Assembly: GCF_003966335.1 (NCBI RefSeq)
Contig: NZ_CP034549.1
Span: 2,490,001-2,522,000, forward strand
Reading direction: 5' to 3'
Length of the DNA stretch: 32,000 nt
Origin: Nonlabens ponticola
GTDB lineage: Bacteria > Bacteroidota > Bacteroidia > Flavobacteriales > Flavobacteriaceae
Below the pieces are notes generated by a model, which made no database searches, had not been told where the DNA came from, and worked only from the letters and a program-made list of their open reading frames with translations. Positions 1 to 32,000 of the stretch are shown here, in pieces. The translations under genes and the position numbers were made by a program. Positions within the stretch are counted from its first letter, which is position 1, and each line of letters opens with the position of its first letter.

Positions 1-1272
1 AGTAATGGAAAGGTTGCTGTAATCGATCCTGAACGTGATCCTGCGCAATATCTAGCATTTGCAGAAGCGCACAATGCGAAAATTGTTGCTGTTATAGAAA
101 CACATCCCCATGCAGATTTTGTGAGCTCGCATCTTGAACTGCACAAAACGACTGGCGCTACCATTTATAATTCTGAAAAATTAGGAGCTGACTATCCGCA
201 TCAGGCTTTTGACAACGGTGATCATATCGATCTAGGAGACGTGAAGATCAACGCTATTAACACGCCAGGTCACTCGCCAGACAGCATCACCATCGTTGCT
301 ACAAATGGAGAAGAAACTGCTCTATTTACAGGCGACACCTTATTTATAGGCGATGTAGGAAGACCAGATTTGAGAGAGAAAGCAGGCAACATGCAAGCCA
401 AAAGAGAAGAGCTGGGCGAGATGATGTATGAAACGATTACTACTAAATTTAATGATCTACCAGATAATGCCTTGGTATATCCTGCGCATGGTGCAGGATC
501 TTTATGCGGTAAAAATATGAGTGATGCCGCGAGCAGCACCCTAGGTGATGAAAGAGCCAGCAATTGGGCTTTCCAGTCGCAGAGCAAAGAAGAGTTTATG
601 AATACCATTCTCGATGGACAACCATTTATCCCATCTTATTTTGGGTACGACGTGGATCTCAACAAAAAAGGCGCAGCTGATTTACAACCTAGTGTTGATG
701 CAATACCTTTAGAAGAAAGTGCTCAGGCGAGCGGTTTGATCGTGGATATGCGCGATGAGGCTGATTTCAAGAGAGGTCATTTGCCTGGCAGCATCAACAT
801 CATGGCTGTATCGGACAATTCTAAATTTGAGACCTGGTTAGGCTCTATCGTTGAACCAAAAGAAGCATTCACACTGGTCATTGACAAAAAAGAAAACAAA
901 GACAAATTGCTGCATCGCATTGCCAAAATAGGTTATGAAAAGCAACTTAACAAAGTGATCACGTTAGCAAATAACGGCTTGAATACAACAGAGAGACTTG
1001 ACCTATCAGATTTTAAACAGCATCCTGAGAACTACACTATCGTTGACATACGCAATAATAGCGAGATTGATGAAGGTAAAATATTTGATGGTGCCCTAGC
1101 GCACCAATTGAACGAGTTGCGTGACACCGCAGATCAAATACCAACTGACAAACCTATTGTGGTGCATTGTGCTGGCGGTTACCGCAGCGCTGCAGGTAGT
1201 AGTATTTTGAGCAAAGCGCTTGATGATGTAAAGGTTTATGACTTGAGCGATGATGTAAAGCAGTTTCAATAA
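1..1272 (+). CDS. MBL-fold metallo-hydrolase (persulfide-dioxygenase-like) fused to a C-terminal rhodanese domain; 5' end lies outside the window
   Basis: Frame 1 is open from base 1, so the tracked GTG at 121 is internal. THPHADF (the HxHxD metal motif) is encoded at about 100-120. A C-terminal CAGGYRS loop matches the rhodanese Cys-x4-R active site. Confidence 0.85.
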   Translation, partial: SNGKVAVIDPERDPAQYLAFAEAHNAKIVAVIETHPHADFVSSHLELHKTTGATIYNSEKLGADYPHQAFDNGDHIDLGDVKINAINTPGHSPDSITIVATNGEETALFTGDTLFIGDVGRPDLREKAGNMQAKREELGEMMYETITTKFNDLPDNALVYPAHGAGSLCGKNMSDAASSTLGDERASNWAFQSQSKEEFMNTILDGQPFIPSYFGYDVDLNKKGAADLQPSVDAIPLEESAQASGLIVDMRDEADFKRGHLPGSINIMAVSDNSKFETWLGSIVEPKEAFTLVIDKKENKDKLLHRIAKIGYEKQLNKVITLANNGLNTTERLDLSDFKQHPENYTIVDIRNNSEIDEGKIFDGALAHQLNELRDTADQIPTDKPIVVHCAGGYRSAAGSSILSKALDDVKVYDLSDDVKQFQ

Positions 1273-1273
1273 G

Positions 1274-1281
1274 TATTTTTG
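1274..1281 (+). promoter_or_regulatory. Candidate Bacteroidota sigma-A -7 box (TAttTTTG)
   Basis: Matches TAnnTTTG, 27 nt upstream of the ATG at 1308. The motif is short, so chance matches are expected. Confidence 0.35.
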
Positions 1282-1307
1282 CACCCTGAAAACATAACCG
1301 GATTGTA

Positions 1308-2336
1308 ATGTCAAAAAAACGATCATTATTGGTTTTTAGGGTGCTTCTATTAATAGGTACGGCGGTCTCCTTATATTTTGTGCCTTGGCCTATTGTCATG
1401 GCGTGGATACAGCCCTTACCAGATACGGTGCAGGAACAGATAGATCAAGTTCATGAATACGGATTTGATGGCATCATCGTGTATGTGGATCAAAAAGGCA
1501 AACCACCTGAATTCTATACAGCAGGTTACAAAAACACTGAGAGCAAAACACCAGCAGACGCGCAGTCATTGTTCAAGATTGCTAGTGTAGAAAAATTATT
1601 CAAAGCTCTAACGGTTGCAAAACTGAGTTACAGAAATCATTTATCGCTGGATAGAAGTCTTGCAGCATATTTACCAGACCTGAGTAAAAACGTCAAAAAT
1701 GCTGATGAGATTACTTTGAGAATGCTAGTGCAGCACCGCAGCGGTATTCCTGATTATACGTACACTAAAGACTACTGGGCAAATCCCAAAAACACAGTCG
1801 AAGAAAACCTAAATCTTATTACAGACCAACCAGCAGAATTTGCGCCTGACACTGATTATGGTTATTCAAACACAAATTATTTGCTATTGGGCAGAATCCT
1901 AGATCAAACTCTAGGCTACAATCATTTTCAATATATTGAAAATGAAATCCTCAAACCCTTACAATTAAATAATATTCACACATCCATAAATGAAGTAAAC
2001 ATTGAAAATGTCATGAGTGGCTACTATGTGGGTTATCCTCACGATCTCAAAACTGAAGATGTAGGAATGCTTGCCACGGCACAGGACTTAGGCAGATTTA
2101 TCAGGGCACTCAATGAAGGCACCGTATTTACAGACTCGACTGAACAACAAATCTATTCCTCGATATATGTCTATGAGCATACGGGCCTTATTCCTGGCTA
2201 TCAGACCATAGCAAAATACCATGCTGACATGGATACCGTGGTTATCCAGTTCACAAATACTGTAGATTTTGAAGGCTACAACTGGAACATGTCAGAAATA
2301 ATGTATAGTCGTATCCTGAAAATATTAAGACAATAG
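1308..2336 (+). CDS. Serine hydrolase, beta-lactamase (class C-like)/PBP family
   Basis: 342-aa ORF with an N-terminal hydrophobic anchor, the S-x-x-K motif (SVEK) and a YSN motif (YGYSNTNY). Confidence 0.85.
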   Translation: MSKKRSLLVFRVLLLIGTAVSLYFVPWPIVMAWIQPLPDTVQEQIDQVHEYGFDGIIVYVDQKGKPPEFYTAGYKNTESKTPADAQSLFKIASVEKLFKALTVAKLSYRNHLSLDRSLAAYLPDLSKNVKNADEITLRMLVQHRSGIPDYTYTKDYWANPKNTVEENLNLITDQPAEFAPDTDYGYSNTNYLLLGRILDQTLGYNHFQYIENEILKPLQLNNIHTSINEVNIENVMSGYYVGYPHDLKTEDVGMLATAQDLGRFIRALNEGTVFTDSTEQQIYSSIYVYEHTGLIPGYQTIAKYHADMDTVVIQFTNTVDFEGYNWNMSEIMYSRILKILRQ

Positions 2337-2346
2337 CTTTTTGGTG

Positions 2347-2368
2347 TTACGCTTTCGCGAAAGCGTAA
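2347..2368. repeat. Dispersed 22-bp perfect palindrome TTACGCTTTCGCGAAAGCGTAA, copy 1
   Basis: Read directly. It is intergenic, 10 nt after the stop at 2336. It shares the extra upstream flank AATAGCTTTTTG with copy 2. Confidence 0.9.
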
Positions 2369-2462
2369 TCTTGAAAAATCTATGTTCTATTTGCAGCCAG
2401 CGTAACTCATGTTACACATACTGCAATTCTTGTCAATTACATTTGCTCTAAAATTAAACCTT

Positions 2463-3026
2463 ATGAACAGGATCTATGAACCATGGCCATGGTATGTGGC
2501 AGGACCTATGATAGCATTAACAATGTTCTTGCTGCTGCTAGTTGGCAAGAAATTTGGAATGTCATCGCCTTTACGCACTACATGTTCCGCATTGGGTGCT
2601 GGAAAAGCAGCATCCTTTTTTAGATTTGACTGGAAAGCAGAGCGTTGGAATTTGATGGTAGTACTAGGCGCAGTCATTGGTGGTTTTATCGCCTCAAATT
2701 TTTTGAGTGACAACACGGTGGAAATCAATCCAGAGATCGCACAACAACTATCTACCGACTACAACATAGATAGCGCTGGCGATGCTTACTTACCACCAGA
2801 AATATTTGGATTTGAAGCCTTGTCAGATCCATTGATTATAGCTGTACTGTTAATAGGTGGCTTGCTAGTTGGTTTTGGTGCACGTTATGCTGGTGGTTGT
2901 ACTTCAGGTCATGCTATTTCTGGATTGAGTAATCTACAGTTACCATCGTTGATCGCAGTGATAGGCTTCTTTATAGGTGGCCTAGTGATGATCAACTTTA
3001 TTTACCCTTTAATTTTTACAGCATGA
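2463..3026 (+). CDS. YeeE/YedE family sulfur-compound transporter, first half
   Basis: Polytopic membrane protein with the GGCTSGH motif. I chose the ATG at 2463 (MNRIYEPWPWY...) because the family N-terminus is short. The ORF track start at 2409 remains possible. Confidence 0.8.
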   Translation: MNRIYEPWPWYVAGPMIALTMFLLLLVGKKFGMSSPLRTTCSALGAGKAASFFRFDWKAERWNLMVVLGAVIGGFIASNFLSDNTVEINPEIAQQLSTDYNIDSAGDAYLPPEIFGFEALSDPLIIAVLLIGGLLVGFGARYAGGCTSGHAISGLSNLQLPSLIAVIGFFIGGLVMINFIYPLIFTA

Positions 3027-3436
3027 GGTACATCAGTTATTTAGCTATAGGTATATTTTTTGGCATCGTCATGTTCAAATCAGAGGCTGCATCTTGGTTC
3101 AGGATTTATGAGATGTTCAAATTTGGCAGCTTTCATATGTATGGTATCATTGGATCTGCTTTGGCACTTGGTGTTGTCGGTATTCAAATTATAAAGCGCA
3201 AGAATATTAAAACGGTGGACGGTAATGAGATGAGTTTACAGCCTAAAGACAGAAGCATCGCTCGTTATCTTTTTGGTGGAATTATTTTCGGCTTGGGATG
3301 GGCGTTATCAGGAGCCTGTCCTGGACCCATGTACGTACTTGCAGGTGCTGGTTTTGGCTCTGTATTGATTGTTATATTGGGAGCCATATTTGGAACGTTT
3401 CTCTATGGACTGCTTAGAAATAGATTGCCGCACTAA
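3023..3436 (+). CDS. YeeE/YedE-type membrane protein, second half (DUF6691-like)
   Basis: An ATGA start/stop overlap with the upstream gene suggests translational coupling. It has 4 predicted TM segments and an SGACPGP motif. Confidence 0.8.
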   Translation: MRYISYLAIGIFFGIVMFKSEAASWFRIYEMFKFGSFHMYGIIGSALALGVVGIQIIKRKNIKTVDGNEMSLQPKDRSIARYLFGGIIFGLGWALSGACPGPMYVLAGAGFGSVLIVILGAIFGTFLYGLLRNRLPH

Positions 3437-3480
3437 TCGTTAAATAAAAGCGTAACTTCAATTATTCTCAAAGAAAAATC

Positions 3481-3864
3481 ATGGCCACGAGCAAAATAGT
3501 AAGCTTACTTTTTTTAAAATGCCCACATTGCCGAAAGGGAAATTTGTTAGAGTCACATCCGTACAAAATATCTAAGTTCAACAAGGTCAATCAGCATTGC
3601 CCTAATTGTGATTTCAAGCTCGTGATTGAACCTAGTTTCTACTATGGTAGTATGTATGTTTCCTACGGATTAGGTGTCGCGTTTGCAGTAGCCACATATG
3701 TCATCATGCTACTGCTGGATATTGCATCAAATCCTTTATATATTTTTTTAGCAATTCTGGTAGTTCTTGTAGTAATATGGCCTTATACCGGTGCGCTTGC
3801 AAAATCTATCTGGGCGCATCTCTTTATCTCCTATGATAAGGATGCTGGTTTGAAAAGTAAGTAA
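3481..3864 (+). CDS. DUF983-like membrane protein with an N-terminal CxxC...CxxC zinc ribbon
   Basis: CPHC and CPNC pairs are followed by EPSFYYGSMYVSYG and two TM helices. Confidence 0.7.
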   Translation: MATSKIVSLLFLKCPHCRKGNLLESHPYKISKFNKVNQHCPNCDFKLVIEPSFYYGSMYVSYGLGVAFAVATYVIMLLLDIASNPLYIFLAILVVLVVIWPYTGALAKSIWAHLFISYDKDAGLKSK

Positions 3865-3888
3865 TTTGCGAAATGAGGCAATCAGTCT

Positions 3889-5037
3889 CTAGTTCATTTC
3901 TGCGACTGTGAATGGCAAGGTAACGGTAAGCTCGGTGCCTTGTTCTTGATCGGTTTCAAAGGTAATGTCACCTTTGTGAGATTGTGCTATAAGGCGTGCA
4001 ATGTACGTTCCTAGACCAGTTCCTTTTTCTTTTCCTGAAGAAACGTACTTATCAAAGAATCGCTTTTGAACATGCTCCGGCACCATGCCCTCATTCTTGA
4101 TACGTATTTCCAATAGATCAGCTGAAGAGACATCTATACCAACAGTAGAACCATCTGGTGCGGCTTCTACTGCATTTGTAATCAAATTATTAAGCAGGTG
4201 ATTGACATAGGTCTCGTCTGCTTTGACATTTACCACCGTAGGTTTTTGAGCTTCTTTACCTTCGACAGTTAGTCTTATTCTATTTTGCTTGGCAGCAGTC
4301 AAATCTTTGAGCTGTTCTTTCAATTTACTTACTGTAGAAACTATGTCGAGATCCTCATATTTAGGCTTAAACTCACCCATTTCCATCTGGACGAAATCTT
4401 TAGTAGTTTCCAGTATGCCTAACGTTCTATGACCAGCACGTTCAATAAATTCTACCCATTTAGTCTGCATCTCATCAAGAGATGACTTTTTCAACATGGT
4501 AGCAACGGTAATTATAGAGCCTATGCTGTTGCGCATTTGATGGTCAGATAGATCTGCTGCATTATTTTGCGCGGTGATCTTCTTCTCCATCAAGACTAAT
4601 GAGCTAGTCATACGCTCTACCGTTTCAGGAAGCTCGTCTATAGGTGCTATGAACGACATCAATCGCCACTTCTCATCGTCAATATCGATGCGCGTTGAAT
4701 GTGCAAAAATTTCAAATTCCTCACCGTGTTTGTTGCGCACGGTAAAGATTTCGGCGCGTTTTTGATCTTTATTGAAGAATTTTTTATGTGTCTTCTTTAG
4801 ATCTTTTTGATCAAGAACAGGTACTACCTTAGTGAATGACTCACCTATAAGCTCATCTCTAGTATAACCATAAGTATCTAGGTAAGCAGAGTTTACATCA
4901 GTAAAAATACCATTTTCATCTGTGAGACAAATACCTATAGGCATATGCTCAAAAATCCTGAAGTCAAGATTTTTGAAATCCTCAAATGCTGTTTTCAAGC
5001 TATCGAGTTGTTTTTTTACCTGTGTACTAGGTCTCAT
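3889..5037 (-). CDS. PAS-domain sensor histidine kinase (cytoplasmic, no adjacent response regulator)
   Basis: N-terminal PAS-like segment, an H-box (SDHQMRNSIGS), an N-box (LLNNLITNAVEA) and a G2 box (GTGLGTYIA). ATG start at 5037. Confidence 0.85.
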   Translation of the reverse strand: MRPSTQVKKQLDSLKTAFEDFKNLDFRIFEHMPIGICLTDENGIFTDVNSAYLDTYGYTRDELIGESFTKVVPVLDQKDLKKTHKKFFNKDQKRAEIFTVRNKHGEEFEIFAHSTRIDIDDEKWRLMSFIAPIDELPETVERMTSSLVLMEKKITAQNNAADLSDHQMRNSIGSIITVATMLKKSSLDEMQTKWVEFIERAGHRTLGILETTKDFVQMEMGEFKPKYEDLDIVSTVSKLKEQLKDLTAAKQNRIRLTVEGKEAQKPTVVNVKADETYVNHLLNNLITNAVEAAPDGSTVGIDVSSADLLEIRIKNEGMVPEHVQKRFFDKYVSSGKEKGTGLGTYIARLIAQSHKGDITFETDQEQGTELTVTLPFTVAEMN

Positions 5038-5282
5038 AATACTTAATTGCCTAGCAAGATAGTCTTTTAATTAAATTTTGTAAGAAATCAAGAAATCGTT
5101 ATGATTTAATTGGGAAAAAAGATATGATTAAATAAAATCGTCAAGGAATTTTAAATAGCTGAAAATTAAACAGATGGAAAATAGCACCAGCAAAATAGTT
5201 TAACGGTGTCGCGCAAAACGCACTGTAATACTCAACAAGCGATATTTCCTATGTTTTATTTATTCTCAGTATAATTAGGTAA

Positions 5283-5313
5283 GTTGTCACACATCTCATG
5301 ATACTGCATCTAA
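5283..5313 (+). promoter_or_regulatory. Candidate ECF-type promoter GTTGTCACA-N16-ATCTAA (autoregulatory)
   Basis: The same bipartite motif with the same 16-nt spacer recurs at 6273-6303. This copy ends 15 nt before the sigma-factor ATG. Confidence 0.55.
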
Positions 5314-5328
5314 TTAATAAAACGATCC

Positions 5329-6207
5329 ATGCACAATCCATTTCTAAAAGAATACAGTAGTGACAAAACAGATGAACAACTAGTGCGTGAGGCACAAGAT
5401 GGTGATAAAAAATCGCTCGAAGAGCTTATCCTAAAACACCAACCATTTATTTATAACATCGCCTGGAAAATGGTGCGCCATCCCAAAGATGCTGAAGATC
5501 TAACCCAAGAAGCAACGATAAAAATCATTACTAATCTATCCAAGTTTGAGAACCGCAGCGCTTTTAGAACCTGGGCATACCGCATTGTGGCAAATCATTT
5601 CTTGATGTCAAAGCGACGACCCAACGAGTCGGTCTTTGAAAGTTTTGATAAAATGGCGCAAGGTCTGGAAATGACCCCAGATACTCCACTCACACCATTG
5701 GAACAACAGGAGAAGAAGGAATTTATACGCGAGATGAATTACAGCTGCATGAGCGGCATGCTGTTGTGCCTTACTCGCGAGCAGCGACTCGTCTACATTC
5801 TAGGCGAGATGTTCAATGCAGACCATTCCATAGGTTCACAGATTTTGGAAATTTCGAAGGACAACTTCCGTCAGCGCTTGTCTAGAGCACGCAAGGATAT
5901 TTACAACTTCATGAATGAGAAATGCGGCCTGGTCAACAAGTCAAATCCTTGTCGCTGTCATAAGAAGGTGACATTTGCTATGGACAACAAGGTCATAGAC
6001 AGCAAAAATCTATTATTTAATCGATCTGAATATTCAAAGTTCAAGAACGAGATCAAACAAGATGCAGATGAAATGTTGGATATCATTGATGAGAAATATG
6101 CGCAACTCTACGGCAACCTACCCTTCAAGAAGGACTTTGACAAGCAGACCTTTCTTAAGGATATCGTCAATGATCAACACATCAAAAATCTGATGAATTT
6201 GAATTAA
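5329..6207 (+). CDS. ECF-type sigma-70 family RNA polymerase sigma factor with a roughly 95-aa C-terminal extension
   Basis: Region 2 (DLTQEATIKI...FRTWAYRIVANHF) and region 4 (LTREQRLVYILGE...ISKDNFRQRLSRARKDI) are recognisable. The extension contains C199-x8-C208-x-C210-H211. Confidence 0.85.
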   Translation: MHNPFLKEYSSDKTDEQLVREAQDGDKKSLEELILKHQPFIYNIAWKMVRHPKDAEDLTQEATIKIITNLSKFENRSAFRTWAYRIVANHFLMSKRRPNESVFESFDKMAQGLEMTPDTPLTPLEQQEKKEFIREMNYSCMSGMLLCLTREQRLVYILGEMFNADHSIGSQILEISKDNFRQRLSRARKDIYNFMNEKCGLVNKSNPCRCHKKVTFAMDNKVIDSKNLLFNRSEYSKFKNEIKQDADEMLDIIDEKYAQLYGNLPFKKDFDKQTFLKDIVNDQHIKNLMNLN

Positions 6208-6238
6208 TTATCACTTCTCACACCTCATTAAACCTCAA

Positions 6239-6264
6239 AACCTGGACTTATGTTCGGGTTTTTT
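6239..6264 (+). terminator. Rho-independent terminator after the sigma-factor gene
   Basis: A 9-bp stem AACCUGGAC/GUUCGGGUU (2 G-U pairs), a 4-nt loop, then UUUU. Confidence 0.55.
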
Positions 6265-6272
6265 CTTGCAAT

Positions 6273-6303
6273 GTTGTCACAGGTATACACTATATGAATC
6301 TAA
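6273..6303 (+). promoter_or_regulatory. Candidate ECF-type promoter GTTGTCACA-N16-ATCTAA for the SRPBCC operon
   Basis: Carries the same 9-mer and 6-mer, at the same spacing, as 5283-5313. It lies downstream of the terminator at 6239-6264. Confidence 0.55.
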
Positions 6304-6325
6304 GATGTAAATAGCTTTTTGAGAG

Positions 6326-6347
6326 TTACGCTTTCGCGAAAGCATAA
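6326..6347. repeat. Dispersed palindrome, copy 2 (TTACGCTTTCGCGAAAGCATAA, 1 mismatch)
   Basis: Read directly. It sits 15 nt upstream of the ATG at 6362, inside the predicted leader of the ECF-type promoter. Confidence 0.9.
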
Positions 6348-6361
6348 AAACAACAAACATC

Positions 6362-6865
6362 ATGGAAATAAAGAAAACCGTACACATCAATGCCACCGCT
6401 GCAGCTGTCTGGAAAACGCTGTATGAGAATTATGGTCAGGCCTGCGATTGGGCGAGCACAGTCAATGAATCACAATTGAGAAAAGTTTCAGGCTCACAGC
6501 ATGGCGGTCGTACCTGCTCTACCTCACTAGGTCAGGTAAGCGAGATTCTAGATCATGTCAATGAAGAAAAAATGGAACTGAGTTACCACGTAGATGACAC
6601 ACCATTTATCATGAAATCTGCACAGGCAGATTGGAAAGTAACGCCTACTGCGGTTAATACATCCAGCGTGAGCATGCACATGAATATGGAACTCGCTACC
6701 CTACCAAAAATTCTCATGGGCTGGATGATCAAGCCCAAAGTGAGAAAGGATATTGATCAGACACTAGAGGATCTAAAATTCTATGTGGAGAATGGCAAAC
6801 AGTCAGAAGCCAAGAAAAAATCTGACGCTAAATATTTTAAGAAAAAAGGTAGAAAGGCTGCCTAA
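6362..6865 (+). CDS. SRPBCC (START/polyketide-cyclase-like) family protein
   Basis: The N-terminus MEIKKTVHINATAAAVWKTL is typical of SRPBCC proteins. The C-terminal tail is Lys-rich. Confidence 0.75.
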   Translation: MEIKKTVHINATAAAVWKTLYENYGQACDWASTVNESQLRKVSGSQHGGRTCSTSLGQVSEILDHVNEEKMELSYHVDDTPFIMKSAQADWKVTPTAVNTSSVSMHMNMELATLPKILMGWMIKPKVRKDIDQTLEDLKFYVENGKQSEAKKKSDAKYFKKKGRKAA

Positions 6866-6908
6866 TCACGATCGATACGATCAATCATTAATTTTTAAAA
6901 ATAACAAA

Positions 6909-7529
6909 ATGAAATTCACAACAAAATCAATTATCCCAACGCTATTATTTTCAATGATAGCTGTAGTAAGCATGGGTCAGTCCATGGACAAAAAATACAG
7001 AACGGTCAAGGTAGAGCTTGACATCGACGCGCCAGCCGCAAGAGTCTGGGAAGCCATGGTTACAGATTATGGAGAAATATCCAACTTTTCACCATACATC
7101 TACACATCTGACTACATCAACGGGAGCCTGGAAGGTAAAGTAGGCGCGCAGCGCAAATGCGACTTCAATGCTAAAGGTACACAATGGGCAAAGGAAGAAA
7201 TCGTCGCCATTGACAAGGAGAACATGATCATGACCAATCGTGTGATCGACGGTAAGAAACTGCCTCTCAATTTTGATAATTCAAGAGCATTTTACACGGT
7301 CAAGGATAACGGTGATGGCACCTCAACGGCTGGTTATGAATTCCAGTTTAGAACAAAGCCTGCCTTTATGGGCGTTATGGCTCAAGGTCAATTCAAAAAA
7401 CAATTGAAAGGCACGCTTGTAGGTTTAAAACACTATGTAGAGACAGGCGAGATCGTACGTGGCGGTAATGGTGTTTATAAAGAGATCAAGGATAACTATC
7501 CAGAACCAACGGTAATCAAAACCAAGTAA
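6909..7529 (+). CDS. Secreted SRPBCC family protein
   Basis: The ATG at 6909 gives a signal peptide (MKFTTKSIIPTLLFSMIAVVSMGQS) followed by VELDIDAPAARVWEAM. The tracked start at 6783 would overlap the upstream gene. Confidence 0.75.
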   Translation: MKFTTKSIIPTLLFSMIAVVSMGQSMDKKYRTVKVELDIDAPAARVWEAMVTDYGEISNFSPYIYTSDYINGSLEGKVGAQRKCDFNAKGTQWAKEEIVAIDKENMIMTNRVIDGKKLPLNFDNSRAFYTVKDNGDGTSTAGYEFQFRTKPAFMGVMAQGQFKKQLKGTLVGLKHYVETGEIVRGGNGVYKEIKDNYPEPTVIKTK

Positions 7530-7588
7530 TGCCCAGCTGCAACAACTTGAGATTAGTACCGATACATAAAATCATTAAAAACAGAAAT

Positions 7589-7942
7589 ATGAATAATAAA
7601 GAGCTAGCAAACAGATTAGTAGAACTATTGAGAAAAGGAGAATTCAACACAGTCTATGATGAACTATTCCATCCACAAGCCGTGCATATCGAGCCACAGT
7701 CAGAGCACTTTGCTCGAGTAGAAGGCGTACCAGCGATCAAAGCAAAGGATGCTGCCATGCAGGAAAACATCGCTGCGGTAGATGGTCTTGAAGTAGGCGA
7801 TGCAATCGTTGCAAGAGATTACATAGCCTTACCGTATAAAATGACGGTCACTTTAAAAGACGGCAACCAGTGGCCACTTGATGAGATCATCGTTTATAAG
7901 GTTGAGGATGGCAAAATAGTTTCGGAACAATTTTTCTATTAA
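7589..7942 (+). CDS. NTF2/SnoaL-like small protein
   Basis: 117 aa from the ATG at 7589 (MNNKELANRLVELLRKGEF...), ending in a beta-rich KIVSEQFFY. The tracked start at 7529 is less likely. Confidence 0.65.
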   Translation: MNNKELANRLVELLRKGEFNTVYDELFHPQAVHIEPQSEHFARVEGVPAIKAKDAAMQENIAAVDGLEVGDAIVARDYIALPYKMTVTLKDGNQWPLDEIIVYKVEDGKIVSEQFFY

Positions 7943-7964
7943 CCTCAACATTTACACAAAAAGT

Positions 7965-7993
7965 AAAGCCCTTGAAAACTTCAAGGGCTTTTT
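7965..7993. terminator. Bidirectional rho-independent terminator between convergent genes
   Basis: A perfect 11-bp stem AAAGCCCTTGA/TCAAGGGCTTT with a 5-nt loop, flanked by A and T runs. Confidence 0.65.
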
Positions 7994-8014
7994 AATTTAT
8001 AATAGAGTTGCTGA

Positions 8015-9187
8015 TTAGAATGCCTCAGCAATTCCCAGGTATATCTCGTTGGTACCACGGCCAAAGCCCCAATCCAATCTCAAGTTCAAGTTCTCTGTCT
8101 TGTCAATCTTATAACGCACTCCAAAACCATAATTAGGTTTCAAGGCACCAAATTGGAAATCGGCAATGTTATTGAACACACTACCCGTACCAACAAAAGC
8201 TACAGCACCTAGCCTGGTGTTCTTAAAGTTTTTACGGAACTCCATTTGAGCAGCTACTAGATCCCTATCGACAAATCGTCCTTCTCGATAGCCTCGCATA
8301 ATCTCACTACTACCAAAGAATGAATACTCAGAGAATGGTAAATCGTCACGAACCGTACGACCCAGAAACTGGAAGGCAAGAACATCATCATTCTTCTCAG
8401 AAACTTTAAAAAAGTGTCTCACATCGAGTCTCGTCAAATGAAACTTATTGGTACCGCCTAGAAATTCACCATACTCTCCATGGGTAAACTCTACATACCA
8501 GCCTTCGCTCGCGTTAAGTATGACATCACGATCATCATAAAGCGCTGCAACTTCTAGACCTACAGATGTTGACCCATCAAATCCATCGCGCATATTTTGT
8601 GCTATCAGGCCATCTTCTTCCACCTTTGTCTCATAAATATGGTTGTAACGCAAACCACCGCCTAAGAACAAATACCTATGAAACATCTGCTTGAGAAAAA
8701 TAGGCTCTACCAATAGTTGATTGTATTCATAAACCTCTTCAGCACTTTCTTCTGTATTACGGCCTATACCGTAATATAAACGTGGATAATTCTGAAAAAG
8801 GATGTTACCTGTTATAACGAACTTCTCTTGATTGGTAAATATTTCAAAACCAGAATATAAAAAGTATTGATTATTGAGCGTGTATTGAAACGTGATAGGC
8901 ATATTAGAGACTCTCGTTTCCTCACCACTACCAGCAAATTTGAATAGGTATTTTGCCCCTATTCCAAAGGCGAAATCAGTCTCAGGCGAGAAACTGATTA
9001 CGGGTGCTGCAATAAATTTTGATGGATAAAGTGTGCTATCTTTTTCTACCGCCTTGGCATTGGGGTAAAAAGTAAAGAACTCTTTGGCGTCTTCAAAGAT
9101 TTGTGCGTCACTAGTAGTAGGCAATACAAATCCGATCAAAAGTAAAACGAGAAGTATGCGCTTAAGTGCTAGGTATTTCTTTTTCAA
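8015..9187 (-). CDS. Omp85/BamA-TamA family outer-membrane beta-barrel protein
   Basis: Signal peptide, an RGY loop-6-like motif (EIMRGYREGRF) and a C-terminal aromatic residue (…GIAEAF). The only canonical start is the TTG at 9187. Confidence 0.75.
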   Translation of the reverse strand: MKKKYLALKRILLVLLLIGFVLPTTSDAQIFEDAKEFFTFYPNAKAVEKDSTLYPSKFIAAPVISFSPETDFAFGIGAKYLFKFAGSGEETRVSNMPITFQYTLNNQYFLYSGFEIFTNQEKFVITGNILFQNYPRLYYGIGRNTEESAEEVYEYNQLLVEPIFLKQMFHRYLFLGGGLRYNHIYETKVEEDGLIAQNMRDGFDGSTSVGLEVAALYDDRDVILNASEGWYVEFTHGEYGEFLGGTNKFHLTRLDVRHFFKVSEKNDDVLAFQFLGRTVRDDLPFSEYSFFGSSEIMRGYREGRFVDRDLVAAQMEFRKNFKNTRLGAVAFVGTGSVFNNIADFQFGALKPNYGFGVRYKIDKTENLNLRLDWGFGRGTNEIYLGIAEAF

Positions 9188-9373
9188 AGGGTAGTGTTTT
9201 TCTTAATTGGCAAATTAGATTACTTATCTATAACATGTCCTGTTTCGCATTTTATTTAAGATAAAATTAGTGTGAAAAAGCGTATTCGCTCACGCTCCTA
9301 AAGTTTACATAGTCAATATTATTAAAAGATCGCGTGATTGGGACTTTCCTGATATGACAGATTTTACAGATGA

Positions 9374-9395
9374 TCACGCTTTCGCGAAAGCGTAA
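9374..9395. repeat. Dispersed palindrome, copy 3 (TCACGCTTTCGCGAAAGCGTAA)
   Basis: Read directly. A 41-nt gap separates it from the stop of the minus-strand antiporter gene. Confidence 0.9.
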
Positions 9396-9436
9396 CTTGG
9401 AAAAAACAAATTGCTATAAACGATCACAGAATAATC

Positions 9437-10693
9437 TCAAGGCATCGTGTCATTCTTAAACAACGATCGATAAACCTTGCCTATGGTCAAACCCTGTACT
9501 ACAATACCAAATATCACTACAAAGAAGGTGAGTACCAGTAATGTATTTGAGTAATCCATATCTGTCGTTCCCAATACTAAAGCAATAGAAACCGCTCCTC
9601 GCAAGCCACCCCACGTAAGAATGGTAGCTATGGATAATCGGTGTTGACTATCGTGTTTAAGCAAACTATAAGGGGTATAAATACTTACAAATCTAGCTGC
9701 TAGAACTAAAATAATAACCAACACTCCCAATATGGACGTATTCCAAGAAAACTGTACACTTGTAATAGATAGTCCTATCATAAAAAAAACAATAGCATCC
9801 AGTGTCTCGCTGATCATCTCCCAAAAGCTGGTCAACACCTCATGGGACTCATTTATTTCATCTTCTAGATGCAATTGGTTACCTATTATCAAGCCTGCCA
9901 CAACCATCGCTAGCGGTCCTGAAACATGTAAAAATTGAGCTACAGAATAACCGCCAACAACCGCAGCCAGACTTATCATAGTTACTAATTGATGCGCACC
10001 ACTAGCATACTTTATGGCTTGAAAGGCAATAAAACCAATCAAAGCGCCTAACATCAAACCACCACCTATTTCTTTCAATAACAACCAGCCTACCTCACTG
10101 TATATACCATCAAAACTTCCGTCGTTTGTCATCTTGATAACGAGCAAAACTCCGGCAAACAGCACTACTCCTATTCCATCATTAAATAGTGACTCGCCTT
10201 TAAACTTTACCAGCAGTGAATCAGAGATTTTAGAATCTCCCAGAATAGCCAGCACGGCTACAGGATCTGTAGGTGAAATCAAGGCTCCAAAAAGTAAACA
10301 ATACACAAACGGAATCTCAACACCTACTAATGGCGCTAGGTAAAAAGTAACTGCACCTACCAGCGTCGCGGTGATCAGGACACTAACAGTAGAGAAAGCG
10401 AGAATAGACCACTTAGAAACATCCAATTGCCGTAGATCTATATGAATAGCGCCCGCAAAAAGCAAAAACCCCAGAAAACCATCTAGCAAAATACTACCAA
10501 AATCCACAGTATCTAGCGTTCCAACCGCAAACTCTCTCAAAGACGGAAAAAAGTTCTGCAATAATAAAATACTGATAGCAACCGCAGCACCACTAATCAC
10601 TAGAGCGATACTTGAAGGCAATTTAAAAAGCCTGTGATTGATTAGACAAAAAATCACGGCAATAGGAAAAATAAGACTAAGAGATTGTATCAT
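9437..10693 (-). CDS. Cation/proton antiporter (CPA1, NhaP-type Na+/H+ exchanger)
   Basis: About 12 TM segments, with ISPTDPVAV and GESLFNDG motifs. Confidence 0.85.
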   Translation of the reverse strand: MIQSLSLIFPIAVIFCLINHRLFKLPSSIALVISGAAVAISILLLQNFFPSLREFAVGTLDTVDFGSILLDGFLGFLLFAGAIHIDLRQLDVSKWSILAFSTVSVLITATLVGAVTFYLAPLVGVEIPFVYCLLFGALISPTDPVAVLAILGDSKISDSLLVKFKGESLFNDGIGVVLFAGVLLVIKMTNDGSFDGIYSEVGWLLLKEIGGGLMLGALIGFIAFQAIKYASGAHQLVTMISLAAVVGGYSVAQFLHVSGPLAMVVAGLIIGNQLHLEDEINESHEVLTSFWEMISETLDAIVFFMIGLSITSVQFSWNTSILGVLVIILVLAARFVSIYTPYSLLKHDSQHRLSIATILTWGGLRGAVSIALVLGTTDMDYSNTLLVLTFFVVIFGIVVQGLTIGKVYRSLFKNDTMP

Positions 10694-10910
10694 TCCCCTA
10701 ACGAGCTAAAGAACTAGAAATATAAATAATGCCTATCACGATAATCTAAAAATCATGAGAAATAAGGCTGAATTCAATAACTAAGCTTTCACTATCAATA
10801 TGATAAATCTTCTTTAAAGTTTTATATCAAGAACAAATACGTCAATCAATGAAAATCAAGTGCTGTTCAATTAAAAAGAGGGTTAATTAAATTCCCAGAG
10901 AAAAAATGAA

Positions 10911-12134
10911 TTAAAATATCCTATACCCGACTTTTAAATTTAAACCGCTTTTTAAGACTTCTGCATTAACAGTGCTTTCTTTAGTGGTAGAGGATCCAAA
11001 ATATTCTATCTTAAAACTGATTTTATTTTTGAATTCTGCAGCAATACCGGCCTTATAAATAATTAAATCACTTAATGGAAAAGCACCAAACTCTCCATTA
11101 TCGCCAAATTCTATAAAACTATCTGATGATACGTTAGAAATTCCTCCTTGCGCCGATAGTAATAAAGACATTTTCTCATTTAAGTAAAGATATTTTAAGG
11201 CTCCTATAGTAATATCGATGCTTTGACTTTCTATATAGACTTCTTCGTCCCTAAATTCGAGCCCATTACCTGTGAATTGTTGTTGGTATGTACTAGAACC
11301 TTCAACCTGAGAATTATATGCTATTTCAGAAATTATAGACCAATTATCGCGTTTTCTATCAAAACGTACTTCAAGAATTCCGCTCACATGGATGCTGGTT
11401 TCATTGACACCATCAAATTGCCTAAAATAATCTTTGGATGGAGATAGAGTTTGAGAGCTTACTCCAGCATTGATTCTTCCTGAAAGTAATGATAGGTTAT
11501 TTTTTCTGCTAATTATTGAATATGATTTATTCGTGCATTCATTATAATCGATTACATATTCCAAGAGATCTTTGCGGTTATAGCCTAAACCACCCAATTT
11601 TTGGTAGTCGGTAGAATTACAGTCTAATAATTCTGCTATCTGTCGCTGGTAATCACGTGATTTACCTATTTGAGAACCATCAGCGGTGAGATATTCCTGA
11701 TAATTAAGTAATTTAAAATCGCTTGTTCCAGTTTTCACATAATATCTAGTATTGTTATCACTAGAATATTCGGCTAGTGTTCCTTCGCCCTTTATGAGTA
11801 TTTTTAAAAACACTTGTTTTTCGATTGTAGTGGGTGACACTTTGTTTATCGGTTCAACATCGCTGGTCAAATCAACATCAATCTTTGAACTTTGATATAA
11901 TAATCCATCTTCTAACGTTCCAAAAGATCTTGTATTGAATGGAGTCATAACCACTTGCTGACCATTTTCTGGATAAAATTCAACCCTGTCAGGGTTTTTA
12001 AGAAATTCTGATATTTTAATTTTTCCTATGGTACGTGATCCTGATTCATCAACTCGATAGGCATCTTCTTTATTAGTTTGTGCCTGAACAGCAACTAGGA
12101 AGAAAAAAAATAAAAGTGTAAAAAAATGTTTCAT
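10911..12134 (-). CDS. Hypothetical secreted protein with a C-terminal outer-membrane beta-barrel-like region
   Basis: The ATG at 12134 gives the signal peptide MKHFFTLLFFFFLVAVQAQ. The C-terminus has alternating beta-strand character and ends KVGYRIF. I recognise no family for the N-terminal half. Confidence 0.6.
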   Translation of the reverse strand: MKHFFTLLFFFFLVAVQAQTNKEDAYRVDESGSRTIGKIKISEFLKNPDRVEFYPENGQQVVMTPFNTRSFGTLEDGLLYQSSKIDVDLTSDVEPINKVSPTTIEKQVFLKILIKGEGTLAEYSSDNNTRYYVKTGTSDFKLLNYQEYLTADGSQIGKSRDYQRQIAELLDCNSTDYQKLGGLGYNRKDLLEYVIDYNECTNKSYSIISRKNNLSLLSGRINAGVSSQTLSPSKDYFRQFDGVNETSIHVSGILEVRFDRKRDNWSIISEIAYNSQVEGSSTYQQQFTGNGLEFRDEEVYIESQSIDITIGALKYLYLNEKMSLLLSAQGGISNVSSDSFIEFGDNGEFGAFPLSDLIIYKAGIAAEFKNKISFKIEYFGSSTTKESTVNAEVLKSGLNLKVGYRIF

Positions 12135-12463
12135 AGTAGAATTTACGATTTTCAAAACTGGCCGCTAAAATAGGTTTATTAAATTTTATTAGAAATCAAA
12201 TTGTTCCCTATAGGGATATATGACCTATTAATTCCTACTCATCTATGTCTATTTTAGAAAATGGATAATAAAAAACTAGCACCACTAAGAAAGTAAATGC
12301 ATCTTAAAATTTATCAGATGGTCTATTTCCATTGAATTTCTTTTCTCCCTATAACTTTTGGCAGAATGACAACGCCTGCGATCCTAAACGAATTTTTATC
12401 TAGATTTTTTACAGGGCACAAGAATTAAAAAGACGAGAATGATTGTACCTATGTAAATCTAAA

Positions 12464-12485
12464 TCTGGTTACTCTGCGAACCAGA
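12464..12485 (-). terminator. Possible terminator hairpin downstream of the aldo/keto reductase gene
   Basis: A 7-bp stem TCTGGTT/AACCAGA with an 8-nt loop. On the minus strand it is followed by a T-rich stretch. Confidence 0.35.
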
Positions 12486-12526
12486 AATCTAAAATTTGAG
12501 TGTACATAAAATGTCTAAGTACAAAT

Positions 12527-13480
12527 TTAAGCACTTACCTCATTCAATAGCTTGATATGCTCACCGGTAAGATTTGAGCTTATCGCTTCTTTGAAAGCTT
12601 TGAGCTGTGAGGATTTTGTTGCACTCACAATAGGCGCGGTAATTCCAGGCTGCACCATGGTCCAGGCGATGGTTACACCTGCTTGTGAGATGGCTAGATC
12701 CTGAGATACTGTCTTTAGCGCTTTTAAAATGGCACGCCCGCGATCATTCCAATATTTTTTCAAATTACCAGAACGCTCACTTTTTTCTATTTGCTCAATA
12801 GAATCATACTTACCGGTTAAAAAGCCATTTGCTAGCGCCCAATAGTTAGTCACCGCGATCTGTTCTTGTTGCACATATTCTTGATAACCATTCTCAAAGT
12901 CATTGCGATTTATCAAACTATATTCTGGTTGATAGATCTCATAGCGTGGCTGGTCATGTTTTGCGGCATAGTCTTGTGATTCCTTGAATCGGTCTAGCGG
13001 GAAACTACTCGCTCCTAGATGCCTAACCTTTCCTTGACTTATAAGATCTGCATGTGTGTCCATGATCGTTGCAACCGTTAGATCTGGATCATCCCGATGG
13101 CTATAGTAAAAATCGACATAGTCTGTTTGTAGGTTTTTAAGGCTTTGATCAATCTGTTTATGCACGTGATCTGACGCTAGGCTTATTCCACCTTGACCTA
13201 CATCCATACCTACTTTGGTAGCAATGATCATTCGGTCACGCAGGCCTCTATCTTTCATCCACGCACCTATGATGCGCTCGCTCTCGCCACCGCTATTCCC
13301 ATCAACCCATCGAGAATAAACATCTGCCGTGTCGATGTAATTAAAGCCTAGCTCGTACAATTCATCCAGCATTTTGAACGATTGTTTCTTGTCGATTGTC
13401 CAACCAAATACATTACCTCCAAAAGCGATAGGTGGTATTCTTAAATCAGTTTTTCCTATTGGTTTCGTTGTCATATTCAT
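12527..13480 (-). CDS. Aldo/keto reductase
   Basis: Typical AKR sequence features (GGNVFGWT, IDTADVY, ATKVG) over 317 aa. Confidence 0.9.
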   Translation of the reverse strand: MNMTTKPIGKTDLRIPPIAFGGNVFGWTIDKKQSFKMLDELYELGFNYIDTADVYSRWVDGNSGGESERIIGAWMKDRGLRDRMIIATKVGMDVGQGGISLASDHVHKQIDQSLKNLQTDYVDFYYSHRDDPDLTVATIMDTHADLISQGKVRHLGASSFPLDRFKESQDYAAKHDQPRYEIYQPEYSLINRNDFENGYQEYVQQEQIAVTNYWALANGFLTGKYDSIEQIEKSERSGNLKKYWNDRGRAILKALKTVSQDLAISQAGVTIAWTMVQPGITAPIVSATKSSQLKAFKEAISSNLTGEHIKLLNEVSA

Positions 13481-13635
13481 AATATCAAATTCTAAACTTT
13501 AGCTTGAGAAGATATGAATCCTCTGAATTTGATGCTAAAATCCTTTCAGCAAAGCTATATTTAAGCTGCGAGGACAAAACTAAATACATGATGAACTTTG
13601 CTTCTGAGAGCTGCTTGTAAAATGGACATTGGTGA

Positions 13636-13657
13636 TTACGCTTTCGCGAAAGCGTAA
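13636..13657. repeat. Dispersed palindrome, copy 4 (perfect TTACGCTTTCGCGAAAGCGTAA)
   Basis: Read directly. A 41-nt gap separates it from the stop of the minus-strand M20 gene, the same spacing as copy 3. Confidence 0.9.
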
Positions 13658-13698
13658 CATAAATAAGGTTTCTTATTATAAAATACTTATCTGATAAC

Positions 13699-14967
13699 TT
13701 ATTCAGTTTGTGCTCTAGCCGTCATTAAGACACTAAAACGCTCCACAGCTTTTTGAATGACACTCTCGTCTACCTCAAAAATAGGCGCGTGCGGCATGCT
13801 GATTTTATTCTGCTCAAAATTAGAACCGCCCAGAAAGAAATAGGTACCTGGCACTTTTTCTAAGAATAGCGCAAAGTCATCGCTGCGTCCACCTGGGAAA
13901 ACACCACTAAGCTCTACAACCGATTCTGGGTAATAATTCATTAGGATTTTGACCGATTGAGCAGTAACATCAGGATCATTTTGAAGTACATAAGAAACGG
14001 GCTTGATGTTATGATCAATGACTACCTGATCTAGCGGACTCTCATCTATCATATTTTGAAGATTCTTCTTGAAAGTATCCAACTGATTTTGATCGCTGAA
14101 ACTATAATAACCTCTTAGAACGGTCTGATCATTTTCTGAATTTGGATAGATACTTGTTTCTAATAAGGTATAATCTTGATACATCGTATTGCTACCCGCG
14201 ATACCCGTGACTGGATCTTCAAAAGATGCGTCTGTTCCAAATTCAGGATTGCTTACATTAGAAAGATCATTCATTTTGGACGATACAAATCTGATGTCTT
14301 CTGAGTCGGTTGTGTTCAAAGTAAGCGATACTTCTTTATAATGCGCATACAGCTCTTTGGGCTTTGTGGCGATCACACCAGCTGGGAACGGCGTTATATG
14401 TGCTGCATAGAATTCGTCTGGATTGATCAGTTCCATCAGGTCTTCGTCTAGCATCGCTTTGGCTCCTGTAATGTTTTCTTCAGCTGGTTGAAAGACGAAA
14501 TAATATGTTCCTGCCAATTGCTCTTTAAGTTGACTCAAATTGCGCGCAATTCCCAAGCCGATCGTGGTATGCACATCGTGCCCACAGATGTGTCGCACAC
14601 CATCATGGACCGATTTGAATGCCACAGGATCCTCAAAATCGGTTGCCAGCGCGTCGATGTCTGCTCGCCATGCGATGTGCTTGCCAGGTTTATCCGTCTT
14701 GAGAATACCGACAACGCCATAACCACCTATGTTTTCGTGAACTTCTAGTCCAGATTCTTTGAGATGTTCTGCAATAGTTTTCGCCGTACGTGTTTCTTCT
14801 CCTGCAAGTTCTGGATATTGATGTAAATCTCGTCTCAAGGCGATCAAATCTTCTTCCATCGCTAGACTTTGAGAAGCTAGTTCCTTATTCAGTTGCTCTT
14901 GAGTTAATGGTTTTTGTTGGCATGATATCAGTAGAACAAAAGCGGTGAGAAAGAGAATATATTTCAT
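13699..14967 (-). CDS. M20D-family amidohydrolase/metallopeptidase, probable lipoprotein
   Basis: RRDLHQYPELAGEE and the GHDVHT metal-ligand region. The N-terminal LLISC sequence is lipobox-like. Confidence 0.85.
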   Translation of the reverse strand: MKYILFLTAFVLLISCQQKPLTQEQLNKELASQSLAMEEDLIALRRDLHQYPELAGEETRTAKTIAEHLKESGLEVHENIGGYGVVGILKTDKPGKHIAWRADIDALATDFEDPVAFKSVHDGVRHICGHDVHTTIGLGIARNLSQLKEQLAGTYYFVFQPAEENITGAKAMLDEDLMELINPDEFYAAHITPFPAGVIATKPKELYAHYKEVSLTLNTTDSEDIRFVSSKMNDLSNVSNPEFGTDASFEDPVTGIAGSNTMYQDYTLLETSIYPNSENDQTVLRGYYSFSDQNQLDTFKKNLQNMIDESPLDQVVIDHNIKPVSYVLQNDPDVTAQSVKILMNYYPESVVELSGVFPGGRSDDFALFLEKVPGTYFFLGGSNFEQNKISMPHAPIFEVDESVIQKAVERFSVLMTARAQTE

Positions 14968-15035
14968 GGCGGGTTTGATTTATTGAGCTTAAAAATAGAA
15001 TTATATCTTGAGATGGGATTATCTAACAAACCATA

Positions 15036-15110
15036 TCTCGACTATCGCTCGATATTGGTTCAAGCACTTTGTGGTCAAAGAAAAGCAACCACTTCGAGCG
15101 ATAGTCGAGA
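15036..15110. repeat. 17-bp perfect inverted repeat (TCTCGACTATCGCTCGA / TCGAGCGATAGTCGAGA) with a 41-nt spacer
   Basis: Read directly. It is intergenic, just downstream of the stop of the minus-strand M14 gene. Confidence 0.6.
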
Positions 15111-15135
15111 GCTACGTCTCATGAACTAAACCTGA

Positions 15136-17622
15136 CTACAAAGTAGGCTTATTGTTATTCACCAAGAACACTGAATTCACAAAAAACAATTTTCCATTTT
15201 CCCAAAAAGCACGGAATAATGGATCATCCACTAGATAAATAAAACTACCAGAACCCATGCGCTCCTCACCAAAAACGAGCGTGTTTTCTAATTCGCGATT
15301 AGCTTCTGTGCCAACAAAGCCTGAAACTGCGTTTACCTGATCGATCCAACCTACATTGTAACCATTGCTCAAGTAATCCATGGATTGTGTTCCTAGTTTG
15401 AGCGTATAATATTCATCGCCATACCCAAAAGCTAACGGATGCGTTTTATCCAAATTCACTTTAAAAATACTACCTGAATTAAAATACTTGGTGCTCTCAA
15501 CTTCACGATCTGCATAAGGTGTGAAGTCGGCTTCAGTATCTTTAGATTCATCTTCTGATTCTTCTTCTTTATTTTTTAAAGCAAAACCTTCTTTACCAGC
15601 AAAAGAATTCATCGCACTACCTATCGCAACTACCTTACCGCCGTTACGTACGAATGTTTTGATTTTATCCAAACCTGCATCGTTGAGTACGCTGCCGTAA
15701 TAGCCGTTAGGCATCACGATCACATCAAAATTGGATAGCTCTACTCTGCCCAAATCCTCTAAATCTAGATTAGTCGCTGGATACTCCAATTGCTGCTCAA
15801 AGAAATGCCATGCAGCTCCATAACTCAAGGAAGAAATATTGTCGCCTTTGAGTAAGGCGATGCGCGGTGCGTTGATCAACTTGACGTCAGGTGATCCAAA
15901 GTCTGGACCTGCGCTTGCAAAGGAACTATTCACAGCAACCACTTTACGGTCATATTCACGAGCATACTGATTTAGTTTTGCTAGTAAATCTGCGTTTCTC
16001 ACATTGTCGCTTTTGGCAATAATCAGGCTACCGCGGTCGTACTCAACACCATTATTGGTAAATGGTTTTTCTGAAAAGCGCACCTTGATACCATCCTTGA
16101 GTAAGGCAGCCAGAAATCTAGCATCATCCATACCGTTCCATGAGATGATATAACCTGCATTGGCGTTGGGTATGGTTTGATAATTAGATTTGAGTGTGGT
16201 AGCAGTTCCAACGCTGACCTTTTTACTGCTCGCGACTGCATCAAAACCATAAGCATGCACGAGATTCCAGGCTGTGATATCATAAGTAACCGGCGTACTC
16301 AAGCTGGTTTGTGGTTCAAAAAGCACTTGTACCATCTTGCCTCTGGGTTGGTCTGTATGAATAACCATGGCAAGATCTGCCTTGAGTGTTCCAGAGCTTT
16401 TACCATTGTATGGTTTGCCCGTAACGTTTACGCTTTCGCGAAAGCTGTATGCTATCTCATGTTGATCCAGCAAAGAGGCTAGTGATTTATATTGATCGCT
16501 GGTACCTGAAAGCACAAAACTCTTAAACTTGAGATCGTCGTTGTTGAAATACTTTTTGAACTCACTATTGATTCGCTGGGCATTTTTTGAAGCCACCTCA
16601 ATTGTGGACAATCCAGTAGTAGTGTGATGTGCAACGCGATCGACTAGTGTCAATTCATAGCCTTCATCGGTATTGATGCCTAGTCCAGCGCGGCCGTGGC
16701 CAGCCTGCTCATAAGTCATTCCTATCGCGCCCATGTAAGTCGGGTATGTGTCGCCATAGCTGGGATACAGAAGGTCAAAGCGCTCGCGTGTGAAGTATAG
16801 CCAGCCTTCCTTGTCAAAATAGCTGGCGTGGTTTTGCCCAATCTCTGTCTGGAATTGTCGCTGAAAATCTGTGATAACCTCATGAAATGGCTCTGCAGCT
16901 GGTGCGAAATAGTACGGATTGTTGATGCCTTGCTCGTGAAAATCCACATGCACGTGTGGCATCCATTGGTTATAAACCTTGAGGCGCTCCTGCGTCTCGA
17001 TTTGCGAGGCCCATGCCCAGTCGCGGTTCAGGTCAAATAAATAATGATTAGGTCTACCACCTGGCCATGGCTCGCTATGCTCGGCTGCGGCTTGTGATGG
17101 ATCATAAGGCTGGCTCGCCACTTGATTGAACCAATTTACATAGCGATCGCGCCCGTCAGGATTCACGCATGGATCCATAATCACTACGGTGTTTTGCAAC
17201 CAGTCTTTCTTTTCGGTAATCAATTTATAAATGGTATTCATCGCCGCCTCAGTCGATGAAGCCTCGTTACCGTGTACATTATAGGATAACCAGACGATGG
17301 ATTTATCGGCGACTGCACTTCCATCGTTTATCAAGCCTGTTTGCTGCAAATTGGCTTTACGTATGCTCTCTAAATTTTGATGATTTTCAGAACTCGTGAT
17401 CACTACATAAGTAAGCGGTCTGCGCTCATAGGTCTCACCATATTTTTCATAAGTAACAAGTGGTGAGTTATTTGCCACATGCTCCAGATAATCCACAACC
17501 TGTGCATGGCGTGTGAACGCAGTACCTAATTCATAACCAAGAAAATCTGCTGGCGATTGTAATTGCGCTTGTGAAATGGTGCTGATCAAAAAAAATAAAA
17601 CGAGCGTAAAGCGATGAATCAT
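15136..17622 (-). CDS. M14-family zinc carboxypeptidase with a large C-terminal extension
   Basis: Signal peptide, the HGNE zinc motif (YNVHGNEASS) and the DLNRDW motif, over 828 aa. Confidence 0.9.
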   Translation of the reverse strand: MIHRFTLVLFFLISTISQAQLQSPADFLGYELGTAFTRHAQVVDYLEHVANNSPLVTYEKYGETYERRPLTYVVITSSENHQNLESIRKANLQQTGLINDGSAVADKSIVWLSYNVHGNEASSTEAAMNTIYKLITEKKDWLQNTVVIMDPCVNPDGRDRYVNWFNQVASQPYDPSQAAAEHSEPWPGGRPNHYLFDLNRDWAWASQIETQERLKVYNQWMPHVHVDFHEQGINNPYYFAPAAEPFHEVITDFQRQFQTEIGQNHASYFDKEGWLYFTRERFDLLYPSYGDTYPTYMGAIGMTYEQAGHGRAGLGINTDEGYELTLVDRVAHHTTTGLSTIEVASKNAQRINSEFKKYFNNDDLKFKSFVLSGTSDQYKSLASLLDQHEIAYSFRESVNVTGKPYNGKSSGTLKADLAMVIHTDQPRGKMVQVLFEPQTSLSTPVTYDITAWNLVHAYGFDAVASSKKVSVGTATTLKSNYQTIPNANAGYIISWNGMDDARFLAALLKDGIKVRFSEKPFTNNGVEYDRGSLIIAKSDNVRNADLLAKLNQYAREYDRKVVAVNSSFASAGPDFGSPDVKLINAPRIALLKGDNISSLSYGAAWHFFEQQLEYPATNLDLEDLGRVELSNFDVIVMPNGYYGSVLNDAGLDKIKTFVRNGGKVVAIGSAMNSFAGKEGFALKNKEEESEDESKDTEADFTPYADREVESTKYFNSGSIFKVNLDKTHPLAFGYGDEYYTLKLGTQSMDYLSNGYNVGWIDQVNAVSGFVGTEANRELENTLVFGEERMGSGSFIYLVDDPLFRAFWENGKLFFVNSVFLVNNNKPTL
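16428..16445. repeat. Palindrome core copy inside the M14 coding sequence (TTACGCTTTCGCGAAAGC)
   Basis: Read directly. On the minus strand it encodes ...SFRESVN.... Confidence 0.8.
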
Positions 17623-17724
17623 AGTTGCTATTTGAGTTTACTAAACTAATCCAAATCAAGCATATCTCGCATGAGTTTGCAGTTGGCCAAAAATCTAGGT
17701 TACTTTGAGGCATAATTGAGAACT

Positions 17725-18489
17725 ATGAAAGATCTAGGCCTGTGTTTATCTGGTGGCGGCGCGAGAGCTAGCGCTCACATAGGTGTTCTGGAAGCCTTGA
17801 ACGAGAACGGCATTTACCCTAAACAACTTTCTGGCACTAGCGCTGGTGCGCTGATAGCATCCTTATATTGTTATGGCTACAAGCCCCTGGAAATTCTAGA
17901 AATGTCCTTGCAGGATGAATTTGTAAATATCTTCAAGTTCCAGATCATCACTCGCAACTGGAACCGACTGGCAGCACTCAAGAAACTATTGATGAAACAC
18001 ATGCCCGAAAATAGTTTTGACGCCATGAAAATTCCCGTTCATGTATGTGCAACCAACCTCAATAAAGGCTGTGCAGAATTTCTCAATTCGGGCGATCTAG
18101 CTACTGCCATTACCGCTTCTTGCGCCATACCAGTTATATTCAAGGCTGTCCAGATTGATGGCATGACCTATGTTGACGGCGGCGTGCTCAACAATCTGCC
18201 TGTAGAAACGCTGCTTGACAAGGACTTGACCATCATGGGCGTGAGCATTTGCCCGCATGACGAGATGGCAAAAGTGACGAGCATACGCGAGATCAGTGAG
18301 CGTATCTTTCAGCTTAATGTCTGGTCAAATGTAGAATTGCGTCTCAAGCAATGCGACATCGTTTTGGATCTGGAAGATTCCTTCAACTACGGCATGTTTG
18401 ACGTCAAAAAATCCGAAGAGCTTTTCCGCATAGGTTATGATCGTACCTTGCAGCAAATGCCTAGCATCCTAGCGCAGTTAGCCGATTAA
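17725..18489 (+). CDS. Patatin-like phospholipase
   Basis: GGGARA oxyanion motif, GTSAG (GxSxG) nucleophile and a DGG motif. I prefer the ATG at 17725 over the tracked TTG at 17716. Confidence 0.85.
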   Translation: MKDLGLCLSGGGARASAHIGVLEALNENGIYPKQLSGTSAGALIASLYCYGYKPLEILEMSLQDEFVNIFKFQIITRNWNRLAALKKLLMKHMPENSFDAMKIPVHVCATNLNKGCAEFLNSGDLATAITASCAIPVIFKAVQIDGMTYVDGGVLNNLPVETLLDKDLTIMGVSICPHDEMAKVTSIREISERIFQLNVWSNVELRLKQCDIVLDLEDSFNYGMFDVKKSEELFRIGYDRTLQQMPSILAQLAD

Positions 18490-18534
18490 GTACATTCTTA
18501 CTGTCTGTTTTCGGGCAGTTCCCTAATGCAGGAC

Positions 18535-18542
18535 TATCTTTG
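18535..18542 (+). promoter_or_regulatory. Candidate -7 box (TAtcTTTG)
   Basis: Matches TAnnTTTG 20 nt upstream of the ATG at 18562. It lies inside the longer tracked ORF, which argues for the downstream start. Confidence 0.4.
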
Positions 18543-18561
18543 CATGTACCAACAAGTATCT

Positions 18562-19401
18562 ATGAAACAAGTACTGGCGCTGATCGCCTTACTATCAGCT
18601 CTCAATCTACAAGCACAAGATTCATTTGTAATAGACCGTGGCGAGACCAACCTGTGGCAGGACTTCACCTATGATATGGGTAATGTTTTTCAGGGCGTTG
18701 GTTTTGCATATTCACGGCCGCTGTATTGGCAAGGTGATGATTTTATCAAATTAGGTGGCGTTGCTGCCGTTACTGGTGGTTTGTTATTTGTCGATGGCGA
18801 CATCCGCGATATTGCGCGCGATACAAAAGATGATGTGCCCGAGATTTTACTCGATTACGGCTATTATGCTGGTGCCCCACAAAATAATTACGGTGCCATG
18901 GGTGCTGTTTACCTAACGGGACTGTTTACTAAAAATGAAAAACTGCGTCGCACTGGTGTGCTGCTTATAAGCTCCGCAACAGCGACTGGGTTTCTACAAC
19001 AGTTGACGAAAAGTCTTGCAGGTCGTGCGCGACCTGGCAAGGAATTGGGTCGCAATCATTTCAAGCCTTTTGGCGGCAGCGCTGGTTACAGGTCTTTCCC
19101 GTCGGGTCATGCCGTTTTGACTTTTACCAACGCCCATGTGATTGCCAAACAGTTTAAAAATCCATGGGTAAAAGCTGGTATTTATACCGTAGGCGTTATT
19201 CCAGGCTTGTCGCGCATCTATGACGACCAGCATTGGGCCAGCGACGTGTTCTTGAGTTGGGCGATGAGTTATTTTATGGTAGAGGCGATCGATTTGTACC
19301 TGGATAGAAAATATGCTGAAAAGTATAACCAGACTCCTAAAAAGACCTCATTGGACTTCTCATTCAGTATGCAGCATATAGGCGTTTCCTATACTTTTTA
19401 G
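18562..19401 (+). CDS. PAP2-superfamily phosphatase (secreted or membrane-associated)
   Basis: KSLAGRARP, PSGH and SRIYDDQHWASD match the three PAP2 motifs. The ATG at 18562 gives a signal peptide. Confidence 0.85.
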   Translation: MKQVLALIALLSALNLQAQDSFVIDRGETNLWQDFTYDMGNVFQGVGFAYSRPLYWQGDDFIKLGGVAAVTGGLLFVDGDIRDIARDTKDDVPEILLDYGYYAGAPQNNYGAMGAVYLTGLFTKNEKLRRTGVLLISSATATGFLQQLTKSLAGRARPGKELGRNHFKPFGGSAGYRSFPSGHAVLTFTNAHVIAKQFKNPWVKAGIYTVGVIPGLSRIYDDQHWASDVFLSWAMSYFMVEAIDLYLDRKYAEKYNQTPKKTSLDFSFSMQHIGVSYTF

Positions 19402-19420
19402 ATCTTCAAGCACGTTCATT

Positions 19421-19510
19421 AGGGCGTTCCCACCCAAAATTTGGGTGGTCAGGCTCTACGCTATATTCTCGCTAGAAAAAAGCGAGAGATGCCGCTGCGA
19501 TCCTTAACGC
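19421..19510. other. Structured, GC-richer intergenic element with two hairpins
   Basis: The two hairpins are CCACCCAAA/TTTGGGTGG (19430-19448) and TCTCGCT/AGCGAGA (19467-19487). There is no ORF. Confidence 0.4.
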
Positions 19511-19628
19511 ATAGAAGTTCATACATTTTAACTGGCCACCTGGATTCATTTGTCGTCACTGACACTAGCCTTATTAAGCGGTTAATAATCATATTTTGCT
19601 TTTATCTTTACTAGATAGAAACGTTATT

Positions 19629-20738
19629 ATGAGATTCTTCATTACCCTAATCCTTTCTTTCACCCTATTCAATGCAGGCGCTCAAGAAGCTGTAGCATCC
19701 GATATGATGAAAGAAGATGCCACAACTCTTAATCAGCAACAATTAGATATACTGCATAGAGGAACTAAATCATTCCCGGAAAAAACACAACTCGCTATCG
19801 CCGTCGTCAATAATGGTAAGGTTTCATTTGCAGGAATAGAAAGAGTTGGTGATACCATTAAAATGATTGATAATCACGATCACACTTTTGAAATAGGCTC
19901 ATTGACCAAGGTTTTTACTTCAACACTTCTAGCCGATCTTGTCCTCAATGACAAAATTAAATTAGATGATCCTTTAGAAAAACACATGGATTATGACCTG
20001 AGCATCAACCCAAAAACGACTTTGAAGCAACTGGCCAATCATACTTCAGGTTTGCCGCGTTTGCCTACTAATTTGAATCTGTTCCTGGTGGATCAAAGCA
20101 ATCCTTATAAAGAATACGACAGCTCTATGCTCAAGCAATATTTGACATCTGGAAATACCCAGCAAAAGCAAATAGGCACTTCTTATGAATATTCAAATCT
20201 AGGTGCAGGAACATTAGGATTTGTTCTCGCTAGTATGGAGCAAATGACCTATGAAGAATTGCTACAAGAGTGTATTTTCAACAAATACAACATGTCTAAC
20301 TCAACAACTTTAAAAGAAAAAATAAAGACAGAGTTGATTGAAGGTCGCGATGATAATGGCAATATCACCTCAAACTGGGATTTTGATGCGCTAGCCGGCG
20401 CAGGCGCGATCCTTTCAACAGTAGAAGATTTATCAAAGTTTGCCTTAGCTCAATTTGATAAAACCAATGAGTCTCTAGCTCTGACTCAAGAATCCACCTA
20501 TAATGTCAATTCAAATATGGATATAGGACTAGGCTGGCACATCATCAAAAGGATTGATCAAAATGATAAATTATGGCACAACGGCGGCACTGGTGGTTAC
20601 TCGTCAAGTATGGTTCTAGACGTTACTGATAAAAGCGGTGTAATCATCTTATCAAACTTATCTGCCTTTCATCCTAAGATGGGAAATATTGACGGATTGA
20701 GTTTTGGGTTGTTGAAAACATTGGCTGACCCCAAATAG
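19629..20738 (+). CDS. Serine hydrolase, beta-lactamase family (secreted)
   Basis: SLTK (SxxK) and YSN (YEYSNLG) motifs. The ATG at 19629 gives a signal peptide. The tracked start at 19596 is a TTG. Confidence 0.85.
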   Translation: MRFFITLILSFTLFNAGAQEAVASDMMKEDATTLNQQQLDILHRGTKSFPEKTQLAIAVVNNGKVSFAGIERVGDTIKMIDNHDHTFEIGSLTKVFTSTLLADLVLNDKIKLDDPLEKHMDYDLSINPKTTLKQLANHTSGLPRLPTNLNLFLVDQSNPYKEYDSSMLKQYLTSGNTQQKQIGTSYEYSNLGAGTLGFVLASMEQMTYEELLQECIFNKYNMSNSTTLKEKIKTELIEGRDDNGNITSNWDFDALAGAGAILSTVEDLSKFALAQFDKTNESLALTQESTYNVNSNMDIGLGWHIIKRIDQNDKLWHNGGTGGYSSSMVLDVTDKSGVIILSNLSAFHPKMGNIDGLSFGLLKTLADPK

Positions 20739-20843
20739 ATCTTCGGCCAAAGATTTATGATGAAAAATAAACTTTGAAGAAGTTTAGCAGGAATACCTAT
20801 ATTAAAACATCACTTATAGCCACCATCATATTATCTTGCCGGC

Positions 20844-21101
20844 ATGGAATTTACACTTACTGAAATCATTGGCTATCTAGCTAGCCTTTTTGTCTTATTG
20901 TCGTTTTTTAATAAAGACCTGCGCAAGCTGCGTATCGTCAACTCGGTAGGTTGCGCGCTTTTTGTGGCTTACGGGATTATGCTTCCTAGCATACCAGTTA
21001 TCATTACCAACGTGGCTATCCTGATGGTTAATGGGTATTATCTGTTTATTAAGAAAGAGGTTCCAATGGTTTCAAATACAACAACTGAAACTCAAGAATA
21101 G
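20844..21101 (+). CDS. Small 3-TM membrane protein, function unknown
   Basis: 85-aa ORF with three hydrophobic segments. The family is not securely recognised. Confidence 0.55.
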   Translation: MEFTLTEIIGYLASLFVLLSFFNKDLRKLRIVNSVGCALFVAYGIMLPSIPVIITNVAILMVNGYYLFIKKEVPMVSNTTTETQE

Positions 21102-21263
21102 TAGTTATACCAATTAAGAATTCTAAAAACTCAATAACTTAGATTCAATCAATAGATTCAACATTTGCAGCACCTACAAGGCTTTGCCGTGTAAATGTCG
21201 GGTTTAAATCCTGCGATAAATTTTATAAATAGTGACCATGCTACTTAAAATTGCTTCAACCAA

Positions 21264-22097
21264 ATGAAAGAAATTATGAAGCAACCACAACTAGGCGACT
21301 ACATTGCTAGATTAAGAAAAGAGCAAGGTCTTACCCAAGAAGAACTGGTAGAACGATGTAACATCAATGTGCGCACAATCCAGCGCATTGAAGCTGGAGA
21401 CGTAACTCCTAGAAGCTATACAATCAAGAATATTCTTGAGGCATTAGGAAGTTCATTTGAAGATATCTCTAAAAAGATAAAACGTGAAGTTCAACCTATT
21501 GTCACGGATAACATTCAGTTCAAGAGGGCTAGCAACGGCTTATTAATAGGGATTTTGGGAATTCTGTACATCCTTATTTCAATTCCTATTGCATATTATG
21601 AAATATCCGCTTCGCTACTTAATATGAAACTATTAACAACGGGTGAGTACATGATCGGGCTTATCATGTATTTAGGGCTTATTACTTCATTTTATTTGAC
21701 CTTTCTATTATCAATAAAAGAAAGATCACCTGTAATGATCGCATGTGTTATAATCTTTCTTTTCCTGGAAATATTAGGATTAATAGCGAGGTTTTCATGG
21801 TATAAGGACACATTGTATTCCTTCTCAAAGATGCAAACAGGTCTCGCTTTTATGTTTCAGATAATTTATGGATTATCACTAGTGATTCTTGCCATACCAT
21901 TTTTGATAAAAAGGAAACAGTTTCATGGCGTTTTCAAAAACCTAGGCATCATATTGATTGTCGGTGGAATCTCTCACGCAACATTTTTATTATTCCCAAT
22001 AGGAATTATAGCTACACTATTATTCGAGATACTTTTAATCGTTATGTCATTTCAACTGTACCAAAGTGGTAAAACAGATACTAACGACTTTAATTGA
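21264..22097 (+). CDS. XRE-family helix-turn-helix regulator fused to a polytopic membrane domain
   Basis: N-terminal HTH (LRKEQGLTQEELVERCNINVRTIQRIEAG) followed by about 6 TM segments. Confidence 0.75.
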   Translation: MKEIMKQPQLGDYIARLRKEQGLTQEELVERCNINVRTIQRIEAGDVTPRSYTIKNILEALGSSFEDISKKIKREVQPIVTDNIQFKRASNGLLIGILGILYILISIPIAYYEISASLLNMKLLTTGEYMIGLIMYLGLITSFYLTFLLSIKERSPVMIACVIIFLFLEILGLIARFSWYKDTLYSFSKMQTGLAFMFQIIYGLSLVILAIPFLIKRKQFHGVFKNLGIILIVGGISHATFLLFPIGIIATLLFEILLIVMSFQLYQSGKTDTNDFN

Positions 22098-22106
22098 TTT
22101 AAATAT

Positions 22107-23075
22107 TTAAACGAACCTCTTCAAATTCTCAACTTGCTTTTCAATAGCTTCCTTAAATTCGGTTTTTAGGCGGTCGATGAGTTGACCTGTTGGGATCGTA
22201 TCTTTAATGGTGGCCACGCCTTGGCCAGCACTCCAGATGGTTTTCCAGGCTTTGGCCTCGGTATCCATTTCTTTGCCAAAATCGATTTTTCCAGTCGCCT
22301 TCAATTGTTCTTCAGTCAATCCAGCAGCATTGAGACTCGCCGCTAGAAAATTTGCAGATACTCCTGATATCGCAGCGGTGTAAACCACATCAGATGATCC
22401 AGCCTCAATGATCATGTCGCGGTATTCATCAGTAGCTTTTGACTCATCAGTATTGATAAAACGTGTGCCCATGTAGGCTAGATCTGCGCCCATTTGCAGT
22501 GCGCTGGCAACGTCTTGACCAGAGCTCATCGCACCTGACAGCATAATGACACCATCATAGAATGATCTCACCTCACGTATAAATGGCATAGGGTTCAAGG
22601 TTCCAGCATGACCACCAGCACCAGCGGCTACTAGAATCAACCCGTCAACACCAGCTTCTTGAGCCTTTTCTGCATGGCGTTTTTTGATCACATCATGAAA
22701 TACAAGCCCTCCATAACTATGCACGGCATTGACCACATCTTTTACCGCACCTAGTGAGGTAATAATAAGTGGCACTTTGTGTTTCATACAAACTTTAAGA
22801 TCTGCCTCTAGTCGTGGGTTGGACCCATGAACAATCAAGTTGACACCATACGGCGCAGCTTTTTTACCAGTTTCCTGTTCCCAGGCAGCAAGCTCTTTTT
22901 CTATTTGAATAAGCCATTGTTCAAAACCTTCGGTTGATCGTTGATTAAGCGCGGGAAAAGTTCCTACTATTCCGTTCTTACAGCACTCGATGACCAACTC
23001 TGGGCCAGAGATTAAAAACATGGGTGCCGCCACAACGGGCAATGATAGTCTATCGATCAGCTCTTTGGATGTCAT
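22107..23075 (-). CDS. Nitronate monooxygenase / NAD(P)H-dependent flavin oxidoreductase (NMO family)
   Basis: PVVAAPMF, GAGGHAG and related family motifs. I prefer the ATG at 23075; the tracked start at 23093 is a TTG that overlaps a -7 box. Confidence 0.85.
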   Translation of the reverse strand: MTSKELIDRLSLPVVAAPMFLISGPELVIECCKNGIVGTFPALNQRSTEGFEQWLIQIEKELAAWEQETGKKAAPYGVNLIVHGSNPRLEADLKVCMKHKVPLIITSLGAVKDVVNAVHSYGGLVFHDVIKKRHAEKAQEAGVDGLILVAAGAGGHAGTLNPMPFIREVRSFYDGVIMLSGAMSSGQDVASALQMGADLAYMGTRFINTDESKATDEYRDMIIEAGSSDVVYTAAISGVSANFLAASLNAAGLTEEQLKATGKIDFGKEMDTEAKAWKTIWSAGQGVATIKDTIPTGQLIDRLKTEFKEAIEKQVENLKRFV

Positions 23076-23090
23076 AGGTAAGTCTTTACC

Positions 23091-23098
23091 CAAATTTA
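23091..23098 (-). promoter_or_regulatory. Candidate -7 box (TAaaTTTG on the minus strand)
   Basis: CAAATTTA on the plus strand. On the minus strand it ends 15 nt upstream of the ATG at 23075. Confidence 0.4.
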
Positions 23099-23155
23099 CA
23101 AAAGCAGGACCTTATGCAAGCATAGTAAATTATAATTTGCCAAAATCTCGTTATA

Positions 23156-23163
23156 TAATTTTG
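23156..23163 (+). promoter_or_regulatory. Candidate -7 box (TAatTTTG) upstream of the TonB-dependent receptor
   Basis: Matches TAnnTTTG 88 nt upstream of the proposed start at 23251. Confidence 0.3.
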
Positions 23164-23250
23164 CCCTCGACCGCGATAATCGCTCACAGCCGTACCTTTA
23201 CAACATTCCTGCGTCGTTTGAGTTATTGCAGGAACGATAATCAACGCGAA

Positions 23251-25614
23251 TTGAAGCATTTTATAATTACAGCGGTGTTTTGTGTTCTCGCTTTCGCGAA
23301 AGCTGATTCCCAAAAATTCACGCTATCAGGCACAGTCACTGAAAAAGGCACCGGTGAGACGCTACTCAACGTAAATGTCCTGATACCAGCAGAAAGTACA
23401 GGAACCATAACCAATGAATACGGTTTTTACAGCATCACGCTGCCCGCAGGAACTTATGAAGTGCAATACAGCAGTTTAGGATTCAAGACTATAATGCGTA
23501 CGGTGACGCTGGATGCCAACAAAAAATTATCGCTGGAACTAGAAGAGCAAGGTGAGGCGCTTGATGCCGTTATCCTGAAGGCAGATGTGGAGAAACTAAG
23601 CATCAGATCGCCACAAATGAGCGTGAATGCACTGTCGATTGAAACGATTAAAAAAACTCCTGTAGTTCTAGGTGAGGTTGACCTAATAAAAGCCTTGACG
23701 CTGCTGCCTGGTGTCACCAATGCCGGTGAAGGCGCCAGTGGTTTTAATGTGCGTGGTGGCGCGGCAGATCAAAATCTAGTGTTGCTAGACGAGGCTACTT
23801 TATACGGTAGCGATCACCTGTTCGGCTTCTTTTCAGTCTTTAATCCTGATGCGATTAAGGATTTGAAATTATATAAAGGTGGTATTCCCGCTAGATATGG
23901 TGGTCGTGTTTCCAGTGTGTTGGACATTTACCAGCGTGATGGTAATAAATCACGATTGAGCGGCACTGGTGGTATAGGAATCGTCTCCAGCAGACTGCTG
24001 CTAGAAGGCCCGATTCAAAAAGACAAATCCTCTTTTCTAATAGGTGGTCGTAGTAGTTATGCTCATTTATTTTTCCCTCTTTTTGATCTGGATAACCAAG
24101 CCTATTTCTATGATTTGAATGCCAAGGTTTCTTTTAATATCAACGACCGCAATCGTTTGTATGCCTCGGCATATTTTGGTCGTGATGTATTTGAGGTAAA
24201 CAACTTGTTCGGCAATACTTTTGGAAATTCATTTGTGAACCTGCGCTGGAATCATACGTATAATGACAAATGGTTTGGTAATGCATCCTTGATCTATAGT
24301 GATTATAATTATGGGCTTGAACTAGAATTTGTAGAGTTTGTTTTTGACAGCGGCATCAGTAATCTGAATGCGAAATATGACTTGACGCATTACCTCAACG
24401 ATAAAACCAAATTGCGCTTTGGTCTCAACTCCATCTATTATGAGTTTGATCCTGGTAAAATCACGCCAACTACCGACGATAGTTCCATCAATGAACGTCA
24501 ACTAGCATTAAAGTATGCCATGGAAAATGCTGTTTATATCGATGGTGAATTCACCCTAACTGATAATATCAATGTGAATGCAGGGTTGCGATTCACCAAT
24601 TTCCTGCGATTGGGTCAGGATAATTTATTCCGCTATGAGGATAATCAGCCACTTTTATACAATGAAGAGCAAGGTATTTATACCAGTGCAGAACCTCTAG
24701 AAACTTTTAATGAGAGCCGCAGCAACGTGCTGGAAAGTTTTTACAATATTGAACCGCGTCTAGGTATTTCTTATAGTCTGGACGACGATACCAGTATTAA
24801 GGCAAGCTACCAGCGCATCAACCAATACATCCATTTGATAAGTAATACCACTGCGCCTACACCGTTTGATCTGTATGCGCCTAGCGGTGAATTTATAAAA
24901 CCACAAGTAGGTGATCAAGTCGCGATTGGTTTTTTCAAGAATGTTGGTGATTACAGCATTGAGGTAGAATCATTTTATAAAGAAGTAGATAATCGTCTGG
25001 ACTATATTGATGGTGCAGACCTCATCGCACAGGATGCGGTGGAAACGATCTTACTTAATGGTGAGGCGAGAGCTTACGGTCTAGAATTATTATTGCGTAA
25101 AAACTATGGCAAGTTGCAAGGCTGGGTTGCCTATACCCTATCACGCAGTGAGCAGCGCACGCCAGGTCGTACGGCAGACGAGCCAGGTATCAATAATGGT
25201 GAATGGTACAACGCCGCATGGGATAAAACCCATGATTTGACTATTACCGCTAATTATGAACTGAACAAGAAGTGGAACTTTGGCACAAACTTCACGCTGC
25301 AAACGGGTCAACCGGTAACCTATCCAGTAGCTCAATATGAGTTTGACGGTAATTTTATTCCTGTTTATGAATCGCGCAACGCTAGTAGACTACCTGTTAT
25401 CCATAGATTGGATTTGAGTGCTACCTATATTCCGAAACCTGAAAAGACCAAAGGTTGGCAAGGAAGTTGGGTTTTTAGTTTATACAATGCCTACAATAGA
25501 AAAAATGCAGCGAGTGTCAGCTTTGGTGAGAATGAGGATACTGGCCGCAATGAAGCTACACGACTGGCGATTTTTGGAATTGTACCAGCGGTCACTTATA
25601 ATTTTAAATTTTGA
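23251..25614 (+). CDS. TonB-dependent receptor with an N-terminal carboxypeptidase-regulatory-like domain
   Basis: The TTG at 23251 gives the signal peptide (M)KHFIITAVFCVLAFAKA. This is followed by a CarboxypepD_reg-like segment (FTLSGTV...YEVQYSSLGF), a plug domain and a barrel ending ...VTYNFKF. Confidence 0.85.
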   Translation: MKHFIITAVFCVLAFAKADSQKFTLSGTVTEKGTGETLLNVNVLIPAESTGTITNEYGFYSITLPAGTYEVQYSSLGFKTIMRTVTLDANKKLSLELEEQGEALDAVILKADVEKLSIRSPQMSVNALSIETIKKTPVVLGEVDLIKALTLLPGVTNAGEGASGFNVRGGAADQNLVLLDEATLYGSDHLFGFFSVFNPDAIKDLKLYKGGIPARYGGRVSSVLDIYQRDGNKSRLSGTGGIGIVSSRLLLEGPIQKDKSSFLIGGRSSYAHLFFPLFDLDNQAYFYDLNAKVSFNINDRNRLYASAYFGRDVFEVNNLFGNTFGNSFVNLRWNHTYNDKWFGNASLIYSDYNYGLELEFVEFVFDSGISNLNAKYDLTHYLNDKTKLRFGLNSIYYEFDPGKITPTTDDSSINERQLALKYAMENAVYIDGEFTLTDNINVNAGLRFTNFLRLGQDNLFRYEDNQPLLYNEEQGIYTSAEPLETFNESRSNVLESFYNIEPRLGISYSLDDDTSIKASYQRINQYIHLISNTTAPTPFDLYAPSGEFIKPQVGDQVAIGFFKNVGDYSIEVESFYKEVDNRLDYIDGADLIAQDAVETILLNGEARAYGLELLLRKNYGKLQGWVAYTLSRSEQRTPGRTADEPGINNGEWYNAAWDKTHDLTITANYELNKKWNFGTNFTLQTGQPVTYPVAQYEFDGNFIPVYESRNASRLPVIHRLDLSATYIPKPEKTKGWQGSWVFSLYNAYNRKNAASVSFGENEDTGRNEATRLAIFGIVPAVTYNFKF
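23290..23303. repeat. Palindrome core GCTTTCGCGAAAGC inside the receptor signal-peptide coding region
   Basis: Read directly. It encodes LAFAKA at the predicted signal-peptidase site. Confidence 0.8.
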
Positions 25615-25616
25615 TC

Positions 25617-26414
25617 ATGAGACATTTACTAATTATTATGCTAGTGGTGGTTTGCTTTTCATGTGAGGATGTGATAGATGTTGATCTCAATACTGCTGAG
25701 CCTAGACTTGTAATAGAAGCGACCATCAATCGCGAGGCAGATGGCGAGACGGCAGGCAGCATACGGTTGACTAGAACGGCAGACTTTTTTGAAGAAATCA
25801 ACGAGCCAGTGACTGACGCACAGGTACGTATCATTGATGAGAATGGTAATACGTTCGAATATGAGCACAATGATCTAGGTTACTATTTCAATGATGAACT
25901 GGATATAGAGGATGACGTGGATTACACACTAGAAATCATAGATCAAGGACAAACGTATCGCTCTACAGAGCAACTCATTAAAACAGTACCGCTGTTCAAT
26001 CCTGAACAAGAGGAAATAGATGGCTTTGGCGAATTCACACAGATTACTGCTTTTTATGACGATCCAGAAGGTTTTGGAGATTTCTACTTGTTTCGATATC
26101 TAGATGAGTTTAATCGCGAGATCGACATACGCGATGATGAATTTAGCGACGGTAATGTGACGCCTACCAGTTTCTTTATCGAGGATTTGAATCCGCAGAT
26201 GGAGATCTTATTGACCATTGAAGGTATTGATCAGCGTGCATTCACCTTCTATGAGACGCTACTGCAACAAGGTGCAGATGCTGGTGGCGGCCCGTTTGAC
26301 ACACAGCCTGCAACTGTGCGAGGTAATGTGATCAACGAGACTGATTCCTCTAGATTCCCGCTGGGATACTTTAGAATTTCTGAAATATATCGATTGAACT
26401 ATATAGCAGACTAA
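25617..26414 (+). CDS. DUF4249-like lipoprotein, partner of the TonB-dependent receptor
   Basis: Starts 3 nt after the receptor stop. Lipoprotein signal (MRHLLIIMLVVVCFSCED). The family call rests on the typical receptor-lipoprotein pairing. Confidence 0.7.
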   Translation: MRHLLIIMLVVVCFSCEDVIDVDLNTAEPRLVIEATINREADGETAGSIRLTRTADFFEEINEPVTDAQVRIIDENGNTFEYEHNDLGYYFNDELDIEDDVDYTLEIIDQGQTYRSTEQLIKTVPLFNPEQEEIDGFGEFTQITAFYDDPEGFGDFYLFRYLDEFNREIDIRDDEFSDGNVTPTSFFIEDLNPQMEILLTIEGIDQRAFTFYETLLQQGADAGGGPFDTQPATVRGNVINETDSSRFPLGYFRISEIYRLNYIAD

Positions 26415-27040
26415 ATGATGTAACTGACGGCATCGTCCAGGTTCAATCGCACTTTCGCCATATCAGCAAACATATCATCTGACGCACGGTGGCCTATAGG
26501 CAAAAGCAATACAGATTTTAATCCTTGATCGTTAAGTTCTAACAACTCGTCAACTTTTTGAGGTATAAAACCTTCCATAGGACAGCTATCGATGCGCATA
26601 TCTGCCAGTACAGTCATGAGATTACCTAGCGCGATATAAGCTTGATTGCGCGCCCATGCGAGATTTTCATCCTCGCTCATGGCTTCAAACTTATCTTCTA
26701 ACTGCTTGCGGAATGGCGCGAGAATCTCACTAGGTGTTTGACGCGCAGCCACTACTCTATCAAAATAATTATTGATATAGGCGAGATCTACCTTAATGGT
26801 GCTTATCACAAGGACTGCCGGTGCATCTAATACTTGACGCTGACCATAGGAAATAGGCACTAATTTTTCCTGCAATATTTTATTCTGCACTATAGTTAAT
26901 CTACTAGGCTGCAGCCCATATGAGGTAGCGGTGAGATTAAAGACACTGGCTATATCCTGGAGTTGCTCTTGAGTAATATTTTTGCTGGGATCAAACTTTT
27001 TAGTCGCATAGCGCCACTCTAGGTTTTCAATACTTTTCAT
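26411..27040 (-). CDS. Nitroreductase-family NAD(P)H-dependent oxidoreductase
   Basis: The N-terminus (…WRYATKKFDPSK) is typical of the family. 209 aa, with a 4-bp convergent overlap with the upstream gene. Confidence 0.85.
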   Translation of the reverse strand: MKSIENLEWRYATKKFDPSKNITQEQLQDIASVFNLTATSYGLQPSRLTIVQNKILQEKLVPISYGQRQVLDAPAVLVISTIKVDLAYINNYFDRVVAARQTPSEILAPFRKQLEDKFEAMSEDENLAWARNQAYIALGNLMTVLADMRIDSCPMEGFIPQKVDELLELNDQGLKSVLLLPIGHRASDDMFADMAKVRLNLDDAVSYII

Positions 27041-27053
27041 GCAGGTAGTTCGT

Positions 27054-27061
27054 TATATTTG
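27054..27061 (+). promoter_or_regulatory. Candidate -7 box (TAtaTTTG), plus strand
   Basis: Matches TAnnTTTG 116 nt upstream of the ATG at 27177. Palindrome copy 5 would fall inside the leader. Confidence 0.3.
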
Positions 27062-27079
27062 CGCGAGGTTTTATAGAAG

Positions 27080-27100
27080 TTAGCTTTCGCGAAAGCGTAA
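27080..27100. repeat. Dispersed palindrome, copy 5 (TTA-GCTTTCGCGAAAGCGTAA, one base missing)
   Basis: Read directly. It lies in the divergent intergenic region, between opposed candidate -7 boxes. Confidence 0.9.
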
Positions 27101-27125
27101 TAACCACAAGCCTCAACACAATTTA

Positions 27126-27133
27126 CAAAGGTA
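27126..27133 (-). promoter_or_regulatory. Candidate -7 box (TAccTTTG), minus strand
   Basis: CAAAGGTA on the plus strand, 86 nt upstream of the minus-strand ATG at 27040. Confidence 0.3.
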
Positions 27134-27176
27134 AACTACAGGATTAAGATCGCGCCAGGAATGCTAGGCAATTCTT

Positions 27177-27830
27177 ATGAAGAAACTTCTCAATATTGTC
27201 GTCTTTTTATTGATTGCTGGTGTCATTGCTGTGATATTTTTACAACAATACATACAACAAACTTCTAAAGATAGTATCGCGACCAACATAGAAATGCTGG
27301 AACCTGCTTATACGGGAATTGTGTTAGGTGCAAGCGTGTTGCCCGATCAGTCACTCTCACCAGTTCTCAAGGCTCGTGTAGATGCTGCTTTACTAGCCTA
27401 TGAACAAGGGAAGATTGAGCGCTTTTTGTTGAGCGGTGATCATGGTGATCGCGACTATGATGAGGTAAATCCGATGAAAAACTATCTAGTTAAAAAAGGG
27501 GTTCCTACCGCAGATATTTTTCTAGATCATGCTGGTTTTGACACTTATGATAGCATGATACGAGCACGTGAGATTTTTGAAGTTGATCACGCCATTGTCT
27601 TTACTCAAGAGTTTCATTTACCACGAGCCATTTATCTAGGCAATCGATTAGGGCTTAACATACAAGGCTACATAGCAGATCCAGAAGGCTATGAACCATC
27701 ATCCAGCCTCAAACGTAGAGAGTGGCTGGCCAATATCAAAGCATGGGCAGAAATCAACATCAATCAACGACCTACTCATGATGGAAAAGCTATTCCTATC
27801 ACTGGCGATAGCAGCCAGAGTTATGACTAA
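27177..27830 (+). CDS. SanA/YdcF (DUF218) family envelope protein
   Basis: N-terminal TM anchor, then GIVLGASV...LLSGDHG...YDEVNPMKNYL...DHAGFDTYDS, which is typical of SanA-like proteins. Confidence 0.8.
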   Translation: MKKLLNIVVFLLIAGVIAVIFLQQYIQQTSKDSIATNIEMLEPAYTGIVLGASVLPDQSLSPVLKARVDAALLAYEQGKIERFLLSGDHGDRDYDEVNPMKNYLVKKGVPTADIFLDHAGFDTYDSMIRAREIFEVDHAIVFTQEFHLPRAIYLGNRLGLNIQGYIADPEGYEPSSSLKRREWLANIKAWAEININQRPTHDGKAIPITGDSSQSYD

Positions 27831-27923
27831 CTGTTATTCAATTTTTAACAGGATAGGTTAAGGTGTGTTAAGTAAGCCACTTCTATTACCGTAATCTCTT
27901 ATCTTGAAAAGAAAATAAGAATT

Positions 27924-28073
27924 ATGAGTGATAAGACACCAAACCCAGAAAAGACTAGTAAAAAAGAACAAGCTATCAATCTTGAAGCAACGCATGGTAA
28001 GGATATCAACCATCAGGTAAAAGATAAAAAAGAGCATCACCAGCCACGAGATACTATTGCTAGACAGGATTAA
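27924..28073 (+). CDS. Candidate 49-aa hydrophilic small protein (not in the ORF track)
   Basis: I translated this manually: ATG at 27924, MSDKTPNPEKTSKKEQAINLEATHGKDINHQVKDKKEHHQPRDTIARQD, TAA at 28071. A strong terminator begins 19 nt later. Confidence 0.4.
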   Translation: MSDKTPNPEKTSKKEQAINLEATHGKDINHQVKDKKEHHQPRDTIARQD

Positions 28074-28091
28074 TTCCTCAATACTGTATTG

Positions 28092-28120
28092 AAAAACTGC
28101 CCTAGAGGCAGTTTTTTTTT
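28092..28120 (+). terminator. Rho-independent terminator (potentially bidirectional)
   Basis: Stem CTGCC/GGCAG, extendable by pairing between the A and T runs. A 5-nt loop is followed by nine T residues. Confidence 0.65.
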
Positions 28121-28154
28121 ATGCCTGGTCACAAACAATTTAAATAAATACATT

Positions 28155-28162
28155 TATATTTG
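28155..28162 (+). promoter_or_regulatory. Candidate -7 box (TAtaTTTG) for the tRNA gene
   Basis: Matches TAnnTTTG 35 nt upstream of the tRNA 5' end. Confidence 0.45.
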
Positions 28163-28196
28163 CACCCGCAAAAAGCTCAATGCTTTTTACGATCCA

Positions 28197-28281
28197 GGAG
28201 AAGTGGCAGAGTGGTCGAATGCACTGGTCTTGAAAACCAGCGAGGGTCACACCTCCAGGGGTTCGAATCCCTTCTTCTCCG
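28197..28281 (+). tRNA. tRNA-Ser (anticodon TGA)
   Basis: I folded this manually. The acceptor stem is GGAGAAG/CTTCTCC with discriminator G, and there is a D-arm. The anticodon stem CTGGT/ACCAG carries the loop CTTGAAA. There is a long variable arm and a T-arm with GTTCGAATC. CCA is not encoded. Confidence 0.95.
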
Positions 28282-28285
28282 CATA

Positions 28286-28324
28286 AAAGCCTGGTATCTC
28301 AATGATACTGGGCTTTCTTTTTTT
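28286..28324 (+). terminator. Rho-independent terminator after the tRNA
   Basis: A 13-bp stem (AAAGCCTGGTATC/GATACTGGGCTTT, 2 G-U pairs), a 5-nt loop and a T-rich tail. Confidence 0.65.
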
Positions 28325-28502
28325 CGGTTGACAAATTAGTTGACCTATTTCTTCAAATCAGACTCCCTTTCTCGTATTTAATTCATAGCTCATAATCAGA
28401 AACTACCCTTGTCTAAGAATAAATTAGGTAGCTTTGTATTGAACTTAAAATTTAATATGTGAAGTAAAACTTCTCAAAACTTATTATAGCGTTTAGCTCT
28501 AG

Positions 28503-28610
28503 ATCCAATCGAAATCGCCAATTTTTTGATCTGACAAGCTGTTTTAAACGCGGTGCCCATGGGCGCTGCTGTTTACTCTTGTCATGGTGTTTGGCGATAC
28601 CCGATTGGAT
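28503..28610 (+). other. Extended imperfect hairpin of about 108 nt (possible structured RNA or leader, or a DNA recombination site)
   Basis: I paired this manually. The nested helices, from outermost to innermost, are: 28503-28511 with 28602-28610 (9 bp); 28514-28521 with 28591-28598 (8 bp); 28532-28538 with 28578-28584 (7 bp); 28546-28549 with 28571-28574 (4 bp); 28550-28557 with 28562-28569 (8 bp, 2 G-U pairs). The apex is the palindrome GCCCATGGGC. Confidence 0.6.
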
Positions 28611-28645
28611 AGTAATTCAGTTAGCGCCTTCTTTAATTGGACATT

Positions 28646-29635
28646 ATGATCGAGAATACTTTTAAGCTAGAATTTGACAAAGAGACAGCTACCGAAACTC
28701 AAAAAAAACTAATTAAGCGTTACTGGGATTACGACGCAGAGAATAAAGGCTTTAAAGAAAAGGTAAACTATATTTTTTCAGAAAATAACATGTCAGTACA
28801 GTCTAATCTGAAAGTAATTAATAGACACTCGACCATGAGAATTCAACATATTTGTCAGGTCTGTCTAGATGAATATTGGTTACCGGTATCCTCACGAGCT
28901 AGATTTTTGTCTGGCATCACTGCTCATCATGATATACCTAATTATTTCACCTGTCAGTCCTGTGCTGCTTTACAAAGACTAGAACAACAGCAAAGGGGAA
29001 TAGATAAGAAGATAAAGATTATTAAAACAATCCAGGAAGCTTATGATTCACAACTATACAATTATTTAACAAGCTTTGAATTTGAGGTACTGGTAAAAAC
29101 ATTAGAAGATGATTACTTTAATATTACTTTAAAATATTATGCTAACGAAGGTGTGCATGAGACATTTATTGATGCCATTGATAAGTTAAATGATTTACAG
29201 CTATTATACATCAATCCAAAATCAAAGCATAAATATTATCGAGAGATCCTATACGCAGAAGAAACAAAACAAATACTTTCAGCTATTCCAGGCGGTCATC
29301 GAGATTCCACGTTTAGAATAATAACCGAAGCTGATACACCGTCCATTCATAGTTCTGAGTTTTCAAGTGAACTTAAATTTTTTCTTCATCCAAATAAAAA
29401 TAAATCGGGATTGAGTCCTGATTTTACTACCTTGATAGAAATTAAAGAAGATATTATTTTACGTAAGGGAACAACCTTTACAGCGGGAGGCTGGATAAAG
29501 AACAACGAAGGCATTAATGTTACCATCGTACCTACAGAAAAAATCGTTAATAGGACTCGTAGCATACCATTGAGTAAAGTACCTGAATCGTTGGGAACGC
29601 TGATTAATAATTATTTGAACAACTTAAATGAATAA
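28646..29635 (+). CDS. Hypothetical protein with a 2xCxxC zinc-ribbon-like motif; island gene A
   Basis: ORF of 329 aa from the ATG at 28646, or 332 aa from the TTG at 28637. It has CQVC and CQSC pairs 30 residues apart, then a Gln/Lys-rich helical linker. I recognise no catalytic family. Confidence 0.7.
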   Translation: MIENTFKLEFDKETATETQKKLIKRYWDYDAENKGFKEKVNYIFSENNMSVQSNLKVINRHSTMRIQHICQVCLDEYWLPVSSRARFLSGITAHHDIPNYFTCQSCAALQRLEQQQRGIDKKIKIIKTIQEAYDSQLYNYLTSFEFEVLVKTLEDDYFNITLKYYANEGVHETFIDAIDKLNDLQLLYINPKSKHKYYREILYAEETKQILSAIPGGHRDSTFRIITEADTPSIHSSEFSSELKFFLHPNKNKSGLSPDFTTLIEIKEDIILRKGTTFTAGGWIKNNEGINVTIVPTEKIVNRTRSIPLSKVPESLGTLINNYLNNLNE

Positions 29636-29666
29636 TCAATATAATTTTTGACTAAATCATTTCTTT

Positions 29667-29975
29667 ATGCTGAAATCTAGTAATGTCCTCGATGAGTTGG
29701 AAAGTTTGTACTGCACCTCAATAGATATTGAATTATTTGGAGTCACCTCTTTTACAGATCTTGATGAAGTGATAGATATGGAGATCGAGACCTGGGCTGA
29801 TCTTGACAAACCAATTTCTGAAATAGAGCGTCTAGCTCAAAAAGCAATAGGCACATACATCTTGACTATGGATGATCCAGATCGCTTACAAGAGTATATC
29901 TGTCGAAAGAAAACTATAGACTTCTTGACAGAAATGAATTCAATCCTGGAAAAACTAAAAATTAGAATAAATTAA
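29667..29975 (+). CDS. Hypothetical small acidic protein (102 aa); island gene B
   Basis: The ATG lies 31 nt after gene A, on the same strand. The protein is Asp/Glu-rich and I recognise no family. Confidence 0.6.
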   Translation: MLKSSNVLDELESLYCTSIDIELFGVTSFTDLDEVIDMEIETWADLDKPISEIERLAQKAIGTYILTMDDPDRLQEYICRKKTIDFLTEMNSILEKLKIRIN

Positions 29976-30113
29976 AAATTGTGCTGAAGTGATCAAAGCG
30001 TTCTTAAGATCTTGCACGAAAGTGATGAACACACATTATAATATTTCTTAGCTTACAAGGTCATAATCATACTTCTCAAATTTTGCTCTGTCCTAGTTTC
30101 GACTAGTTCAAAA

Positions 30114-30337
30114 ACATTTTGAATACGAAAGTTAAATGAAACAGTCGTCGAACTTCAGTAATTTTACAACTCGTTTTAGATAATATTGGTTCTTGAAACG
30201 ATTAAGAGAAAATGGAATTTAAAGCGACCTCGATAAATATCGCTTTTTTACTTTCTGAAATTATCCGCATATAGCATAACGTTTGGAATTGAATCATGTA
30301 AATTATCTGTTTGATTTGACTTTCGTATTCAAAGTAT
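30114..30337. repeat. 224-bp segment bounded by 23-bp imperfect inverted repeats (MITE-like or a long-range RNA helix)
   Basis: The left arm is ACATTTTGAATACGAAAGTTAAA (30114-30136). The right arm is 30315-30337. They match at 20 of 23 positions, with a perfect 15-bp core TTTGAATACGAAAGT. Confidence 0.5.
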
Positions 30338-30420
30338 TGGGTTATTTCCGAGCATTTCTTAGCTACTTCCGATTAAATTAAAATTTGACAGTACTATTGT
30401 TAAGCTAGAGATTCAGATAT

Positions 30421-31815
30421 TTAATAAGAAACTTTACTAGGTTTTACACCCCACGGAACAGGTTGTAGTCCATGTTTCAATGTTGCGCCTTTTGTAGTGC
30501 GATTATAGTATTCGCCATGGTATTCTAGGATATTAAGTAAGGCCAATTCTATGTACCATATGCACAGTTCTAATATCTCATATTTTGTACTCATGTCAAT
30601 TTTATTCAACTTCATTCTTTTTTCGATTTGAGAATGAACTATCATATTACGAACTTCGGTTATCACATCCGGACCGTCTAATGCGCGTTTTTGTTCTGAG
30701 ACATAAGAATTCAAACATTTTAATCCAAGAGGTACCTCTGTTTCAATACCTAGGTTTTTGACGATAAGTCTAATTTTGTTTGATGCTGAAATGGAGGATG
30801 CATCTCTTCCTGATAGTAATCCTTTTTTCTCTACTATCCACCAATTATAAATTAGTTCTAAAGCAGTTTGAGCCATAATGATAGAACTTTCAGTAAAGCC
30901 AACATTGTTATTAGCATTCAAGTACCAATGTATTGCCGTGAAAAGAAAATCTTCGTCATGTGGGTCGGACGCGACTTTCTTATAGTTTTTCCACAATTGA
31001 TCTATTGAAAGGTAAATTCTACTAGGACACCAGGTTTGCGGTAAACTAAACGGTTCTATGAGATAGCTTGTGTAATCCGTCCATAAAGGCTCGTCTTTGT
31101 TCAGACCTTGCGCCATGAATCCAGAAATACGTCTACCATTTATAAAAGAAAGGAAATTGTTTACCAGCCTGAAAATGCTTTGAGATTCACTTAAATTTAG
31201 TGGCTCCTTATGGCAGGTCAATTTACCTGATGCCAATATATCAAAACCTCCCAGATTTTCTAATCCTTTTAGTTTTTTATCGTAATCATATACAGAATCG
31301 ATAATGAACTTGTAATTCTCATCCCCAAATGTTAATCTTGATTTTGATGTTCTATTCTCAATAACTCCTATTTTTTTTTGGACTGGATAACCATACAGCC
31401 GCCGTAAGTTAGGTATCGAAAAAACTATCTCATTTACTTTTACCGATGGGTCGCCAGTATATGTCTCGAAGGCAAAAACACCCTCAAATGTTATACTACC
31501 AAAATTGTCAAAATTGACTAGAGTGAGAAATGCCTTGCCTGCAAGATTATCATTAATGACCACCTCAAAGTATTCAAGTTTCCTGAAAATCTCAAAACTG
31601 AATTTATTCAGAAGCTCCGGTTTACCCAAAAATCTTACACCAACCAATGGTAGCCAGTGAAATGAAAATTTACCAAGGCAGGAAATTGAAACATTGTCTG
31701 AAACTATTTCAAATCTTCCATCATGAATAATAATACTAGCATTAGTCGTGGGAAGGGTAATGTGTTCTATAATTGTTGGGTATCTGCTATCCGGATCCGT
31801 AATATCTGAGGTCAA
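30421..31815 (-). CDS. HEPN-type (R-x4-H) domain protein with a large uncharacterised N-terminal domain, possibly ApeA-like; island gene C
   Basis: RNMIVH is encoded at 30634-30651, within a helical C-terminal region. The N-terminal region of about 230 aa is beta-rich. The TTG at 31815 is the only canonical start after the in-frame stop at 31849-31851. Confidence 0.7.
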   Translation of the reverse strand: MTSDITDPDSRYPTIIEHITLPTTNASIIIHDGRFEIVSDNVSISCLGKFSFHWLPLVGVRFLGKPELLNKFSFEIFRKLEYFEVVINDNLAGKAFLTLVNFDNFGSITFEGVFAFETYTGDPSVKVNEIVFSIPNLRRLYGYPVQKKIGVIENRTSKSRLTFGDENYKFIIDSVYDYDKKLKGLENLGGFDILASGKLTCHKEPLNLSESQSIFRLVNNFLSFINGRRISGFMAQGLNKDEPLWTDYTSYLIEPFSLPQTWCPSRIYLSIDQLWKNYKKVASDPHDEDFLFTAIHWYLNANNNVGFTESSIIMAQTALELIYNWWIVEKKGLLSGRDASSISASNKIRLIVKNLGIETEVPLGLKCLNSYVSEQKRALDGPDVITEVRNMIVHSQIEKRMKLNKIDMSTKYEILELCIWYIELALLNILEYHGEYYNRTTKGATLKHGLQPVPWGVKPSKVSY

Positions 31816-32000
31816 AATATTATTATATCTGTTTATTGAAAAATTGCATCATTTAAAAGTATCGATCTACAACTGCATACTTGTTGGGACAATGCTTTAT
31901 TTGTAATACTTTTTTATAGCAATTCTCCATCCATTCGTTTAATGCATCCTTTGCAGACAAATAAATCATCTCAGTAAATTTCTATTACCACTTCATTTTC

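Follow-up and report, generated by a model that had tools for sequence, protein, structure and literature searches.

The window, which is the whole stretch of 32,000 nucleotides from Nonlabens ponticola analysed here, contains near its end a small gene module, which in Nonlabens is found in a heavy-metal island and beside a tRNA gene. Gene A (28646 to 29635, forward strand) encodes an uncharacterised protein of 329 amino acids with a CxxC...CxxC zinc ribbon, and belongs to a family associated with the RNA element described below. Gene B (29667 to 29975, forward strand) follows in the same orientation, encodes an acidic protein of 102 amino acids, and is conserved together with A in Hel1_33_55. 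Gene A has no match in Pfam, PADLOC, NCBIfam or PHROG. Its AlphaFold model (pLDDT 85) shows only similarity to zinc ribbons and a weak similarity to MarR, the latter in a helical domain, and no match with an E-value below 0.03 was obtained against PDB and BFVD. Regarding regulatory domains, no HTH or RHH domain of the Aca type is detectable in the protein. An inverted repeat (30113 to 30338) between B and the ApeA-like gene C is weak and not conserved, and a link between C and the element upstream of A was rejected, as homologues of C occur elsewhere without the element, A or B.

Architecture of the element upstream of gene A

The sequence-only reading of this DNA had drawn attention to an extended imperfect hairpin of 108 nt (28503 to 28610, forward strand), composed of five nested helices. 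All five helices are present, and together they constitute the minimum-free-energy fold. As RNA the hairpin reaches -47.3 kcal/mol and beats its dinucleotide-shuffled controls, the comparison by which that reading had proposed to check it: 200 shuffles have a mean of -25.1 +/- 3.3 kcal/mol, none is as good, and z is -6.65. The same segment folded as DNA gives -26.1 kcal/mol (z = -6.56). Shuffled controls are also outdone by a diverged copy of the element, at locus L019 (z = -6.2). Likewise as described are the palindrome GCCCATGGGC at the apex, the TAGCTTTG box at 28429 to 28436 and the 35 nt that separate the end of the hairpin from the ATG at 28646.

The hairpin is the core of a structured RNA element of about 145 nt, which we call E (28486 to 28630, forward strand). 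The 108-nt extent given previously therefore describes the core correctly but not the full structure, which is larger (145 nt) and is closed by an outer helix. E is rod-like, has 50 base pairs in helices P1 to P5 and folds at -54.7 kcal/mol; the window's copy is matched by two covariance models, R1 (180 bits) and R2 (160 bits). The outer helix P1 joins a 5' strand, GCGUU.AGCU (28489 to 28498), identified by folding and covariation, to a 3' strand, AGUU.AGCGC (28619 to 28627), identified by folding; it is 93.7% paired across copies, and one of its G.U pairs is invariant. Helices P2 to P5 make up the reported hairpin and are supported by folding and covariation. P2 has 9 bp, all of which covary, and P3 has 8 bp with an invariant CGCCA/UGGCG core. 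Six of the seven pairs of P4 covary. P5 (28550 to 28569) is the apical GC-rich helix, with a CAUG loop and a U-rich stretch after it, and changes on both sides are found in 6 of its 12 pairs. An AA/ACC internal loop is also invariant.

A T-rich spacer (28629 to 28645), recognised by sequence comparison, leads from E to the start codon of gene A, and the distance between element and start codon is 14-24 nt in seven of the eight copies. Directly after P1 there is a run of T: TTTTTT at loci L019, L024 and L020b, TTTATTTT at L022, TTTT at L020a and CTTCTTT in the window, where the U-run is interrupted (CUUCUUUAAUU). A terminator had been set aside in the sequence-only reading for want of a T-tract. 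The observation holds weakly, given that the outer helix is followed by CTTCTTTAATT in the window and by T-runs in five diverged copies, but the conclusion is unsound, since the full element is terminator-like and a hairpin of its 3' half abuts the U-run. A stem followed by a U-run, as in intrinsic terminators, is found both at P1 and at the closing stem of an alternative fold, and P5 with the U-rich stretch downstream of it, taken alone, is also terminator-like.

Three other roles for the segment were considered and rejected. E as the coding region of a small peptide is contradicted by the fate of the 17-codon ORF from the apical ATG of the window, whose frame is not kept in other copies and whose start codon is missing in some of them. 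Long-range pairing between the leader and the start of the coding region is not kept in agnitus, and a repeat of the MITE or REP type does not fit the single copy in the window.

Conservation, folding strand and a predicted second fold

E is 98-99% identical across three Nonlabens lineages (L001 to L003), in which gene A is only 51-67% identical and synonymous sites are saturated. The island of identity is sharp, with unrelated DNA upstream and the diverged gene downstream. Such conservation, near the level of tRNAs, beside a fast-evolving gene is a pattern that deserves explanation, and an ordinary attenuator is not an obvious cause of it.

Covariance models were used to look for more distant copies. 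R1, built from the Nonlabens copies only, finds diverged copies of E (46-66% identity) in metagenomic contigs, before remote homologues of A (21-30% amino acid identity). Matches just upstream of these genes have E-values of 1.4e-8 (L024), 1.4e-5 (L022) and 1.7e-3 (L019); R1 also matches L020b (3.3e-7), and R2 matches L020a, which was left out of its training, with an E-value of 1.9e-4. Homologous structures with compensatory changes upstream of remote homologues of A, for which the sequence-only reading had suggested a covariance search, are thus present. One further copy precedes a gene unrelated to A; an A protein is encoded elsewhere on the same contig. Locus L020 has two copies 2.1 kb apart, with E recurring between genes, and in every copy E is co-oriented with the gene downstream. 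The loci with remote A homologues yielded no homologue of B. At L019 E is directly preceded by a parA gene and an RHH gene, and at L024 by a homologous RHH gene; no integrase or recombinase gene was found beside any copy, and no relaxase or rolling-circle Rep gene near E. Homologues of A also occur in integrative and conjugative element (ICE) backbones, where they adjoin a giant methyltransferase-helicase gene in a plausible establishment region and where no E is found within 3-4 kb.

Each copy folded alone gives the same architecture. Across the copies, which comprise only six distinct variants of E in an alignment fitted by the covariance model, 96.2% of the cells pair and 28 of the 50 pairs change on both sides; slid controls have 35-42% of cells paired and 4-8 both-sided pairs, and none of 500 shuffles reaches the observed values for pairing or covariation. 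P3 and the inner portion of P2 are recovered even in an alignment made by MAFFT from sequence only, where 6 of 11 pairs show compensation.

Among the 4227 models of Rfam 15, which cover 6S, 6S-Flavo, ctRNAs, CopA, FinP and riboswitches, none matches E in the window at the gathering threshold. In the region 28280 to 28700 an E-value limit of 10 returned noise only, of at most 14 bits, and a limit of 1 returned nothing on E at four loci with diverged copies. Searches of PLSDB plasmids by blastn with E and by tblastn with three A homologues gave no match, nor did blastn of E against phages. Exact 20-mer scans of genome, metagenome and viral contigs returned chance matches only, according to a blastn check, and they likewise failed to return the Nonlabens and JGI copies already known. 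Viral contigs were also scanned with two gapped motifs, again with chance matches only, which the covariance model rejected. E is a structured RNA element absent from Rfam.

The folding strand can be read from the differences between copies. G·U pairs outnumber A·C mismatches by 24:3 over the five lineages counted, which identifies the gene-sense strand as the folding strand. Its fold is 5-11 kcal/mol better than that of the antisense strand. The best reverse-strand match in the R2 search scores 16 bits, compared with forward matches of 75-160 bits to training copies and of 27 bits to L020a, which was outside the training set.

The TAGCTTTG box (28429 to 28436, forward strand), read directly in the sequence, is a -7 box of the Bacteroidota type (consensus TAnnTTTG) and a putative promoter element. 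In ponticola, agnitus and Hel1_33_55 it begins 57 nt ahead of E. A TAAATTTG box precedes the L020b copy by 60 nt, and a near-consensus TAACTTTA precedes the L019 copy by 61 nt, so that the spacing is 57-61 nt upstream of E in three lineages; at L024 the box stands at a different distance, and none was found for L020a. In the alignment the -7 box is the 5' edge of the ultra-conserved block, with Nonlabens sequence conservation beginning exactly there, and the presumed 5' leader from the box to E (28437 to 28485) is about 90% conserved among the Nonlabens loci. No sense-side TAnnTTTG is found inside E, and the only sense box is the one outside the hairpin, 57 nt upstream. On the antisense strand, four of the six variants carry a perfect -7 box within the 5' arm; the window's own copy has none.

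The tail of E (28619 to 28627) has two possible partners, the 5' strand of P1 and the 3' strand of P5, and in every variant the best partner is the P5 strand. Pairing with it gives an alternative fold of the 3' half (28561 to 28628, forward strand), with an energy of -25.2 kcal/mol (z = -2.98), which ends at the U-rich run. In this fold the 3' strand of P5, together with GCUG, is paired with CAGU and the tail AGCGCC, and an inner hairpin is formed by GGUGUU-UGGC-GAUACC. The architecture is the same in five of the six variants and is absent in L020a. Taken alone, the 3' halves have z values of -2.4 to -5.1 in five of six variants, and the 5' halves are unstructured in five of six. RNAalifold recovers the alternative fold from a plain MAFFT alignment. 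Of the cells of this fold 87% pair, as against 40-48% in slid controls; covariation is modest, and the structure was derived from the same alignment. The residues conserved in the 3'-side loops of the rod (GGG, ACC, GCUG and CAGUU) are all paired in the alternative fold, and G.U pairs are numerous in both folds, some of them invariant. In stability the rod exceeds the alternative fold by 25-35 kcal/mol.

A proposed two-state leader and its competitors

Element E most likely controls gene A by switching between these two folds. More specifically, we propose, with a probability of about 50%, that it is a bistable cis-acting RNA in the 5' leader of gene A that acts as a transcription attenuator. 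Transcription would start from the TAnnTTTG promoter about 45 nt upstream of E, placing the element in a 5' untranslated leader of some 205 nt. In the first fold, the 5' arm would pair with the 3' arm in a very stable rod of 50 bp, made of the hairpin and its outer helix. In the second, with the 5' arm unavailable, the 3' half would fold alone, closed by a GC-rich stem between the apical 3' strand and the tail, and would abut the U-run about 15-25 nt before the start codon. The two folds, predicted to be mutually exclusive, would follow the counter-transcript or pre-emptor logic, in which pairing of segment I (the 5' arm) with segment III (the apical 3' strand) competes with pairing of III with segment IV (the tail and U-run). 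By default the rod would form and transcription would read into A, and a trans-acting factor capturing the unstructured 5' arm would induce the terminator fold and turn A off. Because the rod is so much the more stable fold, we infer that switching would need such a factor, candidates for which are an antisense RNA encoded by the element, the A protein itself and a host factor. As the base of the rod with its U-run is itself like a weak terminator, and P5 is followed by a U-rich stretch, either fold may be the one that terminates.

The sequence-only reading had offered, on one side, a structured leader or noncoding RNA of the gene A module. This part is supported by the association with remote genes of the A family, the compensatory changes, the folding of the sense strand and the spacing of the -7 box. 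One rival is a sense-strand RNA that involves no terminator switch, for instance a putative protein-binding operator (such as one for autoregulation of A by its own protein), a hairpin for RNase III processing or stabilisation, or a trans-acting sRNA of about 190 nt ending at the U-run. We regard this as somewhat unlikely; its evidence on structure, strand and position is that of the attenuator too. Recognition by a specific partner is suggested by the invariant CGCCA/UGGCG core of P3, the AA/ACC loop and one G.U pair, and A could be such a partner, with its zinc ribbon and weakly MarR-like helical domain. The second copy of E before a gene other than A, on a contig that encodes an A protein, is as expected of a shared operator, and a parallel is offered by Aca proteins, which bind structured motifs in the 5' UTRs of mobile elements (PMC13551039). 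This reading does not sit easily, however, with the divergence of A to 51-67% identity while E stayed 98-99% identical, or with the ICE-backbone homologues of A that have no E within 3-4 kb. It also leaves unexplained that the 3' half has its own conserved fold ending at the U-run and the 5' half has none.

The readings at the level of DNA are disfavoured. The better of them, which we consider quite improbable, is that E acts as sense-strand single-stranded DNA on a transferring or rolling-circle element, as a priming signal of the ssi or ssoA type or as the substrate of a relaxase or recombinase. The context is indeed mobile (parA and RHH genes at L019, an RHH gene at L024, ICE homologues, the heavy-metal island and the tRNA gene), but no relaxase or rolling-circle Rep gene is nearby. 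The hairpin is long, orientation-specific and conserved in structure, and it folds well as DNA too; its many G.U pairs, however, stabilise RNA and would be weak as G.T pairs in DNA. E is strongly conserved relative to its neighbours, like sso and Frpo cassettes, yet the spacing of 14-24 nt to the start codon, the co-orientation and the distance of the -7 box suggest that E serves gene expression. At its 5' base, E has a TAGCGT motif that resembles CS-6 of ssoA, but the motif lies outside the terminal loop and reads AAGCGT in other copies. The two copies 2.1 kb apart at L020 also argue against this use.

The other side of the sequence-only reading, a cruciform or single-stranded recombination site at a cassette boundary, is disfavoured by the strand asymmetry, by the fixed short distance to the start codon and by the lack of attC-type cores or a recombinase. 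In its double-stranded form (a palindromic operator, a cruciform, or an attC-like or other recombination site, with cassette exchange behind the near-identity in Nonlabens) we find it very improbable. The sharp island of 98-99% identity between unrelated DNA and a 51-67% identical gene, the imperfect palindrome of attC-like length and the recurrence of E between genes at L020 would suit such a site. A symmetric site, however, predicts equal numbers of G.T-type and A.C-type differences between the arms, where 24:3 was observed, and the conserved asymmetric alternative fold would go unexplained. The 3' end, GTTAGCG in the window and GTTCCAC in other copies, misfits the attC R' site GTTRRRY, attC sites fold on the bottom strand, and no integrase or recombinase gene lies beside any copy. 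Hardly credible, finally, is a single-stranded promoter of the Frpo kind, whose template-strand hairpin would mimic a duplex promoter and express A on entry into a recipient: Frpo are long imperfect hairpins before leading-region genes, several per island and conserved across plasmids (PMC11541004), and A homologues do occur in a plausible ICE establishment region beside the giant methyltransferase-helicase gene, but pairing in E is selected on the sense strand (24:3) so that the antisense strand would have mismatches there, no sense-side TAnnTTTG or -33 element lies within the stems, and the duplex-type -7 box stands outside the hairpin, at -57.

Returning to the attenuator, a wider version of it can be formulated, which we offer as an unlikely speculation. 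E would be the RNA half of a new regulatory RNA-protein pair, its 5' arm captured by A or by an antisense RNA, and would act on genes for establishment or anti-defence carried by ICEs and plasmids of Bacteroidota. The unit of promoter, leader and E (about 225 nt) would in Nonlabens have stayed about 99% identical through gene conversion or independent spread while the genes diversified.

Regulatory RNAs described from the mobile elements of Bacteroidota are, to our knowledge, few. E is a well-supported new structured RNA family in terms of covariation and strand specificity, with a plausible two-state design, and offers a handle on the function of a zinc-ribbon family that is also found in ICE backbones. 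If the proposed mechanism is true, it would represent an attenuator in a phylum with non-canonical promoters and without initiation led by Shine-Dalgarno sequences. E might also serve as a genetic part for Flavobacteria and Bacteroides.

Comparison with known systems

Several known classes of element share features with E. Integron attC sites carry R'' and R' cores (RYYYAAC and GTTRRRY) and fold on the bottom strand. Like E, they lie between genes on mobile DNA as imperfect palindromes of 60-140 nt, with structure kept more than sequence. E differs in having no R'' or R' cores, a top-strand fold, no IntI nearby and a fixed distance to the start codon, and membership was rejected on the core sites, on bottom-strand folding and, at all loci, on intI and a cassette array. 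The ssoA origin has CS-6 (TAGCGT) in its terminal loop together with RSB, and belongs to rolling-circle plasmids with a Rep gene; E was also rejected as a member of this class, as its TAGCGT-like motif is at the 5' base and its neighbours are parA and an RHH gene, not Rep. Frpo and ssi are single-stranded DNA promoters in the leading regions of plasmids (Masai & Arai 1997; Samuel et al. 2024, PMC11541004) and resemble E as long imperfect hairpins before genes of conjugative elements, possibly in several copies and more conserved than those genes. In contrast, Frpo folds on the template strand with promoter hexamers in the stem and E folds on the sense strand with no promoter motif in the stem; membership failed on these two points.

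Among RNA-based systems, Aca regulators bind structured 5'-UTR RNA motifs in acr-aca operons (Feussner et al., NAR 2026, PMC13551039). These motifs and E are alike in being family-specific, sometimes common to adjacent operons, and found by comparative genomics. E is much larger (145 nt, 50 bp), A has no detectable HTH or RHH Aca domain, and binding of E is only putative. The rep leaders of pT181, pIP501 and pAMbeta1 are attenuators driven by a counter-transcript, composed of a pre-emptor, a shared strand, and a terminator 3' strand with its U-run. E would follow the same three-segment logic and also lies directly upstream of a mobile-element gene. In contrast to these plasmids, the antisense RNA of E is only predicted and would leave the 5' strand of P5 uncovered, the window's copy has no antisense box, nothing indicates that A is a Rep protein, and no ctRNA family of Rfam matches.

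Mobile elements are known to carry leaders in which a long stem toggles a terminator (PMC13401043). The case compared here is cATT, a zipper-type attenuator in the leader of the conjugation operons of the pLS20 family (Gonzalez-Alvarez et al., NAR 2026, PMC13401043), which lies beside conAn1 and in which a long imperfect stem, extended by flanking sequence, removes a terminator upstream of the first gene. The two were compared by description only, E being predicted from sequence; they have no sequence relation, and they belong to Bacteroidota (E) and Firmicutes (cATT). E precedes the gene of a zinc-ribbon protein, and conAn1, which cATT precedes, is absent there. In E the 5' half of the terminator would be sequestered at the apex of the rod (P5) rather than at its base, the whole 3' arm would refold into the terminator fold, and the base of the rod is itself followed by a U-run. 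The likeness lies in the design, as E has a long stem, the outer extension P1 and a terminator-like alternative fold. The extended 5' leader before the first gene of a unit on a mobile element is the site of cATT and the predicted site of E. A long imperfect stem, extended by a flanking complement, competes in cATT, and would compete in E, with a terminator just upstream of the gene. The long stem is the default state in cATT and would be so in E, and the trigger proposed for both is an RNA-binding protein or a counter-transcript.

The element upstream of gene A and its surroundings

The five nested helices that the sequence-only reading had placed upstream of gene A, which encodes an uncharacterised zinc-ribbon protein, are all present exactly in 28503-28610. 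Folded as RNA, this segment has an energy of -47.3 kcal/mol against -25.1 +/- 3.3 for dinucleotide shuffles (z = -6.65), and none of 200 shuffles reaches its value; as DNA it has -26.1 kcal/mol (z = -6.56), and its complementary strand folds too, 5.5 kcal/mol weaker. Each copy of the element folded independently gives the same architecture, with an additional outer helix closing the reported hairpin, and the full element in the window (E) is therefore 28486-28630 on the forward strand. The structure was thus described correctly, and its extent of about 108 nt was too short. No conserved small ORF exists inside E among the copies compared, and no copy matches any Rfam family.

Just upstream of the hairpin comes a tRNA-Ser(UGA) gene that has a terminator of its own (28197-28316), and gene A (28646-29635) and gene B (29667-29975; 102 aa, very acidic) lie downstream. 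Gene C (30421-31815, minus strand; 464 aa) is convergent with both. None of the three has a match in Pfam, PADLOC, NCBIfam or PHROG. The gene C family is large (>340 homologues) and has YopA_M and YopA_C domains; an Apea-like HEPN model also matches some of its members, and C itself carries an RNMIVH (Rx4H) motif, on which grounds C is a predicted ApeA-like defence RNase. Because its homologues elsewhere have neither A nor B nor the hairpin beside them, C is taken as a neighbour outside the hairpin feature, and is probably an independent defence gene beside an A-B module.

Regarding other repeats and structures, a 32-nt inverted repeat between B and C (30113-30144 / 30307-30338, 88% complementary) folds weakly above shuffled sequence (z = -2.3) and is not conserved in Nonlabens sp. 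Hel1_33_55. The perfect 20-22 nt palindrome TTACGCTTTCGCGAAAGCGTAA occurs seven times in the window, mostly between genes (2345, 6324, 9372, 13634, 16426, 23284 and 27071); its appearance is that of a genomic repeat of N. ponticola, either REP-like or terminator-like. The Flavo-1 RNA (RF01705) has a match at 19443-19516 on the minus strand, with 44.7 bits (gathering threshold 42).

Copies of the element and their covariation

Gene A has only three close relatives. In N. agnitus it occupies the same tRNA-Ser site, C is absent and B is a recognisable decayed remnant; in Hel1_33_55 the A-B-C module sits within a heavy-metal resistance island, with homology to the window extending beyond C to the window end; and a JGI metagenome contig, near-identical to the Hel1_33_55 locus, stops just past A. 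Alignment of the four loci reveals a near-invariant block that starts at the TAGCTTTG box (28429) and reaches the A start codon; upstream of this block the sequences are unalignable. The 145-nt core of E is 98-99% identical among these loci, the coding sequence of A only 61-74% at the nucleotide level and its protein 51-67% (dS 1.1 up to saturation). Divergence between window positions 28646-32000 and 6001-9420 of the Hel1_33_55 locus is mosaic, with dS of 2.5 for A, 3.0 for B (68% identical) and 0.72 for C (84% identical), and 98% identity in E. Synonymous sites are also saturated in the chromosomal neighbours common to the window and N. agnitus. The identity of E within Nonlabens contrasts both with the saturated synonymous sites adjoining it and with the 46-66% found among other copies; extreme constraint, gene conversion from copies unseen here, or a recent spread of a promoter-leader cassette are possible causes. 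Scans of genome_contigs and metagenome_contigs did not return exact 20-mers that the copies in N. agnitus, Hel1_33_55 and the JGI contig contain, so that the lack of further copies in these collections, where Nonlabens records seem to be absent or masked, is weak evidence.

Remote homologues of A number 63 in an exhaustive profile search (21-30% identity). They have in common an invariant YW and a zinc ribbon (CxxC...CxxC), and their loci are of two kinds. In Bacteroidota ICE backbones (L017 4001-4978, L018 4001-4987 and L021 3001-3987) the homologue comes directly after DUF4099/DUF3945 and topoisomerase III genes, with hardly any gap or none between them, and no hairpin or E element was found in these three loci. 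L017 and L018 continue downstream with a gene for DUF1896 and one for a giant methyltransferase-helicase (about 1800 aa), and the L021 homologue is split into ORFs of 210 and 110 aa. On small plasmid-like metagenomic contigs, the homologue has an upstream region of its own, containing a recognisable E; parA and RHH genes lie directly upstream in L019, and an RHH gene homologous to that of L019 in L024. Conserved parts are the 5' AGCGUUUAGCU motif, the long hairpin, an invariant CGCCA/UGGCG helix, the 3' UUCAGUU...CGC motif and the T-run, and the hairpin arms vary in sequence from copy to copy with complementarity kept. E also precedes three more A homologues (P0133, P0143 and P0166), since their gene calls extend upstream into it and the N-termini are its translated 3' half.

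The four Nonlabens copies, being nearly identical, carry no covariation information. A covariance model built from these sequences only finds four diverged copies, in L024 (E = 1.4e-8), L020 (2230-2380; 3.3e-7), L022 (1.4e-5) and L019 (1.7e-3). The L020 match precedes not an A gene but a 183-aa lipoprotein-like gene, 76 nt downstream, followed by a PLAT/LH2-like lipoprotein gene. Trained on these matches, a second model finds the remaining, AT-rich copy upstream of the A gene on the same L020 contig (1.9e-4), and has no match in the ICE loci, the ApeA loci or the window outside E; its best reverse-strand match is merely 16 bits. The compensatory changes expected of a conserved hairpin are found: in the model-fitted alignment, which is biased towards the structure, both partners have changed in 28 of 50 pairs, including all nine of helix P2, and 96.2% of cells form standard pairs. 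Controls with partners slid by 1-3 columns give 35-42% pairing and 4-8 such pairs, and 500 shuffles yielded no values as high. P3 and inner P2 still emerge when MAFFT aligns the copies by sequence only, 6 of 11 pairs there showing compensatory changes, and independent single-sequence folds agree with the fitted structure. Only six distinct variants of E were compared.

The folded strand and an alternative fold

On the gene-sense strand, consensus pairs include 5-6 G.U pairs per full-length copy (two in L019, whose copy is partly aligned) against 0-1 A.C mismatches. Summed over five lineages, the ratio is 24:3, and therefore the sense strand is the folded molecule, as a duplex palindrome or antisense folding predicts the opposite ratio or parity. 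Together, the observations favour a 5'-leader RNA of the downstream gene over single-stranded DNA: the full fold (the rod) has one invariant G.U pair and the alternative fold is rich in them, E and the next gene share their orientation in all copies, a T-run follows E, seven of eight copies stop 14-24 nt short of the start codon, and three independent lineages have an exact or near-consensus TAnnTTTG -7 box 57-61 nt upstream of E. Between the two options raised earlier, strand and position favour the structured leader, and the DNA recombination site is disfavoured. E lacks the defining motifs of attC and ssoA and differs from them in strand.

The 3' half of E can also fold by itself. In every variant, the 8-9-nt tail before the U-run finds its best partner in the 3' strand of P5, the apical helix, rather than in the strand that it pairs with in the rod: this pairing has -9 to -11.7 kcal/mol in five variants and -5.0 in L020a (one of the two L020 copies), against -4 to -6 with the 5' strand of the outer helix P1. 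The paired sequences differ by lineage (GGCGCU/AGCGCC, GCGUGG/CCACGC and GCUUGG/CCAGGC). Folded alone, the 3' half gives the same hairpin, ending at the U-run, in five of six variants (z = -2.4 to -5.1), with this closing stem, a GCUG/CAGU stem and the inner hairpin GGGUNUY-UGGC-RNNACC; the 5' halves are unstructured in five of six. A plain MAFFT alignment is enough for RNAalifold to recover this fold, in which 87% of cells pair, against 40-48% in slid controls. It also accounts for the conservation of GGG, ACC, GCUG and CAGUU, 3'-side residues unpaired in the rod. There is moderate support for a conserved alternative fold, with limited covariation and with the L020a copy, which does not form it, as the exception.

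A putative attenuator and its known counterparts

Two mutually exclusive folds with one strand in common, one of them abutting a U-run just before a gene, have the design of an attenuator, and from this arrangement we infer that E is a transcription attenuator. By default, the rod would zip from its apex and sequester the 5' strand of the terminator, and its weak, interrupted base helix would permit read-through into A; a factor capturing the unstructured 5' arm would allow the 3' half to fold into a strong terminator. The direction of this switch, with the rod as read-through and the 3'-half fold as termination, is uncertain, because U-rich sequence also follows the rod base and the apical helix. 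Candidate factors are an antisense RNA, the A protein or a host factor. For the first, four of six variants (L019, L022, L024 and L020a) carry a perfect minus-strand TAnnTTTG (plus-strand CAAAnnTA) in the 5' arm's internal loop (element positions 43-61), a box that could be an antisense promoter and that the window copy and L020b lack. For the second, A combines a zinc ribbon with a domain that is weakly MarR-like, and on an A-encoding contig a second E copy precedes another gene.

Plasmids pT181 and pIP501 have counter-transcript attenuators, and the logic proposed for E is theirs. By description, E comes closest to a zipper-type attenuator, that of pLS20-family conjugation operon leaders (PMC13401043), and it is similar, too, to the 5'-UTR motifs that Aca proteins bind in acr-aca operons (PMC13551039). 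The likeness to Frpo-type single-stranded DNA promoters (PMC11541004) is superficial, as E fails on strand and promoter motifs. From these comparisons, E, which matches no Rfam family and is set against its analogues by description, is a new RNA family of an already known kind.

Follow-up and report, generated by a model that had tools for sequence, protein, structure and literature searches.

What kind of protein is encoded by the minus-strand open reading frame at 30421..31815, close to the end of the 32,000-nt stretch of Nonlabens ponticola DNA that was analysed (the window), and does it belong with the single-gene defence enzymes of the ApeA type, as a sequence-only reading had suggested from a short C-terminal motif? 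The interpretation that we favour, with moderate confidence, is that the gene encodes a stand-alone protein of the YopA family in which a beta-rich N-terminal domain would be joined to an Apea-like HEPN RNase, and that this protein most likely works alone, as an anti-phage or toxin module encoded by one gene. The grounds for this interpretation, and the three other explanations that have to be weighed against it, are given below.

The gene is real and intact. On re-reading, the frame was found to contain 464 codons and a stop with a TTG start, and no in-frame ATG precedes codon 234, both as described earlier; the only others are codons 314, 391, 401, and 408. It is a YopA-family protein-coding gene with YopA_M and YopA_C domains, as supported by the ORF itself, by an identical protein on record, and by homologues. 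The TTG (31813..31815, minus strand) is the sole canonical start past the upstream in-frame stop, which lies 12 codons away with no ATG, GTG, or TTG between the two. The 84%-identical orthologue from Nonlabens sp. Hel1_33_55 also starts with TTG, behind conserved upstream DNA; the equivalent position is ATG in 45 of the 58 other homologous ORFs, and in alignment the TTG matches the N-termini of the homologues to within a few residues. On these comparisons translation from the TTG at 31815, which had been proposed earlier with a non-canonical codon as the alternative, is credible. A weak TTG start may, as a matter of speculation, keep a potentially toxic protein at a low level. The N-terminal part of about 230 residues had been remarked upon as free of Met and rich in beta strands; both descriptions are true (from the codons and the AlphaFold model, respectively), but the lack of Met in the first 233 residues is unremarkable, having a probability of about 0.08 given the protein's own composition, and the homologues contain just 1-5 Met over the equivalent stretch. 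Scans for sigma-70-type promoters and for terminators around the gene, which do not cover promoters of the Bacteroidota type, gave background-level signals.

The protein has a family. An identical protein (P0001) is recorded from Nonlabens ponticola with the Pfam domains PF26308 (YopA_M) and PF27216 (YopA_C), an assignment that comes from the precomputed Pfam hits of the protein collection, and the same two domains are precomputed for nearly all of 120 listed homologues. The homologues found amount to 342 in the protein collection and 3087 representative clusters; the YopA family as a whole comprises about 3,000 clusters at 50% identity and is common in Bacteroidota. When phage records were searched by tblastn, yopA of Bacillus phage SPbeta was found to be a full-length homologue (residues 16-458 of 464, i.e., 95%, with 25.9% identity and E=3e-23), and SPbeta was the sole phage with a relative among the 50,697 records. 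No family members were found on IMG/VR viral contigs using search patterns specific to the Bacteroidota branch. Judged by similarity, the 464-aa protein is an added member of the already catalogued, functionally uncharacterised YopA family, and it is for this reason better regarded as a reasonable candidate for defence than as a novel type of system. The literature searched contained no experimental paper on what YopA does, so that the name YopA gives no mechanism.

The N-terminal domain (approximately residues 20-260; 31036..31758, minus strand) overlaps YopA_M and is probably a distant relative of ApeA_NTD1, as suggested by the AlphaFold model and by matches of homologues. In the model, strands are distributed over residues 28-247 with pLDDT mostly >90, and the conserved residues of the domain include N25, G33, W54, F132, P135-N136, R160, G189-G190, G227, and W245. 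It had been described as a large unknown domain; its size and beta-rich character stand, but it is already in Pfam as YopA_M. Few relatives reach the ApeA_NTD1 model, i.e., 3 of about 120 relatives overall, with 2 of 90 divergent relatives matching (best E=5.6e-07) and the homologue P0093 passing the cut-off over residues 96-255 (25.7 bits vs 25.5). With the full-length model, Foldseek found no match at E≤0.001 in either PDB or BFVD; among the weak hits, the beta-rich ones were to phage tail and baseplate proteins and fell on the N-terminal region. We infer that this domain acts as a sensor or regulatory domain.

The second domain (approximately residues 268-432; 30520..31014, minus strand) is predicted to be all-helical, corresponds to YopA_C, and contains the motif from which the HEPN proposal arose. 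The codons CGTAATATGATAGTTCAT at 30651-30634 encode R389-N-M-I-V-H394 exactly as reported, an RN-x3-H motif of HEPN catalytic type (30634..30651, minus strand) that conforms to the conserved R-x4-6-H motif of the HEPN superfamily (RNMIVH, residues 389-394). Helices span residues 271-429 (AlphaFold models, pLDDT 89 and 86). The motif lies at the C-terminal end of helix 381-393, with MAQTALELIYNWW in helix 307-330 and ILELCIWYIELALLNILEY in helix 408-429, and the flanking helices that had been predicted from the letters agree with the AlphaFold model. By itself an R-x4-H motif is weak evidence: it appeared in 30% of shuffles of the 464-aa protein, and the stricter RN-x3-H in 2.3%. The motif is meaningful because it is conserved across divergent family members. 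In 90 divergent relatives, SPbeta YopA included, R389, N390, and E320 are invariant and H394 is found in 89, at a mean column identity of about 30%; E320 (codon at 30856..30858, minus strand; 90/90), in the conserved Q-T-A-L-E-L helix, adds a second invariant polar position to the helical domain. Retention of the arginine, asparagine, histidine, and glutamate at such a low mean identity points to catalysis or a strictly required site.

The comparison with the HEPN-clan, Apea-like HEPN, and ApeA N-terminal models that had been suggested as a check gave a divided answer, in that none of the HEPN, ApeA, and defence models of Pfam, NCBIfam, and PADLOC was matched by the protein's own sequence, but relatives matched both Apea-named Pfam models. 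A PIN_TASOR match of the protein (E=0.17) was rejected as chance. The Pfam model HEPN_Apea was matched by 25 of 30 close relatives (E≤1) and by 19 of 90 divergent ones (E≤0.01), and in four relatives the score was above the Pfam gathering score (26.0-27.5 vs 24.4); the hits cover the equivalent of residues ~342-437, including the motif. Homologues also matched weakly the PADLOC models Cas13a, CARF_HEPN, Cas13-ApeA, and RT-HEPN, as well as RiboL-PSP and DUF4145. HEPN profile membership of the 464-aa protein would come by transitive homology through these relatives. When the C-terminal domain was compared with PDB by Foldseek for a four-helix HEPN core, the top hit was the HepT HEPN toxin 7bxo_F (E=0.43, prob 0.72, TM 0.48) and nothing was found at E≤0.001; HEPN proteins made up 9 of the top 50 hits, none of them significant, mixed with generic helical bundles. 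PDB sequence searches with full-length and C-terminal profiles found nothing, bar a chance FlgH hit. Taken together, the sequence relationships and structural models make an Apea-like HEPN domain very probable for the C-terminal region. The earlier assignment is supported in this form, indirectly, by the relatives' matches, the invariant catalytic-type residues, and HepT as top fold, and not by an HEPN match of the protein's own sequence or by a significant fold hit.

The missing direct match leads to an explanation without catalysis, in which the C-terminal helices would form a bundle that is either HEPN-like and ligand-binding or unrelated to HEPN, and the protein would have a non-nuclease role, e.g., as a structural or regulatory prophage accessory. 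Such a bundle would be expected to give what was seen with the protein alone, namely no significant HEPN hit by sequence or fold, HEPN fold hits interspersed with generic bundles, and an R-x4-H of a kind that chance supplies readily. We nevertheless consider it very unlikely, since the four polar residues are kept across divergent relatives down to a Bacillus phage protein, and independent HEPN models from Pfam and PADLOC match the same region in many relatives.

The genomic setting bears on what an HEPN nuclease would be doing here. From 29 kb onwards to the end of the window the GC content is 32-34%, vs approximately 38-46% over most of the rest, and the drop occurs downstream of a tRNA-Ser(TGA) gene (28197..28282, plus strand) found by tRNA search. 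Between the tRNA and the YopA-like gene lie two plus-strand ORFs. The first (28637..29635) is a 332-aa orphan gene found in Nonlabens only, with 4 matching proteins in 5.8 billion, and is 55% identical to its counterpart in the Hel1_33_55 neighbourhood. The second (29667..29975), convergent with the YopA-like gene, encodes 102 aa with no Pfam hit or other family match; it shows 68% identity to the equivalent Hel1_33_55 neighbour, is confined to Nonlabens, in which N. agnitus keeps a remnant only, and is not conserved beside other family members. N. agnitus has the 332-aa gene at its syntenic tRNA-Ser locus and lacks the YopA-like gene there, with synteny breaking off within the 332-aa gene. 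In Hel1_33_55 the sequence between 28412 and the window end is found again in another setting, among heavy-metal efflux genes. No convincing att-like direct repeats of the tRNA-Ser 3' end were detected within the window. Across 62 loci of the family there was no conserved partner gene or antitoxin, the largest cluster of neighbours being common to 4 of the 62. The neighbourhoods are heterogeneous: some contain genes for defence or toxin proteins, namely retron/DRT reverse transcriptases, Old, Mrr, CfrBI, EndoU, or PIN, and in many loci the gene sits amid housekeeping genes and not in a clear defence island. The YopA-like gene stands alone, and its distribution is accessory and patchy.

These observations have to be read against a second explanation, in which the protein is the HEPN RNase toxin of an addiction module of toxin-antitoxin type, or a gene for stabilisation of a mobile element, that retains an island or prophage and is not directed against phage, with inhibition coming from the N-terminal domain itself or from a small neighbouring gene that escaped recognition. 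The movement of the gene as a block, next to tRNA-Ser in one Nonlabens genome and among heavy-metal efflux genes in the other, fits this explanation, as do the nearest fold matches of the C-terminal domain, the HepT toxins of HEPN/MNT pairs. A further lead, by description only, is a 467-aa 'minimal ApeA' (Bp1ApeA, WP_076938731.1), for which E. coli transformation failed and toxicity was presumed (10.64898/2026.03.20.713152). We judge it unlikely all the same, because the 62 loci hold no conserved adjacent antitoxin candidate, the commonest Pfam families of 148 neighbours do not include an MNT-type nucleotidyltransferase, and the 102-aa neighbour is both convergent and Nonlabens-confined.

For the favoured interpretation, a YopA-family protein with an Apea-like HEPN RNase, the dimerisation, RNase activity, trigger, target, and defence role that we infer could be combined as follows. 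The N-terminal domain, beta-rich and about 250 aa long, would be packed against the C-terminal Apea-like HEPN domain, and two copies of the protein would dimerise via their HEPN domains, so that both R389/N390/H394 sets come together in a single composite RNase site that works without metal. Nuclease activity would be held in check by the N-terminal domain until a cue of infection or stress is perceived. RNA would then be cleaved, and the analogy of ApeA, PrrC/RloC, and HepT makes tRNA anticodon loops or phage RNA the likeliest targets; phage multiplication would be halted by abortive infection or by direct restriction. A broader proposal, which we offer tentatively and with somewhat less than even confidence, is that the YopA family is a distinct, widespread single-gene anti-phage system in which an Apea-like HEPN RNase is gated by a beta-rich sensor that has no relationship to the helical one of E. 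coli ApeA, and to which the Sphingobacteriaceae branch would have added a possible GNAT-like domain that would point to tRNA-linked targets. The C-terminal extension of that branch gave sub-threshold GNAT hits only and no PDB sequence match.

As an annotation improvement the finding is well supported, and it provides a good candidate for experiment; it is not surprising. Should the function proposed for the favoured interpretation be correct, the family would be a compact, partner-free HEPN defence module that is missed by PADLOC 2.0 and NCBIfam and is abundant in Bacteroidota, a phylum with few experimental tests of phage defences; a function would be given to SPbeta YopA, the product of a functionally uncharacterised gene of a model prophage; and the beta-rich sensor, set against the helical one of ApeA, would bear on how one nuclease core is coupled to different infection signals.

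Among the systems with which the Nonlabens protein can be compared, SPbeta YopA (SPBc2p071) is a relative of similar size (438 vs 464 aa) that keeps the equivalents of E320, R389, N390, and H394, i.e., the invariant glutamate and an RN-x3-H motif (RNKIVH). Both genes stand alone, yopA being annotated as a gene separate from its neighbours amid accessory genes (RES-domain yopC and superinfection-exclusion yopH). The two differ in setting: yopA is prophage-borne in a Firmicute, whereas the Nonlabens gene sits on the chromosome of a member of the Flavobacteriia, where the surrounding low-GC stretch is variable and shows no phage genes within the window. The HepT toxins (PDB 7bxo, 7ae6, 8xdj, and 8xeh) gave the closest fold matches of the C-terminal domain, none significant, at E 0.43 or worse. 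As minimal HEPN RNases they build their R-x4-H site across the dimer, but they are about 130 aa long, have no N-terminal domain, and are AMPylated by an MNT antitoxin partner. In the structural study of ApeA, HepT is named as the closest structural relative of the ApeA HEPN domain.

The name ApeA covers two comparisons that should be kept apart. The first is with the ApeA-NTD1 + Apea HEPN proteins (PF18862 and PF18739), in which an N-terminal region of about 300 aa with 'mostly beta strands' and conserved aromatics is fused to Apea HEPN (Anantharaman et al. 2013, PMC3710099). The predicted fold of the Nonlabens protein fits this published description, and its relatives reach both models, some above threshold; the protein and its closest orthologue, however, match neither, and Pfam files their group separately as YopA_M and YopA_C. 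The second is with the experimentally studied ApeA of Gao et al. 2020 (Ec1ApeA, WP_000706972.1, and Ec2ApeA). Strict membership in that family, which would bring with it doughnut-shaped oligomers, activation by deoxydinucleotides or RNA structure, and tRNA anticodon cleavage, was examined with Ec1ApeA and an Ec2ApeA-like gene taken from E. coli genomes, a 15-sequence alignment, and hhalign. The common ground consists of the single-gene layout, a C-terminal HEPN domain (a probable one in the Nonlabens protein) with RN-x3-H (RNKITH in Ec1ApeA; 10.64898/2026.03.20.713152), and a large N-terminal region, which in ApeA regulates the nuclease; to this may be added the hits of relatives to Apea-named Pfam models, weak matches of two relatives to PADLOC 'Cas13-ApeA' (E=0.014), and a non-significant hhalign alignment in which E320 and the QTALEL helix stand opposite the invariant glutamate of the E. 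coli ApeA WIALESL helix. Against it, hhalign probabilities stayed below 1%, at ≤0.4% for three query profiles run against Ec1ApeA, Ec2ApeA, or the alignment, with only the motif aligned. The PADLOC ApeA model was hit neither by the protein nor by 30 relatives, and the NCBIfam ApeA model was not hit by the protein; in single-sequence scans Ec1ApeA and Ec2ApeA themselves showed no match to HEPN_Apea or ApeA_NTD1. E. coli ApeA is, moreover, a predominantly alpha-helical protein of about 600 aa with N-terminal, Mid, and split-HEPN domains (10.64898/2026.01.26.701840), unlike the 464-aa Nonlabens protein with its beta-rich N-terminal half. Strict membership was therefore rejected as the working assignment, and we would give it very little weight. 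Since homology to the studied ApeA was not detectable beyond the motif, the ApeA-type architecture named in the sequence-only reading holds in the sense of the ApeA-NTD1 + Apea HEPN layout of Pfam and Anantharaman et al., and not in that of Gao et al. As a functional analogy for the YopA-like protein, ApeA, an RNase that is switched on by a ligand and cleaves phage RNA or the anticodon loops of tRNAs, would still be the best available.

The minus-strand ORF at 30421-31815 comprises 464 codons from a TTG start, and its product is identical to a Nonlabens ponticola protein recorded as a hypothetical protein, which is named "YopA central domain-containing protein" in UniRef and carries precomputed Pfam PF26308 (YopA_M) and PF27216 (YopA_C) assignments. 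Direct family scans were empty because the Pfam set used for them was without the YopA_M and YopA_C models. A word-indexed protein search gave 342 family matches, and an exhaustive search gave 3,087 clusters (50% identity) at E≤0.001, including 1,175 at E≤1e-30. Bacteroidota accounted for nearly all of the 60 genomic loci recovered, with one MAG each labelled Cloacimonadota and Leptospirales. Among 50,697 phage records, SPbeta yopA was the sole tblastn match (95% of the query, 25.9% identity, E=3e-23), and IMG/VR viral contigs yielded no relatives with search patterns specific to the Bacteroidota branch. A literature search found no description of YopA function. Pfam already contains the family, and some members are labelled HEPN or ApeA-N-terminal proteins by InterPro-derived names, so the YopA-like protein belongs to a known, functionally uncharacterised kind. 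The assignment improves on "hypothetical protein" and is unlikely to surprise a specialist, and the protein is well suited to experimental screening for defence.

The factual statements of the sequence-only reading were all correct. The motif R389-N-M-I-V-H394 is encoded at 30651-30634 (minus strand) by CGT AAT ATG ATA GTT CAT, and the only in-frame ATGs are codons 234, 314, 391, 401 and 408, so that the first 233 residues indeed contain no Met. An in-frame stop lies 12 codons 5' of the TTG at 31815, with no canonical start between the two. The closest orthologue, P0002 of Nonlabens sp. Hel1_33_55 (84% identity), has a TTG at the equivalent position, conserved DNA 5' of it, and its first ATG at codon 57; the N-termini of 445-470-aa homologues align at most a few positions away from the TTG, and 45 of 58 other homologous ORFs carry ATG there. 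The TTG is therefore lineage-specific yet conserved, and not an annotation artefact. The 60 bp 5' of the TTG are kept in the Hel1_33_55 orthologue (region 31830-31875, minus strand), and TACTTTTA, about 47 nt before the TTG on the minus strand, resembles the Bacteroidota -7 promoter element, TAnnTTTG. Taken alone, the motif and the Met-free N-terminal half carry little weight: shuffles of the protein contain R-x4-H in 30% and RN-x3-H in 2.3% of cases, and the N-terminal half has only 1-5 Met across the family (0 here).

The motif had been assigned to a C-terminal HEPN domain. No HEPN model matched the protein itself, and sequence and fold searches of the PDB gave no statistically significant match; many of its relatives are matched. 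Of 30 close relatives, 25 are matched by Pfam HEPN_Apea at E≤1, and four of these (26.0-27.5 bits) exceed the gathering score of 24.4 bits; the matches span profile positions ~41-135 of 136, which correspond to the motif-bearing region. HEPN_Apea also picks up 19 of 90 more divergent representatives (E≤0.01), and the HEPN families RiboL-PSP and DUF4145 match single members each; several relatives are weakly matched by the PADLOC Cas13a, CARF_HEPN, Cas13-ApeA and RT-HEPN models. E320, R389 and N390 never vary, and 89/90 sequences, SPbeta YopA (RNKIVH) among them, have H394. AlphaFold gave confident models of the full length (pLDDT 89.2) and of residues 262-464 (85.6), with an all-helical domain at 271-429 in which the motif lies where helix 381-393 ends. 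Foldseek with the isolated domain placed the HepT toxin 7bxo_F first (E=0.43, probability 0.72, TM 0.48), and nine HEPN proteins were among the top 50 (7ae6, 1o3u, 7bxo chains, Csm6 6tug, 8xdj, 8xeh), none of them significant. From transitive homology and residue conservation, the C-terminal domain is very probably HEPN. A non-catalytic helical domain would agree with the empty HEPN scans of the protein itself, and is quite improbable beside the near-complete conservation of the R, N and H residues in the relatives.

The N-terminal half had been called beta-rich and unknown. The first description holds in the AlphaFold model, where residues 28-247 are beta-rich with two helices; the second does not, as the region overlaps the Pfam domain YopA_M. 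The predicted fold agrees with the published account of ApeA-NTD1, a domain of about 300 aa made largely of beta strands, with conserved aromatic residues, and joined to an Apea HEPN domain (PMC3710099). Fold searches matched it only weakly, e.g. to phage tail and baseplate proteins. Pfam ApeA_NTD1 was matched by the homologue P0093 (residues 96-255, 25.7 bits against a threshold of 25.5) and by 2 of 90 divergent relatives (best E=5.6e-07), and a relationship to ApeA_NTD1 is plausible, if thinly supported by these few matches. Pedobacter/Mucilaginibacter members form a branch of 612-648 aa (L034 9944-11782; L036 9953-11827; L038 9953-11830; L041 9953-11899; L053 9953-11830, in loci from other genomes) with the same N-terminal and HEPN domains, the motif RNALVH and an extra C-terminal extension of ~170 aa with a GNAT-like "E/QGRGFSS" motif; this extension gave only sub-threshold Pfam acetyltransferase matches (E=0.02-0.15) and no PDB sequence match.

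The gene lies in the last 3 kb of the window, where GC is 32-34% versus about 38-46% over most of the remainder. This low-GC stretch is located just past tRNA-Ser(TGA) (28197-28282, plus strand), upstream of which are ordinary genes (TonB-dependent receptor, DUF4249, nitroreductase, DUF218). In Nonlabens agnitus the syntenic locus retains these genes and the tRNA. The 332-aa ORF (28637-29635, plus strand) has a homologue there and the 102-aa ORF (29667-29975, plus strand) a remnant, and a YopA-like gene is missing. In Hel1_33_55 the block of all three genes lies amid heavy-metal efflux and P-type ATPase genes (L061 9816-13421), with 72-84% DNA identity to 28412-32000; in N. ponticola it adjoins tRNA-Ser and continues beyond the window end. 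The 332-aa protein is an orphan confined to Nonlabens: a search of 5.8 billion proteins gave four matches, one each from N. ponticola, N. agnitus, Hel1_33_55 and a metagenome contig, and Pfam gave none. It has two CxxC pairs, and a stretch of ~45 residues close to the C-terminus (roughly 251-296) hardly differs between species, the whole proteins being 55% identical. The 445 bp that separate the 102-aa ORF from the 3' end of the YopA-like gene contain a 32-nt inverted repeat (30113-30144 and 30307-30338; 88% complementary, 162 nt apart, single-copy in the window), which folds into a long stem (z=-2.3), matches no Rfam family, and occupies the sole part of the block not aligning with the Hel1_33_55 locus. 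A MITE-like insertion and a bidirectional terminator are both possible readings of this repeat.

Across 62 loci no conserved neighbour was found, the largest neighbour cluster being common to four. A bulk scan of 148 flanking proteins gave mostly unrelated families; the defence-type minority comprised retron/DRT reverse transcriptases (two), Old-family ATPases (two), Mrr (two) and a single CfrBI endonuclease. At one locus the neighbours are EndoU, PIN and DUF2806, and at others they are purely housekeeping. SPbeta yopA is annotated as a separate gene that stands away from those around it, among accessory genes such as RES-domain yopC and superinfection-exclusion yopH. Together this suggests an accessory gene that is autonomous and moves horizontally; a role in defence or as a toxin is compatible with this and not proved by it. 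An addiction or TA-like toxin would suit this mobility and the HepT toxin at the head of the fold search, and is unlikely beside the lack of a constant partner at the 62 loci. As the best-supported model we lean towards a partner-free HEPN RNase gated by the beta-rich N-terminal domain. The analysis itself shows the gene, the class of fold, the conserved residues and an autonomous, accessory status; that the protein dimerises and is catalytic, and its trigger, target and phenotype, are taken from what is established for HEPN proteins and from the ApeA preprints. Dimerisation via the HEPN domain would create a composite R/N/H active site, the N-terminal domain would keep the enzyme inactive until a signal arrives, and once activated it would cut RNA and thereby stop phage replication.

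A resemblance to ApeA-type defence proteins had also been proposed. Ec1ApeA (WP_000706972.1, 601 aa) and an Ec2ApeA-like protein (583 aa) were recovered from E. coli genomes via the cloned DNA in a preprint supplement. Ec1ApeA (L063 2501-4306) adjoins an IS2 transposase and a MobQ relaxase; the gene for the Ec2ApeA-like protein (L064 2501-4252) is within a cluster of tail genes in a P2-like prophage. In single-sequence scans neither protein matched Pfam HEPN_Apea or ApeA_NTD1, and the Pfam "Apea" labels and the ApeA defence system are thus not interchangeable. The PADLOC and NCBIfam ApeA models did not match the YopA-like protein, nor did the PADLOC model match any of 30 relatives scanned. In hhalign, three YopA-like profiles (A1, A2, A4) against either protein or a 15-sequence Ec1ApeA-family alignment (A3) gave probabilities of ≤0.4%, with alignments restricted to the motif (e.g. 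AIVQIRNAIVHSQEE vs RIYRTRNLIVHTGKT) or, non-significantly, to the QTALEL and WIALESL helices. By cryo-EM, ApeA consists mostly of alpha-helices, is built of N-terminal, Mid and split-HEPN domains, and forms decamers or dodecamers (10.64898/2026.01.26.701840), whereas the N-terminal half of the YopA-like protein is predicted to be beta-rich. By these tests the protein lies outside the ApeA family; strict membership, for which the shared layout and motif would speak, finds no support in model scans, hhalign or architecture and is very unlikely. The 467-aa "minimal" homologue Bp1ApeA (WP_076938731.1), with which E. coli was untransformable and which is presumed toxic (10.64898/2026.03.20.713152), may be linked to the YopA family and is a lead. 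What stands of the proposed resemblance, with no detectable homology beyond the motif, is the single-gene layout with an RN-x3-H HEPN effector common to both, which still makes ApeA the best functional analogy for the YopA-like protein.
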